Positions 1 to 64,000 of a stretch of DNA of 64,000 nt are shown piece after piece. A model generated the notes under the pieces. That model worked only from the letters and a program-made list of their open reading frames with translations. It was not told where the DNA came from and searched no databases. This stretch comes from an uncultured Pseudomonadota bacterium (GTDB lineage Bacteria > Pseudomonadota > Gammaproteobacteria > Steroidobacterales > Steroidobacteraceae), in assembly GCA_903884105.1 (NCBI GenBank), contig CAISDJ010000027.1, forward strand, positions 604 through 64,603, written 5' to 3'. The position numbers were made by a program, and so were the translations under genes. Within the stretch, counting starts at the first letter, position 1. The number at the start of each line of letters is the position of its first letter.

Positions 1-92
1 TTCATGTAAGCCCATAGCCCGTAAGTGACGCCTGCAAAGATCAGGGCGACGAGGAGGCTCGACAGGATGCGCTGGGTGCGGGATAGGGGCAT
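1..92 (-). CDS. 5' end of a hypothetical membrane protein that runs off the left edge (partial)
   Basis: A reverse-strand ATG at 92-90 opens MPLSRTQRILSSLLVALIFAGVTYGLWAYM..., which looks like one hydrophobic helix. The fragment is too short for the ORF track and has no clear SD. Confidence 0.25.
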   Translation of the reverse strand, partial: MPLSRTQRILSSLLVALIFAGVTYGLWAYM

Positions 93-284
93 AAGGTGGC
101 GGAAATTCCGCCGGCGGAACGTAGGTGGAACGCGGAAGTATGATACCTGTTGCAACTGGTTGCCGGGAACGTGCGAATTCGGCGACTAGGCTGCGGCAGG
201 TCGCCGGACCGATCGAGGCGGCGCCCTGCCTGTGAAGCCGGTATCCCATTCATTTGCAATGCTTTATGGCGGGTCGCGCGAGGA

Positions 285-986
285 ATGCTGACACTCAGAC
301 AGGTGCGGAAGAGTTTCCCCGGCCCGGATCCGGCCCGGCCGCGGCCGGTGCTCGCCGAGGTGTCGCTCGCCCTCGAGCCCGGGGACTACATCGCGGTCAT
401 GGGCGAGTCGGGCGTCGGCAAGTCGACGCTCTTGAACCTGATTGCGGGGCTGGACGTTCCGGACTCGGGCGACGTCCTCCTCGAAGGCCAGAGCCTCGCC
501 GCCCTGGACGATGACGCGCGCACCTTGCTGCGCCGGCGCCGCATGGGCTTCGTCTTCCAGGCTTTTCATCTGCTGCCGCATCTCACCGTCGCGGGCAACG
601 TGGGGTTGCCGCTTGCGTTGAACGGGATGGCCGGGACCCATGCGGATGATCGGATCAATGAATTGCTTGAGGCCGTGGGCCTGCGCGACCGGCGCGACAG
701 CTTCCCGAAGGAACTGTCGGGTGGCGAGATGCAGCGGGTGGCGGTGGCGAGGGCGCTGGTCCATCGGCCGGCCGTGGTGCTCGCCGATGAGCCGACGGGC
801 AATCTCGATCCCGAGAGCGCTGCACAGGTGCTTGAGTTGCTGCGCGCGCAACTGAAGCGCGATGGCTCGATCGGCATCCTGGTTACGCATTCCGCTGTCG
901 CGGCTGCCACGACTGACCGCGTATACCTCCTGACTCGCCAGGGACTGCAGCTGCAATCCGGTACCACGACCCCGCGCCAGGAATGA
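285..986 (+). CDS. ABC transporter ATP-binding protein (LolD/MacB/YbbA-like)
   Basis: Walker A GESGVGKST, ABC signature LSGGEMQRVAVARAL, Walker B VVLADEPTGNLD. The internal ATG at 285 gives the typical N-terminus MLTLRQVRKSF. The TTG-150 extension is Arg-rich and looks like noise. Confidence 0.9.
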   Translation: MLTLRQVRKSFPGPDPARPRPVLAEVSLALEPGDYIAVMGESGVGKSTLLNLIAGLDVPDSGDVLLEGQSLAALDDDARTLLRRRRMGFVFQAFHLLPHLTVAGNVGLPLALNGMAGTHADDRINELLEAVGLRDRRDSFPKELSGGEMQRVAVARALVHRPAVVLADEPTGNLDPESAAQVLELLRAQLKRDGSIGILVTHSAVAAATTDRVYLLTRQGLQLQSGTTTPRQE

Positions 987-3499
987 GCAGCGCCAACGCC
1001 CAGTTGTTTGCGGCACTGGTGACCGGGCCGTTGCGTCACGCGGCCGGCCGCACGTTGCTGGCGGTTGTCGTCATCGCGCTGGGCGTGGCGCTCGGCCTCG
1101 GTGTCACGCTCGTCAATCGCTCGGCGGCGAGCGAAGTGTCGTTGGCCGCCCGCAGCCTGTTCGGGCTGTCAGACCTGGTCGTTCAGGGGACAAACGCCGG
1201 GTTCGATGAAGCGCTGTTCCCGGTGCTTGCCCGCCTGCCTGAAGTGGCGCTCGCCAATCCGGTCGTCGACGTCCAGGTCCGCGTCGTGGGGCGGCAGACT
1301 GCGCTCTCGGCCATGGGCATCGATTTCTTCCGCGCGGCGCGCATGCAACCGTCCATCGGCGTCGAAGCGCCGCGGACCAACCTCTCTCCGCTCGCTGCCG
1401 ATTCGGTATTCCTGAGTCCAGCAGCGGCACGTGACCTCGGCCTCGAGGAAGGCGACCAGCTCACCGTGCAGGTCGGTCTCGAGCCGGTGAGCTTTCATGT
1501 CGCGGGTATCCTTCCTGCAGCAGCCTATCGGCAGCGTGCGATGGTGCTCGACATCGGGACCGCCCAATGGCGCCTCGGACAGCTTGGGAAGCTGCAGCGG
1601 GTGGAGCTTCGGCTGCGCAGCGGCACATCGACGGAGGCAGTTCAGCGCAGGATTGCCGCGATGCTCCCGCCCGGCGTCAGCGTGACGACGCCCGGGGCAG
1701 AGACCGACGAAGCGTTGCGGCTCACCCGAGCCTATCGCTCGAACCTGACCGCGCTCGCGCTGGTTGCGCTCTTCACCGGCGCATTCCTCGTGCACTCCAC
1801 GCAATCGCTGGCGGTCATTCGCCGTCGCCGCGAGTTCGCGCTGCTCAAGGCGATGGGGGTTTCGGCGCGAGAGCAGATCGCCAGCACGTTGGCCGGCGGC
1901 GCGATCGTTGGTGGTGCAGGTGCGCTCTGCGGTGTGGGGCTCGGTATCTTGATCGCCGACCTGGGTCTGAACGCGTTTGGTGCCGACCTGGGTGCGGGCT
2001 ATTTCCGTGGCATTGCGCCCGCGCTCAAGGTGGACTGGCTCGACGCCGGCGTTTTCTTCCTGCTCGGTACGGCGGCCGCGATTGCCGGCACCCTCCGGCC
2101 CGCCATTGCCGCGGCCCGGGTTCCCGCTGCCCTCGCGCTGAAGGCGGGTGATCTCGAGGATCCCGCGGTTCGTGGCAACACCATTGCCGGCCTCGCGCTG
2201 TGGGGATTCGCGGGTGTGCTGCTTCTCCTGCCCGCGGTCGACGGCTTGCCGCTGGCGGGCTATAGCGCCATCGCGCTGGTGCTGATCGGCGCCGTGTTCC
2301 TGATGCCGGCTGTGACGCGATTGCTGCTGCGTCTGTTGCCGTCGGTGCGCTCGGTCCCGCTGCAGATTGCCACCGCGCATCTGCGCGGCACGGCACGGCA
2401 AGCGACCACGAGCCTGTCCGCCATCCTGGTCAGTTTCAGCCTGATGGTGGCGATGGCGGTGATGGTCACGTCGTTCCGCACGTCGCTCGACCAGTGGCTG
2501 GAGAAAATCCTGCCAGCCGATTTGTACCTGCGAGCCGGTTTTACCAGCGAGACGGCTTTCCTCGACGCGAATGACGTCACGGCACTCGCGGCGTTGCCGG
2601 AGGTGGAGCGGGTTGACGCGAACCGCTTTGCCCAGCTGGCCGTGACGGGGCTCAAGACACCCCTGGGGCTCATCGCGCGGCCGATCACGGAGCAGAATGC
2701 AGGCCGCATGCTGTGGATTGAATCGACGGCGACGAACGTTGCGCTGCCGGATGCCCAACCGGTCTGGATTTCAGAAGCGGCCGCAGATCTCTTGTCGTTG
2801 CGCTCCGGAGCCGTGTTCACCGGCTCCATCGGGGAACGCGCAGTGCAGTTCTCCGTGCGCGGTGTGTACCGGGACTATGAGCGGCAGAATGGGGGTGTCG
2901 TGATCGATCACGATGCCTACGTGCGGCTGACGGGCGATCTGCGGACGAATGCGGCGTGGCTTTGGCTCAAGCCGGGGGCCGATGTCGATCACCTCGTCAA
3001 TTCGATTCACGAGCGGCTTCCTGGTCTTGCCGAATTCGATGTGCGTCGGCCAGGCGAGATTCGGGCGATCACCTTGAGGGTCTTCGACCGCACGTTCGCA
3101 GTGACGTACCTGCTCGAGATCATTGCAGTGGGTATCGGCCTTGCGGGCATCGCCGCCAGCACCAGTGCGCAGGTCATCGCGAGGAGGGCGGAGCTCGGCG
3201 TCTTGAGGCATGTGGGCCTGCTGCGCAGGCAGGTCGGTTTCATGCTGGCGGCGGAGGGTGGATTGCTCGGCGCCGTGGGTGTGCTGGCAGGACTGGTCAT
3301 CGGCTCGGTGGTGAGTCTGATCCTCATCTATGTCGTCAATCGCCAGTCGTTTCATTGGAGCATGGACGTGTACTTCCCTTGGGTCTTGTTGATGGCGTTC
3401 AGCGTTTCGCTGGTGGCCGCAGCCGCCCTGACGGCGGTGTGGAGCGGCCGGCTCAGCTTGCGCGACGACATCATCCGGGCCGTGAAGGAGGACTGGTGA
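983..3499 (+). CDS. FtsX-family ABC permease with a duplicated FtsX domain (YbbP-like, 838 aa)
   Basis: ATGA overlap with the upstream ATPase. There are two blocks of TM helices, each followed by a large periplasmic region, as in fused MacB/YbbP-type permeases. Confidence 0.88.
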   Translation: MSSANAQLFAALVTGPLRHAAGRTLLAVVVIALGVALGLGVTLVNRSAASEVSLAARSLFGLSDLVVQGTNAGFDEALFPVLARLPEVALANPVVDVQVRVVGRQTALSAMGIDFFRAARMQPSIGVEAPRTNLSPLAADSVFLSPAAARDLGLEEGDQLTVQVGLEPVSFHVAGILPAAAYRQRAMVLDIGTAQWRLGQLGKLQRVELRLRSGTSTEAVQRRIAAMLPPGVSVTTPGAETDEALRLTRAYRSNLTALALVALFTGAFLVHSTQSLAVIRRRREFALLKAMGVSAREQIASTLAGGAIVGGAGALCGVGLGILIADLGLNAFGADLGAGYFRGIAPALKVDWLDAGVFFLLGTAAAIAGTLRPAIAAARVPAALALKAGDLEDPAVRGNTIAGLALWGFAGVLLLLPAVDGLPLAGYSAIALVLIGAVFLMPAVTRLLLRLLPSVRSVPLQIATAHLRGTARQATTSLSAILVSFSLMVAMAVMVTSFRTSLDQWLEKILPADLYLRAGFTSETAFLDANDVTALAALPEVERVDANRFAQLAVTGLKTPLGLIARPITEQNAGRMLWIESTATNVALPDAQPVWISEAAADLLSLRSGAVFTGSIGERAVQFSVRGVYRDYERQNGGVVIDHDAYVRLTGDLRTNAAWLWLKPGADVDHLVNSIHERLPGLAEFDVRRPGEIRAITLRVFDRTFAVTYLLEIIAVGIGLAGIAASTSAQVIARRAELGVLRHVGLLRRQVGFMLAAEGGLLGAVGVLAGLVIGSVVSLILIYVVNRQSFHWSMDVYFPWVLLMAFSVSLVAAAALTAVWSGRLSLRDDIIRAVKEDW

Positions 3500-4608
3500 T
3501 GGCGGCGATGCCGCGCCTGTCGTCGCTTTTCCTGGCCACCTGCGCAACGCTCCTGACCGTGGCCTTGCTTGTGTCCGCCTTGGCCGCCGCTGCCGAGTAT
3601 CCGCCCGTGGTGCGGGGCCAGGTCCTCGCGTTCCCGGCGGATGAAGGCAGTCATCCGCAGTATCGGATCGAGTGGTGGTACGTCACGGGCTGGTTGCAGG
3701 ACGAAAGCGGCCAGTCGCGGGGCTTCCAGGTGACCTTCTTCCGTAATCGGCCAGGCCTTGATGAGGGCAACCCCTCGCAGTTCGCTGCGCGCCAGCTGCT
3801 GTTTGCTCATGCTGCGATCAGCGATCCTGCGGTCGGCCGCCTGTTGCACGACGAGCGGGTGGCGCGAGCGGGCTTTGGACTTGCTGAAGCCACAGCGGGC
3901 AGCACTGACGTGGTGCTTGAGGACTGGTCGTTGCGTCAGGACGGACAAACCTATCATGTGAACATTCCCGGCAAGGACTTCCAGCTCGCCCTTGATCTCG
4001 TTGCCACTCAGCTTCCCCTGCTTCAGGGAGACGCCGGCTTCAGTCAGAAGGGACCCGATCAGGGTTCCGCGAGCCATTACTACAGCCAGCCGCAGATGGC
4101 AGTGTCCGGCCGGATCAGCGCGGGGGGTCGCGAGTTCGCTGTGCAAGGTACCGCCTGGTTCGATCACGAATGGTCCAGCACGTTGCTGGACGACGCGGCG
4201 CAGGGGTGGGACTGGCTGGGAATCAACCTGATCGATGGCGGCGCCCTGATGGCTTTTCGCATGCGTGACGCCGAGGGCCATGCACACTGGGCGGCGGCCA
4301 GCACGCGGCGCGGCTCGGGTGCGGCGGCAGTGACATCAGCCTATCGGCCGGAGCAGATCGAATGGCTGCCGGAGCGACAGTGGCGATCACCCCGCACCGG
4401 CATCGAGTATCCCGTCGAGTGGCGGCTGCGCGTGGGCGACACCTGGTATCAGGTGAGGCCCCTGTTCGATGATCAGGAGAGCGACTCGCGGCGCAGTACC
4501 GGCACGATCTATTGGGAAGGCGCGGTTGAACTGCTCGACGCGACCGGTGCCGTGGCCGGGCGAGGCTACCTGGAACTGACCGGATACGGCACCCGACTCA
4601 GGATGTAG
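3499..4608 (+). CDS. Secreted lipocalin-like AttH / CrtC (hydroxyneurosporene synthase)-domain protein
   Basis: TGATG overlap with the permease. Signal peptide MAAMPRLSSLFLATCATLLTVALLVSALAAAA. The motifs EWWYVTGW and WFDHEWS are typical of the AttH/CrtC-like family. Only the part of ORF 2956-4608 downstream of 3499 is credible. Confidence 0.72.
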   Translation: MAAMPRLSSLFLATCATLLTVALLVSALAAAAEYPPVVRGQVLAFPADEGSHPQYRIEWWYVTGWLQDESGQSRGFQVTFFRNRPGLDEGNPSQFAARQLLFAHAAISDPAVGRLLHDERVARAGFGLAEATAGSTDVVLEDWSLRQDGQTYHVNIPGKDFQLALDLVATQLPLLQGDAGFSQKGPDQGSASHYYSQPQMAVSGRISAGGREFAVQGTAWFDHEWSSTLLDDAAQGWDWLGINLIDGGALMAFRMRDAEGHAHWAAASTRRGSGAAAVTSAYRPEQIEWLPERQWRSPRTGIEYPVEWRLRVGDTWYQVRPLFDDQESDSRRSTGTIYWEGAVELLDATGAVAGRGYLELTGYGTRLRM

Positions 4609-4722
4609 ACCCCACCGCCGGACCCGGATGACCGGCCTGAATGTGCCGCTGTTAACAGTTGCCGCGGCTCAAGACCCCCTGCGCGGCGGGATGCGGCGGG
4701 CCGGCTGCTACGATCCGGCCAG

Positions 4723-5991
4723 ATGTCATTCCCCTACACCCCAGACCTGATCGAGACGCCGCTGGACGCCGCCAACGTCAGGCCGCAGCGGGTGCTGCAC
4801 CTGGTCAGTGGGCAGACGGAAGGCAATCTCGTCATCAACACCATGCTGCTGCCGCTCCTCATGAAGGGCGATCGCAGAACCCTGCTGCATCGAGTGGTGC
4901 ACTTCGCGACGGGGCATCCCCACGCGAACGTGATCCGGCAGTCGGGTATTCCAGTCCATGAGGTCACGCTCTCGCGCAGGCGCTGGTCCGCGCTCTCGCC
5001 CCGCGAGCTCGTGCAGATCGTGCGCGAATTCGATCCGGATGTGATTCATGCCTGGGGCCTGGCGGCACTGGTCTCGGCGCAGCTGTTGCGCCGGTTTGCC
5101 GGTCCCGGCACCGGCTGCATTTGCAGCCAGATCCAGACTGAAGCGCTGTCCCCGCGCGCCGGGGCGCTGGATCGACTGAAACTCAAGCTGGCCTTGAAGC
5201 TCGCACCGCGGCTAGACCAGATCGTCTATCCGTCGGAAGCGTCGAGATCCAGGCACCGCCGGGCAGGCTTTCCCGTGGAGAATTCAACCGTCATCTCGCC
5301 CGGCGTCGATGCCGAGCGGTTCAAGCCGAGCCTCGTGGCTCGCAAGCGCGTGCGCGAGAAGCTGGGGTTGGCCACGAACGCCTTTGTCATCGGCATGCAG
5401 GCGCCTTACCAGCCCGAGTTTGACCACATCACGTTCTTCAAGGCGGCGGGCGAGATCATTCGCGCCAACCCGCATGCGCAGATCCTGCTGGCCGGAAAAG
5501 GGGTGCAGAAAGGCAATGCGCCGCTCATGGCGCTCGTCGGAGGAGGTGCGCTGGCGACTCGCGTTCGCCTGCTCGGCGAATGGTCGGACTTGCCCGGCTT
5601 GTTCAGCGCCTGCGATGTGGTGGTTTCCAGCGCGCTGACCGATGACATGCGGATGACGCTTGCGATGGCAATGCTCTGCGGCATTCCGTGTGTCGCGACG
5701 AGCGTGGCAGCGCAAGGAGAAGTGGTCGGCCGCTTCGGGATCTCTGCCGAGGCGGGTAGTGAAACCTCACTGGCGCGAGGCATCACCCGGGTGATGGAGA
5801 TGCCTGCGGAACACCGTGTCTTCATGGCACGCAACGCGCGCGACAACGCGATGAATCATTTCAGCCAGACCCGGTCGATCTGGCGCTACCAGATGGTCTA
5901 CCTGGGCGTTCCCGACGAGGGTATCGCGCCGGTCGACGATCAGCCGGCTCCAAGGCCTCAAGTCGCCCCTGTCGATCAACCGGCAGCCTGA
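4723..5991 (+). CDS. Glycosyltransferase, GT4 (GT-B fold) family
   Basis: A 422-aa ORF with a C-terminal GT1/GT4-type region (LLAGKG...LLGEWSDLPGLFSACDVVVSSALTDDMRMTLAMAMLCGIPCVAT). Confidence 0.75.
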   Translation: MSFPYTPDLIETPLDAANVRPQRVLHLVSGQTEGNLVINTMLLPLLMKGDRRTLLHRVVHFATGHPHANVIRQSGIPVHEVTLSRRRWSALSPRELVQIVREFDPDVIHAWGLAALVSAQLLRRFAGPGTGCICSQIQTEALSPRAGALDRLKLKLALKLAPRLDQIVYPSEASRSRHRRAGFPVENSTVISPGVDAERFKPSLVARKRVREKLGLATNAFVIGMQAPYQPEFDHITFFKAAGEIIRANPHAQILLAGKGVQKGNAPLMALVGGGALATRVRLLGEWSDLPGLFSACDVVVSSALTDDMRMTLAMAMLCGIPCVATSVAAQGEVVGRFGISAEAGSETSLARGITRVMEMPAEHRVFMARNARDNAMNHFSQTRSIWRYQMVYLGVPDEGIAPVDDQPAPRPQVAPVDQPAA

Positions 5992-6046
5992 GTTCTAGAC
6001 TCGCAGCGAAGCGGCGTCGCGAGCAAGCGGCTCGATCTCGTTCCAC

Positions 6047-6536
6047 TTGCCGGCATTCATGAGCTCGGTTGTCGCAATTCAGGACCCGCCCACGCACTCG
6101 ACATTCGGCAGCTGCAGAAAGTCCGGCGCCGTTGCGCGCGAGATTCCCCCGGTGGGGCAGACTCCCGCCAATCTGCTCAGGTCGCTCAGCGCCGAGTCCT
6201 TGGACTGGAGTCGTGTCTGGGTGACGTTGGCTGATGAGCGTTGGGTGGAAGCGATCGAAGAGAACAGCAACGAGCGAATGGTGCGAGAGTCGCTGCTGGT
6301 GGGGCCTGCTGCAAAGGCGAACTTCGTCGGCCTGAAGAATCCGTCTGCTGCCGTTGATCAGGCCGTGGACTGGCCGGGGCACTCGACGCATCGGCTGCGC
6401 CCGCCTGCATATCGTGGGGGACGGCAGGTGGCAGGCCTACCTCAAGGCGAGAGAGCCTGGACTCGCCACGGAATTTCCTGTCCGCGGCATCCTGCATCAG
6501 CAACAGGTGCCGGTCGACGTCTTCTGGGCTCCCTAG
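6047..6536 (+). pseudogene. pgl: Decayed 6-phosphogluconolactonase (pgl/devB-type) relic
   Basis: Frame 1 carries ...LDWSRVWVTLADERWVEAIEENSNERMVRESLL...AKANFVGL, which is the Pgl core motif. Another frame (6354-6536) carries a Pgl-like C-terminus, PVRGIL...VDVFWAP. The central GxGxDGH segment is absent and the N-terminal SGG.TP motif has degenerated to PPVGQTP. Confidence 0.55.
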
Positions 6537-6551
6537 AGCCCAATGCCAGCT

Positions 6552-8627
6552 CTAGAGATTCACCTGGCTGCTGATCTCGACCACACGATGGGCGGGGACG
6601 CCGAAGTGGATGGACGCGAGCTGGCTGTTGCGCCCCATGACGGCGAACAGCCGCTTGCGCCACAGAGGCATCCCGGAGTTGCCCGAAAACACCGGGTTCT
6701 CGCGGCCAATGACATAGGTGGTCTCGTCAGGCCGGAATTCGACGCCCTTGGCATCTGCACCCCGCAAGGCCGACAGGATGTCCGGCACTTCCATGAAGCC
6801 GTAGCGCGCAATGACGCGGTAGATTCCGGGTGCAATCGTGTGCGTATCCACGCGCTTTTCGGTGGGTACGCGGGGCAGTTCCGTGCTCACGAACGTCAGC
6901 AGGATGATGCGTTCGTGCATGACACCGTTGAACCTCAGGTTCTGCGAAAGCGCACGCGGAATGCCTCCTGCATCGCTCACGAGATAGACGGCCGTGCCCG
7001 GCGCGATATTCGGCTTCTGCTCCATGATGGATGCAAGGAATTCGCGTACCGGAACCTGCTGCTTGGCAACGAGCCAGGCCAGGGCGCGCCGTCCTTCCCG
7101 CCAGGTGCTCATCAGCAGGTAAATCCCGGATGCAATCGCCAACGGGATCCAGCCACCATCGGCGAGCTTCAGGATGTTCGACGCAAAGAAGAACAGTTCA
7201 AAGACCAGGATGATCGCCAGCACGCCGATAACGGCCCGATTGCCCTTTGCATCCGCAATCCTGAGCAACATGATCACCATGACCGATGTGACCACCATGT
7301 CGCACACGATGGCGATGCCATAGGCACCGGCGAGGGCGCTCGACGACCCGAAGAGGATGACCAGCGTCAGGGTGCAGATAAACAGCAGCCAGTTCACGGC
7401 GGGCACATAGACCTGGCCGATCGAGTGCTCCGAGGAATGTAGCACTCGCAGTCGCGGCAGGTATCCCATGTTGATCGCCTGCCTGGCGATGGAGAAGACG
7501 CCCGAGATGACGGCCTGTGACGCGATGACCGTAGCGGCGGTCGCCAGCAGGATCAGCGGCACCAGGGCCCAGGCTGGTGCGAGCAGATAGAACGGATTCC
7601 GGATGGCCTCCGGGTCAGTGAGCAGCAATGCCCCCTGTCCGAAGTAGTTGAGCAGCAGTGCGGGCAGCACGACGAACAGCCAGCCCTTGCGAATCGGACC
7701 TCGCCCGAAGTGGCCCATGTCTGCATACAGGGCCTCGCCACCGGTCACGCACAGAAACACCGACGACAGCGTGATGAACCCGGCCACGCCGTTGTCCATG
7801 AAAAAGCGTGCGGCGTGCGCCGGGTTGATGGCGGCCAGCACCTGGGGCGCCAGCAGGATTCCGCGAATGCCGAGGACGGCGAGGGTCGCGAACCACGCGA
7901 TGATGACGGGCCCGAAGGCGCGGCCCATGACCGCAGTGCCGCGCTTCTGTACAAAGAAGAGACACGTAAGGATCAGGGCGGCACCCGGCATGACGACGTT
8001 GTGCAGGTTGGGAGCGGCGACGGCCAGCCCCTCGATGGCACTCATCACCGAGATGGCGGGGGTAATGAAGCCGTCACCAAAGAACAATGCTGCGCCGAAA
8101 AGTCCGATAGCGCTGACTGGGGTCCATATCCGCCAGTTCCGCGACGCGCCGACCAGCAGTGCGCTCAAAGCCAGGATGCCACCTTCGCCTCGGTTGTCGG
8201 CTTCCAGCACGATGCCGACGTACTTGACCGTGATGATCAGGGCGAGGCACCAGAAGATCAGCGACAACAAGCCCAGGACGTTATCTGGCATGACGGCGAT
8301 GCCGTGGATTGGCGAGAAGCACTCGCGCAGGGCGTAGAGGGGGCTCGTGCCGATGTCGCCAAAGACGACGCCAAGCGCACCGACCACGATGGCGACCCCG
8401 CCCTTCGAATTGCTCGTCTCATGCACGGGCCTATGCGCATCCGCAGTGCCGGTGGAGTCCGCTTCGTCTACAGAGGAAGGCGCTGATAAAGCCAGGTTGA
8501 TGATGCGCGGCAAGATGGGACTTGGCTTGGCAGTGGACCGTAGGGGAGAGGGCGTGATGCTCAGGCGCGAAGTGTAGCCCTGGCGTCGGCGGCTTTCCAT
8601 GCCATTATTCGCGCACGTCGATCTCAC
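6552..8627 (-). CDS. kup: KUP-family potassium uptake transporter
   Basis: GVVFGDIGTSPLYALRECF motif, about 12 TM helices and a cytoplasmic C-terminal domain. The start is uncertain (8627 or ATG at 8600). Confidence 0.9.
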   Translation of the reverse strand: MRSTCANNGMESRRRQGYTSRLSITPSPLRSTAKPSPILPRIINLALSAPSSVDEADSTGTADAHRPVHETSNSKGGVAIVVGALGVVFGDIGTSPLYALRECFSPIHGIAVMPDNVLGLLSLIFWCLALIITVKYVGIVLEADNRGEGGILALSALLVGASRNWRIWTPVSAIGLFGAALFFGDGFITPAISVMSAIEGLAVAAPNLHNVVMPGAALILTCLFFVQKRGTAVMGRAFGPVIIAWFATLAVLGIRGILLAPQVLAAINPAHAARFFMDNGVAGFITLSSVFLCVTGGEALYADMGHFGRGPIRKGWLFVVLPALLLNYFGQGALLLTDPEAIRNPFYLLAPAWALVPLILLATAATVIASQAVISGVFSIARQAINMGYLPRLRVLHSSEHSIGQVYVPAVNWLLFICTLTLVILFGSSSALAGAYGIAIVCDMVVTSVMVIMLLRIADAKGNRAVIGVLAIILVFELFFFASNILKLADGGWIPLAIASGIYLLMSTWREGRRALAWLVAKQQVPVREFLASIMEQKPNIAPGTAVYLVSDAGGIPRALSQNLRFNGVMHERIILLTFVSTELPRVPTEKRVDTHTIAPGIYRVIARYGFMEVPDILSALRGADAKGVEFRPDETTYVIGRENPVFSGNSGMPLWRKRLFAVMGRNSQLASIHFGVPAHRVVEISSQVNL

Positions 8628-8655
8628 CGGGGCGACCGGTCAACTGGGGGTGGGC

Positions 8656-8961
8656 ATGTCCCAAGGGCTTGTTTGCTGGAATTGCGGGGCGTCCATTGCC
8701 GACTTGAGCTTGCCGCTCAGCCGCTTTGACGAGTGCCGTGGCTGCCGCGCGCCGTTGCATGCGTGCCGCCTGTGCGAGTTCTACCAGACCACTGTCGCCA
8801 AGCAGTGCCGCGAACCGATTGCAGAGGAAGTAAAGGACAAAGAGCGGGCGAATTTCTGCGACTACTTCAAGCCCCGCCTCGGCGCTCACACGCCACGAAA
8901 CCAACAGGAACTGGATGATGCGCGAGCCGCGCTCGATGCGTTCTTCGGGTTGCAGCGTTGA
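8656..8961 (+). CDS. Small cysteine-rich (zinc-ribbon-like) hypothetical protein
   Basis: CWNCG...CRGC...CRLC...C...FCDYF pattern. The ATG at 8656 is preferred over the longer 8599 start. No family was recognised. Confidence 0.45.
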   Translation: MSQGLVCWNCGASIADLSLPLSRFDECRGCRAPLHACRLCEFYQTTVAKQCREPIAEEVKDKERANFCDYFKPRLGAHTPRNQQELDDARAALDAFFGLQR

Positions 8962-9011
8962 CTTCTGGGGAGGCGACTCGGGAGCCGCGCAAGGCGAGTC
9001 CGTTCGTGCCG

Positions 9012-11009
9012 TTAGCCTGCCTTCAGGAGCGTTCCGAGCTCGGTATGCCCTAGGGCATCGGCAATGTCAGTTGCCGAGTTGCCATCGCTGTTGCGTAGCT
9101 GACGGTTGGCGCCTGCTGCGAGCAGCAACTTCACGATCGGAGTGTGACCGTTTCGTGTAGCGACAATCAGCGCCGTGTTGCCGAAGGCGCCGGTAGCGTT
9201 TGCAGTGGCACCTGCTGCCAACAGACGCTGTACCGTCGAGGCGTGGCCGTTTGCTGCAGCCAGCAGTAGCGGCGACACGCCGCCGCGTACGGCGGAGTTG
9301 GCGTTGACTCCATTGGTGAGCAACAAGGCGACGATTTCCGCCTGACCCTCGCTGGCCGCTGTTGCGAGCGGTGACACACCCTGCTTGTCCTCCTGGTTCC
9401 GGTTCTCCGGTCGGATCAACTGGCGGGCGGCCTCAATGAATCCGGTCTGCGCTGCGTACCACAATGCGGATCTGCCTTCGGCGTCAACCCGCGAAGGATC
9501 GCCGCGATGCTGCAGCAGGATGTCGACGAGGCTGAGCTGCCTCGAACGCGTCGCAATCATCAGGGCATCGCGACCCAGCTTGTCGCTAGCCCCGATATCG
9601 AACCCCGCATCGACCAGTGCCGTCAGAATCTCCGCTTGTTGCGCGCGAGCAGCCGCCAGTACCGGTGGCTCGACGCCATTCGCAGGCGCAGTCCTCGAGA
9701 CGGCTGGCAACAGCAATTGCACCATCTTGAGGTCGCCGTGGCGAATGGCCCAATCGAACCACTGCGGATCGATGGCTGCCGCACCAGCGCCGAGGCTGCG
9801 TACCAAAGGCAGCAACTTCTCTGCCGCGCTCACATTGCGTGACGTGACGGCGTTGCCGAGCGCCGTCCGCAGTTCCGTTGGCGTCCACGGCTCCGTTCGT
9901 CGTGTCGCAATCAGCGAGTTGAGCATGACGGTCGACGGGCGTGTGGCGGCCACGCCAAGGTCCGACCAGCCGGCGTACAGGTCTACTTTTGCTGCGCGAC
10001 GCAGCGGTACGGAGGGCGTTGAAGCTTCTTTCTTGGCGACAGTGGCCGTAATTCCGGCAGCGCGCAACGCCTGGATTGCCGGTATCGATTCGCCGCGCAG
10101 CGCCCAGTCCAGCGCAGTCCAGCCTTCGGTGTTCCGCGCGTTGAACTTCCGTGTGGCTGCCATTCCGCTGAGCAGTGACCTGATGTTGTCCACCCGCTCA
10201 CTCCGTGCTGCATACATGAGCGGAGTGTTGCCAACTGTATCTTGCGCATCGACGTTGGCGCCCGCCTTGACCAGGGCGGAGACAGACGACCCGCTTTCAG
10301 AAGCAGACGCGAGCATCAGGGCCGTGGTGCCAAACCGGTCCGCTCGCTTCGTGTCCGCTCGCTGGCGAAGCAATTCCTGGACCGCATTCCCCGCGCCGGC
10401 TTCAGCAGCGCGCATCAGCGCATCCCTGCCAAACTCGTTAGTGGCATTGGTCAACTCGGGACTGGCGAGGATTCCGAGCAGTGCGGCGTCATCACCATCC
10501 GCTGCCGACCAGAACGCGGCGAGTCTTGCTGAGGGCTCTTTCAGATCCGAAGCTGGCAGGAATTCAAGCGGTAAGCTGCCCCGCTTCAGCGAACGTGACG
10601 CGAGTTCATGGCCGGCCTGAGCGGCAGCCTCCAGCCAGCGCCGCGACGCCTGAACGTCGCGGGGTGCTTCTCGAAGGAAAGACAGGGCAAGGCTGTAGGA
10701 CGCGTTTGCGTGTTTTTGCTCGGCGGCAGCCAGCAGCAATGAACGTTCCCTGGTCACGTCGGCGGTCACGCCCAGACCTGCGCGATAGAGCGAAGCCAGC
10801 AAATATTGAGCATTGGCGTTGCCCTGCGCCGCAAGCGGCTCAAGTGAGCGCACGGCAATCTGGAAGTTCTTCAGTCGGATGGCCGCCAGCGCGGGCTCCA
10901 TGGCAGGCTGCGCTGTGTAGGGGCGCGCTGCAGTCTCCGCCGCGAAAGTAGGAGCGCAGCCCAACAGCCATACCAGCGTGCATGTACGGAGGCCGTTACG
11001 CAGTACCAT
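9012..11009 (-). CDS. Secreted Sel1-repeat plus ankyrin-repeat protein
   Basis: Signal-like N-terminus MVLRNGLRTCTLVWLLGCAPTFA. Sel1 motifs (GNANAQYLLASLYRAGLGV, ...SYSLALSF). Two blocks of ANK repeats (G.TALM.A...G....V..LL..GA..N). The ORF overlaps the 3' end of the upstream oxidoreductase gene. The start could be 11072 or 11009. Confidence 0.8.
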   Translation of the reverse strand: MVLRNGLRTCTLVWLLGCAPTFAAETAARPYTAQPAMEPALAAIRLKNFQIAVRSLEPLAAQGNANAQYLLASLYRAGLGVTADVTRERSLLLAAAEQKHANASYSLALSFLREAPRDVQASRRWLEAAAQAGHELASRSLKRGSLPLEFLPASDLKEPSARLAAFWSAADGDDAALLGILASPELTNATNEFGRDALMRAAEAGAGNAVQELLRQRADTKRADRFGTTALMLASASESGSSVSALVKAGANVDAQDTVGNTPLMYAARSERVDNIRSLLSGMAATRKFNARNTEGWTALDWALRGESIPAIQALRAAGITATVAKKEASTPSVPLRRAAKVDLYAGWSDLGVAATRPSTVMLNSLIATRRTEPWTPTELRTALGNAVTSRNVSAAEKLLPLVRSLGAGAAAIDPQWFDWAIRHGDLKMVQLLLPAVSRTAPANGVEPPVLAAARAQQAEILTALVDAGFDIGASDKLGRDALMIATRSRQLSLVDILLQHRGDPSRVDAEGRSALWYAAQTGFIEAARQLIRPENRNQEDKQGVSPLATAASEGQAEIVALLLTNGVNANSAVRGGVSPLLLAAANGHASTVQRLLAAGATANATGAFGNTALIVATRNGHTPIVKLLLAAGANRQLRNSDGNSATDIADALGHTELGTLLKAG

Positions 11010-12354
11010 ATTTGGTCTCCACCTCGACGCCAGCCTGGCGCAGGAAGTCATTGGGAAGGACGCCTCCTGCATTGACGATCACCGACTGATTCTCCACCTC
11101 GAACTTGTTGCCCTTATGGTCCAGCAGCACGCGGTCCGTCGCGATCTGCCTGACCGTTGAGCCAAGCCGCAAGTCGAGTTCGCCCGACTTTGCGGCAGCC
11201 GCAACGCGATCGCGGTTCCTGGGCTTGGCTCGATCAAAGGCATCGCCGCGATAAGATAGCGTAACCTGCGTTCCTCCCAGTTCGGCGATGCTCGCTGCTG
11301 CTTCCAGCGCGCTATCTCCGCCGCCAACCACCAGGACGTGCTGGCCCTTGTACTGCTCCGGATCGAGGAGGCGGTATACGACCTTCGGCAGGTCCTCGCC
11401 TGGGACTCCCAGCTTGCGCGGTGTGCCGCGACGGCCAATGGCGAGCAGCACATTCCTGGTGCGGTACTCACCCTTCGGGGTCTTGACAAGGAAGCCCTGT
11501 GCTCCCAGGTTCTGCACGCCTTCGACTCGTTCCTTGTAGTTGATCTGCACCCCCGATTTCTTCTCGATGCTCTGCCAGAACTCAAGCAGTTCCTCTTTCG
11601 TCGTGCGGGTGAAATTCACCTTGCCGACAATCGGCAGCGTGGCGGCCTGCGTCATGACGAGCTTGGCTCTGGGATACTGGAATACACAACCACCCAGCGA
11701 CTCTTGCTCCAGCGTAACAAAACGCAGGCGCTTGGACAGGGCGGAAAGCGACGCAGCGAAGCCCGCAGGGCCCGCGCCGACGATGACGAGATCCAGAAGA
11801 TCCGCGCCTCCGCGGGGGCGGTGCTTCTCGATCATTTCAACAACCTGTTTGCCCTGCTCGAGCGCGTTGCGGATCAGGCCCATGCCGCCAAGCTCGCCGG
11901 CCACAAAAATGCCTGGCACGTTGGTTTCAAAGTGCGGTGTCAACACCGGAATGTCGATGCCGCGCTTCTCGGTGCCGAATACGAGTGTGATGGCGCCCAC
12001 TGGGCAGGCGGTACGGCATGCGCCGTGGCCGATGCAGTCTGTTGGACTCACCAGCTCTGCCTTGCCATTGATGAGGCCAAGCACGTGGTGGTGAGGTTGC
12101 TCCGGACAGGCCGTCACGCACGAGCCGCAGCCGATGCAGAGCGAAGGATCGATGATCGGATGCAGAGACGGTGGCTCAATCAAGCCGGCGCTCAAGGATT
12201 CGAATTTCGCTTCTGCGCTCTTGCGCGCCGTGTGGGCGCGCTGCCGACCGAACCACAGCCACAGAAGCAGCATTGGCACGATGTAGATTGCGTATTCGAG
12301 CACACTCACTCCGAAAGTCTTGCTGAGGTCGTCGGTATCCATGCCTGCTGGCAC
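10996..12354 (-). CDS. Membrane-anchored 2x[4Fe-4S] ferredoxin-domain / FAD-NAD(P) pyridine nucleotide-disulfide-family oxidoreductase
   Basis: N-terminal TM helix YAIYIVPMLLLWLWFG. CIGCGSCVTACPE and CIGHGACRTACPVGAI cluster motifs. Dinucleotide folds VIVGAGPAGFAASL and VLVVGGGDSALEAA. Confidence 0.8.
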   Translation of the reverse strand: MPAGMDTDDLSKTFGVSVLEYAIYIVPMLLLWLWFGRQRAHTARKSAEAKFESLSAGLIEPPSLHPIIDPSLCIGCGSCVTACPEQPHHHVLGLINGKAELVSPTDCIGHGACRTACPVGAITLVFGTEKRGIDIPVLTPHFETNVPGIFVAGELGGMGLIRNALEQGKQVVEMIEKHRPRGGADLLDLVIVGAGPAGFAASLSALSKRLRFVTLEQESLGGCVFQYPRAKLVMTQAATLPIVGKVNFTRTTKEELLEFWQSIEKKSGVQINYKERVEGVQNLGAQGFLVKTPKGEYRTRNVLLAIGRRGTPRKLGVPGEDLPKVVYRLLDPEQYKGQHVLVVGGGDSALEAAASIAELGGTQVTLSYRGDAFDRAKPRNRDRVAAAAKSGELDLRLGSTVRQIATDRVLLDHKGNKFEVENQSVIVNAGGVLPNDFLRQAGVEVETKYGTA

Positions 12355-12832
12355 TACCGTATCGGTCGCTGGAATCCCGCCGAGCGATCTTGACTGCTGG
12401 TCATGTCGAACGTCGATACAGGACCCCGCGCCGACAGACTACAGGCAAAGCAAGGCTGCGGTCGCGAAGTCAGTAACAGTTTCAACACCGTCCGTAGCTA
12501 CCCAACGAAACGAGTTCGGCACGACGGAGCCACGCTGCCGTCCGCGTTGACCGAGAACGTCGGTGCGGCCCGAGTATCGGCGGAACAGTCTTAACTGATC
12601 CTTAAGATCCAGAGCGGCAGCGATGCGCAATGGCCAAATATGTTGGTGGTTGGCGACAGATGACCATTTTGTGAAGTGGTCGACACCTGTAACTGTCGTC
12701 GGGCCCAGACAAGTCACTAAATTTCCAGTGCGGAGCCGCCATGCTTCCCACTAAACTTCTACATAACAAGAACGATTGTCCCGATGCCTCGAAAGCAGGC
12801 CGGGAAACGGCGGATTTAGGGAGTTTCACTGC

Positions 12833-14086
12833 ATGTCATTGATGGCGACATTTTGGGTCATGGCCGGATTCGCGGCGGGCATTGCTGCCTGCTTCGTCCT
12901 GCTGCCGATTCTTCGTGGCCCTGCGGACGAGCCAGCCAAGAATGGCCGGCGGGTGTTGGTTGGCGCAGCGGCCGCGGTGGGACTGTTTGGCCTCGCCATC
13001 GCAATTTATCTGCAGTTAGGTCGGCCTGATTCACTGGACGCGAGCCTGGGAAGCGCTCCTCACGCCGGTGTTTCCTCTGGAGAGAGCGGGCAAGTGGGCT
13101 CGATGGAAGCGTCCATCCAGAAGCTTGCTGACAAGTTGGCAGCGGGCGGCGGCACCGATGCGGAATGGGATCTCTTGGCACAGTCCTATGAGTTCCTGGG
13201 GAACGCGGAGGCTGCAAGCGAGGCGAGGCAGCACAGGGTTCCAGGCGCAGTGCAGCCTGCGGCACAGCTGGTGAATGACCTCACTACCTATGAAGATAAA
13301 GTCGGGGTTGCGCCGAAGGACGTTGGGTCCTGGCTCGGGATGGCTGGGCTCAAGCGCACGCAACGTGACTTCGCGGGCGCCGTCGCAGCCTACGAAAAGG
13401 TGCGTGAACTCAAGGGTATGACGGCGGATTCATGGGCGGACTATGCAGATGCGCTGGCTTCCCAACCCGGCGGTTCGCTGCGAGGCAAGTCTGCAGAGGC
13501 GATAGAGCAGGCACTCAAGATGGATCGGAATCATCCCAAGGCCTTGTGGCTGAAGGCGACGCTCGCGATTCAGGAGAAGCGCTTCAGTGAGGCGACCCGC
13601 CTGTGGCGGCAACTGCGTGGCGTGTTGCCCGCCGACTCTCCTGACGTACGCATTATCGAGGCCAACATTGCGGAGGCCGAGGCCCTGGCGAAGGGTGGCA
13701 GTCCTGCGCAGGCTGCGGTGGCACCAGCGCCTGCTGTAGCCGTGCAGATTGAAGGTACAGTAGATCTGGATCCTGCCTTGCGATCCAAGGTCACTCAGGG
13801 TATGACGCTCTATATCTATGCGAAGGTGCCCAATGCGCCGGGTCCGCCGCTGGCTGTTTCACGGGTCGCCGCGGGTTCCTGGCCTGCGCGCTTCGTACTC
13901 GATGACACCCAGTCGATGTTGCCGGACCGTCGGCTGTCCGACTTCCCGCAGGTCATCATTGAAGCGCGGCTTTCAAAGAGCGGCCAGGCAATCGCAGCCG
14001 CAGGCGACCTGCAGGGGCGCAGCGGCACGGTCGACACACGGGCTGCCAGGCCCGTCAACCTGAAGATCGACCAGGTCATCGGCTAG
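12833..14086 (+). CDS. ccmI: CcmI/CycH-like c-type cytochrome biogenesis (apocytochrome chaperone) protein
   Basis: N-terminal TM helix MATFWVMAGFAAGIAACFVLLPILRG, TPR-like middle region and a CcmI-type C-terminal domain (LYIYAKVPNAPGPPLAVSRV...FVLDD). ATG at 12833; the TTG-12776 extension is unsupported. Confidence 0.72.
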   Translation: MSLMATFWVMAGFAAGIAACFVLLPILRGPADEPAKNGRRVLVGAAAAVGLFGLAIAIYLQLGRPDSLDASLGSAPHAGVSSGESGQVGSMEASIQKLADKLAAGGGTDAEWDLLAQSYEFLGNAEAASEARQHRVPGAVQPAAQLVNDLTTYEDKVGVAPKDVGSWLGMAGLKRTQRDFAGAVAAYEKVRELKGMTADSWADYADALASQPGGSLRGKSAEAIEQALKMDRNHPKALWLKATLAIQEKRFSEATRLWRQLRGVLPADSPDVRIIEANIAEAEALAKGGSPAQAAVAPAPAVAVQIEGTVDLDPALRSKVTQGMTLYIYAKVPNAPGPPLAVSRVAAGSWPARFVLDDTQSMLPDRRLSDFPQVIIEARLSKSGQAIAAAGDLQGRSGTVDTRAARPVNLKIDQVIG

Positions 14087-14093
14087 GCTCATC

Positions 14094-15050
14094 ATGCAAG
14101 TTTCACGGTACGATCTCGCCTCGCGCGGCGAAGCACTGACTCCTGATCCGGTTGGATCCTCCCCGGATGAACGGGTGGTGGCCAATCGACGCGGTGTCCA
14201 TGTCCGCTCTCGCTGGCAGCGGTGGATCACGTTCGACAGCGTGTTCCTGACAATCGCTGCCTTGGTCGTCCTTGTCGGCTGGCGGTTTCCCACGGAGCGA
14301 TTCATTTCGCCCGCCGCCGGGCTCGGCTATGCACTCGGGATCACGGGCGGCAGCCTGATGCTGATCCTGCTGCTCTATCCACTGCGCAAGCGGATCGCGT
14401 GGTTTTCGAAGTTGGGGTCAGTCAAGGCCTGGTTCCAGGTGCATATCGTTTTCGGCGTAGTAGGTCCGATCTGCGTGCTTTATCACTCCAACTTTTCGCT
14501 CGGTGCGACCAATAGCAACGTTGCGTTGGCGTTGATGCTCGTCATTCTCGGAAGCGGCCTGCTTGGGCGGTATTTCTACGCCAAGATTCACGATGGTCTG
14601 ACGGGCCACGAAACCAACTATGCGGACCTCAAGGCGAATGCAGAAAGGCTGCGGACCGTCACGCTGTCCGTCAAGTTCATGCCGGAGCTGCTGACTCGTC
14701 TCGCCAATGAGGAGAAGCACCTCGTGGAGAACGCGCAGCGGTGCCCGGCGCTATTGCGGCCTCTCTATCTGGCTTGGTGCAGCCTTCGGGGCAGGTTGCG
14801 GCTCAACAGGCACGTCCGCCTTGCGCTCACGGCAGCGGCGTCCCAGTCGCAACTGATCGATGCGCATCGGGATCGTCTGCAGGAAACGGCGTACGCATAC
14901 ATCGACAGGCGGATGTCCGCTACTCAAAGCGTCGCCGAATACCAGACCTATGCGAACTTGTTTTCGTGGTGGCATCTGCTCCACCTGCCGTTGTTCTTCC
15001 TGATGCTGGTTGCCGGCATCGTGCATGTGGTCGCCGTACACGCGTACTGA
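14094..15050 (+). CDS. Integral membrane protein, about 5 TM helices, His-rich (unknown family)
   Basis: Starts 7 nt after the ccmI-like gene. The TM helices contain histidines (WFQVHIVFGVVGPICVLYH; WWHLLHLPLFFLMLVAGIVHVVAVH). Confidence 0.6.
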   Translation: MQVSRYDLASRGEALTPDPVGSSPDERVVANRRGVHVRSRWQRWITFDSVFLTIAALVVLVGWRFPTERFISPAAGLGYALGITGGSLMLILLLYPLRKRIAWFSKLGSVKAWFQVHIVFGVVGPICVLYHSNFSLGATNSNVALALMLVILGSGLLGRYFYAKIHDGLTGHETNYADLKANAERLRTVTLSVKFMPELLTRLANEEKHLVENAQRCPALLRPLYLAWCSLRGRLRLNRHVRLALTAAASQSQLIDAHRDRLQETAYAYIDRRMSATQSVAEYQTYANLFSWWHLLHLPLFFLMLVAGIVHVVAVHAY

Positions 15051-15123
15051 CGCGGGGTGGTTCGATCATGAATGCAAGGACAGACGGTACAGCGCGGGCA
15101 ATGATTGCGGAGCAGTGGCGCTC

Positions 15124-16689
15124 GTGAGGGCAAGCTGGATCTACAGACTGGTGGGGGCCTTGGGAATGCTCGTTGGGGCAGTACAGGTTCATGCGGCTAG
15201 CCAGGCTCTCGAGCGTCTCTTGATGCCGGGACCGGTGTCTGCTGCCCATGCAAAGTATGAGACTGACTGCGCGCAGTGCCACGATTTCGCAAACCGGCCG
15301 GGCCAGGCCCAGTTATGCGCAACCTGTCATGAGCCGGTTCGAGACGACATTCGAGCGGGAAAGGGGTTGCATGGCCGCCTACCGAACGCCGCCATGCTGC
15401 AATGTCGCGGATGCCATACCGAGCACAAGGGGCGCGACACCGATATCGTCAAGTTTGTGGCGCTTGAGTTTGATCACTCGAAGACGGACTTCGAGCTGGC
15501 GGACGCGCATGCCACCGTGCCCTGCGCAAGCTGCCACCAAGCCGGAAAGCCCTATCGAGAGGCTGCGGGTCAGTGCAGCGGATGCCACCTGAAGGACGAG
15601 CCACATGAGGGTCGATTGGGTAAGGACTGCGCGAGCTGTCATGATTCTGTGGCATGGAGCCGGACTCGCTACGACCACGGCAAGACGAAGTTCCCACTGG
15701 AGAACAAGCACGCAGAAGTCCCTTGCGCTGCCTGCCACTTTGGCAATCGCTACGACGGGACTCCTCAGGCCTGCGCCTCATGCCACTCGCCGGATGATGT
15801 GCATCGCGGAGCCCGCGGTACCGACTGCGCGTCGTGCCATACCACCAAGGAATGGCAGACGGCGCGCTTCAACCACGAGAAGGAGACGGGCTTCGCCTTG
15901 CGGGGTGCACACGCAGACGCCGCCTGCGCGAGTTGCCACAAGACCGGTCGTTATGAAGACAAAGTGCCAAAGGACTGTCACGGATGCCATCTCGCCGAAG
16001 ACACCCATGCCGGCCGCCTTGGGGAGAAGTGCGGTGATTGCCACACGAATGATGCGTTCAAGCCAGCGAAGTTCGACCACGACAAGGATACCAAGTACCT
16101 CCTTGAGGGAGAGCACAAACAGGTTTCCTGCCACGCATGCCATACCGCTCCGGTCGCGCAGCAGTCGTTGCAGTCCAACTGCTCGTCCTGCCATGCGGCG
16201 AACGACGTTCATGCCGCAAAGCTCGGGACACAATGCGAGTCCTGTCATGCGCCGGCCGGGTGGCGCTTTGATGTCCGCTTCGACCATGACCTCAGTGATT
16301 TCCAGCTTCTCGGGCAGCACGCTGCGGTCCCCTGCGAGCAGTGCCATCTGACACAGTCATTCAAGGATACGGCGTCCGGGTGCAACGACTGTCACGCGAA
16401 GACTGACGTCCACAAAGGCAGTCTTGGCAAGGAATGCGCCAGCTGCCATTCCCCGAACGGATGGGGGATCTGGGAGTTTGATCATGGCAAGCAGACCGGG
16501 TTTGGCCTGACCGGCGCGCACGGGAAGCTCACGTGCGCAGGTTGCCATCGCCAGCCGCCAGATGTCGTCAAGCTGTCACAGGACTGTGTGGCGTGCCACC
16601 AGGACGATGACGCTCACTTCGGTGATTTCGGACGGCAGTGCGAGCGCTGCCACGTCACCCTGTCATTCAAGCAAGTGCGTATCCGTTAG
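15124..16689 (+). CDS. Multihaem c-type cytochrome, 21 CXXCH motifs (seven c7-like trihaem modules)
   Basis: I counted 21 CXXCH motifs by eye. The GTG at 15124 gives a Sec-type signal, VRASWIYRLVGALGMLVGAVQVHAAS. The upstream part of ORF 15010 overlaps the preceding gene. Confidence 0.9.
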   Translation: MRASWIYRLVGALGMLVGAVQVHAASQALERLLMPGPVSAAHAKYETDCAQCHDFANRPGQAQLCATCHEPVRDDIRAGKGLHGRLPNAAMLQCRGCHTEHKGRDTDIVKFVALEFDHSKTDFELADAHATVPCASCHQAGKPYREAAGQCSGCHLKDEPHEGRLGKDCASCHDSVAWSRTRYDHGKTKFPLENKHAEVPCAACHFGNRYDGTPQACASCHSPDDVHRGARGTDCASCHTTKEWQTARFNHEKETGFALRGAHADAACASCHKTGRYEDKVPKDCHGCHLAEDTHAGRLGEKCGDCHTNDAFKPAKFDHDKDTKYLLEGEHKQVSCHACHTAPVAQQSLQSNCSSCHAANDVHAAKLGTQCESCHAPAGWRFDVRFDHDLSDFQLLGQHAAVPCEQCHLTQSFKDTASGCNDCHAKTDVHKGSLGKECASCHSPNGWGIWEFDHGKQTGFGLTGAHGKLTCAGCHRQPPDVVKLSQDCVACHQDDDAHFGDFGRQCERCHVTLSFKQVRIR

Positions 16690-16697
16690 AGGCAGTC

Positions 16698-19586
16698 ATG
16701 AAAGTCCTAACACGCTTGCTTTCTTTCCTGACGGCGCCGGGCTATCCGATGTTCGCTGTACTGTGCCTGATGCTGGGCAGCGTTTTCTTTTCTGGAGTGG
16801 AAGCACAGGTTGCGGCGCCCGGTCGAGTCGCTGCCTCGTTCGATCATCTCAGCACCGGTTTCGAGCTGACGGGTGCCCACCTTCAGGTGCGATGCGAGTC
16901 CTGCCACGTCGACGGCGTTTTCAAGGGGACCCAGGCGAACTGCGCCGCGTGCCATACGCCGGGCACGAGAGTGGGCGCGACGAGCAAGCCGTCGAATCAC
17001 ATCCTGACGACGGAACGTTGCGCGGATTGCCATACGACTGTTGCCTGGAATACCGCCGAGCGTTTCGATCACTCCCAGGTCATTGGGTCTTGCAGCAACT
17101 GCCACAATAACGTTCAAGTGGTTGGCAAGCCGGCGAACCACATTCCCACGAATCTGGACTGCAATTCGTGCCACAACGTCGGTTCGTGGGCGGTTGTGCG
17201 GTTCGATCACACCGGCGTAGTCGGCAATTGCGCCAGTTGCCACAACGGAACCCGCGCTACCGGCAAGGAAGCGAACCATATTCCGGTCGGCGATGATTGC
17301 GAGACTTGTCATACGCCAAGTGGCTGGCGCCCGGCAACGTTCAGCCACGTTGGCGTCACTGGCAATTGTGCAAGCTGTCATGACGGCGTACGCAGCACCG
17401 GCAAGGATCGCGCGCATATCCAGTCCAGCATGGTCTGCGAATCGTGCCATGTTCCGACTGCCTGGGCCCCCGTCACTCGTGTCGACCACACGCAGGTTCT
17501 CGGCAGCTGCGTTGTCTGTCACAACGGGACCAGCGTCACTTCAAGTGGCGTCAGGATCACCGGGAAGCCCGGTGATCACATTCGCTCAACCGATACCTGC
17601 GATGCTTGCCACGGCACGATGGTCTGGAGACCGGCAACGCGGGTGGACCATGCCAACGTCACTGGCAGTTGTGCGTCGTGCCATAACGGTACCGCTGCGA
17701 CCGGCAAGACGTTGGGTGTCCATATCGCATCTACGGACGCGTGTGAGACCTGTCATGGAACCACCGTCTGGCAACCCACTTCGCGCGTCGATCACAACCA
17801 GCTCGTTTCCGCGAACTGCGCCACCTGTCATGCACGCCCGATTGGTATCGGTGCCGTGCAGGCAACGGTCAAATCCGCTACCCACGTCGCCAGCGACAAC
17901 CAGTGCGCAACCTGTCATTCAACGCTGAGCTGGCGTCCTGCGAGTTTCGCTCACACTGGTATCACGAGCGGCTGCGCCAGCTGCCACAACAATGTGACCG
18001 CGACCGGCAAGTCAGGCGGCCACATCAATTCGACGGCGATCTGCGAGTCATGTCACGTGTCCACCTCCGTGTGGGCGCCGGTTGCGCCTGCACAGGTCAA
18101 TCACACGCAGGTCATTGGGTCTTGCAATACCTGCCATAACGGTTCAGTGAGAACTTCTTCAGGGACCCCGATCCAGGGCAAAGGGACGGGCCATATCCTG
18201 TCGACCGCCTCCTGTGATGCCTGCCACGCCATCGGATCATGGACGCCGACAGTGCGGGTCGACCACGGGCAGGTGCTCGGAAGCTGCTTTACGTGTCACA
18301 ACGGTTCGACACGGACTTCCGCAGGCGCATTGATTACCGGCAAGTCGCTCACCCACATTCAGAGTTCCAATGCCTGCGAGAACTGCCATTCGCCCAGTTC
18401 CTGGGCGACCAACGGCCGTCCGGACCACAGTACTTTCATCGGCAACTGCGCCACCTGCCACGGTGTATCGGCTTCGGGGAAGGGTCTCAATCACATCCAG
18501 TCAACCGTTGCCTGCGATAACTGCCATACGGTCTCTTCGTGGCTGCCGGCAGAGGCGGTCGATCACACGCAAGTGCTTGGAACCTGCACGAGCTGCCACA
18601 GCGGCTCGGTTCACACGAACTCGGGTGCGTTGATCCAGGGCAAGGGGACGAGCCACATAACAACCGCCCTGGAGTGCGACTCGTGCCACACGACCTCCAC
18701 TTGGGTTGTCGCGAGATTCGATCACACGAAGACCGCGCTGTCCTGCTTCTCGTGCCACGACAATACGCATGTGGCAGGCAAGACCGCCTCGCACATCACG
18801 ACCACGAACGCCTGCGAGACCTGCCACGTGAGCACGGCGTGGAAACCCGCCACCCGTGTTGACCATACCCAGGTGACGGGAACCTGCTTCTCATGCCACA
18901 ACGGATCGACTGCACGCGGCAAGTCGCAAACGCATATCGCGTCCGACAACACCTGCAGTACCTGCCACACGACGGTGGCATGGACCCCGGCCCAGTTCGA
19001 TCATCGCAATGTGGTTGCGGGGACTTGCGGTACCTGTCACAACGGCGTGAGTGCGACTGGCAAGCCGAACAATCACCTGCCGACAACGCAGTCCTGCGAC
19101 GCATGCCATGTCACGCTGGCATGGAAGCCGGCCACCTTCAGTCATGCCGGCATTACGACAGGCTGCAGCTCGTGCCACAACAACACGGTGACGGCAGGCA
19201 AGTCGACCAGACACATGACCACGTCCCGCGAATGCGTTATCTGCCACTCGACCACTGCGTGGACTCCTTTGACGTTCAGGCACACATCGACGGAGTACCC
19301 GGGTGACCACCGCGTTGCGTTGACCTGTACCGCCTCCGGGTGTCATTCGACCAACACGGATGCTGCCGTATGGCGAACCCCGTCATTGCGGGGCTCCTGT
19401 GCCGGGTGCCACTCAGGCAACTTCAAGGCGGGCAGTCACCCGAAAGTCAGCGGCGTGTCCAACTACACGGCGAGCGAGCTTCGAAATTGTTCGGGCGCTT
19501 GCCACACGTACACGAATGCGACGTTGACGACGATTTCCAAGACCCGGAATGGCCCACAGCACCGGGTAACGAGCAACGGCTTCTGA
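16698..19586 (+). CDS. Giant multihaem c-type cytochrome, 34 CXXCH plus two variant motifs (about 963 aa)
   Basis: ATG at 16698 lies 8 nt after the upstream stop and has a GAGG SD. Hydrophobic signal ...MFAVLCLMLGSVFFSGVEAQ. I counted 34 canonical CXXCH motifs plus CTASGCH and CSGACH. Confidence 0.9.
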   Translation: MKVLTRLLSFLTAPGYPMFAVLCLMLGSVFFSGVEAQVAAPGRVAASFDHLSTGFELTGAHLQVRCESCHVDGVFKGTQANCAACHTPGTRVGATSKPSNHILTTERCADCHTTVAWNTAERFDHSQVIGSCSNCHNNVQVVGKPANHIPTNLDCNSCHNVGSWAVVRFDHTGVVGNCASCHNGTRATGKEANHIPVGDDCETCHTPSGWRPATFSHVGVTGNCASCHDGVRSTGKDRAHIQSSMVCESCHVPTAWAPVTRVDHTQVLGSCVVCHNGTSVTSSGVRITGKPGDHIRSTDTCDACHGTMVWRPATRVDHANVTGSCASCHNGTAATGKTLGVHIASTDACETCHGTTVWQPTSRVDHNQLVSANCATCHARPIGIGAVQATVKSATHVASDNQCATCHSTLSWRPASFAHTGITSGCASCHNNVTATGKSGGHINSTAICESCHVSTSVWAPVAPAQVNHTQVIGSCNTCHNGSVRTSSGTPIQGKGTGHILSTASCDACHAIGSWTPTVRVDHGQVLGSCFTCHNGSTRTSAGALITGKSLTHIQSSNACENCHSPSSWATNGRPDHSTFIGNCATCHGVSASGKGLNHIQSTVACDNCHTVSSWLPAEAVDHTQVLGTCTSCHSGSVHTNSGALIQGKGTSHITTALECDSCHTTSTWVVARFDHTKTALSCFSCHDNTHVAGKTASHITTTNACETCHVSTAWKPATRVDHTQVTGTCFSCHNGSTARGKSQTHIASDNTCSTCHTTVAWTPAQFDHRNVVAGTCGTCHNGVSATGKPNNHLPTTQSCDACHVTLAWKPATFSHAGITTGCSSCHNNTVTAGKSTRHMTTSRECVICHSTTAWTPLTFRHTSTEYPGDHRVALTCTASGCHSTNTDAAVWRTPSLRGSCAGCHSGNFKAGSHPKVSGVSNYTASELRNCSGACHTYTNATLTTISKTRNGPQHRVTSNGF

Positions 19587-21970
19587 TGCGCAGAGGAGTA
19601 CTGAAGGCGCTGGTCGGGTGGTTGGGGTTGGGTCTGCTATCCCAGCCCGCGTCAGCCCAGTTTGCTCCGCGGTTGCTCGAAGCAGCAGATATCACGACGG
19701 CTGACACCCACCTGGATGTCGTATTGTTGTTCAGCTGCCAAGTCCGCTATTTGTCACACTTGCCGGCAGCCGAGAGCAATGTCGTCGACGTTCGGCTGGG
19801 TGTGGGCACTGATTGCCTCCAGGGCGGGAGCATCATCGGCAGCGAATCGCTGACGCCCCCCGCCGGGCAAGACGTCCTCAAGTCGATCGAGTTGATCCCC
19901 TTGCTCGCGAGCGACGTGGACCTGCGGATTACCTGGGGCACGCGGGAGCGCTACCTGATCGCTCCGACCTCTGATCAACGTGGGCTGCGGATCCGGGTGC
20001 TGCGGGACGAGCGGGGTGTGGATCGCAGCAGGGTATTGATTACCGAGCCCGAGGGCACGCTGGCTTCCGGCTACGCCATCAACCTCGAGTCGGCGACCGA
20101 ACCCTTCACGCCTGCCGCTGCAGCCGATGTGCAGCGTATCCTTGGCCAGGCAAGCTATGTTTCGAAGGTGGAGATCGAAAGTCAGACTTGGTATCGAATG
20201 CGCATCGGTCCATTCGCCACGCGTGCGGAGGCCGACAGGCAGCTGTTGCGTGCTCAGCAAGCGTATCCGCGAGCCTGGTTGGGGATCGCAGATGAGGTTC
20301 TGCACGAGGACGACGTCGTTACCACGACTACGACGGATGACATTCCCTCAGGTTCCGGACTCGTGCCTCCAACGGGTTTGTTTGCGATCGCACAGGCGCA
20401 GCTCAGGCGGCGCCAGTACGACGCGGCGATTGCTTCTTTCACAAGGTATCTCGTGGACGCGACGGGGGATACGCGAGGGACGGCTCGCGAGATGTTGGGT
20501 CTCGCCCAGGAGCGAAGCGGGCACCTTGCATTGGCCAAGGCCGAATATGAAGCCTACCTGCGTGAATTTCGCTCGGGTCGTGGGGCGGACCGTGTGCGAC
20601 GCCGCCTCAATGCGTTGCGGACGGCATCGGGCGCCAACCGGTCGCAGGAGGGTACCGGCGTTGATGAAGAACTCGCCTGGCGCTATTTCGGCGGCGTGTC
20701 GCAGTACTACAGATACGACGATAATCTCCGTACGATCGGCCCCCTCGAGGCGAAGTTCTCCAGCCAGAACGCGCTGCTGACCGATGCCGACTTCGTTGCC
20801 CGCAAGCGGGGCGAGTCGTTTGATTCGCTGGCGCGCTTCAATGGTGGCTACATCAAGGACATGTTGACCAAGGGTCCTGGGGACAGCTTCCGCCTCAGCA
20901 GCGCCTACTACGAAATGAGCGATGTGGAGCGGGGTTGGATGGCCCGCTTCGGTCGGCAGGCGCGCAGCAGCGACGGCATTCTCGGCACATTCGACGGCGC
21001 ATTGGGCAGCTACCGCCTTCAGCCCCATCTCACGTTCAATCTGGCAGCGGGGTTCCCCATCGAGTCCACCCGCAGCGGATTCAACAGCGACCGCCAGTTC
21101 CAGTCGCTCGCCGCCAATTTCGGTGTTCTGAGCGGTGGCTGGGAGCCATCCCTGTATGTGATCAACCAGACGTATCTCGGGGAGACGGATCGCCAGGCCG
21201 TGGGGGCGGAATTGCGGTACTTCAAGCCCGGACGAACCCTCATCGGTTTCGTCGATTACGACCAGCATTTCGGCGAGATGAACAACGTGATCGTGGTGGG
21301 TACGGTGCAGTTGCCAGCAATGTGGACGATGACGCTGGATGTCGAGCAGCGCAGGACGCCGATGCTCATGACCCGAAATGCGTTGATCGGGCAGGCCGTG
21401 CAGACGCTGGATCAATTGCTGGATCTGTTCACGAGCGAAGAGGTCAGGCAGCTGGCTCTCGACCGCACGGCGCCGTCCAGGTTGGCGAGCTTTTCGCTGT
21501 CGAGGCCCCTTGGCCAGCGTTTTCAGTTCGCACTGTATGCTGCGTCGACGGACATGGGCGCTACGCTGCCATCCGGAGGCGCCGAGGGCATTCCGGACCC
21601 GGGCGGTGACCTCTCACTGTCGGCGCAACTTCTGGCCATGAGCCTGTTCCAATCCGGCGATATCAACATCATGGCGGTTCGTTACCAGACGAATGATTTC
21701 GCCAAGACCGCCTCGATTGGCATCAGTTCACGATTGCCGCTCTATGGGGCCTGGCGGATTGGTCCGCAGCTGCGATTGGACCGCCGCGAGAATATCGCGG
21801 ATCAGTCGGTCCAGATGCTGCTGGCGCCGACGTTGCGACTCGGGCTCCAGCTCAAGAAGGTCATTTTCGAGCTTGAAGCCGGAGCCGAGCTGACGAATCG
21901 CACGGGATTCCCGGACGATGACAAGACGCGCCGCTATTTTTTCAGCCTGGGCTATCGATGGAACTTCTGA
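19586..21970 (+). CDS. Outer-membrane-type beta-barrel protein with N-terminal AMIN-like, SPOR and TPR regions
   Basis: TGATG overlap with the cytochrome gene. Signal MRRGVLKALVGWLGLGLLSQPASAQ. SPOR-like segment GYAINLES...WYRMRIGPFATRAEADRQLLRAQQAYPRAW. The C-terminal half (about 450 aa) has an alternating pattern and ends ...YFFSLGYRWNF, an OMP-type terminal Phe. Confidence 0.68.
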   Translation: MRRGVLKALVGWLGLGLLSQPASAQFAPRLLEAADITTADTHLDVVLLFSCQVRYLSHLPAAESNVVDVRLGVGTDCLQGGSIIGSESLTPPAGQDVLKSIELIPLLASDVDLRITWGTRERYLIAPTSDQRGLRIRVLRDERGVDRSRVLITEPEGTLASGYAINLESATEPFTPAAAADVQRILGQASYVSKVEIESQTWYRMRIGPFATRAEADRQLLRAQQAYPRAWLGIADEVLHEDDVVTTTTTDDIPSGSGLVPPTGLFAIAQAQLRRRQYDAAIASFTRYLVDATGDTRGTAREMLGLAQERSGHLALAKAEYEAYLREFRSGRGADRVRRRLNALRTASGANRSQEGTGVDEELAWRYFGGVSQYYRYDDNLRTIGPLEAKFSSQNALLTDADFVARKRGESFDSLARFNGGYIKDMLTKGPGDSFRLSSAYYEMSDVERGWMARFGRQARSSDGILGTFDGALGSYRLQPHLTFNLAAGFPIESTRSGFNSDRQFQSLAANFGVLSGGWEPSLYVINQTYLGETDRQAVGAELRYFKPGRTLIGFVDYDQHFGEMNNVIVVGTVQLPAMWTMTLDVEQRRTPMLMTRNALIGQAVQTLDQLLDLFTSEEVRQLALDRTAPSRLASFSLSRPLGQRFQFALYAASTDMGATLPSGGAEGIPDPGGDLSLSAQLLAMSLFQSGDINIMAVRYQTNDFAKTASIGISSRLPLYGAWRIGPQLRLDRRENIADQSVQMLLAPTLRLGLQLKKVIFELEAGAELTNRTGFPDDDKTRRYFFSLGYRWNF

Positions 21971-22611
21971 GACTCCCTGCCCGTAGCGGTCCGGGTTCGA
22001 GGCTGGCGCTGTGGGCCCTCCTGCTTGTTGCGACCTGCTTGCCGCAGTCCGGCTGCGTCGCTGTGCGCGCCGGTGCGCGTCAATACCAGGACGAAAGCAC
22101 CGCGGTCACGATCACTGTCGCGACGGATCCCGTGGTGCTGGCCAGGGAAGTGTCGATGCTCGCGGTCAATGCGCGTGACTATGTCAGCTTGTTCCCGCTG
22201 GAGGTGAATCGCTCCGGTCAGCGTCGCTACTACTTCTATGGCTACAGCTGGTCCACCATTGATCGACGCCAGACCCCAGGAGCGACAGTCCCGAGTGACG
22301 ATGAGTTGACCCTGCAGGCGGACGACAGAACGGTTGTGCTGCGGATGTCTTCGCGGGAGCTGCAGAATGCCGGGTTGCGTACTTTGCCCGTAGCGCCTCC
22401 TGCCTCTGGTGCGCGGCCGCTGTTGTTTCCCACGGATCGCGCCACGCTGCTGTTCGTGGGGACGGCCCGCGCCTTGTCCGCGCAGTTCGCGGCGACGTCC
22501 GGCGCTGCTTCCGTGGAACAGTTTCGGCAGTGGAGCGCTCCCGAACCCGGATTCAAGGGATTCTTCGAGCGGATAGGATCTGCGCAGCCGACCCGAACGC
22601 CATCAAGGTAG
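21958..22611 (+). CDS. Hypothetical lipoprotein
   Basis: 13-nt overlap with the barrel gene. Signal plus lipobox ...LWALLLVATCLPQSGC. No family was recognised. Confidence 0.55.
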   Translation: MELLRLPARSGPGSRLALWALLLVATCLPQSGCVAVRAGARQYQDESTAVTITVATDPVVLAREVSMLAVNARDYVSLFPLEVNRSGQRRYYFYGYSWSTIDRRQTPGATVPSDDELTLQADDRTVVLRMSSRELQNAGLRTLPVAPPASGARPLLFPTDRATLLFVGTARALSAQFAATSGAASVEQFRQWSAPEPGFKGFFERIGSAQPTRTPSR

Positions 22612-23346
22612 ACGAGACATCGCCTCTGCAGGCTTGATGCCGGCTGTCTGCTGTGCGAGCCGCCGGGTCAGTGCTCGCAATACATCGGCGATCCATTCCC
22701 GTTCCGCTTTGGTCACCCGCCGCGTCGACTTCCATGTCGTGATCTTCTCTGCGCCGCTGCGTCGCCCCCAGGGACTCGTAATCTCCGCAAGCTTGTGCAG
22801 CACGTCCAGGTTCGCGTTCAGCGCGTCTGCAGCCGTCTTTCGATCAACGAAACGACGCTCCAACAGGCCGATCGCTGCCCGTCCGGCCGGGATCAGCCGA
22901 CGCGGCTCACGCAGCAGACGCGCGTATTCCTCGGCCAGAAACAGGACGTCACCGTCCGCAATCATGTCGTGTGGCGCGGCGGGGTAGCTGGTATGGATGA
23001 GCTGCGCCGCTGAAGCAGTGCAGTCTGCATCGGCCATATGGGCGCACGGTTCGGCTGGCTCGCGGCCTGCGACGACAGTATGGATATGCGTCAGTTGAAA
23101 TGCGCCTGGTCCAAGGGAGAGCAGCGCGTGCACGTTCCAGCCGGCGATCAGTGGATCGAGCAGCGCGTGGGCAGCGGCTTCAGTGGCAAGGTCTCTTGTT
23201 GGAGTCAACGTCGCGATGCGGGCCTTAATCCAATACGAAAAGGAGCCGAGCGTCCCGACGGAGGTCACCTTGGGGTCGAAGTCTTCACCGTCGGCGCTCT
23301 CAACCCGGTAGCAGAGGCGAACAACTCGGGTGTTCAGTTCGTTCAT
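22603..23346 (-). CDS. Hypothetical protein (no recognisable domain)
   Basis: A 247-aa ORF with ordinary, non-shadow amino-acid composition. It is convergent with the cytochrome operon. Confidence 0.45.
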   Translation of the reverse strand: MNELNTRVVRLCYRVESADGEDFDPKVTSVGTLGSFSYWIKARIATLTPTRDLATEAAAHALLDPLIAGWNVHALLSLGPGAFQLTHIHTVVAGREPAEPCAHMADADCTASAAQLIHTSYPAAPHDMIADGDVLFLAEEYARLLREPRRLIPAGRAAIGLLERRFVDRKTAADALNANLDVLHKLAEITSPWGRRSGAEKITTWKSTRRVTKAEREWIADVLRALTRRLAQQTAGIKPAEAMSRLP

Positions 23347-23484
23347 GGCGTGGCTTCACCTGCGTGCGCAGCACGTGGGTGGTCCCTCGGGCCTGGCGGC
23401 GTTGATTGTTCTTGTCGTCCACCCTGTTGGACGGCGCCGAGGCGTCAATCAATCGGGTCCCGCCTGGGACCGCCCTCGGGGAGT

Positions 23485-24357
23485 TCATCGGGTTGCTGCG
23501 GCCGGTTCCCTGGAGTGCCACATCAGGTACAGGCCGCTTGCGACGATCAACGATCCGCCTGCCAACATTCGGGAGCCGGGAAGGACGCTCCACCCGAACC
23601 AGTCCAGCGCGATGCCCCAAAGGAGGGCGGTGTATTCAAAGGGGGCGACGACCGACGCAGGTGCCAGCCGGAAGGCTTGCGTAATGAAGTGCTGCCCCGC
23701 CGCCCCCGCGATCCCGAGGCCGAGGATCCACCCCCCCTCTTCGAGCCTCACGGGCGTCCAGGTCGTGATGCTGGCGAGGCCAGCCACCACCGCAATCACC
23801 GCCATTGTCCAGAACACCATGCTCGCCGTCGTGTCTGTCCTCGACAGCACACTGATCGAAATGGCGCTGAGCGCATAGAAGACGGCCGCCATGAATGCGC
23901 CAAGCCCCCCCAGCGTGACCATGCCCGCAGCCGTTGGCCGCAGCATGACGATGACGCCGACCAATCCCACGGAGATGGCGCACCAACGACGCCAGCTGAC
24001 GCGCTCACCCAGGAAAGGCACCGAAAGCGCGGTGATCAACAACGGCGCTGACAGATAGAGGGTGTAGGCGTCAGCCAGCGAAAGCTCGCGCACGGCGAAT
24101 ACGAAAGACCACAGAAGCCCGATTGACAGGAGTCCCCGCAGCAGATGGAGGGGCCAGCGGATCGGTCGTATGTCTTTGAGCCGGCGGGAAATGCCAAGTA
24201 CCAGCAGGACGATTGGCAGAGATGCGATGCCCCTGAGAAAAGTGACCTGCATCGGGCCATGCAGCTGCCCGAGGTGCTTCATGGCGGCATCCATCAGCGC
24301 GAAGCTGCCCACCGCCGCGATCATCATCAGAATGCCTCGGGTTGCGGGGTGCGACAT
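23485..24357 (-). CDS. DMT-superfamily (EamA-like) transporter
   Basis: About ten TM helices and two EamA-type halves. The ATG at 24357 (MSHPATRGILMMIAAVGSFALMDA) is preferred. Confidence 0.8.
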   Translation of the reverse strand: MSHPATRGILMMIAAVGSFALMDAAMKHLGQLHGPMQVTFLRGIASLPIVLLVLGISRRLKDIRPIRWPLHLLRGLLSIGLLWSFVFAVRELSLADAYTLYLSAPLLITALSVPFLGERVSWRRWCAISVGLVGVIVMLRPTAAGMVTLGGLGAFMAAVFYALSAISISVLSRTDTTASMVFWTMAVIAVVAGLASITTWTPVRLEEGGWILGLGIAGAAGQHFITQAFRLAPASVVAPFEYTALLWGIALDWFGWSVLPGSRMLAGGSLIVASGLYLMWHSREPAAATR

Positions 24358-24523
24358 TAGGCGCAGCAGTCTGCCAGCGGGGCTTCGGATTTGCCAACGC
24401 GTCAACAAGTGCCGGCGGGCAATTCCTTTCAGGCCAGTACCGCATCGGACCGCCGCGGGCGATAATCAGCACCAAGGCACTCAGCCCACTCAAGCCACTC
24501 AAGCCGCAAGGTGTTCATCCGTC

Positions 24524-25726
24524 ATGAATGAAGCGTATATCTGCGATGCCATCCGCACCCCCATCGGCCGTTACGGCGGCAGCCTCGCTACCATTCGCGC
24601 GGACGATCTGGCGGCGGTGTCCATCAAGGCACTCATGGAGCGCAATCCGGGCGTCGATTGGGCGGCAGTGGACGAGGTGTACCTGGGTTGTGCCAACCAG
24701 GCCGGCGAAGACAACCGCAATGTGGCCCGGATGGGTCTGCTGCTGGCAGGTCTGCCCGACAGCGTCCCGGGCGGCACGCTCAACCGGCTGTGCGGGTCGG
24801 GTCTCGATGCCGTGGCGATCGCGGCGCGGACGCTGAAGACCGGCGAAGCTGATCTCATCATCGCGGGTGGCGTCGAGAGCATGACTCGCGCGCCGTTTGT
24901 CATGGGCAAGGCCGATGCGGCTTGGGCGCGTGGTCAGAAGATCGAAGATACGACAATGGGCTGGCGCTTCATCAACCCGGCGCTCAAGAAACTTCACGGC
25001 GTCGACACGATGCCGGAGACTGCCGAGAACCTCGTGACGGAGTTCGGCATTTCAAGGACCGATCAGGACGCCTTTGCGCTGCGCAGCCAGCAACGGTATG
25101 CGAAGTCGAGCGCACTCGGCTTTTTTGTGAAGGAACTGATCTCTGTATCGATTCCGCAGGCGAAGGGAGATCCCAGGGTGTTCGCGGCTGACGAGCATCC
25201 CCGCGAAACGACGATGGAGGCGCTGGCAAAGCTCAAGGGCGTCGTGAGGCCGGACGGTTCCGTAACTGCGGGCAACGCATCCGGGATCAACGACGGCAGT
25301 TGTGCGCTACTCGTTGCAAGTGAGGCTGGTGTCAAAAAGCACGGTCTGCGGGTTCGCGCGCGCGTAGTAGCTGCGGCCACTGCAGGCGTTCCTCCGAGAG
25401 TCATGGGAATCGGTCCAGTACCGGCCACGCGCAAGGTGCTTGCGAAAGCGGGGCTCACGCTCGAGCAGATGGACGTGATCGAACTCAACGAAGCGTTCGC
25501 TTCGCAGGCTCTCTCCGTGATGCGGCAGCTCGGCCTGGCGGATGACGCTGCTCACGTGAATCCCAATGGCGGCGCGATTGCGCTTGGTCATCCATTGGGT
25601 GCGAGCGGCGCCCGCCTCGTGACGACGGCGATCAATCAGCTCGAAGCGATGGGTGGTCGATACGCGCTCTGCACGATGTGCATCGGTGTGGGTCAGGGTA
25701 TCGCGATGATCATTGAACGGATCTAG
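24524..25726 (+). CDS. pcaF: 3-oxoadipyl-CoA / acetyl-CoA C-acyltransferase (PcaF/PaaJ-type thiolase)
   Basis: MNEAYICDAIRTPIGRYGG, NRLCGSGLDA (active-site Cys), GVESMTRAPFVMGK, NPNGGAIALGHPLGASG, CIGVGQG. The ORF part upstream of 24524 is spurious. Confidence 0.88.
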   Translation: MNEAYICDAIRTPIGRYGGSLATIRADDLAAVSIKALMERNPGVDWAAVDEVYLGCANQAGEDNRNVARMGLLLAGLPDSVPGGTLNRLCGSGLDAVAIAARTLKTGEADLIIAGGVESMTRAPFVMGKADAAWARGQKIEDTTMGWRFINPALKKLHGVDTMPETAENLVTEFGISRTDQDAFALRSQQRYAKSSALGFFVKELISVSIPQAKGDPRVFAADEHPRETTMEALAKLKGVVRPDGSVTAGNASGINDGSCALLVASEAGVKKHGLRVRARVVAAATAGVPPRVMGIGPVPATRKVLAKAGLTLEQMDVIELNEAFASQALSVMRQLGLADDAAHVNPNGGAIALGHPLGASGARLVTTAINQLEAMGGRYALCTMCIGVGQGIAMIIERI

Positions 25727-25783
25727 ACAATGACCTATAAGTAGGGCGTCTGGACCGGGAAGATCAAGGAACGCCGCCCGACG

Positions 25784-26401
25784 GTGTCGGGGGAGGGTCT
25801 AGTGCAGCTCTATCACGCAACGGCATCGCCGTTCGCGCGCAAGGTTCGCGTGCTTGTCCGGGAAAAGGGATTGCTGGATCGGGTCGAGGAGATCACCGTC
25901 AATCCATTAGCGGATCCGGCGGAGCTGCATTTCGTCAATCCACTCGGCAAGGTTCCTGCGCTGGTCCTCTCGGACGGTACGGCGCTGTTCGACAGCCCGG
26001 TCATCTGCGAGTACCTCGACACCATCAGCGGTTCCCCGCGATTCCTCCCCAAGGAGGGCGAAAAGCGTTGGCAGGTGCTGCGGATGCAGGCGCTGGCCGA
26101 CGGCATCATGGATTCCGGGGTCGCAATGATTTATGAGACTCGCCGGCCGGAGGCGCAGCGTTCGCCGGACTGGCAGCAGCGTCGGCAGAGCGGCATCCTG
26201 CGCTCCATTCGCAAGCTCGAGGATGAAGCCATTCAGCTGGCGGGTCCGGTCAACCTCGGCGGTATCGCCGTGGCCTGTGCCCTCGGATACCTCGACTTTC
26301 GGCTGCCTCATATCGACTGGCGCAAGGACCACGTGCATGTCGCCACGGCCTACGCAGCGCTGAGTGCCCTTCCGGGGATGCAGGCCACCTTGCCGAGTTG
26401 A
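25784..26401 (+). CDS. Glutathione S-transferase family protein
   Basis: N-terminal thioredoxin-like GST fold (LYHATASPFARKVRVLVREKGL...NPLGKVPALV...L.DS.VICEYLD) and a helical C-terminal domain. Confidence 0.8.
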   Translation: MSGEGLVQLYHATASPFARKVRVLVREKGLLDRVEEITVNPLADPAELHFVNPLGKVPALVLSDGTALFDSPVICEYLDTISGSPRFLPKEGEKRWQVLRMQALADGIMDSGVAMIYETRRPEAQRSPDWQQRRQSGILRSIRKLEDEAIQLAGPVNLGGIAVACALGYLDFRLPHIDWRKDHVHVATAYAALSALPGMQATLPS

Positions 26402-26521
26402 GTTTGCCGTCGCTGCGGGCTAGCGCCGCCGAGAATAGTCGGAGCAAGCAAACGGCTGCGGTCCGTCCCTGCCTCGCAGCCCGTCCGGATGACGCACCCA
26501 AGCTGTGGACAGTAGCTCTCG

Positions 26522-26549
26522 TTTCCACGGTTATGATGGCGCGTGGAAA
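26522..26549. promoter_or_regulatory. Inverted repeat TTTCCACG-N12-CGTGGAAA upstream of the VOC gene (candidate operator)
   Basis: Perfect 8-bp arms read directly from the sequence. The site ends about 35 nt upstream of the ATG at 26585, before the GAGGAGA SD. Confidence 0.3.
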
Positions 26550-26584
26550 ATCGCGGGCCGGCGTTTCGGTGAGGAGACAGGTAC

Positions 26585-27136
26585 ATGACAAGACCAGGGC
26601 TGAGTTTCAGTCACATGGGCTTCTTCGTGCATGACATCAAGCGCATGGAAGACTTCTATGCGCGCGTCCTGGAGTTCACGGTTACGGACCGGGGTCCATT
26701 GGCGGGGCCGAACGGAACGATGAATCTTGTCTTCCTGAGTCGTGACCCGGACGAACATCACCAGGTTGTCCTGATCAGCGGCCGGCCGGAGTCGCTGCCG
26801 TTCAATCCGATCAATCAGATCTCGTTCAAGGCGGATAGCCTCGCGACGTTGAAGGCCATGCACCGTCGCCTGCAGGAGGCCGGATCACGCGACATTATCC
26901 CGGTGACACATGGCAATGCAGTATCGGTATACGCACTCGATCCTGAGGGTAACCGGATTGAGCTTTATATCGACACCCCGTGGTATGTGGAGCAGCCGAT
27001 GCGCGTTCCCGTCGACCTCACGCTCGATGAGGCAACATTGATGGCGACCGTCGAGGCCCATGCGCGGACACTGCCCGGCTTCCGGCCCCGCGATGTCTGG
27101 CGTGCTGAGATGGCTCGGCGGATGGGAATCGGATAG
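26585..27136 (+). CDS. VOC-family (glyoxalase / extradiol dioxygenase fold) protein
   Basis: LSFSHMGFFVHDIKRMEDFY...FTVTD, HHQVVL, and GNRIELY beta-alpha-beta-beta-beta modules. Confidence 0.72.
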   Translation: MTRPGLSFSHMGFFVHDIKRMEDFYARVLEFTVTDRGPLAGPNGTMNLVFLSRDPDEHHQVVLISGRPESLPFNPINQISFKADSLATLKAMHRRLQEAGSRDIIPVTHGNAVSVYALDPEGNRIELYIDTPWYVEQPMRVPVDLTLDEATLMATVEAHARTLPGFRPRDVWRAEMARRMGIG

Positions 27137-27149
27137 CGGCCCAGCCGCA

Positions 27150-28469
27150 TCAGGGAACGACCAGTCCCCTGCAGTCACCGAAGCCGATGGAGACGAAACC
27201 CTCTCTGGCAGCGCGCGCCCGGAGGATGACCTCATCGCCGTCCTCGAGAAAAGTCCGTTTCTCGGTGGTGGGCAGCGTCAGCGGCTTGCGCCCTCCTTCG
27301 GTGATTTCAAGCAGGCTGCCGAGACTGTCGCGTGTCGGCCCGGAAATCGTACCCGTGCCGAGCAAATCCCCTGGCTGCAGGTTGCAGCCATTGCTCGCAT
27401 GGTGCGCGACCAGTTGCGCTGTCGTCCAGTAGAGGTGTCGCACGTTGCTTGCGGAGATCCGTTGCGGCTCGATGCCTTGCCGGCGCATCGCCTCGCTGGA
27501 CAACAAGACTTCAAGCGCCACATCGTAGGCACCCCTGGCCTGGTCGGACTCGTTCCACAGGTAAGCGAGCGGATGCGGGTCTCCTGCAGCACGGGGTGTC
27601 TGAGCGATCCGGAAGGGCGCGAGCGCTTCAGGCGTGATGACCCACGGCGAGACGGTAGACATGAAATTCTTGGCGAGGAAAGGTCCGAGCGGCTGGTACT
27701 CCCAGGGCTGGATGTCCCGCGCCGACCAGTCATTGAGCAGGCAGAATCCGGCAATGTGATCCTGCGCTTCGTCAATCGAGATCGGGGTGCCGAGCGGATT
27801 GCCCCGGCCGATCCAGATACCCATCTCGAGTTCAATGTCGAGTCGCTTGCTCGGTCCGAATGTCGGACTTTCCTCGTCAGCCGCTTTGCTCTGGCCCGCG
27901 GGACGCTTCAGCTGCGTACCTGACGGGCGAATCGACGATGCGCGACCGTGATACCCGATCGGCACATGCTTGTAGTTCGGGAGCAGCGGATTATCCGGAC
28001 GGAACAGGCGGCCGACATTCACCGCGTGATGAATGCCGGCATAGAAATCCGTGTAGTCGCCGATGGAGGCGGGCAGCAGCAGGTTGCAGTCCGGTGAGCT
28101 GTGGAGCAGGCGCCCCCCCATTTCGCGTGCGCGGCCAACCTGTTCGCCATCCACTTGAAGCAGTGCCGAGACCTGCTCTCGAAGCGCGCGACGAGGAGCC
28201 GCTCCGAGCGCGAACAGGGGATTCAGCGTAGGACCGATTGCCGCCCGCGCAGCGTCCGCAGCCAAACCGTAGAGCAGGCCGCCAGAAAGGGCTACGCCAA
28301 GATCGAGAATGCGATCGCCGATGGCGATGCCGCCTCGCGGCGCCCCACCGACGCTGGGCGCGAAGACGCCAAGTGGCAGGTTCTGGATCGGAAAGTCTGG
28401 ATGGCCGTTCGCAGACTCCACCCAGCTCCGTAGCGCCGTTTCATGGGTCTTGTCCGTTGCGCCGCTCAT
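27150..28469 (-). CDS. fahA: Fumarylacetoacetase
   Basis: N-terminal [12 protein letters not shown] motif. Length 439 aa. Overlaps the stop of upstream hmgA (operon). Confidence 0.9.
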
Positions 28470-29776
28470 TTGAAAGTCTTCACGAGATCGTCCCAGCAGG
28501 CGTCATAGTCCGGCTGCAGTTGGGGAGCATCCATCGCAAAGCCGGTCGGGCGGATCACGCGACTGGTTTCAAACATGAACGCCAGCGTATCGACGATCTT
28601 GTGCGGCTTGAGATCGGCAGCCATGGCCCTGACCGTGGTTTTCGCGTCCGGTCCATGCGCGCTCATGCGATTGTGCAATGACGCTCCGCCGGGCTCGAAC
28701 CCTCCCGACTTTGCGTCGTATTCCCCGTGCACCAGCCCCATGTATTCGCTCATGACATTGCGGTGGAACCAGGGTGGACGGAAGGTTTCCTCGCCGACCA
28801 TCCAGCGAGGCGGGAAGATCACGAAGTCGATATTCGCGACGCCGGCCGCCGTTGTCGGCGAAGTGAGTACCGTGAAGATGGACGGGTCCGGGTGATCAAA
28901 GCTGATGCTACCCATCGTGTTGAATCTCGCGAGGTCGTACTTGTAGGGTACCGAGTTGCCATGCCACGCCACCACATCGAGGGGCGAGTGGTCCAGGTCC
29001 GTGGCCCACAGGTTCCCGAGGAACTTCTGTACCAGTTGCAGCTGTTCCTCCCGATCCTCGAACCACGCGACCGGCGTCAGAAAGTCGCGCGCGTTCGCAA
29101 GGCCGTTCGAGCCGATCGGCCCGAGGTCGGGAAGGCGGAATGGGGCATCGTGGTTTTCGCACACATAGCCGCGCGCCTCGCTGGCCAGCAGCTCCACCCT
29201 GAACTTCATGCCCCGCGGTACGACCGCAATCTCGCCGGGAACGACCTCCAGCAGGCCGCATTCGGTCGCAAGCCGTAAGCCGCCTTGCTGGGGCACCAGC
29301 AGCAGTTCGCCATCCGCATTGAAGAATACGCGTTCCATCGATCGATTCGCGCAGTACAGATGAATCGTTGCTCCCGATGCGGCCTCAGCTGAGTCGGTCG
29401 CGGCGACCGTGACGAGTCCGCTGAGAAAGTCCGTTGGCGTCTCGGGAAGCGGCAGGGGACTCCAGCGCAGCCGGTTGGGCGTGGGCGGTGCGAGAGGGCC
29501 CTGCACAGTGCCATTGCCGATGCGGCGAAACGGCCCATGTGCTGCCGACGGCCGGATACGGTACAGCCAGGCGCGGCGTGCATCCTTGCGCGGGACCGTG
29601 AAGGCTGTTGTTGAAAACTGCTCCGCATACAGCCCGCGGGGCGGACGCTGCGGTGAGTTGCGACCCGAAGGCAACGCACCCGCAACGGCCTCGGTCGCGA
29701 ACTCATTGCCGAAACCGGACAGGTAGCGGCAGGGTTCCCGGGTCGCAGTGCCGGCAGGATCTGAGGTCTTGTCCAT
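28466..29776 (-). CDS. hmgA: Homogentisate 1,2-dioxygenase
   Basis: [13 protein letters not shown]...[19 protein letters not shown], and HG(P/T) motifs. The ATG at 29776 gives 436 aa. The 100-aa upstream extension is spurious. Confidence 0.92.
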
Positions 29777-29957
29777 CGTGTCTTGCCCCCGTGCGGCTTC
29801 ACTGTCGCGCTGCTGCAGGCATGGCGCGGAAAATCGTGCGGCTCTGGCGGGCATTCTAGCGGCAATCGGCGGGCGCGCGCACCCGCATCGTGCGATCGAT
29901 TGCAGAGGGAACGTCTTTCGTGATAGTTGTACGCGCAACCAGATTGAGGAGTCGTTC

Positions 29958-31628
29958 ATGGGTCCCGACCCGCAAACCGGCGCGCCACCCTTGCCCGTGC
30001 TGATCGTCGGCGGCGGGCCCGTCGGCCTGACGCTCGGCGCCTTGCTGGCGCGCCACGGCATTGCCTCGCACATCATCGAGGCGGACGAGGCCTATTGCCA
30101 GGGGAGCCGCGCGATCTGCATATCACGGCGCTCGCAGGAAGTGCTTGCCTGGGTGGGCGCTGACCGTCCTCTCAACGCCAAGGGGTTGCCGTGGACCGGC
30201 GGGCGCAGCTACTTCCGCAACCAGGAGGTACTCCATTTCAGGATGCCGACGGAGCCTACCGAGCGGTTCGCCCCCATGGTCAACATCCAGCAGTACTTCG
30301 TCGAAGAGTACGCCCATCAGGCGCAGGACCGCTTTCCGGGGAAGTGTTCAGTCAGTTGGTCGACGCGGGCTGTGGCAACGCGACCCACGGCCGACGGAGT
30401 CGAGGTTGACGTGGAGGCGGCGGGCGGCCATCGCGAAACGCTCCGTGCCCAATGGGTTGTGGCCTGCGACGGCGCGCGCAGTGCAGTGCGCGATCATCTC
30501 GGGCTCTCTCTCGAGGGCACGCAGTACGAGGGCAGGTACGTCATAGTGGACATCGAGCAGGAATCCAGTCGTGCTGTCGAGCGCCTTGCATGGTTTGACC
30601 CGCCGTCGAACCCGGGGTCGACCGTGCTGATGCATCGCCAGCCCGACAACGTCTGGCGCGTCGATTACCAGATTCGCGATGGCGAGGATCCCGCCGAGGC
30701 GGTGCGGCCCGAGCTGGTGCTGCCGAGAGTACAAAGCCATCTCGACATGATCGGTGAGACGGCGCCCTGGAAGCCCCTTTGGATCTCAGCGTACGGCGCC
30801 AAATGCCTGAGCTTGCGCAGCTATCGCCACGGCCGCGTCCTGTTTGCCGGGGATGCGGCGCACCTCGTCCCGATATTCGGTGTCCGGGGACTGAACTCCG
30901 GCCTCGACGATGTCGGAAACCTTGCATGGAAGCTGGCGCTCGTGATTGGCGGGGCATCCCGCGACGATCTGCTCGATACGTACTCAACCGAACGGCTGTA
31001 TGCGACGGAGGAGAACATCGCCTACGCGGCAAAGAGCACGGAGTTCATGGCCCCGCCGAACTTTGCGTTCGAGTTGATGCGCCAAGCGACCTTGCGGCTT
31101 GCGTCCGTCGACCCCCGGGTACGGTCGTTGATCAACCCCCGGCAGTCATCCCAATGCAGTTACCCCGCCGCGATGCTGGGGGCGGGTCTGCCAGGCGGTG
31201 ATCGCAGCGCCTCCCCTCGACCCGGCGATCCAGCACCCGAGGCTCGAGTCCGGACGACTGACGAACGCACTCATCTCACCCAATACTTCGGGGGCGGATT
31301 CATAGCGCTGTATTTCACCGATGACAGGCCTGTTCCCGATTCGATCGCACTGCGCGCGTCGGCCTCTACGCAAGACGTCGCCACGATGACCGTCGTACGG
31401 ATCGCGAGGAAGGGGATTCCGGATGCGACGACAGTGGTGGATTTCATCGGAGAAGCGTGGCAGCGCTACGGAGCACACGAAGGCACCCTCTGCCTTATCC
31501 GTCCCGATGGCTATGTGCTCGCCTGCTGGGATCAGCCGGACTGGCAAGCGCTCTCGTCGGTGCTGCGAAGAATTCTCACGGGACAGGCATTGCCACAGCC
31601 GCGATTGCTGGTCGGAGGCGACGCATGA
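29958..31628 (+). CDS. FAD-dependent aromatic-ring monooxygenase (MhpA/PheA-class, about 556 aa)
   Basis: [22 protein letters not shown] (GxGxxG), [10 protein letters not shown], and [27 protein letters not shown] (DG and GD motifs of class A flavoprotein hydroxylases). Confidence 0.85.
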
Positions 31629-31804
31629 AAGAACAGGATCTGGATCACTGCTATACAGTGCTGAGCGATGCCCTCGCAGCAGTCGGCGGGGAAAAGGCTT
31701 CGCTGCTGCTGGCAACCTTAAGTCTTTCATTGATCGTGAGGGAAACCGATGCGAAGATCGTGCTCGACCTGATCGCGCAGGCCGGGGAGCTGGCGCGAAC
31801 CTGA
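31625..31804 (+). CDS. Small (59 aa) DUF2783-like protein, translationally coupled to the monooxygenase
   Basis: ATGA overlap at 31625-31628. Sequence [38 protein letters not shown]... The family assignment is from memory of similar small partner genes. Confidence 0.55.
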   Translation: MKEQDLDHCYTVLSDALAAVGGEKASLLLATLSLSLIVRETDAKIVLDLIAQAGELART

Positions 31805-31836
31805 GGTGACCGCGATCCCTGTCGTTTCAAGGTTGA

Positions 31837-32322
31837 TTGCCCATGAAGCCTTCCGCAGCGCGGCCCAGTCCGCTTGACCGTACGCTCACCTACCGGCTGC
31901 ACCTGTTGCACAAAGTTACCGATAGCCTGAGCAGCGAAGCGTATTTGACGGACGGGGGATTGCCGATCGGCGAAGGCCGGTGCCTGGCTGTCATCGGGAC
32001 ATTTACACCGTTGTCCGTAGTCGATCTTGCGCAGCGCGCGAACCTTCACAAGGGTCAGGCAAGTCGAGCCGCACAGGCACTCGTGAGCCGCGGTCTGGTG
32101 CGGAAGGCTATCAATGCAACAGACAGCCGCGGCGTCGTCCTCACGCTGACGCGGAAGGGGCAGGGCGTCTGGAAGCGCGTCATGGACCTGGTGGAGCGGC
32201 GGAACGAAGAGATCTTTGGCTGCTTGAGCGCCGCAGAGCGCAACCAGCTCAGCGGGCTGCTCGATCGTCTGCTCGAGAGAGCCAGGCACGATGCCGTGAT
32301 TGCGAGCGGGGCTGACGAGTAG
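31837..32322 (+). CDS. MarR-family transcriptional regulator
   Basis: Winged-helix region LSVVDLAQRANLHKGQASRAAQALVSRGLVRKAINATDSRGVVLTLTRKG. Confidence 0.8.
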   Translation: MPMKPSAARPSPLDRTLTYRLHLLHKVTDSLSSEAYLTDGGLPIGEGRCLAVIGTFTPLSVVDLAQRANLHKGQASRAAQALVSRGLVRKAINATDSRGVVLTLTRKGQGVWKRVMDLVERRNEEIFGCLSAAERNQLSGLLDRLLERARHDAVIASGADE

Positions 32323-32339
32323 CCCCTCGCTGCACCCGC

Positions 32340-33023
32340 CTAGAGATCGCAGTCCGGTTGTGCCTCGGGGGCCGCAGCCGCAAAGGGCGGCAGCGATTCC
32401 AGGTGGTGACTGATGGCCACCAGCGTTGGAAACGGGGACAGGTCAACCTGTTGCCGGCGGGCGTTGTACATCTGCGGTACGAGGCACAGATCCGCGATGC
32501 TCACGCTGTCACCCAGCAGGTAACGACGTCCGCTGCTCGCAGCAATGGCGCGCGATTCGAGTGCCTTGAATCCGACCTGGATCCAGTGGCGGCTCCATGC
32601 AGAAATCGCCTCCTGATCGTGGCCCAGCGCTGACTTCAGGTATCGGGTGACCCGCAGGTTGGTGGGTCCATGAATCTCACAGGCGATGGACAATGCGAGC
32701 GCCCGTACCTGCGCGCGGGCTGCAGGCTGGGTTGGCAGCAGCCGAGGTTCCGGGAACAACTCATCCAGGTACTCGATGATTGCCAGCGACTGGGTGAGGA
32801 TGATCTCGCCGTGCTGCAGGACAGGCAGTAACCCTTCCGGATTCAGGGACAGATAGTCGGGTGCAAGATGCTCGTCGTACCGCAGGTGCCGGTAAACAGC
32901 TTCGTATTCGAGGCCTTTGAGGTTGAGCGCAATCCGCACGCGATACGACGCCGAACTGCGGAAGTACGTGAACAGCCTGAGGACCGCCGGCTCGGCCGGT
33001 CCGGATGCATCTTCTTTTCTCAC
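32340..33023 (-). CDS. maiA: Maleylacetoacetate isomerase (zeta-class GST)
   Basis: LRLFTYFRSSASYRVRIALNLKGLEYE... is the zeta-GST signature. The start is uncertain: GTG at 33023 is the nearest in-frame start upstream of the conserved N-terminus. Confidence 0.8.
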   Translation of the reverse strand: MRKEDASGPAEPAVLRLFTYFRSSASYRVRIALNLKGLEYEAVYRHLRYDEHLAPDYLSLNPEGLLPVLQHGEIILTQSLAIIEYLDELFPEPRLLPTQPAARAQVRALALSIACEIHGPTNLRVTRYLKSALGHDQEAISAWSRHWIQVGFKALESRAIAASSGRRYLLGDSVSIADLCLVPQMYNARRQQVDLSPFPTLVAISHHLESLPPFAAAAPEAQPDCDL

Positions 33024-33172
33024 TGCTTTCCGCCACTCAAGGTGATTGTGGCCTTGCGCGGGCCATACTAGACTCGGGATGGTTTCCTCCGCAACCAAGT
33101 GGGCTCGATCGCCGGAGCGGGTTTCCGCCTGCCCCGTGGGCGCTGTCAAGCTCCAGTATAAGTACGCAAGCC

Positions 33173-34504
33173 ATGGGGGTCGCCTTGGACAAGACCGCGC
33201 CGACGATCGGGGATGAAGCTGTCGGTGACGGAGCAAGCACAGCATACCGCTGGTATGTCGTCACTGTTCTGCTGCTCGTCTACTCCCTCAATTTTCTCGA
33301 CCGCTCGGTCATCAACATCCTCGGCGAACAGATCAAGAGGGACCTCTCGATCTCGGATACCCAGCTCGGATTGCTGACCGGCACGTCGTTCGCGCTGTTC
33401 TACTCGCTGCTTGGCCTGCCCATCTCGCGTCTCGCCGACAAGGTCAACCGCGTCCGCCTGGTTGCCGTCGCACTGACGCTGTGGAGCGGGTTGACGGCGG
33501 CATCCGGTCTGGCCGCAAGCTATGTCCAGCTGTTCCTGGTGCGCATGGGCGTCGGGATCGGTGAGGCGGGAGGCACGCCGCCTTCGCAATCCGTGATCGC
33601 CGACTATTTCCCGCATGCGACGCGGGGCACCGCCATTGCGCTGTTCAATACCGGCGTACCGCTCGGCACCTTTCTCGGTTTCCTGGTAGGCGGCTATGTC
33701 AGCCAGGCCGCGGGCTGGCGCGTGGCATTCTTTGTGGCCGGCATTCCTGGACTGCTGGTCGCCGCACTGCTGTGGTTGACGATCCGGGAGCCGGTACGGG
33801 GTGCGGTTGATGGTCTTGCCAAGGCAGCAGAGCGCGTGCCGCCGCTCGGGGAGACCTTGAGGCGCCTCTTCGGACGGCCGTCCTATTTCAAGGTGGTCTG
33901 CGGCTCGGCGTGCAGCATCGGCATCACGTTCATCGGCGGGGCCTGGTTGCCTTCGCTCTTCATCAGGCTGCATGGATTCTCGCCGGCAGAGGTGGGCGGA
34001 TGGATGGCGCTGTTTACCGGCATTGGAGGTGCGATAGGCTCCTTTGGCGGTGGCGCACTGGCTGACTACCTCAAGCGCTGGTGGCCCCGAGCCGAAATCT
34101 TCGTTCCCGCGATTGCCAATGCCCTCGCTTTTCCCGCCTTCCTGCTTGCAGCACTGGCGCACGATCGGACCCTCGCGCTCATCGGTTTGGCGGGCGTGTT
34201 CTCGCTGGGCTACGTCTGGATCGGCCCCAACTCGGCCATGATCCATCGGGTCGTGCCGGTCCGTTCGCGCGCACTGGCTATTGGCTTCATGCTGTTCTTC
34301 TCCAACATCACGGCGTTGGCGCTCGGGCCGCTGCTGGTGGGTATGCTGAGCGACTTGCTGGCTGCAGACTACGGAAAGGAATCGTTGCGGTATGCGCTGG
34401 TCGCCGCCTCGTTCATCTGCATCGCCGGCACGGGATTCTACCTGTGGGCCGGACGTCACTATCTCCGCGATGCCGAGATCAACGCCGATCCCAGTGCCCA
34501 GTAA
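33173..34504 (+). CDS. MFS transporter
   Basis: 12 TM helices. LNFLDRSVINILG and GLPISRLADKVNR (MFS signature loop 2-3). Confidence 0.85.
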   Translation: MGVALDKTAPTIGDEAVGDGASTAYRWYVVTVLLLVYSLNFLDRSVINILGEQIKRDLSISDTQLGLLTGTSFALFYSLLGLPISRLADKVNRVRLVAVALTLWSGLTAASGLAASYVQLFLVRMGVGIGEAGGTPPSQSVIADYFPHATRGTAIALFNTGVPLGTFLGFLVGGYVSQAAGWRVAFFVAGIPGLLVAALLWLTIREPVRGAVDGLAKAAERVPPLGETLRRLFGRPSYFKVVCGSACSIGITFIGGAWLPSLFIRLHGFSPAEVGGWMALFTGIGGAIGSFGGGALADYLKRWWPRAEIFVPAIANALAFPAFLLAALAHDRTLALIGLAGVFSLGYVWIGPNSAMIHRVVPVRSRALAIGFMLFFSNITALALGPLLVGMLSDLLAADYGKESLRYALVAASFICIAGTGFYLWAGRHYLRDAEINADPSAQ

Positions 34505-34629
34505 GGATTTGTAGACGAACCGCAGCCCCGCCGGCTGCAACGGAACGCAAAGCAAAGCCCAGGGTAGCGTGCTGGATCGCCACACTGCAGTGGCGACGTT
34601 CCCCCGGTTCACGTAGTCGCGCCTGGGCG

Positions 34630-35793
34630 TCAGCCGACAAGCGCGGACAAGGTGGCTGGGGGTACCAGGTGCCGGACCGACGCGGGGGCAACGCTCCAGT
34701 GGTCATCCCAGCGGAGTGGCTGTGGCAGGTGCAACGACAGGGAGCGGGATGAGTGCCCCCTGGCCATGGTGAAGCCGGTGCCGTCACGTTGCGAGGCAAA
34801 CAGTTCGCCGTCTCGACCGGCTGCGACGCCGTAGACCTCGGCCGCGGCAACGAAATCAACGAACTCACCTGAATCAGCAGACCAGCGCGCGATACCCGCA
34901 CCTTGCGGACAGGCCGCTGCGATCAGGCCGAGCGGTTCGCTGGCTGCAATACTCGCCACGTAGCCACGCAACTGCTTGCTCGCGCTCTCGGGTACTGGCA
35001 GCAGCCGGAGTTCGCCCCCAAGGCGGTACAGCGCCACCACGGACGGAGCGGCAAGGGGCTCGCCCTCGAATTGCAGGCCGACGGCCACGCTTCCGTTCTG
35101 CATCACTGCCAGGTGCCGAATGCTCAAGAGGTGATCCGGGAGCCGCAGCTGTTCCAGGCAACGACCCGAAGCCACGTCAATGACGACGAGTGACGGGTCC
35201 ATTGTCGGGATGTTCAGTTTCTCCCTGAAGGTGCGCGGGTGCGTCAGGATGCCGCCGTTCGCGACGATGAGCGTCTTGCCGTCCGGCAGCCAGGCGATCT
35301 CATGCGGGTCGATGCCTCGCGTTTCGAGTTCGCCGATCACGCGAAAGTCGCGGGCATCGCGAATGCCGATCATGCCCCTGGGCGTATCGAAGTCGTGTTC
35401 TGCGGTGAACACTACGGAGCCGTCACTTGAGAACACGCCATGTCCGGCCAGATGCCGGCCTTTGGGCGTGGAAAAGGCGTTGCGGACTTCCAGCGTCTCA
35501 AGGTTGAGTTCAAAAGCGTCTGTCCCCGGACGGCGCGCGAAGAACAGCACGCGTTGCGGACGAGTGGGGTCGATGGCGTTGCCATGGACACGTGCCGGCA
35601 CCTTGTGTCCGAATGCGTAGCCGTCGGGAAGCACAAGGCCGCCGACATACTGGTTGCCGGGCAGATCCTCGAATCCGGAGAGCAGCACGCCGTCATGCGT
35701 GGCTGCCGGCCAGTTGCGCGAGAGCCAGAACCCAGCACCCGCCGCTGTTGCCAGCGTGGCTCCGCCGATGAATTGCCGTCGCGTGATGGCCAC
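34630..35793 (-). CDS. DUF1513 domain protein with Tat signal
   Basis: MAITRRQFIGGATLATAAGAGFW twin-arginine leader and beta-propeller-like repeats. It occupies the usual position at the end of imelysin / di-haem clusters. Confidence 0.78.
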   Translation of the reverse strand: MAITRRQFIGGATLATAAGAGFWLSRNWPAATHDGVLLSGFEDLPGNQYVGGLVLPDGYAFGHKVPARVHGNAIDPTRPQRVLFFARRPGTDAFELNLETLEVRNAFSTPKGRHLAGHGVFSSDGSVVFTAEHDFDTPRGMIGIRDARDFRVIGELETRGIDPHEIAWLPDGKTLIVANGGILTHPRTFREKLNIPTMDPSLVVIDVASGRCLEQLRLPDHLLSIRHLAVMQNGSVAVGLQFEGEPLAAPSVVALYRLGGELRLLPVPESASKQLRGYVASIAASEPLGLIAAACPQGAGIARWSADSGEFVDFVAAAEVYGVAAGRDGELFASQRDGTGFTMARGHSSRSLSLHLPQPLRWDDHWSVAPASVRHLVPPATLSALVG

Positions 35794-35801
35794 GGGGTGT
35801 C

Positions 35802-37205
35802 CTACAGGGAATCCAGGAACGCGAGCAACGCCGCACGATCCCTCTTCGACATCGACTTGTACGCGTCGCGTGCCGTAGCGCCTTCACCGCCATGCCACAG
35901 GATTGCTTCGCTGGCATCGCGCGCACGACCATCGTGCAGCAGCCGGGTGTGGCCGTTCACCAGATGCTGCAGTCCTAGGCCCCATAGCGGCGGCGTCCGC
36001 CATTCGCTGCCTGTTGCCTCTCCGTCCGGTCGATCGTCCGCGAGTTCCGGGCCCATGGCGTGCAGCAGCAGGTCGGTAAACGGATGGAACGTCTGGTTCG
36101 CGAGTTCCGGCAGCACGGTCTTCGCGTCGGTCTTGAGCTCCGGACGATGGCAGCCACTGCAGCCGGCTTCCACAAATCGCCTCGCTCCGGTCTTGACGGC
36201 CGGACTGTCGAGGTTGCGTCGGGCAGGGACCGCCAGCGTGCGCTGGTATTGCACGATCTTGTCAAAGATTGCGTCGCTGATTTCCGGGCTGCCGCCGGTG
36301 GGCGCCGCATTGCACGCGGTTTGTGCAGGCATGCAGCTCTGGTTCGGGCGCAGTGACGTCGCCATGCCCATTTCGCCGTTGAACGCTGCAGCGGTCTGAT
36401 GCGCGATGTCGGGCTGGTTGGCTTTCCAGCCAAACCGACCGAGCATCTTCTGCTGGGTGGTGAGGTTGACGACATGGTTGGCGCGCCCGGAGATTCCGTT
36501 GCCATCGCGATCCTCGGCATCCACCCACTCCAGGATCTGCGCTTCCGGTACCTGTTCCAGCAGGCCGGAACCGATTACGGCAGGAGCGACGCGCGGCGAG
36601 ATCTCGGTGCTCGGCGCAAAGGGACCATATCCCAGTTGCTCGAAGACATAGCTGGGTTCGAGCAGGGTATAGGCTTCTCCGTCCGCGAAGGCCCCGGTCA
36701 GTTCTCGATGATCGATGCGTACTGTTCCCTCGGCGGAGACTCCGTCAATCGCAAACGGATTCAGATTGCCACCATACGTTGGCTCCGGACCCGCAGGGTC
36801 GCCTGAGCCCGCCCCTGAAACGCTGAACTGGAAAACCAGCGAGACCGGACGTTCGCCTGGGAGCGGCGGCTGGCCGCGGCCATCGTTGTTGTGGCAGGCA
36901 TCGCACGAACGCGCGTTGAACAGCGGCCCGAGGCCATCACGCGCACTCGCGGAAGCCGGTGCGACTACCCACGGACTGTTGAAGAAGGCATTGCCCACGA
37001 AGAACGTGGCGCGATCCGCGCTCACGAGATTCGCCGCCGGTTGCGAAAAGGCCTGTCGTGAATTCTCGTGGACGGTCGTGTCACCGCCCGACTGCGGTTG
37101 CAGCAATGCAGTGACATCGGGACCGCGGCTGCAACCGCCGAGCAGGCTGGCTGTCAGCAGCAGCGCAAGTCCGTGCCGGAAGGGGGTTGTGAGCGGAGTG
37201 TTCAA
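35802..37205 (-). CDS. Di-haem oxidoreductase / putative peroxidase (DUF1111 family) lipoprotein
   Basis: Lipobox LLGGC. Two CXXCH motifs (CDACHN, CSGCHR). C-terminal LWHGGEG motif. Confidence 0.85.
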   Translation of the reverse strand: MNTPLTTPFRHGLALLLTASLLGGCSRGPDVTALLQPQSGGDTTVHENSRQAFSQPAANLVSADRATFFVGNAFFNSPWVVAPASASARDGLGPLFNARSCDACHNNDGRGQPPLPGERPVSLVFQFSVSGAGSGDPAGPEPTYGGNLNPFAIDGVSAEGTVRIDHRELTGAFADGEAYTLLEPSYVFEQLGYGPFAPSTEISPRVAPAVIGSGLLEQVPEAQILEWVDAEDRDGNGISGRANHVVNLTTQQKMLGRFGWKANQPDIAHQTAAAFNGEMGMATSLRPNQSCMPAQTACNAAPTGGSPEISDAIFDKIVQYQRTLAVPARRNLDSPAVKTGARRFVEAGCSGCHRPELKTDAKTVLPELANQTFHPFTDLLLHAMGPELADDRPDGEATGSEWRTPPLWGLGLQHLVNGHTRLLHDGRARDASEAILWHGGEGATARDAYKSMSKRDRAALLAFLDSL

Positions 37206-38425
37206 TCGCCACTTCCCAGGATCGGGGACATGAAGATGCCGAGTGCCGTGGCGGCTCGGCCCAGGCTGAGCGCCAGCGAGCGCAATGCATCCGCACCGGC
37301 CTGTACCCGAGCATGGCCTTCTGCGTTGTCCTCACGGACCTCACGATCGAACGGATTGCGGATCGCGCCGATCTGGGTGGCAGTGTTCTCCAGTCGGGCT
37401 TTCATTTCCTCGGCCACCATCGCATCGGCCTTGGCGACGTAGTCGGCGAGGCTCGGGCCGCTGACTACACTCCCGTCCAGGCGCTGGTACCGGCCGTGAT
37501 ACACCGACGCAATGCCCGTGACGTTGGCCTTGAGGTCGTTGCTCGTGAAATCGCTGAAGCAGGACTGTTCCTCTTCCTGGTCGCCGGACAGGAGCGGTAC
37601 GGCAAGGCGTTCTCCGGCCATCTCGACTTCGCTGAGGCCTACCATGCCGGTCAACATACGCTTGAGGCCGGTGTAGACATCGCCGGTCACGAAGTCCCGG
37701 CGATAACTCGGCATCGCGGGGTCGGTGACGATGGTCCACGCCGTCACGAGCGATTGCACATCGCTGATCAGCAGGGTTGTTGCAGCTTTCAGGTATTGGC
37801 CGCGGCGCGCCGCGACGTCCGTCGATGGGTCGCCCTTGACGACGAAATCGGTATAGGGTCGCTGGCCGCTCGCTTCAGGTGTCTGGTTGAAGTCCTGTCC
37901 CCACAGCAGAAACTCGATTGCGTGGTAGCCGCTCGCGATGTTCTTTTCACCACCGGTTTCGTTCTGGTCGCTGATCAGCTGGGGGGTGATGGACGGAAAG
38001 GCCGCCGGGTTGCCGATGATGTTGAGCCCGGGGGCGGCGTTGTAGCTCGGTCCGACTGCATCGATGTGGTTCTCGTCCAGCGGCCAGCCATTCAGCTGTC
38101 CCTCGGGACCGCCTTCCCCGTCGATGGGTCCGCCGTAGAAACGGAACGCCTCCGACTGGTCATACGCAATCCGGGCTGCGCGCCACTTGTCTCGCGCGTC
38201 GGCCAGGGTCTGTTCCGACGGCATGCCTATCAGGGCGTCAACGCTGGCATCGAGTGCCCGCGCCGCCTGCAGCGTGTCTTCGTAGGTCGCCAGCACGATG
38301 TCGGCATAGGTATTGAGAACGGGGCGGCGTGGATCGTCCGCCGGCGCGCGGGTGCATGCCGCCAGCAGGCCGGTAGCCAGCAGGGCGCTGAGACCAAGCA
38401 TTCTCTTAAAATGCATCATATTCAT
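37202..38425 (-). CDS. Imelysin-family (IrpA-like) periplasmic lipoprotein
   Basis: Lipobox LLAAC after MNMMHFKRMLGLSALLATG. The imelysin family is the best fit I recognise, and it overlaps the downstream di-haem gene. Confidence 0.78.
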   Translation of the reverse strand: MNMMHFKRMLGLSALLATGLLAACTRAPADDPRRPVLNTYADIVLATYEDTLQAARALDASVDALIGMPSEQTLADARDKWRAARIAYDQSEAFRFYGGPIDGEGGPEGQLNGWPLDENHIDAVGPSYNAAPGLNIIGNPAAFPSITPQLISDQNETGGEKNIASGYHAIEFLLWGQDFNQTPEASGQRPYTDFVVKGDPSTDVAARRGQYLKAATTLLISDVQSLVTAWTIVTDPAMPSYRRDFVTGDVYTGLKRMLTGMVGLSEVEMAGERLAVPLLSGDQEEEQSCFSDFTSNDLKANVTGIASVYHGRYQRLDGSVVSGPSLADYVAKADAMVAEEMKARLENTATQIGAIRNPFDREVREDNAEGHARVQAGADALRSLALSLGRAATALGIFMSPILGSGD

Positions 38426-38503
38426 TGGGTTATCGGTCTGATCCTGAAGCTTCCCGGGACCGGGCGCCAAGTCGGCAACCTCCCGATGAAGGCCATATTA
38501 GTG

Positions 38504-38522
38504 GCTAATGAGAATGAATCGC
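38504..38522. promoter_or_regulatory. Candidate Fur box upstream of the imelysin operon
   Basis: GCTAATGAGAATGAATCGC matches 13 of 19 positions of GATAATGATAATCATTATC by hand alignment. It lies about 80-100 nt upstream of the ATG at 38425 on the minus strand. Confidence 0.35.
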
Positions 38523-38648
38523 AATTGCCTAGACTACGTACGCCCGTAAGGAGGGTCTGGGGGCCGTCTGCCGCCAGCCGGTACCGGCGCCACTTCCCGT
38601 CAACGTTGTGTGATCATGCCGGCGTTTTTTGCACCTTCAAGAAGACCC

Positions 38649-40436
38649 ATGGCTGAATCCGCCGCCGACCGCCCGAAGTCCAGATCGCCCAAGCCGCTGC
38701 GTGCGCTGCTGCCGTTTCTCAGGCCCTACCGAGGCACGCTCATCCTCGCGCTGGTCGCACTCGTCGTTGCGGCGGTGGCGCTGCTGGCGCTCCCGCTGGC
38801 CCTGCGCAACCTGATTGACCTGGGGCTGGCGGCCAGTAGCGCGAGCACGATCAACAGCTACTTCGTGTGGTTCCTCGTCGCGGCCTTCATCTTCGGCATC
38901 TTCGCCGCGCTCCGGTTCTACTTCGTCACGTGGCTGGGCGAGCGCGTCGTCGCCGACTTGCGCGCCGCCGTGTATGACCGCGTCGTGCGTCTCGATCCGC
39001 TGTTTTTTGAAGTCACGCGTACGGGCGAAGTGCTCTCCCGGCTCACGACGGACACGACGCTGGTGCAGACCATCGCAGGCGTCGGATTGTCCATCACCTT
39101 GCGGTCCTTCGTCAGCCTGATCGGCGGTCTCGTCATGCTGGGCCTGACGAGTGCGCGGCTGATGGGCTACATCCTCATCATGATTCCCGTGGTCGTAGTC
39201 CCTCTGATCCTGATCGGCCGGCAGGTCCGCCAACTCTCGCGCGCGGCGCAGGACCGCATTGCCGATTCCAGCGGGCTCGCCGGCGAAACCTTGAACGCCA
39301 TCCAGACGGTGCAGGCCTTCACGCTCGAGAAGCTGCAGAGCAAGCGCTTCGCGGATGCCGTCGAAGACAGCTTCGTCACCGCCGTACACCGCACGCGCAT
39401 CCGCGCCGTGCTCACGGCGGTCGGCGTCATGATGGTCTTCGGTGCCATTACGTTTGTCTTGTGGCTTGGCGCGCATGCCGTGCTTGCCGGTGAGATGACG
39501 CCCGGACAGCTGGGTCAGTTCCTGCTCTACGCGATGTTCGTGGCCACGGCAGCCGCCGCGCTCACGGAGGTGTGGGGCGACGTCCAGCGCGCGGCCGGTG
39601 CGATGGATCGGCTGGTCGAGCTGATGAACGCGCAGCCTGCGATTCGTGCGCCGGCGGAGCCGCTTGAATTGCCGGCGCGCGGTGCAGACGGCATTCGTTT
39701 CGAAGATGTGTCGTTCCGTTACCCTTCGCGTCCGGACACGCTCGCCCTGAAGAATTACACGCTCGACATTCCGGCGGGCGAAACCATTGCGTTTGTCGGT
39801 CCTTCCGGCGCGGGCAAGAGCACGACCTTCCAGTTGCTGCTGCGCTTCTATGATCCTGTTTCGGGGCGCATCTGCATCGACGGCATCGATATCGCAAAGG
39901 CCGACCCGCAAGCGGTCCGGGCGCGTATCGGCCTCGTGTCGCAGGAAACCACGCTGTTCGGAACTTCGGCGCGCGAGAACATTCGCTACGGCAGGCCTGG
40001 TGCAACCGATGCCGATATCGAGGCAGCGGCACGCGCGTCGGCGGCAGACGAATTCATCCGCCAGTTGCCCCAGGGGTACGACACCTTCCTTGGTGAAAAG
40101 GGCACGCGCCTGTCTGGCGGCCAGCGGCAGCGGATTGCCATTGCGCGCGCAATCCTGAAAGATCCGCCCATCTTGCTGCTCGACGAGGCGACGAGTTCGC
40201 TCGACGCTGAAAGCGAGCGCCTGGTCCAGGAGGCGCTTGAGCATCTGATGCGCAATCGTACGACGCTGATCATCGCCCATCGCCTGGCCACCGTGCTGAA
40301 GGCCGATCGCATCGTGGTCATGGATCAGGGTCGCATCGTCAATATTGGCACGCACAGCGAGCTCGTCGAGCGCGACCCGATGTACGCGCGGTTCGCGGAA
40401 CTCCAGTTCGGAAACGGTGGAGTGATGCCGGAATGA
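38649..40436 (+). CDS. ABCB-type exporter, fused TMD-NBD (MsbA/NdvA-like)
   Basis: Six TM helices followed by GPSGAGKST, LSGGQRQRIAIARAIL and ILLLDEATSSLD. Confidence 0.9.
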   Translation: MAESAADRPKSRSPKPLRALLPFLRPYRGTLILALVALVVAAVALLALPLALRNLIDLGLAASSASTINSYFVWFLVAAFIFGIFAALRFYFVTWLGERVVADLRAAVYDRVVRLDPLFFEVTRTGEVLSRLTTDTTLVQTIAGVGLSITLRSFVSLIGGLVMLGLTSARLMGYILIMIPVVVVPLILIGRQVRQLSRAAQDRIADSSGLAGETLNAIQTVQAFTLEKLQSKRFADAVEDSFVTAVHRTRIRAVLTAVGVMMVFGAITFVLWLGAHAVLAGEMTPGQLGQFLLYAMFVATAAAALTEVWGDVQRAAGAMDRLVELMNAQPAIRAPAEPLELPARGADGIRFEDVSFRYPSRPDTLALKNYTLDIPAGETIAFVGPSGAGKSTTFQLLLRFYDPVSGRICIDGIDIAKADPQAVRARIGLVSQETTLFGTSARENIRYGRPGATDADIEAAARASAADEFIRQLPQGYDTFLGEKGTRLSGGQRQRIAIARAILKDPPILLLDEATSSLDAESERLVQEALEHLMRNRTTLIIAHRLATVLKADRIVVMDQGRIVNIGTHSELVERDPMYARFAELQFGNGGVMPE

Positions 40437-42004
40437 TTGCAGGGTTGGCGACCCGACAGCGATGGGTGGCAGCAGCGCTCGGGCTGGCCGCAGTGCTGGC
40501 CACGGGCTGGTGGGCCTGGCAGGGCAGGGAGGTCCGGCTCGTTGCGGCGCCGGGTGGGCGGGTCCAGTGCGTGTCCTACGCGCCCTCCAGCGGTCGTGAC
40601 GAAACCCTTGTGAATGTCGGCGTCGTTGTTTCGCCCGAGCGCATCGAGCGGGACCTTACGCTGCTCGCCGAGCGGTTTGACTGTGTGCGCACGTACTCAC
40701 AGAGCAATGGACTCGATGAAGTGCCGCGTATTGCCCGCGGCCTCGGTCTCAAGGTGCTGATGGGGGTGTGGATCAGTCGCGACCCCGCGGTGAATGAGCG
40801 TGAGATCGAGTCCGCCACGCGGATCTCCGAGCGTGACCGCGACGTCATCCGCGGCATCGTTGTCGGCAACGAGGTGATGTTGCGCGGTGAAGCCACGCCG
40901 GAGGTACTGGCCGGCTATATCCGCAGGGTGCGCACCGCCACCGGATTGCCCGTTACATACGCTGATGTGTGGGAGTTCTGGCGCAGGTACCGCGCGGCGC
41001 TGGTAGAGGAAGTCGACTTCATTACCATCCACATCCTGCCCTACTGGGAAGACAGGCCGGTGCCCGTGGAGTCGGCCGTCGCCCACGTTCGCGATATCTA
41101 CGCATTGATGCAGAAGGAGTTCCCGGGCCGCACGCTGCTGATCGGCGAAACCGGCTGGCCGAGCGCAGGGCGCCAGCGGCAGGGTGCCATACCCAGTCGC
41201 GTCAACCAGGCGCGTTTCATCCGTGAGTTTCTTGCGTTCACGAGCGAGGCGCAGGTGCCGTACAGCGTGATCGAAGCCTTTGACCAGCCGTGGAAGCGGC
41301 GCCAGGAAGGGGCAGTTGGCGGCTACTGGGGGCTGTACACCAACGAACGCGAGGTCAAGTTTTCGCTGGTCGATGCCGTGGTGGAAGAGCCTCGCTGGCC
41401 GTGGGCACTTGGAATGGGCCTGCTGGTGTCGGTCGGGTTCCTGCTCTCGACGGTACTCAGCGGCGTCAAGCTGCGACTGCTAGCCGCAACGATCGTGGGT
41501 CTTGGTGGCTATGTGACCGGGTGCGTGCTGGCCTCGGAGGCCAAGACGGCCTGGGCCGCAAGCCGGAACCGGACGGAGTTCGTCATTGCCATAGTATGGT
41601 CGGTGCTCGCGCTCGCCACTGCGTGGTTGTTTGTGCGGAATCTCGCGGCGTCGGCCGACAGGAATCGCGAGCCGCTGCGCGGGTGGCGCGTGCTGCGGTT
41701 CATCTGGCTGTTCAGTGCGACCGTCGTGGCGCTTTTGCTGGCAATGGATTCGCGCTATCGCGATTTTCCCATCGCGCTCTTTCTGGCGCCGGTCGGGTCG
41801 ATGGTGCTCGCCTTGCTTGCCACACGCGAGCGCCTCGGGCTGGGTCTTGAAGAGCGGATCATGGCGGCGTGGCTGCTCGTCGCGGCCGGCATCATCGCCG
41901 TGCAGGAAGGCTTCCTGAATGGCAGCGCGCTTGTATGGTGCGCGCTGCTCGCCGTGTTTTCCCTAAGCGTGCTGCTGCCGCGAAGAGGGGCGGGCACGGC
42001 CTGA
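40433..42004 (+). CDS. Membrane-bound glycoside hydrolase family 17-like beta-glucan glucanase/transferase (NdvC-like)
   Basis: ATGA overlap with the exporter. GH17-type TIM barrel (GIVVGNEVMLRGE with catalytic Glu; LLIGETGWPSAG with nucleophile Glu), followed by a C-terminal region with about 6 TM helices. Confidence 0.72.
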   Translation: MIAGLATRQRWVAAALGLAAVLATGWWAWQGREVRLVAAPGGRVQCVSYAPSSGRDETLVNVGVVVSPERIERDLTLLAERFDCVRTYSQSNGLDEVPRIARGLGLKVLMGVWISRDPAVNEREIESATRISERDRDVIRGIVVGNEVMLRGEATPEVLAGYIRRVRTATGLPVTYADVWEFWRRYRAALVEEVDFITIHILPYWEDRPVPVESAVAHVRDIYALMQKEFPGRTLLIGETGWPSAGRQRQGAIPSRVNQARFIREFLAFTSEAQVPYSVIEAFDQPWKRRQEGAVGGYWGLYTNEREVKFSLVDAVVEEPRWPWALGMGLLVSVGFLLSTVLSGVKLRLLAATIVGLGGYVTGCVLASEAKTAWAASRNRTEFVIAIVWSVLALATAWLFVRNLAASADRNREPLRGWRVLRFIWLFSATVVALLLAMDSRYRDFPIALFLAPVGSMVLALLATRERLGLGLEERIMAAWLLVAAGIIAVQEGFLNGSALVWCALLAVFSLSVLLPRRGAGTA

Positions 42005-42343
42005 CTGCGCACGAGCCAGCACAAGGACACCCGTGACGAAGCTCACCGCCGCGGGGTCGTAGCAGTACAGTACAAGTCCGGCGGCGCCGATGATTGCCGC
42101 AGCCAGCGCGATCACGCGGCTCCACGTGAAGACGGTCAAGACCGTCAACGCCATCGCTGCATAACCGAGTCCGAACGTCGCGAAGCTGCGGATCACGAGC
42201 AGGCGCACCGTGCACCAGCCGAAGCCCGTAACGACATCACAGCTGTGCGCGAACTCCGCAGGCTGTACGAGCAGGTAGCGCGCCCCCGCTGCGAGGGCAA
42301 AAGCCGCCGCAACGAGGCTCCACTCAAGGACTGCGCGCTTCAC
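41963..42343 (-). CDS. Small hypothetical membrane protein (4 TM helices)
   Basis: A hydrophobic 126-aa ORF whose tail is convergent with and overlaps the GH17 gene. Confidence 0.4.
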   Translation of the reverse strand: MKRAVLEWSLVAAAFALAAGARYLLVQPAEFAHSCDVVTGFGWCTVRLLVIRSFATFGLGYAAMALTVLTVFTWSRVIALAAAIIGAAGLVLYCYDPAAVSFVTGVLVLARAQSGRARPSSRQQHA

Positions 42344-42351
42344 GGTTGCTG

Positions 42352-42861
42352 TTACTGCGGATTGCCGATGTAGTCCCGCTTGCCGATATCGACGCCGAGA
42401 TGACGCAGGATGGCGTACGCCGTCACGGCATGGAAGTAGAGATTGGGCAGCGCGAAACCCGTCAGGTACGACAGGCCCGTGAACGTCACCGCGCTCGGGC
42501 CCAGCTTGAGTTCGACTTTTCGATCGTCCGAGCCGTCGATCTGCGCGGGCGTGATGCTGGCCACGAAGGCAAGTGTCTTGTCGAGGCGCGCTACGAGTTC
42601 TGCGAAGGTCGCTTCCGTATCCGCGTAGGCAGGAATCTCGACCCCGGCAAGGCGCGCAACGATGCCCTTCGCATTGTCGGAGACAATCTGTACCTGCTTG
42701 GTCAGGGGCAGCATGTCAGGCGTAAGGCGGCCATTCAGGAACACGCTCGCGTCGATCTTTTTCTCCTGGGCGTGCGCCTCGGCCTTGGTCAGGATGGCGC
42801 GCAGGTTGGTCACCGCGCGGGTGACGACGGGAACGGAGGCCTGGTACATCGAAATGGTCAT
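42352..42861 (-). CDS. DUF1993 domain protein
   Basis: MTISMYQASVPVVTRAVTNLRAILTKAEAHAQEKKID...QIVSDNAKG matches my recollection of DUF1993. The start at 42861 overlaps the marR stop (ATGA). Confidence 0.68.
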   Translation of the reverse strand: MTISMYQASVPVVTRAVTNLRAILTKAEAHAQEKKIDASVFLNGRLTPDMLPLTKQVQIVSDNAKGIVARLAGVEIPAYADTEATFAELVARLDKTLAFVASITPAQIDGSDDRKVELKLGPSAVTFTGLSYLTGFALPNLYFHAVTAYAILRHLGVDIGKRDYIGNPQ

Positions 42862-43469
42862 GGTCGTTTTCCTTTTGGTGCTGGATCTTGTCTGTTGCGG
42901 CCCGTCACCCCGCGCGACGGCCGCGAAATAGGGGTCGGCGGGACTGGCGGGCTGCACGTATCAACGGTTGCCTTGTTGTGCTCGAGGCCTTCGATGCAGC
43001 GCTTGAGCAGTCTGCGCAGCTCGGCGACTTCATCTGGCCCAATCGGGGCCAGCATATTGTCCCAGACCGGATCGGCCGCTGCTCGTGCCTTCAGCATCTG
43101 GGTGCGCCCCGCATCCGTAATGTACCAGCAGTCGACCCGCCGGTTGTCCGGGCGGGGCTTGCGCTCAAGGCTGCCTTCGCTTTCGAGGCGGCGCAGGATG
43201 GTATTGATGGTCTGGGCGGTGACCATGGTGGCCTTGGCGATCCGCGCTCCCGAGATGCCGGGGTGGTGATTGATCACGAACAGGGTGGTGATGTGCGCGA
43301 AAGACAGCCCCACCTGGGCGACGCGCAAGCGCTCGTCGATGGCTTGGCGGATGGAGTGCTGCAGCCGTTTGAGCAGGTACCCGAGGTGCTCTTCCTTCCC
43401 GTCCGGTGCCTGGCCCCGGGACGGTGCACTGTCTCCGTGGAGGGCGGTGGGGGCGGCGGCGCGTTTCAT
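42858..43469 (-). CDS. MarR-family transcriptional regulator
   Basis: Winged-helix region GISGARIAKATMVTAQTINTILRRLESEGSLERKPRPDNRRV. It carries an unusual Pro-rich C-terminal tail of about 40 aa. Confidence 0.8.
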   Translation of the reverse strand: MKRAAAPTALHGDSAPSRGQAPDGKEEHLGYLLKRLQHSIRQAIDERLRVAQVGLSFAHITTLFVINHHPGISGARIAKATMVTAQTINTILRRLESEGSLERKPRPDNRRVDCWYITDAGRTQMLKARAAADPVWDNMLAPIGPDEVAELRRLLKRCIEGLEHNKATVDTCSPPVPPTPISRPSRGVTGRNRQDPAPKGKRP

Positions 43470-43481
43470 GGGGTTGAGTTA

Positions 43482-43497
43482 TATCAGGTACCTGATA
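43482..43497. promoter_or_regulatory. Perfect 16-bp palindrome TATCAGGTACCTGATA (candidate MarR operator)
   Basis: Read directly from the sequence. It lies 12 nt upstream of the marR start (43469, minus strand), in the divergent region shared with the RND operon. A further CTGATA half-site follows at about 43511. Confidence 0.45.
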
Positions 43498-43658
43498 CGA
43501 TGTCAGCAAGCTGATATCGCGAAGTCCGCGCCTCGCCAGTGGCGGACCGGCTGACAAATCTTGTGAATTCTTGAAATTGGCCGTTGCCGGTTTGCCTTAC
43601 CTTGATGCCATCCGCTGGCGGGCCGGTTGCCTGCTTCCGTCTGTCTCGTCCTAGCACC

Positions 43659-44765
43659 ATGACCAACCGCCTGTTCCCTTCGACGTCGCGCCCGTGCGGG
43701 GCTGCACACCTGCTGTCTGCCGCCCTTCTCGTCATCGGCGCAGCGACGACGGCCCACGCTGCGGAGCCGAAGCCCGCACCCGTCGCGCTGGCGGTCAATG
43801 CCGCCGTGGTCAAGACGGAGCGGGTGGCCAGGACCTTGCCGGTCACCGGCTCCATCCAGGCGTGGCAGGAAATCATCATCGGGCCCGAGGTCGGCGGGTA
43901 TCGCGTCGACTCGGTGCTGGTGGAAGTCGGCGATCGCGTGAAGCGGGACCAGGAACTGGTGCGCCTCTCCAGCAGCATGCTCGAGGCCGAAGCCGCTGCC
44001 AGGCGGGCTGCCGTCAAGCAGGCCGAGGCACAGCAGGCCAACGCGGATGCCGCGTTGCGCCGCGCAGAGATGCTGGCGAGCACCAACGTGTTCTCGCAGG
44101 CCGATCTCGACCGGCTGCGCAGCGAACAGCTGACTGCACAGGGCCGGGTCGAGGCCACGCGCGCGGACCTGAACCTCGCCGAGCTGCGGGTTCGTTACAC
44201 GAGGGTGAAGGCGCCGTATGACGGCGTGATCACCGCTCGCACGGTGAACGTCGGGCAGATCGCGCAAAGCGGCGGCGAAATGCTGCGGCTCCTGCGCGAC
44301 GGACGCGTCGAGTGGCGAGGCGAGGTACCGGAAGCGCGGCTCAAGGAACTGAAGGCGGGCCAGGTCGCAAAGCTGACCACGGCCGACGGCACGGAACTGA
44401 CCGGCAAGGTCCGCGTCGTGGCGCCCACCGTGTCCAGCAGCAACAGGATGGGCCTGGTCTATGTCGACATCGTGCCCGGCAGTCCGGCGCGGCCCGGCAT
44501 GTTTGCGCGCGGTATGGTCGAGACCAGCGTGGCCGATGCCAACCTGGTGCCGCTGTCCAGCCTGGTTTCCCAGGACGGCTACAACTATGTGTTCGTGCTG
44601 CAGGCCGGCGACAAGGTCGAACGCCGCCGCGTCGCGACAGGCAGCATCCACGGCGATGCCATCGAGATCACCGAGGGCCTGAAGGCCGGCGAGCGCGTGG
44701 TGGCCAAGGGCGCCGCCTTCCTCAAGAACGGCGACCAGGTCAAGGTCGTCGCCGCCGGCGCCTGA
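43659..44765 (+). CDS. RND efflux periplasmic adaptor (membrane fusion protein)
   Basis: Signal ...LLSAALLVIGAATTAHA, coiled-coil hairpin, and the motif RVRYTRVKAPYDGVITAR. Confidence 0.85.
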   Translation: MTNRLFPSTSRPCGAAHLLSAALLVIGAATTAHAAEPKPAPVALAVNAAVVKTERVARTLPVTGSIQAWQEIIIGPEVGGYRVDSVLVEVGDRVKRDQELVRLSSSMLEAEAAARRAAVKQAEAQQANADAALRRAEMLASTNVFSQADLDRLRSEQLTAQGRVEATRADLNLAELRVRYTRVKAPYDGVITARTVNVGQIAQSGGEMLRLLRDGRVEWRGEVPEARLKELKAGQVAKLTTADGTELTGKVRVVAPTVSSSNRMGLVYVDIVPGSPARPGMFARGMVETSVADANLVPLSSLVSQDGYNYVFVLQAGDKVERRRVATGSIHGDAIEITEGLKAGERVVAKGAAFLKNGDQVKVVAAGA

Positions 44766-44779
44766 ACGGAAGCAGCAGC

Positions 44780-47700
44780 ATGAACTTCGTTACCTGGGCC
44801 ATCCGCAATCCGACGCCCGTCATCGTGATGTTCATCGCGCTGATGATCGGCGGGCTCATCAGTTTCGAGCGGCTCGGCGTCCAGGACCTGCCGGACATCG
44901 AGTTTCCCACGGTCACGGTCTCCGTCGGCTATCCGGGCGTGCCTCCGTCGCAGATGGAGTCAGAGGTCACGCGCAAGATCGAAGATGCGGTGGCGACGGT
45001 CACCGGCGTCCAGCACATCCAGTCGCGCGTCAACGTCGGCTCCTCCACGACCACCGTCGAGTTCCTGTTCGACCGCGACATCAGCCAGGCGATGGACGAC
45101 GTGCGCGACGCGGTTACCCGCATCCGCAGCGACCTGCCGGCGGATGCCAACGAACCCATCGTCTCCCGCGCCACCACCGCGGGCCAGCCGATCCTGACCT
45201 ACAGCGTCGCCGCCGAAGGGATGAGCGATACGGACCTGTCGTGGTTCATCGATCTCACGGTCATGCGCGAGCTGACGGCCGTGGCCGGCGTGGGGCAGGT
45301 CAACCGCGTCGGCGGCGTGTCGCGCGAGATTCGCGTCGACCTCGATCCGGACCGGTTGACGGCCCTCGGCATCACGGCGGGCGACCTGTCGCGGCAGCTC
45401 GCACGCATCCAGGCCGAGTATCCGGGCGGCGAAGCGCGCATCGGCGGACTCGAGCAGAACGTGCGCACGGTCGGCACCATCACGTCCGCTCAGGAGCTGG
45501 CGGCGCTGCCGATCCTGTTGCCGGACGGGCGCAATCTGCGTCTCGATACCGTGGCCGAGATCAAGGACCAGGCGTCGGAGCGTCGGCAGCTCGCGCTGCT
45601 CGACGGCCAACCCGTTGTCGGCTTTGAAATCATGCGTGCCTGGGGCGCGAGCGCACTCGGCGTTGCTGATGACGTCCGCATTGCAGTGGAGAAGCTGCAG
45701 GCGGCGAACCCGAACGTGAAGTTCACGGAGGTCAGCTCTACCGTCGACTCTATTCGCCAGTCCTTCGACGTGTCGATGGAGATGTTGCTCGAGGGCGCGA
45801 TCCTCGCCATCGCCGTCGTCTGGTTCTTTCTGCGCGACTGGCGCGCAACCATCGTGTCTGCCGTCGCGCTGCCGCTCGCCATCATCCCGACGTTCTGGGC
45901 CATGCAGTTGCTCGGTTACACGCTGAATACGCTGACGTTGCTGGCCCTGTCGCTCGTCGTCGGCATGCTCGTGGACGATGCGATCGTGGAGGTCGAGAAC
46001 ATTTTCCGGCATCTGCGCATGGGCAAGACGCCCCTGCAGGCGGCCACCGATGCGGCCATCGAGATCGGTCTCGCCGTCGTGGCGACGACGCTGACGCTGT
46101 GCGCCGTGTTCGTGCCTGTTGCGTTCATGGGCGGCGTGCCGGGCGAATTCTTCCGCCCGTTTGCGTTCACGGCCACGGTCGCCGTGCTGTTCTCGCTGCT
46201 GGTGGCCCGCATGCTGACGCCGATGATGGCGGCCAACCTGATGCGCCCGCACGACCAGGGCCCGGAGACGAGCCCGATGAAGGAATGGTACCTGCGCTCC
46301 GTGACCTGGTGCCTCAGGCATCGGCGGATCACCCTGGGTGTCGCCACCGCGTTGCTGTTCGGTTCGCTCAGCCTGTTGCCGCTGTTGCCGCAGGGGTTCT
46401 CGCCTGCGGGCGATGCGGGCTTCACGGATGTTGTCGTCGAGCTGCCGCCCGGTGCCGCGCTGGAAGAGACCCATGCCATGGCCGAGGACGTGCGCGCCCG
46501 GTTGCAGGGGATTCCCGAGATCCAGCACGTCTACACGACGATCGGCAGTTCGCAAGCTGGCCGCGGGCCGGGCGATTCGGGGAGCAGCGGCAGCGTCAAT
46601 CGTGCCAGTCTCCAGGTCTTGCTGTCGCCCATCGACGATCGTGATCGCTCTCAGCAGGAGATCCAGCGCGACATCATGGCGCGCATCAAGGACGTGCCCG
46701 GCGTGCGCCTCTCGTTCGGCAACCAGTTCGGCAGCGCGATGCAGATCACGCTCGTCGGTGAAGACCCTGATGCGTTGAATGCCGCCGCTGCTGCGGTCGA
46801 GCAGGACATGCGTGGCATCCCGGGCCTCGGTATCGTGTCGTCGTCGGCCAGCCTCGTGCGTCCGGAGATCGTGGTCCGGCCGCTGCCCGAACGCGCCGCG
46901 GAACTGGGTGTCACAACGGAATCGCTCGGCATGGTCACTCGCATCGCGACGAGCGGCGACATCTCTGCCGGCCTCTCCAAGCTCAACCTGCCGTCGCGGC
47001 AGATCCCGATCCGCGTCCGGATGAACGACAAGGCCCGCACGGACGTGGACCAGATCGGCCTGCTGACAGTCTCCGGGCGTCAGGGCCCGGTGGCGTTGCG
47101 CAATGTCGCGGACATCTCCTTCGGGGCGGGCCCCGCGCAGATCTCGCGCTATGACCGCAACCGCAACGTCACCATCACCGCCGACCTCAACGGGCAGGCC
47201 CTCGGCGACATGCTGGCAGCCGCCCGCGCCACGCCATCGATGCAGCGCCTGCCGGAGACGGTGCGCGAAGTGGTGTCCGGGCAGGCCGAATTCTTCCGGC
47301 AGCTGATGTCGGGATTCCTGTTCGCGATGGCAATCGGCATCCTCTGCATCTACGCGCTGCTCGTCGTGCTGTTCAAGGACGCCTTCCAGCCCATCACCAT
47401 CCTGTCGGCGCTGCCGCCTTCGGCCGGCGGAGCCATCCTGTGCCTGTTCGTATTCCAGTTCGAGGTGTCGATCTCGTCGATGATCGGCATGTTGATGCTG
47501 ATGGGCATCGTGACGAAGAACTCGATCCTGCTCGTCGAGTATGCAGAGATGGCACAGCGGGAACACGGCATGGGGCGCTTCGAAGCGCTCGTCGATGCCT
47601 GCGCCAAGCGTGTCCGCCCGATCGTGATGACGACCATTGCGATGGGTGCGGGCATGTTGCCGATCGCGCTCGGGCTGTCCGGCGACTCGAGCTTCCGTGC

Positions 47701-47863
47701 GCCGATGGGTGTCACGGTGATCGGAGGTCTCGTTGCGTCGACCGCGCTCAGCCTGTTCGTCGTGCCCGTGATCTTCACCGTGGTCGACGACTTCCAGAAG
47801 TGGCTCAAGCGCAAGGTCGGGCGCAGCCCGGTGCCGGCCGTCGTCGCCCAGCCGACGGCCTGA
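44780..47863 (+). CDS. RND efflux permease (AcrB/HAE-type, 1027 aa)
   Basis: MNFVTWAIRNPTPVIVMFIALMIGG, 12 TM helices and two large periplasmic loops. The ORF part upstream of 44780 is in-frame read-through. Confidence 0.93.
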   Translation: MNFVTWAIRNPTPVIVMFIALMIGGLISFERLGVQDLPDIEFPTVTVSVGYPGVPPSQMESEVTRKIEDAVATVTGVQHIQSRVNVGSSTTTVEFLFDRDISQAMDDVRDAVTRIRSDLPADANEPIVSRATTAGQPILTYSVAAEGMSDTDLSWFIDLTVMRELTAVAGVGQVNRVGGVSREIRVDLDPDRLTALGITAGDLSRQLARIQAEYPGGEARIGGLEQNVRTVGTITSAQELAALPILLPDGRNLRLDTVAEIKDQASERRQLALLDGQPVVGFEIMRAWGASALGVADDVRIAVEKLQAANPNVKFTEVSSTVDSIRQSFDVSMEMLLEGAILAIAVVWFFLRDWRATIVSAVALPLAIIPTFWAMQLLGYTLNTLTLLALSLVVGMLVDDAIVEVENIFRHLRMGKTPLQAATDAAIEIGLAVVATTLTLCAVFVPVAFMGGVPGEFFRPFAFTATVAVLFSLLVARMLTPMMAANLMRPHDQGPETSPMKEWYLRSVTWCLRHRRITLGVATALLFGSLSLLPLLPQGFSPAGDAGFTDVVVELPPGAALEETHAMAEDVRARLQGIPEIQHVYTTIGSSQAGRGPGDSGSSGSVNRASLQVLLSPIDDRDRSQQEIQRDIMARIKDVPGVRLSFGNQFGSAMQITLVGEDPDALNAAAAAVEQDMRGIPGLGIVSSSASLVRPEIVVRPLPERAAELGVTTESLGMVTRIATSGDISAGLSKLNLPSRQIPIRVRMNDKARTDVDQIGLLTVSGRQGPVALRNVADISFGAGPAQISRYDRNRNVTITADLNGQALGDMLAAARATPSMQRLPETVREVVSGQAEFFRQLMSGFLFAMAIGILCIYALLVVLFKDAFQPITILSALPPSAGGAILCLFVFQFEVSISSMIGMLMLMGIVTKNSILLVEYAEMAQREHGMGRFEALVDACAKRVRPIVMTTIAMGAGMLPIALGLSGDSSFRAPMGVTVIGGLVASTALSLFVVPVIFTVVDDFQKWLKRKVGRSPVPAVVAQPTA

Positions 47864-47884
47864 CGGACGGCTTCGCGTAGGACG

Positions 47885-48700
47885 TCAGCGCCAGGACGGC
47901 CCGAAGGTCTGGCCGATGCCCAGCATCTGGCCGATCCCCTCGATCGGGATCATGTTCTGCCCGAACAGCACGCCCAGCGGGTGCTTGCTCAACCGGTAGG
48001 AACGCAGCGTGTCGAGCGGCTCTGTCCCGGTCGCAGTCCCCGTCTTCTGGTCGACGGTCGTGATCTTGCAGCGCGTGCAGGGCTTGACCGCACGCAGCGT
48101 CACGGTGTCGTCCGCCAGTTCGTGGAGGGCATCCTCGCCGTGCGGCTCCAATCCTGAAAGGACCAGGTTCGGCCGGAAGCGGTTCATCGGCAGCGGCGAC
48201 GGTAGTTTCTGGTTGAGGTGCGCAAGGCTCGCTTCCGACACGGCGAGCAGCGGGAAGCCATCCGAGAACTGGTTCAGAGCCGGCGTCTCCCCAGTCCATT
48301 CACGGTTGCTCTCGCGCCGGCCTGCAGGATTGAACCTGACCAGGCGATGGGGTGCGCCCAGGAAGCCGTCCAGCAGGTCAGCCGCGACAGTGCCCATGTC
48401 GAAGGCGCTGCAACGGTCGTTCCAGACGGTGGCGGTCGTCGCCTCTCCCTTCGCGTTGAAGGGAATGAACAATTCACCGACGCCTGGCATCTCGATCTGC
48501 AGGCCTTCGTCGTCAAGCCACGTGCCAATCAGGGCGAGCCGGGGCTCCTCGCGCTGCGTGACGAACCGGCCTGCGGGAGTGACGATCATCCACTCCCGAT
48601 CATGCTCGAGGCCGGTTGCAGTCAGCCTGGCCTGCGATACGGCGATGCCCCGGCAGGACTTGATGGGGTAGATGCGCAGTTCGGTCAAGGTGATGGACAC
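47885..48700 (-). CDS. MOSC domain protein (MOSC N-terminal beta-barrel plus MOSC)
   Basis: LRIYPIKSCRG N-terminal motif, RFRPNLVL, and a C-terminal CTRCKITTVDQ conserved Cys. Confidence 0.8.
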   Translation of the reverse strand: MSITLTELRIYPIKSCRGIAVSQARLTATGLEHDREWMIVTPAGRFVTQREEPRLALIGTWLDDEGLQIEMPGVGELFIPFNAKGEATTATVWNDRCSAFDMGTVAADLLDGFLGAPHRLVRFNPAGRRESNREWTGETPALNQFSDGFPLLAVSEASLAHLNQKLPSPLPMNRFRPNLVLSGLEPHGEDALHELADDTVTLRAVKPCTRCKITTVDQKTGTATGTEPLDTLRSYRLSKHPLGVLFGQNMIPIEGIGQMLGIGQTFGPSWR

Positions 48701-48756
48701 AGCGATGCCTGCGAGCGCTACGGAGACGGGTTCGGGAAGGCGTAACGGAATACGCC

Positions 48757-48785
48757 CGTTGCTTGACGGACAGCGCCGCTATAAT
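48757..48785 (+). promoter_or_regulatory. Candidate sigma70 promoter for the MFP-ABC operon
   Basis: Perfect TATAAT at 48780-48785. The upstream TTGCTT / TTGACG hexamers sit at sub-optimal spacing (15 and 11 nt). About 45 nt upstream of the ATG at 48830. Confidence 0.3.
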
Positions 48786-48829
48786 GCCCATGCGGCGCGC
48801 CCTGCTGCAAATGACCGTTGAGATGCTCT

Positions 48830-49981
48830 ATGCCACGTCGCACCTTGGCTGTCGTCGCCGGAATCGTCGTGGCAGCAGGGGCGTGGTTTGCGTATGCCTC
48901 GCGCCCGAGGCCCATCGATGTGGAAGTCGTCGCCGTCGATCGCGGGACGGTCGCCGAAACCGTCACCAACACGCGCGCCGGAACGATCGAGGCCTGCCGT
49001 CGCGCCAAGCTGGCGCCGCCCATGGGCGGGCAGATCGCCAAGCTGCACGTCAAGAAGGGCGATACCGTCAAGCGCGACCAGCTGCTGCTCGAGCTCTGGA
49101 ATGAGGATGCTCGCGCACAGGTCACGCTGGCGGAGCGGGACGTGGTGGCATCGCAGTCCCGCGCCGAGGAGGCGTGTGTCGGTGCTGCCGTTTCCCGCCG
49201 CGAAGCGACCCGCTACGCCTCCATGCTCGAGCGCAAGCTCGTGGCAGTTGATGCCGCCGAACGCAGCAAGGGCGATGCCGACAGTCGAGAAGCAGCTTGC
49301 CGCGCTGCCACCCAGAACACCCTGGTGTCCCGCTCGCGAGTCGATGCAGCCCGCGCCGCGCTCGATCGCACGCGGCTGCGTGCACCGTTCGACGGGGTGG
49401 TGGCGGAGATCAATGGCGAACTTGGCGAGTTCGTGACGCCGTCACCCATCGGTATTGCCACGCCGCCTGCGGTCGACGTCGTGGATACCAGCTGCATCTA
49501 TGTCACAGCACCCATCGACGAAGTCGACGCGCCGCGCATCCGGGAGGGCATGCCCTCCCGCGTCACGCTGGATGCCTTCCGCGACAAGCGCTTTCCGGCC
49601 CATGTGCGGCGCGTGGCTCCCTACGTGCTCGAAGTTGAAAAGCAGGCACGGACGGTGGAGATCGAGGCGGAACTTGATGTGCGGGACGACCGGACGCTGC
49701 TGCCTGGCTATAGCGCCGATGTGGAAGTCATCCTGGATGAGCGCGCCGATGTGTTGCGGGTGCCGACGCGCTCAGTGCTCGAGGGGAAGCGCGTCTATGT
49801 ATTCGATCCCGCGGCGGGCCGCGTGAATGCACGAGAGGTCACCACCGGCTTGAGCAACTGGGAGTTTACGGAAATCACTTCCGGTCTCGCCGCCGGCGAC
49901 CAGGTCGTGACCACGGTGGATCGAGCGAAGCTGGCAGACGGCGTCGCCGCCCGCATTGGTACGCCGGCCACCACCAAATGA
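48830..49981 (+). CDS. HlyD/MacA-type periplasmic adaptor
   Basis: N-terminal anchor MPRRTLAVVAGIVVAAGAWFAYA, coiled coil, and TRLRAPFDGVVAEI motif. Confidence 0.85.
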   Translation: MPRRTLAVVAGIVVAAGAWFAYASRPRPIDVEVVAVDRGTVAETVTNTRAGTIEACRRAKLAPPMGGQIAKLHVKKGDTVKRDQLLLELWNEDARAQVTLAERDVVASQSRAEEACVGAAVSRREATRYASMLERKLVAVDAAERSKGDADSREAACRAATQNTLVSRSRVDAARAALDRTRLRAPFDGVVAEINGELGEFVTPSPIGIATPPAVDVVDTSCIYVTAPIDEVDAPRIREGMPSRVTLDAFRDKRFPAHVRRVAPYVLEVEKQARTVEIEAELDVRDDRTLLPGYSADVEVILDERADVLRVPTRSVLEGKRVYVFDPAAGRVNAREVTTGLSNWEFTEITSGLAAGDQVVTTVDRAKLADGVAARIGTPATTK

Positions 49982-50664
49982 TCCGACTCGACAAGGTTTG
50001 CCGCCTCTTTCAGGTCGGCGACCAGGAAGTGCGCGCGCTCGATGACGTCTCCATGGTCATCGAGAACGGCGACTATCTTTCCATCATGGGGCCTTCGGGC
50101 TCCGGCAAGTCCACGCTGCTCAACGTCATCGGCCTGCTGGATCGCCCGACCAGTGGTACCTACACACTGGATGACCGCGAAACCACTGCGCTCAATGATG
50201 ATGAGCTCGCGCACACGCGGGCGCGGCGGATCGGCTTCATCTTCCAGTCGTTCCATCTCGTGTCGCGCATGACGGCCTTCGAGAACGTCGAGTTGCCACT
50301 GGTGCTGGCGGGTGTGGCTCCTGCAGAGCGCAAACCCCGCGTCAAGAAGTTGCTTGACGACCTGAGTCTCACTGATCGCGGTCACCATCGTCCGGACCAG
50401 CTCTCCGGCGGGCAGAGGCAACGAGTGGCGATTGCTCGCGCGATGGTGATGCAGCCGACAGTGCTGCTCGCCGATGAGCCCACTGGCAATCTCGACCACG
50501 CGTCGGGTGCGGAAGTGCTGGCGGCCATCGAGCAGTTGAATGCCCGAGGCATCACCCTGATCGTCGTGACCCACGACAATGAAGTGGGGGATCGTGCACA
50601 CCGCCATATCCGCATGCGCGATGGCAAGGTCGTGGACGATTTCGCCGGCAAGCGCACGCCGTGA
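49978..50664 (+). CDS. ABC transporter ATP-binding protein (MacB/LolD-type)
   Basis: GPSGSGKST, LSGGQRQRVAIARAM and VLLADEPTGNLD. ATGA overlap on both sides. Confidence 0.92.
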   Translation: MIRLDKVCRLFQVGDQEVRALDDVSMVIENGDYLSIMGPSGSGKSTLLNVIGLLDRPTSGTYTLDDRETTALNDDELAHTRARRIGFIFQSFHLVSRMTAFENVELPLVLAGVAPAERKPRVKKLLDDLSLTDRGHHRPDQLSGGQRQRVAIARAMVMQPTVLLADEPTGNLDHASGAEVLAAIEQLNARGITLIVVTHDNEVGDRAHRHIRMRDGKVVDDFAGKRTP

Positions 50665-51872
50665 GCCTCGCCGACCTCCTGAAGCTCGCCATCGATTCGA
50701 TCCTGCGCGCGCGCATGCGCAGCTCAATGCTGCTGCTCGCGATGGGGATTGGTGTCGCCGCAGTCATTGTCCTTACCGGTTTGGGAGAGGCGGCGCGGCG
50801 CTACGTGGCGGGGGAGTTCCAGGTCCTCGGCACGCGCCTGATCATCGTCATTCCGGGCCGTTCTGAAACCACCGGTATCCAGCCTGGACTGTTCAGCGGC
50901 GAGACCCCGCGTGACCTGACGTTGGGTGACGCACAGTCCCTGCGCGCCATACCCGATGTCGAGCGCGTCGCGCCGTTGATCATCGGAGCGGCCCCGATCT
51001 CTGCACGCGGTCGCGAGCGGGAAGTGCCGGTACTCGGCACGACGGCCGACTATATCGGTATCCAGACCACCGAAGTCACGGAGGGACAATTCCTGCCACC
51101 AGGCGAAATCGATGTCGATCGGGCGATCTGTGTCATTGGGTCGAATGTACGCCACGAGCTGTTCGGCGATGGGCCTGCGGTCGGCGAGTCGCTGCGAATC
51201 GGCGAGCGTCGCTTTCGAGTCGTCGGGGTGCTGGCGAACCAGGGACGGTCCATCGGCTTCGATACGCAGGAACTTGTCATCGTCCCTGTGAGTGCGGCGC
51301 AGGCGCTGTTCAATTCGGGGTCACTCTTTCGCGTGCTGGTGCAGACCCGCAGTCGGGACTCGATGCTGCGAATCCGGGACCGGGTGATCGCGGTCATCAA
51401 GGCGAGGCATCAGGGGGAGGAGGACGTCACCGTCATTACCCAAGATGCGCTGCTTGCCACATTCGACCGGATCTTTACGGCGTTGACGCTGACGTTGGCT
51501 GGCATCGCATCGATCAGTCTTTGCGTAGCAGGCATCCTGGTCATGAACGTGATGTTGGTGGCCGTCAGCCAGCGCACGGCCGAGATCGGGCTCCTCAAGG
51601 CCATCGGCGCGACTCGACGTCAGGTGCTGTCGATATTCCTCGCTGAAGCGCTGCTGCTGTCCCTGGCCGGTGCTGTGGTCGGTATCGCAGTCGGACAGGC
51701 CGCGAGCTGGTTCGTGCGCAAGTTGTATCCCGCGTTGCCGCTTGCCGCGCCGTTGTGGGCCTATGTCCTCGCGGTCACGACCGCGCTGGTCAGTGGCATC
51801 GTGTTCGGCATGCTGCCCGCGCGTCGTGCGGCACGGCTTGATCCCGTCGAAGCGTTGTCGGGGCGGAAGTAA
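50661..51872 (+). CDS. FtsX/MacB-type ABC permease, subunit 1
   Basis: TM1, then a MacB-type periplasmic domain of about 220 aa, then 3 TM helices containing EIGLLKAIGATRRQV. Confidence 0.88.
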   Translation: MSLADLLKLAIDSILRARMRSSMLLLAMGIGVAAVIVLTGLGEAARRYVAGEFQVLGTRLIIVIPGRSETTGIQPGLFSGETPRDLTLGDAQSLRAIPDVERVAPLIIGAAPISARGREREVPVLGTTADYIGIQTTEVTEGQFLPPGEIDVDRAICVIGSNVRHELFGDGPAVGESLRIGERRFRVVGVLANQGRSIGFDTQELVIVPVSAAQALFNSGSLFRVLVQTRSRDSMLRIRDRVIAVIKARHQGEEDVTVITQDALLATFDRIFTALTLTLAGIASISLCVAGILVMNVMLVAVSQRTAEIGLLKAIGATRRQVLSIFLAEALLLSLAGAVVGIAVGQAASWFVRKLYPALPLAAPLWAYVLAVTTALVSGIVFGMLPARRAARLDPVEALSGRK

Positions 51873-53071
51873 TGCGTACCGCCGATCTGCTGCGACTGAC
51901 GGCGAGTTCGGTGACATCACACCGCTTGCGGGCGGGGTTGACTGCGCTTGGCATAGCCATTGGCGTCACTGCTGTGGTCTTGCTGACGTCCATCGGTGAG
52001 GGCGTGCACCGCTTCGTGTTGTCGGAATTCACTCAATTCGGCACCAACATCATCACGGTTACCCCGGGGAAGACGCAGACTTTCGGTGGGTCCCTCGGAG
52101 CACTCAATTCAGTGCGGCCCCTCACCATCGATGACGTGGAGGCACTGAATCGTGCTCCCTACGTGCTGGCGGCCGATCCGGTGGTCCAGGGCAATGCCGA
52201 GGTGGAATTTGCCGGTCGCAAGCGCCGAACGACGGTTTATGGCGTCGGACCCGGGTTTGCGGAGGCGTTTCATTTCGGTGTCGCGGAGGGGGCCTTCCTG
52301 CCCGAGGACGATCCGCGTGCGCCCCGAGCGCTGGCCGTTCTCGGTTCCCGCATGTACAGCGAGCTCTTTGGCAGGGAGAGCGCGATCGGCCAGACGATTC
52401 GTGTCGGAGGGCAGCGTTACCGCATCGCGGGTGTCATGGAGTCGAAGGGGACAACGCTCGGATTCGATCTCGATGACACGGTGTACGTTCCCGCCACGCT
52501 GGGACTCGCATTGTTCAATCGATCGAGCCTGTTCGAGGCGAATGTCCTCTACTCCGAAGATGCCCCGCTGGCGGAGGTCGTCGAGTCGATCAAGACGATC
52601 CTGACGGCCCGGCATCGTTCCGAGGATTTCACGATCACGACGCAGCAGCAGATGCTCGATTCGCTGGGATCCGTCCTGTCGGTGCTGACGTTCGCGGTCG
52701 GTGCACTCGGCAGCATCTCGCTGCTGGTCGGGGGCGTGGGGATCTTCACGATCATGGTCATCGGCGTACGCGAACGGACGGCGGAAATCGGTCTGCTGCG
52801 GGCACTGGGAGCGGAACGGCGGCAGATCCTGGCGCTCTTCCTCATCGAGGCCATGTTTCTGTCTGCCGTGGGGGGTGTCCTGGGCCTGGTAGTGGGTCTC
52901 GGCATTGCGGCAGTCCTTGATCTGGCGATGCCCTCATTGCCCGTGAGCTACGCGCCCGGCTTCATCGCGCTCGCCGAGGTCCTCGCCATCGTGATCGGCC
53001 TCATTGCAGGCATCCTGCCTGCCGCCAATGCGGCGAGGCTTGAACCCGTGAACGCGTTAAGGGCGGAATAA
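51872..53071 (+). CDS. FtsX/MacB-type ABC permease, subunit 2
   Basis: Same architecture as subunit 1 (EIGLLRALGAERRQI), with a 1-nt overlap to the upstream gene. Confidence 0.88.
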   Translation: MRTADLLRLTASSVTSHRLRAGLTALGIAIGVTAVVLLTSIGEGVHRFVLSEFTQFGTNIITVTPGKTQTFGGSLGALNSVRPLTIDDVEALNRAPYVLAADPVVQGNAEVEFAGRKRRTTVYGVGPGFAEAFHFGVAEGAFLPEDDPRAPRALAVLGSRMYSELFGRESAIGQTIRVGGQRYRIAGVMESKGTTLGFDLDDTVYVPATLGLALFNRSSLFEANVLYSEDAPLAEVVESIKTILTARHRSEDFTITTQQQMLDSLGSVLSVLTFAVGALGSISLLVGGVGIFTIMVIGVRERTAEIGLLRALGAERRQILALFLIEAMFLSAVGGVLGLVVGLGIAAVLDLAMPSLPVSYAPGFIALAEVLAIVIGLIAGILPAANAARLEPVNALRAE

Positions 53072-53149
53072 TCCAGAAAGTTGCCGCGGTGCAAGATCTG
53101 GCCTGAGCGGTCCGTTCGGTCTGCCGCCGGCCCGTTCTGTGAAGCCAAT

Positions 53150-53203
53150 AGTGCAATTAAATTAATGAATATTCTTATATTTTAATGAATTAATGGCGGC
53201 ACT
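53150..53203. repeat. Isolated 40-bp AT-rich core with two TTAATGAAT direct repeats, flanked by AGTGC/GCACT
   Basis: 53155-53194 contains only three G/C. TTAATGAAT occurs at 53162-53170 and 53182-53190, 20 bp apart. The 5-bp inverted flanks are at 53150-53154 and 53199-53203. Confidence 0.5.
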
Positions 53204-53361
53204 GTAATCTTCGAGTTTCTGAGATTCTCACCCCAATAGGAGCGCCGCACGGAGAGGAGCGGCGAGAACAGCCAAGAAATAGGCATCTGCGACGCAGCAA
53301 ATTAAGCTTGAACTGTACCGACTGGACGGTAAACTGCGGAGACTCCCTATACGGGTCCCGC

Positions 53362-53976
53362 ATGTTCAGTCTTCCGCAAAACCCTCCCGTTGCCATCCGC
53401 GATCGCATCCTCGACGCCGTCGGCCAGCTCTCCATGTCGCTCGGTGCAGGCAACTTTACGCTCGAGCAGGTGGCGCAGGCTGCCGGTGTCAGCAAGGGCG
53501 GGCTGCTGTACCACTTCCCGACGAAGGAAGCCCTGTTGCTGGCGATGGGGGAGCGCTTCCTGCAAACCTTCGAGTCTGGCCGGCGTGAGGCCCGTGAGCA
53601 TTTGCCCGACGAACCTTCCGCCGACCTCAAAGCCAGCGTGCTTGGCATGCTGTGCCGGCCGTCGTCCGAGATCTGCCAGGGCGCTGCGATTCTCACTGCG
53701 GCTGCCAATGACCCGGCACTGGTCGAGATGTTTCGCACTTGTCTTGCCGACTATACGAACGAGCTGGCCACCTGGCCGGGCTCGTTCGAGCGTAAAGCCA
53801 TCGTCTCACTCGCCGTCGATGGGCTGATGCTCCGCGAAGCCTTGCGTGTCTCCCCCTTTTCTTCCGCTCAGCGTGATGCCGTGATCCACGCGCTGCTCCA
53901 GCTCGCGGACGAGTCCTGTTGCCAGACAGTGGCACCGGACACCGAACCGCAGGATTCCAAGCAGGTACTCCCATGA
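53362..53976 (+). CDS. TetR/AcrR-family transcriptional regulator
   Basis: HTH region FTLEQVAQAAGVSKGGLLYHFPTKEALL. Its stop overlaps the start of the adaptor gene. Confidence 0.85.
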   Translation: MFSLPQNPPVAIRDRILDAVGQLSMSLGAGNFTLEQVAQAAGVSKGGLLYHFPTKEALLLAMGERFLQTFESGRREAREHLPDEPSADLKASVLGMLCRPSSEICQGAAILTAAANDPALVEMFRTCLADYTNELATWPGSFERKAIVSLAVDGLMLREALRVSPFSSAQRDAVIHALLQLADESCCQTVAPDTEPQDSKQVLP

Positions 53977-55160
53977 TCTCCTCCCGTATCGCCCAGTCGC
54001 TGGCTGTCGCAACCCTGTCCACATCGCTGCTTGCGCTGTCCGCCTGCGGATCCGGTGGCGCCCAGCCCGGCGGCAGCATGCCGAAACCCGAAGTCGCGGT
54101 CGGTACTGCGACGTCGGCACCGCTCCCGTTGCAGTTGACCTATACCGCCCGTGCCATCGGATCGCGGGAAGTGGAAGTGCGGGCTCGCGTCAGCGGCATC
54201 CTCGAATCGCGTCGGTTTGTCGAGGGCAGTGCCGTCAAGGCGGGTGATGTCCTGTTCCAGATCGATCCGGAACCGTATCGCGCAGCGTTGGCCCAAGCTC
54301 GTGGTGAGCTGGGCGTAGAACGAGCGAGTCTTGATGCAGCCATGCGCAACCGCGATCGCGTCGTGCCCTTGTATGACAAGAACGCTGTCAGCCAGCGCCA
54401 GCGTGATGAAGCGGTTTCTGCCTACGAGGTCGCGGCGGCACGGGTGGCCTCGGCAGAAGCGCGCCTCAAGACGGCCGAGCTCGATCTCGGTTATACCTCC
54501 GTCCGCGCGCCGATCTCGGGCTTGACCAGTCGCGAAGTCCGATCGGAAGGCAGCCTCGTGCAAGCCGGCAGTGAGTCCAGCTTGCTGACACGCATCGTGC
54601 AGACCGATCCGCTGTACATCGAATTCTCCGTGCCCGAGGCAGAAGCCGCCCTGTTGCGCGCGCGCCTTGTGGATCAGGCCACCCGCAAGAACCTGCTGGC
54701 CACTCTGTTGCTCGGCAATGGCGAGCATCCCGACAAGGCGCCGGTGACCTTCATCGACAACGCGGTCGAATCGACGTCTGGCACCGTGATCGCTCGCGCT
54801 GTCCTGCCGAACGCGCGCGGCGCACTGCTGCCAGGCCAGTTCGTGCGTGTCCGCGTCGAAGGCGTTGCACTCGAAGACGTGGTCGCGATTCCGCGCAAGG
54901 CCGTGATGATGAGCCCGCAGGGCGCGTTTGTCTGGGTCATCGATGCAAACGAGTCTGCCAGCTTCCGGCCGGTGCAAATGGGCCGTGGGGCTGACGAACA
55001 GGTCGTGATCACGCAGGGCCTCGGAGCGGGTGAGCGTTATATCGTCGAAGGCGTCATGAAAGTGGCCCCGGGTGCGCCCGTGACAGCGGTGCCTGCCGAG
55101 CCCGTTGCCCGCGAAGCAGCGGCGCAGGCGCAGCCCAAGCCGGCAAAGGATCCCGCATGA
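53973..55160 (+). CDS. RND efflux periplasmic adaptor lipoprotein (AcrA/MexA-type)
   Basis: Lipobox LLALSACG, LDLGYTSVRAPISG motif, and a C-terminal Ala/Pro-rich tail. Confidence 0.9.
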   Translation: MISSRIAQSLAVATLSTSLLALSACGSGGAQPGGSMPKPEVAVGTATSAPLPLQLTYTARAIGSREVEVRARVSGILESRRFVEGSAVKAGDVLFQIDPEPYRAALAQARGELGVERASLDAAMRNRDRVVPLYDKNAVSQRQRDEAVSAYEVAAARVASAEARLKTAELDLGYTSVRAPISGLTSREVRSEGSLVQAGSESSLLTRIVQTDPLYIEFSVPEAEAALLRARLVDQATRKNLLATLLLGNGEHPDKAPVTFIDNAVESTSGTVIARAVLPNARGALLPGQFVRVRVEGVALEDVVAIPRKAVMMSPQGAFVWVIDANESASFRPVQMGRGADEQVVITQGLGAGERYIVEGVMKVAPGAPVTAVPAEPVAREAAAQAQPKPAKDPA

Positions 55161-58100
55161 TCTCCACAGTCTTCATCAAGCGGCCGATCCTGGCCGGCGT
55201 GTTGTCGGCGTTCATCGTGATCGCCGGCCTCGCGAGTCTCAGGAGCTTGCCGATCGCGCAGTACCCCGAGATCCTGCCGCCCACCGTATCCGTTTCCGCG
55301 TTCTATCCCGGAGCGACGGCCGAGACCGTGTCTGACAGTGTTGCGGTGCCGCTCGAGCAGCAGATCAACGGCGTCGATAGGATGCTGTACATGAACTCGG
55401 TCAGTTCCGGAGCCGGGTCGCTGACGATCAATATCTCGTTCGCCGTCGGGACAGACGCCGATATCGCTGCGATCAACGTAAACAACCGCGTGCAGGCAGC
55501 CCTGCCGCTGTTGCCGGAAGAAGTCCGGCGGCAGGGCGTTACCGTTGTCAAGGCATCGAACGACATCCTGCAGCTCATCACGATGTCGTCGCCTGACAAA
55601 CGGTACGACTCGCTGTTCATCAGCAACTACACGCTTCTCAACGTGCTCGATGAGCTGAAGCGCATCCCTGGCATTGGCAACGTGCAGATGTTCGGTGCCA
55701 AGGACTACGCTATCCGCGTCTGGCTCCAGCCTGACCGGCTGGCGCAGCTGGGGTTGACGACGGCAGAAGTCGCCGCCGCGATCCGTGAGCAGAATTCGCA
55801 GTTCGCCGCGGGCCGCGTCGGGCAGGAACCAGCTGGCAAAGGGGTCGATTTCACGTTTTCCGTGACGGCACAAGGACGCTTCTCCGATCCCGCACAGTTT
55901 GCGGAAATCGTCTTGCGCACGACGGCAACAGGTGCCGTGGTGCGGCTCAAGGACGTGGCGCGCATAGAACTCGGTTCCCGGGACTACGACTTCGTCTCCA
56001 AGCAGAACGGCATGGAGGCCATCCCGATTGCCATCTTCCTGCAGTCTGGCGCGAACGCACTCGACGTGGGCCGCGCGGTGGAAGCCCGCATGCGGGAGTT
56101 GGCCATTGCCTTTCCTGAGGGCTTGGCGTTCGATATTCCCTACGACACGACCACCTACATCGAAGCCTCGATCAATGAAGTACTGAAGACCCTTGCCGAG
56201 GCGATGCTGCTCGTGTTCGCGGTCGTTTTCCTGTTCCTGCAGAACTGGCGCGCCACTCTGATTCCCATGTTGGCCGTCCCGGTATCGCTGATCGGCGCAT
56301 TGACCGTCATGTACCTGCTGGGATTCTCCATCAATACGTTGACGCTGTTCGGAATGGTGCTCGCGATTGGCATCGTCGTTGACGACGCGATTGTCGTGCT
56401 TGAGAACGTCGAGCGCATCATGACTACCGAGCATCTGTCTCCGGAAGAAGCCACCGTCAAGGCGATGAAGGAAGTGACGGGGCCCGTGATCGCCATCGTG
56501 CTGGTGTTGTGCGCCGTGTTCCTGCCAGTGGCTTTCCTCGGCGGACTCGTCGGCGAGATGTACCGCCAGTTCGCGGTAACCATCGCCGTATCAGTCATGA
56601 TCTCGGGTTTCGTGGCGCTGACGCTGACGCCGGCGCTCTGCGCATCGTTGCTGCGCCCGGAGCACGCGACCGCGCATGGCGTGTTCACGCGCTTCAATGA
56701 CTGGTTTGCCCGCTTCACCGGACGCTATACCCGCGGCGTGCGTTATCTGTTGCGGCACGCGACGCTGGCGCTTGCTCTGTTCGCCGCGCTACTCGTTGCG
56801 ACGGCCGGCTTGTTCCGTTTCGTGCCCAACACGCTGGCGCCCAACGAAGACCAGGGCTATGTGCTGGCCTTGCCGATCCTGCCGGATGCCGCTTCGCTGT
56901 CCCGCACAGAGAAGGTGGTCGACCAGATCATGGGCTACACGTCTACAGTCCCGGCGGTCGCCGACTCCCTCGGGTTTGCCGGGCTGGATCTCCTGACCTT
57001 TGCCCTGCGGACCAATGCCGGCGCCATCTGGATCCCGCTGAAGAACTGGGACGAACGCAAGGGGACGGAGTCTTCGCCTGCGGCGGTCGTCGGCGGCATC
57101 TACGGCTTCGGCGCGACGATCAAGGATGCGTTCGTGCTCGCGTTCGAGCCACCGCCGATCCAGGGCTTGAGTACGACCGGCGGCTTCGAAGGGTATGTGC
57201 AGGCGAAGACCAGCAGCGACCCCAAGGCGCTAGCCGCGGCGACCCAGCAATTGCTTGCAGCCACCGCGGGTCGCCCGGAGCTCGCGGGTGTGCAGACGAC
57301 GTTCAGCGCGAGCGTGCCGCAGATGCGCATCGAGCTGGACCGCGAGAAGGCCAAGAGCCTCGGCATCCCCGTCACCGAGATCTTCGATACGCTGCAAAGT
57401 ACGTTCGGTGCGCTGTACGTCAATGACTTCAACAAGTCCGGTCGCGTGTTTCGCGTCTACCTGCAATCCGAGGCGGAGTTCCGCGCGCATGCGCAGGATA
57501 TCCGTAACGTCTATCTGCGCTCGTCGAAAGGCTCGCTGGTGCCACTGACGGCGGTAGCCACCATCCATGAAGATACGGGTCCCGAGATCATGGAGCGCTT
57601 CAATGTGTTCCCTGCAGCGAAGGTACTCGGGAATCCCGCGCCCGGTTACAGCTCGGGACAGGCACTCGATGTCATGGAGAAGATCGCCACCGAGGCACTG
57701 CCGGCAGGCTATGTGCTGACGTGGGCAGGGACGTCCTATCAGGAGAAGATTGCCGGCGACTCCACGGTTGGCATCTTCATGCTGGCAGTGTTGATGGTGT
57801 TCCTGATTCTGGCTGCCCAGTACGAACGCTGGACGCTGCCGCTCGCCGTGATCCTGGCCGTGCCGTTTGCCGTCTTCGGTGCCGTCGCGGCGGTCGCATT
57901 GCGCGGCTTGCAGAACGACATCTATTTCCAGATCGGCCTGGTGACACTGATCGGCCTGGCCGCCAAGAACGCCATTCTCATCGTCGAGTTCGCGATGATG
58001 AAGCATGCGGAAGGGATGTCTTACGCCGACGCCGCGGTAGAGGCGGCCCGGCTCCGGTTCCGGCCGATCATCATGACGTCGCTGGCCTTTATCCTCGGTG

Positions 58101-58312
58101 TCGTTCCGCTTGCCATCAGCACGGGTGCAGGTGCGGCCAGCCGCCATTCGATTGGCACCGGCGTCATCGGCGGCATGCTGGTGGCGACGTTCGTCGCCAC
58201 GTTGTTCATTCCGTTCTTCTTCCGCTTTATTGCGTCCTGGGGTGACCGCAAGCAACCCGCTGCGATCCCGGGAGACAAGCGAGCGGGCGTGGCGGAGGTG
58301 CCCCATGGTTGA
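55157..58312 (+). CDS. RND multidrug efflux permease (AcrB/MexB HAE1-type, 1051 aa)
   Basis: MISTVFIKRPILAGVLSAFIVIAGL, VDDAIVVLENVERIM, and 12 TM helices. Confidence 0.95.
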   Translation: MISTVFIKRPILAGVLSAFIVIAGLASLRSLPIAQYPEILPPTVSVSAFYPGATAETVSDSVAVPLEQQINGVDRMLYMNSVSSGAGSLTINISFAVGTDADIAAINVNNRVQAALPLLPEEVRRQGVTVVKASNDILQLITMSSPDKRYDSLFISNYTLLNVLDELKRIPGIGNVQMFGAKDYAIRVWLQPDRLAQLGLTTAEVAAAIREQNSQFAAGRVGQEPAGKGVDFTFSVTAQGRFSDPAQFAEIVLRTTATGAVVRLKDVARIELGSRDYDFVSKQNGMEAIPIAIFLQSGANALDVGRAVEARMRELAIAFPEGLAFDIPYDTTTYIEASINEVLKTLAEAMLLVFAVVFLFLQNWRATLIPMLAVPVSLIGALTVMYLLGFSINTLTLFGMVLAIGIVVDDAIVVLENVERIMTTEHLSPEEATVKAMKEVTGPVIAIVLVLCAVFLPVAFLGGLVGEMYRQFAVTIAVSVMISGFVALTLTPALCASLLRPEHATAHGVFTRFNDWFARFTGRYTRGVRYLLRHATLALALFAALLVATAGLFRFVPNTLAPNEDQGYVLALPILPDAASLSRTEKVVDQIMGYTSTVPAVADSLGFAGLDLLTFALRTNAGAIWIPLKNWDERKGTESSPAAVVGGIYGFGATIKDAFVLAFEPPPIQGLSTTGGFEGYVQAKTSSDPKALAAATQQLLAATAGRPELAGVQTTFSASVPQMRIELDREKAKSLGIPVTEIFDTLQSTFGALYVNDFNKSGRVFRVYLQSEAEFRAHAQDIRNVYLRSSKGSLVPLTAVATIHEDTGPEIMERFNVFPAAKVLGNPAPGYSSGQALDVMEKIATEALPAGYVLTWAGTSYQEKIAGDSTVGIFMLAVLMVFLILAAQYERWTLPLAVILAVPFAVFGAVAAVALRGLQNDIYFQIGLVTLIGLAAKNAILIVEFAMMKHAEGMSYADAAVEAARLRFRPIIMTSLAFILGVVPLAISTGAGAASRHSIGTGVIGGMLVATFVATLFIPFFFRFIASWGDRKQPAAIPGDKRAGVAEVPHG

Positions 58313-59711
58313 TTCACGGTTGCCCCGATTGGGTGTGCTTTTGTGCGCACTCCTGGTTCTCGGCGGCTGCATCGTTTCGCGGGTGTCCGTCGACAAGCCG
58401 GCGCTGCCGCTGCCTCAGGCCTTGCCTGACGTCGCCGAGCAGGCGACGCCCCTGGCCGATCGCTGGTGGAGCGTATTTGGTGATCCCACGCTGGACCGAT
58501 TGATGGAGGAAGCGCTCGCACACAATGCGGATGCCGCCCTGGCCGCTGCACGGGTCCTCGAATCCCGCTCGGCGCTCAGGCAAGCGAACTCGAATCGCTC
58601 TCCGGGCGTGAGTATTGAGGGCAATGCCGCGCGGCGCTTTGATAGCGTGCTCGCGGGACAATCGCCGGATCCAGGCGTGGCCCGAGACAGCTTTTCTGCA
58701 CAGGGCGTCGTGACGTACGAACTTGACCTTTGGGGTCGGTACACGCGTGCGAGCGAAGCAGCCCGGTCGCGGCTGCTCGCGTCTGAGTTCGATCGCGATG
58801 CGGTGCGCCTGAGTCTCACGGGCGACGTTGCACGGGGCTATTTCTCGCTGGTGGCGGCGCAACAGCAGCTGGATCGCGCTCGTGAAACACTGGCCGCGCG
58901 CCGTGAATCGGTCGGCCTCGAGAAGATCCGCTTTGATGCGGGGGAGAGCGACGAGGCGACGTTGCGCCGGACCGAGGCGGAAGCCGCGGCCTCGGCAATC
59001 TCGGCACAGCAGTTTGAACTCGACTTGGGCCAGAGGACCCACGCACTTGGGGTACTGCTTGGTCGCTCGCCGAAGGAAATGACGGATGCTGGCTGGACGA
59101 CCGGCGTCTTGCCTGTGGCTCCAGTGTTGTCGCCCGGGCTGCCTTCGACGGTGCTGGAGCGCCGGCCAGATGTCCGTTCAGCCGAGGCCGCATTGATCGC
59201 TGCCGCAGCAGATATCGGGGTGGCTCGAACCGGCCTGTTCCCAACCATCAACCTGACGGGCACGTACGGTTCCGCGAGTCAGGAGCTGGCAGACCTCTTT
59301 ACCGATCCCGCCAAGCAGTGGTCACTCGCAGCGGGGTTGTTGCAGCCGGTCTTCCAGGCGGGCCGGTTGCGTGCCGCGGTGGAGCGTGCGAACGCCCTAC
59401 AGCAGCAGCGGCAAGCGGCGTATGCGAGGACGGTACAGAATGCCTTCCGTGATGTGCTCGATGCCCTCAAGGGGCAGGAACTCCTCGGTGGCATTCGCCA
59501 GACGACGGCCGAGCAATCGTCAGCTCTCGCTCGCGCGGCCGAGCTGTCTGAGTTGCGCTACGCAGCCGGAGAGATTGCCTACCTCGATTTGCTGGATGTC
59601 CGTCGCAATCTCTACCAGTCGCAGATCGCGCTGGTGGGCGCGCAGCGAGACGCGCTGACGAATTCGGTCAGTTTGGCGCTTGCGCTGGGTGGCGGGGCGA
59701 CGTCTCCGTAG
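58305..59711 (+). CDS. Outer membrane factor lipoprotein (NodT/OprM family)
   Basis: Lipobox LVLGGC, WW..F.D..L motif (RWWSVFGDPTLDRLMEEAL), and two TolC-type repeats. 8-nt overlap with the RND gene. Confidence 0.9.
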   Translation: MVDSRLPRLGVLLCALLVLGGCIVSRVSVDKPALPLPQALPDVAEQATPLADRWWSVFGDPTLDRLMEEALAHNADAALAAARVLESRSALRQANSNRSPGVSIEGNAARRFDSVLAGQSPDPGVARDSFSAQGVVTYELDLWGRYTRASEAARSRLLASEFDRDAVRLSLTGDVARGYFSLVAAQQQLDRARETLAARRESVGLEKIRFDAGESDEATLRRTEAEAAASAISAQQFELDLGQRTHALGVLLGRSPKEMTDAGWTTGVLPVAPVLSPGLPSTVLERRPDVRSAEAALIAAAADIGVARTGLFPTINLTGTYGSASQELADLFTDPAKQWSLAAGLLQPVFQAGRLRAAVERANALQQQRQAAYARTVQNAFRDVLDALKGQELLGGIRQTTAEQSSALARAAELSELRYAAGEIAYLDLLDVRRNLYQSQIALVGAQRDALTNSVSLALALGGGATSP

Positions 59712-59947
59712 GCAGCTACGGCATTGCGCTCGAACTGCGGGGCCGCGGGGTCGGAACCCGGGCGATCACCCAGTTGCTGCAGCCATCTGCAGCGGATGGC
59801 TCAGTGACGCGGGTCGTGGCGCATATCCTTCCCGGCAACATCGCGTCTTCGAAGCTGGCCAGCCGACTCGGCTTCTCGCCGGAACGCGCCTTCACTGACG
59901 TGCATGGCGATGCAGACGTGCGCTGGGTGTGGACCGTACCGGCATAA
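59711..59947 (+). pseudogene. C-terminal remnant of a GNAT (RimJ/RimL-like) N-acetyltransferase
   Basis: My hand translation gives GSYGIALELRGRGVGTRAITQLL...VVAHILPGNIASSKLASRLGFSPERAF...*. This carries the acetyl-CoA motif R/Q-x-x-G-x-G/A, but the roughly 100 N-terminal residues are missing. The frame runs straight into the OMF stop codon. Confidence 0.55.
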
Positions 59948-60029
59948 AGCAGGGTAAAAGTGTCGACGGAACGTGGACCTCGAAGAAGGCTGGTCAGCGC
60001 CCCACAACAAGAGCGGCAGGGCGATTCCG

Positions 60030-60300
60030 ATGAGCCCATGCGTTCTGGTCCATGGGGCATGGCATGGGGCATGGCATGGGGCCTGGTGCTGGCACAAACT
60101 GGTGCCCCTGTTCGAAGCCCATGGGCATTCGGTGCTGACGCCCGACCTGCCGCCGCTTGGGATAGACCGCACTCCCATCGCATCGGCGTCGCTGCAGGCG
60201 GACGCTGACCGCGTGTGAGCAGTGCTGTCAGGCTGCAGCGAGCCCGCCTATCTCGTGGGCCACAGCATGGCCGGGCTGCGCAGCGAGGAACTTGAACGAC
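60030..60300 (+). pseudogene. Alpha/beta-hydrolase pseudogene (in-frame stop, truncated after the nucleophile elbow)
   Basis: MSPCVLVHGAWHGAWHGAWCWHKLVPLFEAHGHSVLTPDLP...ADADRV, then TGA at 60216-60218, then AVLSGCSEPAYLVGHSMAG in the same frame. Similarity to hydrolases ends after that. Confidence 0.6.
60051..60086 (+). repeat. Three tandem copies of a 12-bp unit (CATGGGGCATGG x2, CATGGGGCCTGG) encoding HGAW-HGAW-HGAW
   Basis: Read directly from the sequence, inside the hydrolase pseudogene. Confidence 0.85.
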
Positions 60301-60615
60301 CCAGCCAGGCTAGTCTCGAAGTTTGGTGCGTGCTGGATGGAGTTCTCCCTGACGCTCCATGCGAGGTTCGCCTCGGTGAGGTTCGAAAAGGGGGCGGCAC
60401 TGGAGGTAGGCGGATCGGGCGAGCACTGCCGCTCAGCGCAAATTATACCGGCAGGCACCAATCCCGCGTTGGCCGCTGACTCCGGGACCGAATTTTAAAG
60501 TATGCTTGGAATTGAGTCGACAGGATCCATCTGGCGCGTCAGCGCCGGTGGTTTCGGCAGCATTGTTTCCGACTCCCCGGCCTGCGCTGCAGGCTGAAGC
60601 TACAGGTCGTTCAAG

Positions 60616-61287
60616 TTGAAGCGTGACAGTGTCGTGAAGAAGGTCGTGGGTCGTCGGGAACAGAAAAAGGCCGAGACGGCGGAACGTATTGCCATGGCGG
60701 GCCGCAAGCTGCTTCGGGCCAAGGGCTTTGATGCCCTGACCACACAGGAGGTCGCGCTGGAGGCGGGGATCCCGCCCGGCACCCTGTTCGGGTACATCAG
60801 CAACAAGACCGACCTGCTGATCATCGCGCTCGTCCATGAAGCGATGGAGTTCGTTGCCACAATCCCGTCGCGGATCCCCGCAGCGGGTAGCTGCAAGGAC
60901 CGGGTCATGTTCGTCTTCGAGGAGATGGCGGTCTACCACGGTCGCGACGTCGAGATCACGCGGCACTTCCTGCGCGAGTTGGCTATCACGCTGAACAAGG
61001 AGCTGACCGAACGCTCGCATGCTCTCGGCGATGCCGTGCGCGATGTCATCTCGGCCATCGTGGCCGAACACCAGCAACGCGGTGAGGTCACCCGTGAACT
61101 TGCCGCAGAAGACATCAGTCGCCTGCTGTTTTCCCACTACTGGTCCAGCCTCCGCTACTGGGTGACGGGAGTCTATTCTCGAGCGGAATACTCGACCACG
61201 CTGCGCAAGGCACTCAAGTGGCAGTTCATGGGCATTGCGGCGACTCCGGCAACCGGGGCGGGATCGGGCAAGGCTCGAGCCGGCTAG
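60616..61287 (+). CDS. TetR/AcrR-family transcriptional regulator
   Basis: HTH region LTTQEVALEAGIPPGTLFGYISNKTDLL. TTG start at 60616 (uncertain). Confidence 0.82.
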   Translation: MKRDSVVKKVVGRREQKKAETAERIAMAGRKLLRAKGFDALTTQEVALEAGIPPGTLFGYISNKTDLLIIALVHEAMEFVATIPSRIPAAGSCKDRVMFVFEEMAVYHGRDVEITRHFLRELAITLNKELTERSHALGDAVRDVISAIVAEHQQRGEVTRELAAEDISRLLFSHYWSSLRYWVTGVYSRAEYSTTLRKALKWQFMGIAATPATGAGSGKARAG

Positions 61288-61396
61288 CGGCGGCGGGACT
61301 TGAGGGCGACCGGTTCCAGCAGTCAGCGACGATGCGCGTCCCACTTCAGAACGCGTCACCTTCGCGATCCCGCCACCATGCGATAGCATACGCGCC

Positions 61397-62785
61397 GTGA
61401 ATCACTACGATATTCTGGTCATCGGCAGCGGCCCGGCGGGCGAGGGCGCGGCCATGATGGCGGCGAAGAATCACCGCAAAGTCGCCCTCATCGAGCGTCA
61501 CGGGGAAGTCGGCGGCGGCTGCACCCATTGGGGCACGATCCCGAGCAAAGCGCTCCGGCAAGCGGTCAAGACGCTCTACGATGCCAGGCGCAATCCGCTG
61601 CTCCGTGAATTCCGCAATTCCCTGAACATCAGCTTTCCGCGCCTGCTGTCGTCGGCAGGCGGAGTGATCGATGCGCAGGTGGCGAGTCGCCGCCGTTTCT
61701 ATGACCGCAACCGCGTGCCGATCCTGTCGGGCGATGCCTGGTTCATCGACGATCATACGGTCGAAGTCCGTTCCGACAGCGCAGAGACCCAGCGCGTCAC
61801 CGCCGACCACATCGTGGTTGCCACGGGATCGCGGCCATACCATCCGCCAGAACTCGATTTCAGCCACCCGCGCGTTCGTGATAGCGACACCATCCTGCGC
61901 TACGGCGACAACCCGTTCGTTGTCACCATCTACGGGGCCGGGGTGATCGGCTGCGAGTACGCGTCGATCTTCATCAACCTGGGCTGCAAGGTCACGCTGG
62001 TGAACACGCAGGATCGCCTGCTGTCGTTCCTCGACGATGAGATTGCAGAAGCGTTGTCCTATCACCTGCGCGAGCAGGGCTGCGTGATCCGCCACAACGA
62101 GAAGTTTGCGGGCCTCGAGGCCCGCGAACGGGACGTCGTGTTGCAGCTCGAATCCGGCCGCAAGATCAAGTCGGACCTGCTGCTGTGGGCCAATGGCCGC
62201 ACCGGCAACACGAACAACATGAACCTCGAGGCGGTGGGGCTCGTTCCGAATTCACGTGGCCAGCTTGGAGTCAATGCGCATTACCAGACTCCGCTCGGCC
62301 ACATCTATGCCGCGGGCGATGTCATCGGCCCACCGGCGCTCGCCAGCGCGGCCTACGGACAGGGATGCGATGCCGTCCAGCACATCCTCGATCCGCGCAT
62401 GGAACCACACCGCCCGGACCTCGTGCCGACCGGCATCTACACGCTGCCCGAGATTTCCACGGTCGGCCTGAACGAACGCGAACTGCGTGAAAAAAACATT
62501 CCATACGAAGTGGGGCATGCGAGCTTCAAGAGCCTGGCGCGCGCGCAGATGACGGACGAACGCGTCGGCATGCTGAAGATTCTCTTCAACACCGAAACGC
62601 TTAAAGTGCTCGGTGTGCACTGCTTCGGCGACGGCGCATCGGAGATCATCCATATCGGCCAGACTGTCATGTCAAGCGACGACATGAACGACATGCGGTA
62701 CTTCGTGAATACGAAGTTCAACTACCCAACGATGGCCGAAGCCTACCGGACCGCCGCGTTCAATGGGCTCAATCGGCTGGCCTGA
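61397..62785 (+). CDS. sthA: Soluble pyridine nucleotide transhydrogenase (Si-specific)
   Basis: (V)[35 protein letters not shown], and the C-terminal [18 protein letters not shown] typical of SthA/UdhA. GTG start. Confidence 0.9.
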
Positions 62786-62797
62786 AGCCAGGCACTA

Positions 62798-62905
62798 AGG
62801 AAGCCAAGGAAGCTGGGAAGCTGGGAAGCCGAGGAAGCCGGATTCCCGTTCGAGCGTCTTGATTCCCTTCTGGCTTCCCAGCTTCCCTGGCTTCCTTCGC
62901 TTCCG
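62798..62905. repeat. Dyad-symmetric array: five GGAAGC repeats, an approximately 34-bp centre, then four GCTTCC repeats
   Basis: GGAAGC at 62799, 62808, 62816, 62824 and 62833. GCTTCC at 62873, 62881, 62890 and 62899. Spacing is 8-9 bp. GATTCCC occurs twice in the centre. The array starts 13 nt after the sthA stop. Confidence 0.75.
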
Positions 62906-63255
62906 TCTCCAGCTCAGCGTTGTCCCCTCTGTGTGCGACGCATTGCTGCAATTGCGCCAAGTCGTAACAGGAGGCACGGTTGCCAACCCACGCGCGTCGT
63001 GCTCGCGTGATGGCTTCAACTCAATGAAATCGAACGCGTTTCCGGCTCAATGAGGCCGCGAGTGACGAGGTGTCATCGCGTTGGCATGGCCATTGCTGAT
63101 ACTAGGTTACAGAGCGTGCCCCCCGCACCTCTTCGGGACTCGACAGGGTCTCTTCAAGGCTGCCTCGTTCATCGCGATGCGGCCTTTTTTTATTCGGGAC
63201 CGGCGTGGGTCTGGCGCAACTCGAGCACCAGGCTCCAGGGGCTCTCAGCCGATAG

Positions 63256-63849
63256 TCAGCTTCTCGCGTTGTCTGCCGGCTTCGCTTCGCGTTTGGCTTT
63301 CTCGCGGACGATGGACAACGTGAGCTTGAGCCCGGAGCTGTCCGGATTCAGCTCGAGTCCCCGCTCCGCGTCGCCCAGGGCCTTGGTGATCTGGCCAAGA
63401 CCCGCATAGGCGCCGGCCCGGTTCTGCAGCGCCCGCCAGTTGCCTGGGTCGAGTTCGAGCGACCGATTGCAATACACGATCGCCGTATCGTATTCCTTCA
63501 GTCCCACGTATCCGGCACACAGGTTGGAGAGCATCGTCACGCGCTCTTCAGTCGTGAGGATCTGCTTCAGCCCTTCGCGTGTCAGCTCGACGCCCTTCTC
63601 GTAGTTGCCAAGCATCAGCGCACTGGCGCCGTCGGAAAGGTAAGGGTTCGTGCCGTAGACAGAGCGGGATCCCCCGATGCCGAGTTCCTGGGCGGACGCC
63701 GGAGCGGACTGCAGTGCAAGGAATGCCAGCAGGCAGGGCAGCGACGAGACGGGGGCACGTCGAGCTGGAAGCGGGGTAACCAAGGCAAGTCCCCTCCATC
63801 GTGACTGCGAAAGGGCGCGGAACGAACGCCGCTGATGGATATAGCACAA
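63256..63849 (-). CDS. Secreted TPR-repeat protein
   Basis: Signal ...SSLPCLLAFLALQSAPASAQE. At least three TPR motifs (MLGNYEKGVELTREGL; GLKEYDTAIVYCNRSLELDPGNWRALQNRAGAY; LGQITKALGDAERGLELNPD). The start is uncertain. Confidence 0.6.
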   Translation of the reverse strand: MCYIHQRRSFRALSQSRWRGLALVTPLPARRAPVSSLPCLLAFLALQSAPASAQELGIGGSRSVYGTNPYLSDGASALMLGNYEKGVELTREGLKQILTTEERVTMLSNLCAGYVGLKEYDTAIVYCNRSLELDPGNWRALQNRAGAYAGLGQITKALGDAERGLELNPDSSGLKLTLSIVREKAKREAKPADNARS

Positions 63850-64000
63850 GCCCCGCGCTGGAAGAAGCTGCGCACCGGCGGCGACGCAGGCAGCCGCTGC
63901 TGCAGGGCATCACTACGATGGAAAGTGCGCCCGGTCAGCTGCCGTGGATGTGCTGGGTGGGTTCAGTGCCGCCTGGAAAAAAGGCGAGCGACACGGAATT

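Follow-up and report, generated by a model that had tools for sequence, protein, structure and literature searches.

Gene organization of the locus

The window, the whole 64,000-nucleotide stretch of a contig from an uncultured member of the Steroidobacteraceae, contains an operon in which a large outer-membrane protein of 794 aa is encoded beside two multihaem cytochromes. The genes of this operon and the divergent gene next to it are listed below (coordinates in the window, strand, assignment and its basis).

10996..12354, −, divergent 2x[4Fe-4S] flavoprotein (Pfam Pyr_redox_3 and Fer4)
12776..14086, +, CcmI/CycH-like cytochrome c maturation chaperone (Pfam Ig_CycH, E 1e-30; TPR_CcmH_CycH, E 2e-11)
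14094..15050, +, PCC3 inner-membrane protein, 318 aa (sequence motifs)
15124..16689, +, 21-CXXCH multihaem cytochrome, the 'periplasmic' PCC3 cytochrome (motif count, Pfam)
16698..19586, +, 34-CXXCH multihaem cytochrome, the 'extracellular' PCC3 cytochrome (motif count, Pfam)
19586..21970, +, PCC3-type outer-membrane protein, 794 aa, whole gene (open frame without stops)
21958..22611, +, probable lipoprotein, 217 aa (overlaps the end of the barrel gene by 13 nt)

The operon runs from the CcmI-like gene through the membrane protein with two WX3HX13H motifs (residues 113 and 293; it also has an SGLLG motif), the 21-haem cytochrome, the 34-haem cytochrome and the barrel gene to the lipoprotein gene. 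The 21-CXXCH cytochrome matches Pfam Cytochrome_C7 in five stretches, while its larger neighbor carries one CX3CH and one CX4CH motif in addition to the 34 CXXCH motifs and matches Cytochrome_C7 and the MtrC/MtrF domain II/IV family. The original prediction had the barrel gene translationally coupled to the 34-haem cytochrome, and the overlap of stop and start codons (TGATG) that this implies is present. The 217-aa protein matched no Pfam family, and most of its copies have a lipobox-like L-x-[AG]-[GA]-C.

An equivalent operon is found in a 33%-identical relative within the Steroidobacteraceae, and the operon genes recur in approximately 80 related loci. A CcmI-like gene lies upstream in 54 of 83 related loci, and a homologue of the lipoprotein is encoded directly downstream of the barrel gene in 71 of them. 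The gene for the FeS-flavoprotein is a neighbor of the cluster in 46 of 83 close loci; of 20 diverse loci, 14 have it, and a 21-CXXCH gene is present in most clusters sampled among these 20. We regard the convergent 247-aa ORF at 22603–23346 as unrelated; only the three closest loci have a conserved copy.

PCC3 is a named porin-cytochrome gene cluster (He et al. 2017, PMC5566968), which also features in a survey of the Gallionellaceae (PMC10734462). Its inner-membrane protein, with five transmembrane helices, is defined by a length of approximately 300 aa, an SGXXG motif and two WX3HX13H motifs, and the median numbers of haem motifs are 21 in the 'periplasmic' and 34 in the 'extracellular' cytochrome (He et al. 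2017, PMC5566968). The locus encodes the 318-aa protein with these motifs, cytochromes with 21 and 34 CXXCH motifs, identical to the published medians, and an adjoining barrel, all in the described gene order. By every hallmark that can be checked at the sequence level, the operon matches the PCC3 type. Compared to the four-gene definition of PCC3, it additionally contains the CcmI-like gene, the downstream lipoprotein gene and the divergent FeS-flavoprotein gene.

Domain architecture of the outer-membrane protein

The ORF at 19586–21970 encodes, in this order, a signal peptide, an AMIN-like domain, a SPOR domain, a TPR region and a C-terminal barrel.

19586..19657, +, signal peptide, residues 1–24, predicted cleavage after ASA (read from the sequence)
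19667..20005, +, AMIN-like beta-sandwich, residues 28–140 (fold match, model)
20069..20287, +, SPOR domain, residues 162–234 (PF05036 and model)
20372..20626, +, TPR-like five-helix region, residues 263–347 (model, family profile)
20669..21967, +, outer-membrane beta-barrel, residues 362–794, approximately 22–24 strands (DSSP strands 366–793, Foldseek)
21353..21475, +, highly conserved insert within the barrel region, two helices, residues 590–630, TRNALIGQ ... ALDRT (model, alignment)
21944..21967, +, C-terminal BAM beta-signal SLGYRWNF (read from the sequence, fit by inspection)

Full-length homologues of the protein fall into 27 clusters with 33–88% identity. The signal peptide, which had been noted before, is of typical form (MRRGVLKALVGWLGLGLLSQPASA at the N-terminus, followed by Q after the predicted cleavage site), its start position is common to 24 homologues in the alignment of close relatives, and the AlphaFold2 model places a helix at residues 3–17. 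The model of the whole protein has a pTM of 0.51, and its domains are separated by three linkers of approximately 20–27 residues modelled with low confidence, including residues 141–161 and 235–261.

[quoted passage not shown] Foldseek gave 326 PDB matches with E ≤ 0.001; all 50 listed are outer-membrane barrels, led by the FimD/PapC ushers, MOMP, OccK and AlgE (E down to 7e-10, TM 0.2–0.46). Two of the 58 relatives match Pfam outer-membrane barrel families, and G789, Y790 and F794 of the beta-signal are nearly invariant across 137 family members. These results agree with the original prediction of an outer-membrane-type region of about 450 aa ending in YRWNF. The two helices of the insert span residues 608–614 and 617–626, and its invariant residues are N598, A599, I601, G602, Q603, A624, D626 and R627. 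Residues 28–347 are folded into soluble domains, and by the usual topology of outer-membrane proteins these would lie in the periplasm.

The likeness to MtrB, MtoB and PioB lies in the presumed role, namely a barrel encoded beside multihaem cytochromes whose haems span the membrane. Homology to these porins is not detectable in a search for PF11854, which matched neither the 794-aa protein nor any of the 58 relatives, upholding the earlier remark that this is not the architecture of MtrB/PioB/MtoB-type porins. MtrB consists of a 26-strand barrel and has no TPR or wall-binding domains in the periplasm, and the partner cytochromes encoded here have 21 and 34 haems rather than the 10 of MtrCAB-type conduits. 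The searchable PCC3 papers name the outer-membrane protein only as 'porin' and treat it simply as such, with up to 42 predicted transmembrane strands (PMC5566968, PMC10734462). In contrast, the barrel modelled here occupies only the last approximately 430 aa, and the first approximately 340 aa are taken up by the AMIN-like, SPOR and TPR regions. The topology of the PCC3 porin is thereby corrected to a predicted barrel of approximately 22–24 strands with a 340-aa periplasmic part made up of putative wall-binding and docking modules.

The SPOR domain proposed earlier is well supported by sequence and fold. PF05036, with its gathering score of 21, matches residues 177–231 at E 4.6e-8 and 33.7 bits, and residues 163–234 adopt the RNP-like beta-alpha-beta-beta-alpha-beta fold in the AlphaFold2 model (strands 163–170, 190–197, 200–210 and 231–234, helices 176–186 and 213–226, assigned with DSSP). 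The top matches of a PDB profile search with this region are all SPOR domains (RlpA, FtsN and DamX); with the segment as a single sequence, the PDB search was marginal and thus weaker than with the profile. PF05036 is also matched by 34 of the 58 relatives. Residues N166 and W202 are invariant in the alignments of relatives and, together with S169, align with Q251, S254 and W283 of FtsN (by alignment and inspection, S169 by register), the glycan-binding residues of that protein. S169 is the consensus residue at its position, whereas the position of Gln251 in FtsN is occupied by the invariant Asn. In addition to the Pfam family, the fold and the Trp aligned with W283, the domain shares a conserved YRxRxGPF motif with FtsN, DamX, DedD and RlpA. 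These proteins are inner-membrane-anchored or lipoprotein division factors, whereas the SPOR domain described here is fused to an outer-membrane barrel and encoded in a respiratory operon.

The TPR-like stretch of the original prediction stands at the level of the family but not for the protein alone. Pfam TPR_9, TPR_2 and TPR_16 match the 794-aa protein below their gathering scores (E 0.004–0.015; 16–18 bits against 27–35). A profile of the 58-member family, in contrast, matches solved structures of the CpoB TPR (E 5e-6), a designed CTPR (4e-5) and BamD (2e-4), as well as the SPOR domain of DamX, and TPR_16 is matched by 32 of the 58 members. In the AlphaFold2 model, the region consists of five helices (residues 265–347), corresponding to approximately 2.5 repeats, and it is closest to the TPRs of CpoB and BamD.

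Similarly, the resemblance of the N-terminal region to AMIN domains, also part of the original prediction, is supported by fold but not by profile. Modelled alone, the domain has eight strands (pLDDT 92), and its best three Foldseek matches in the PDB are the AMIN domains of PilQ (B2 domain 4aqz; 4av2) and of the amidase AmiC (4bin), with E values of 2e-3 to 5e-3, TM 0.51–0.56 and a probability of 1.00. Pfam AMIN (PF11741) does not match the 794-aa protein at E ≤ 1, so that, despite the structural likeness to the PilQ secretin and AmiC, it is not a member of this Pfam family. One relative has a true Pfam AMIN domain (48 bits) at the equivalent position; since the hhalign comparison of the N-domain profile with this relative is weak (E 0.043, probability 1%), we name the domain AMIN-like by its fold only. 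With moderate confidence, residues 28–140 are predicted to adopt an AMIN-type beta-sandwich fold. Cys51 and Cys77 are invariant in both alignments of close relatives, but where the domain stands alone in other families, the two cysteines are not always both present.

Distribution and modularity of the family

The TPR-barrel core family comprises 2,792 representatives at 50% identity; of 401 genomes sampled from the same class, 56 contain the barrel family. When the 58-member alignment was used in a word-indexed search for homologues, nothing beyond the close relatives already known was retrieved. The combination of AMIN-like, SPOR, TPR and barrel regions had been regarded as an unusual fusion. 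This view has to be abandoned, as it is the commonest layout, found in 78 of 150 family representatives, and in 19 of 20 diverse loci from different families the TPR-barrel protein is encoded next to multihaem cytochromes.

The number of SPOR copies per family member ranges from zero to three. The AMIN-like domain is either fused to the barrel protein or encoded by a separate, signal-peptide-bearing gene between the large cytochrome gene and the barrel gene. Judging from these arrangements, both modules, AMIN-like and SPOR, are interchangeable additions that occur fused or as separate neighboring genes, and this pattern of fusion and fission argues that they work with the complex. The modular periplasmic part is also the reason why public records name members of the family SPOR, TPR, YbgF or BamD proteins.

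Proposed function of the outer-membrane protein

We consider it probable (roughly 70%) that the 794-aa protein is the outer-membrane subunit of a PCC3-type conduit, in which the barrel sheathes a cytochrome, the TPR region serves as a docking site, and the SPOR and AMIN-like domains bind peptidoglycan. The multihaem cytochrome held in the barrel would allow electrons to be exchanged between the 21-haem wire of the periplasm and the 34-haem cytochrome on the outside. The TPR region would lie just under the periplasmic mouth of the barrel, docking a cytochrome or its assembly factor, and the SPOR and AMIN-like modules would reach down on their linkers to bind the glycan strands, fixing the barrel relative to the wall. 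We infer from the model that the linkers at residues 141–161 and 235–261, if extended, could span tens of angstroms. Such anchoring could hold the spacing between outer membrane and wall that a periplasm-spanning haem wire of fixed length needs, or it could direct insertion to remodelled, 'denuded' peptidoglycan at septa and new poles. AMIN domains of PilQ tie an outer-membrane channel to peptidoglycan, and this tethering may be the closest precedent for the proposed anchoring, with the difference that the channel of PilQ is a secretin ring and that of the 794-aa protein a predicted monomeric barrel. Going solely by the identity of the domains, it is reasonable to suggest that the modules anchor the conduit to the cell wall or provide a scaffold for its cytochromes, and this is the reading we prefer.

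In BcsC, PgaA and PelB, too, a periplasmic TPR precedes the outer-membrane barrel, and together with the short linker between the two regions in the model this order brings to mind an export or assembly device, similar to these proteins or to pilus ushers, that mounts the large cytochrome on the surface and is not its permanent sheath. The TPR would then be the binding site for the substrate or a chaperone, with the device braced by the wall-binding modules. The presence of 24-strand ushers and of the exopolysaccharide barrels AlgE and PelBC among the fold matches, the resemblance of the TPR to BamD, a substrate-binding assembly factor, and the dedicated CcmI-like chaperone gene leading the operon are all compatible with such a role. 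However, the barrel matches are generic (TM 0.2–0.46), and the approximately 2.5 repeats of the 794-aa protein are very few, whereas BcsC, PgaA and PelB carry long TPR arrays. The neighboring genes encode cytochromes, a CcmI-like protein and a lipoprotein instead of polysaccharide synthases, and in the characterized porin-cytochrome systems (Mtr) the barrel is a stable sheath. We consider an export device unlikely.

Since SPOR, AMIN and CpoB-like TPR domains are typical of division-site proteins and public records assign relatives to the YbgF or BamD family, the protein might also be a general envelope or cell-division factor, comparable to FtsN, DamX, DedD, RlpA or CpoB, that merely adjoins a cytochrome operon. 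This is very improbable, as both its start and its stop overlap the flanking operon genes and the cytochrome neighborhood is kept in the approximately 80 related loci and in all but one of the 20 loci from different families. Furthermore, other SPOR-containing sequence is found elsewhere in the genome, and no counterpart of the barrel core is known among division proteins. Hardly any weight falls on the possibility that the modelled barrel is an artefact of a beta-rich sequence and that the C-terminal region forms no membrane barrel. In its favor are the pTM of the whole protein (0.51) and a check of the DSSP strands, uninformative as a whole, in which hydrophobic and polar residues alternate only modestly and a good number of strands have a rather polar character. 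Against this stand the pLDDT of the barrel, the exclusively outer-membrane nature of its listed PDB matches, the Pfam barrel matches of two relatives, and the signal peptide together with the canonical beta-signal and its nearly invariant G, Y and F. Most likely, the 794-aa protein is a sheath for a cytochrome that is itself tethered to the peptidoglycan by its periplasmic modules.

Tentatively, this reading may be extended from the single locus to PCC3 in general. Wall-binding modules, either fused to the barrel or encoded alongside it, and a TPR collar would then make PCC3 a wall-anchored trans-envelope machine fixed in position instead of a freely floating complex of porin and cytochromes. 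It might be inserted where peptidoglycan is 'denuded', at septa or poles, or set the periplasmic spacing for the 21-haem wire, and the published counts of up to 42 strands would be artefacts that arose from including soluble beta domains; we regard this as possible, with somewhat less confidence than an even chance. PCC3 clusters are among the most widespread predicted systems for extracellular electron transfer, and their outer-membrane subunit has so far been treated as a plain porin. On the extended reading, the wall-binding modules and the TPR would be a general feature of PCC3 that has so far not been discussed. Should the anchoring prove real, it would have a bearing on the passage of very long haem wires through the cell wall. 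The modular periplasmic part also offers simple experimental handles on PCC3, which was described as functionally unverified in the 2025 literature and whose genes in Sideroxydans lithotrophicus ES-1 are down-regulated on Fe(II). Neither this type strain nor Leptothrix cholodnii SP-6 is among the best 120 named matches listed; without Sideroxydans among the names, the connection with the PCC3 type strains is based on the shared hallmarks. The named matches listed for the barrel of a related cluster with 21- and 17-haem cytochromes (L112) comprise only MAGs and Thiogranum longum, a cultured carrier of the family.

Gene context and assignment to PCC3

The open reading frame at 19586-21970 (+) has 794 open codons, shares its start methionine with its homologues, and has at its N-terminus a typical signal peptide, MRRGVLKALVGWLGLGLLSQPASA, followed by Q after the predicted cleavage. 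Its ATG overlaps the stop codon of the upstream gene in the sequence TGATG, and that gene contains 34 CXXCH motifs, confirming the coupling to a 34-haem cytochrome in the original prediction; the ATG of the downstream gene lies 13 nt inside its end. The barrel gene is tightly operon-linked to two very large cytochromes, and its neighbours are:

10996-12354 (-), membrane-anchored flavoprotein with two [4Fe-4S] clusters, divergent from the operon
12776-14086 (+), CcmI/CycH-like chaperone, heading the operon
after the CcmI/CycH-like gene, 318-aa membrane protein with two WX3HX13H motifs and SGLLG
after the 318-aa membrane protein gene, 21-CXXCH cytochrome
directly upstream of the barrel gene, 34-CXXCH cytochrome
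21958-22611 (+), 217-aa probable lipoprotein, overlapping the barrel-gene end by 13 nt

The porin-cytochrome cluster type PCC3 was defined by an inner-membrane protein with WX3HX13H/SGXXG-type motifs, two cytochromes and a predicted porin, the cytochromes having a median of 21 (periplasmic) and 34 haems (extracellular) (He et al. 2017, PMC5566968). It was later surveyed in Gallionellaceae (PMC10734462) and is still described in the literature as functionally unverified, its genes in S. lithotrophicus ES-1 showing no induction by Fe(II). Judged from sequence, the gene set in the window carries the hallmarks of PCC3 as He et al. define it, and the barrel protein and its operon agree with PCC3 on every testable defining feature; thus, the barrel gene is a further member of this already known kind. 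The protein itself is very probably the PCC3 outer-membrane subunit, an assignment made from these shared hallmarks. It is not a homologue of MtrB, PioB or MtoB, porins from whose architecture the original prediction had already set it apart.

Domain architecture of the outer-membrane subunit

No NCBIfam family matches the barrel protein, and Pfam finds nothing in its first 160 or last 430 residues. An AlphaFold2 model of the whole protein, built from 25 homologues (mean pLDDT 76.8, pTM 0.51), resolves five units:

residues 31-139, beta-sandwich
residues 163-234, beta-alpha-beta-beta-alpha-beta unit
residues 265-347, five helices
residues 366-793, 22-24 beta strands, broken by a two-helix insert at 608-626
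residues 141-161, 235-261 and 347-360, three low-confidence linkers

All four domains named in the original prediction (AMIN-like, SPOR, TPR and barrel) hold, at unequal strengths. The protein is secreted and has a C-terminal outer-membrane barrel: all 50 listed Foldseek matches of the full model are outer-membrane barrels (E down to 7e-10), led by FimD/PapC ushers, MOMP, OccK and AlgE, and the C-terminus SLGYRWNF agrees with the BAM beta-signal, its G, Y and F being nearly invariant among 137 relatives. The most conserved stretch of the protein, residues 590-630 (window 21353-21475 (+), TRNALIGQ ... ALDRT), has eight invariant residues and is modelled as a two-helix insert within the barrel region.

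The SPOR domain scores above threshold, with a match to Pfam PF05036 at residues 177-231 (E 4.6e-8, 33.7 bits vs. a gathering score of 21) and the SPOR domains of RlpA, FtsN and DamX as top matches of the region's profile in the PDB. W202 is invariant and aligned with the FtsN tryptophan, and N166 and S169 correspond, by register, to FtsN Gln251 and Ser254. For the TPR, Pfam matches at residues 264-342 stay below threshold, so that the call is weak for this protein alone but stands at the family level, where a profile of 58 diverse members matches CpoB (E 5e-6), designed consensus TPRs (4e-5) and BamD (2e-4), and 32 of the 58 match TPR_16. The TPR ends ~18 residues before the first barrel strand.

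The N-terminal beta-sandwich (N-domain), modelled alone on 35 sequences drawn from related loci, reached a pLDDT of 92.4. Its top three Foldseek PDB matches are AMIN domains (PilQ B2 4aqz, PilQ 4av2 and AmiC 4bin; probability 1.00, TM 0.51-0.56, E 2e-3 to 5e-3), with a fourth PilQ entry lower in the list. The AMIN assignment thus stood for the fold but not for the sequence: Pfam AMIN has no match in the barrel protein, and hhalign against a relative in which a genuine Pfam AMIN occupies this position gave a weak link (E 0.043). Because the fold matches AMIN while the sequence link is weak, "AMIN-like fold" is the right wording. The domain types making up the 340 N-terminal residues are periplasmic in every known case.

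Family distribution and modularity

The first homologue search yielded 27 full-length homologue clusters. When genomes were scanned, relatives turned up in 276 contig stretches; the best 80 of these all come from MAGs that bear the label Steroidobacteraceae, Gammaproteobacteria or (uncultured) proteobacterium, and the nearest shows 93% identity, so that the source of the window can be placed in the Steroidobacteraceae. In an exhaustive profile search over 1.84 billion representatives, the family comprised 2,792 proteins at a cut-off of E <= 1e-3, of which 1,217 reached E <= 1e-30. The fusion had been thought unusual, but N-domain-SPOR-TPR-barrel is the architecture of 78 of the best 150 among these 2,792 proteins; 27 of the 150 are without SPOR, 17 without the N-domain, 9 consist of the TPR-barrel alone, and 16 have two or three SPOR copies. 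Single relatives carry other modules: a Pfam AMIN in one case, an SH3 domain in a second.

Among 401 genomes evenly drawn from 321 genera of the same class, 56 (49 genera) have a family match. In 20 of the matching loci, taken from different families, the TPR-barrel gene adjoins multihaem cytochrome genes in 19, usually together with a 21-CXXCH gene, a two-motif membrane protein (15 loci) and a divergent flavoprotein (14 loci). Six of the 20 loci (L104, L105, L110, L115, L120 and L121) encode the N-domain as a gene of its own, complete with signal peptide and flanked by the large cytochrome gene and the barrel gene; fused and stand-alone copies occur together in one genome at least (L115). From census, neighbourhoods and split genes, we therefore conclude that the PCC3 outer-membrane subunit has the TPR-barrel as its constant core, whereas its AMIN-like and SPOR modules are accessories that can be exchanged and that remain with the complex, fused or separate.

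The PCC3 papers searched treat this protein simply as a porin, with as many as 42 transmembrane segments predicted, and we found no mention of SPOR, AMIN, TPR or peptidoglycan in them. The published count of up to 42 most likely includes soluble beta-rich N-terminal domains; the literature's own figure for the L. cholodnii PCC3 porin, 22 transmembrane segments, is close to the strand number in our model. New here are the corrected topology of the PCC3 outer-membrane subunit and the predicted wall-binding modules as a family-wide feature. Relatives are publicly named 'SPOR domain-containing protein', 'tetratricopeptide repeat protein', 'tol-pal system YbgF family protein' or BamD; annotation pipelines can therefore see the SPOR and TPR domains, yet these were unconnected to PCC3 until now. 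The last three names, which the public records P0197, P0268 and P0060 bear (BamD as 'outer membrane protein assembly factor BamD'), go back to the short TPR and mislead when given to a barrel protein of 700-1000 aa that is encoded within a cytochrome operon.

Proposed function and alternatives

Our overall reading, to which we give a probability of roughly 0.7, is a cytochrome-sheathing barrel with a TPR docking collar, anchored to the wall by its SPOR and AMIN-like modules. The barrel would sheathe a cytochrome, with the periplasmic 21-haem wire electrically joined to the 34-haem cytochrome across the outer membrane, and the TPR, close to the first strand, would form the collar. Cell-wall glycan strands would be bound by the SPOR and AMIN-like domains, which sit on flexible linkers of ~20-27 residues; we consider this predicted peptidoglycan binding somewhat more likely than not. 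Anchoring might hold the barrel in register with the wall gap that the haem wire passes, keep the membrane-to-wall distance constant for a wire of fixed length, or direct insertion to peptidoglycan at septa or poles, the sites at which other proteins' SPOR and AMIN domains gather.

The TPR-then-barrel order would also agree with a role in export or assembly like that of BcsC/PgaA/PelB or the ushers, but the generic fold matches and the very short TPR make this unlikely. Far less probable still is an unrelated division or envelope protein, which the conserved synteny contradicts. Least credible is a non-barrel C-terminal region produced as a model artefact: the strands are rather polar, but model confidence, fold matches and beta-signal all speak against it.

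Flanking genes

Gene presence in the 83 related loci has to be read with many of the contigs being incomplete: a homologue of the 217-aa lipoprotein lies directly downstream in 71, the CcmI-like gene upstream in 54 (and in 3 of the 20 diverse loci), the membrane-protein gene in 54, and the divergent flavoprotein adjoins the cluster in 46 (14 of 20 in different families). The flavoprotein, absent from the published four-gene definition, may be a missing redox partner of PCC3, and the recurrence of the CcmI/CycH-like chaperone suggests a dedicated maturation helper for at least 55 haem attachments. The 217-aa protein has no Pfam family match and was undetected beyond Steroidobacteraceae-like loci, save in a single genome belonging to the same family. 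In most copies a lipobox-like signal precedes a conserved motif, EYLDExTAATITV...PLVFARER...ARDYV...WSTID. Some PCC3 clusters of the sampled class have very large cytochromes beside the barrel gene: at three loci in other genomes (L113, L114 and L122), single open frames contain 67, 69 and 89 CXXCH motifs. A convergent 247-aa ORF after the operon (window 22603-23346 (-)), with no Pfam family match, is shared by no more than the three closest loci and probably has nothing to do with the conduit.
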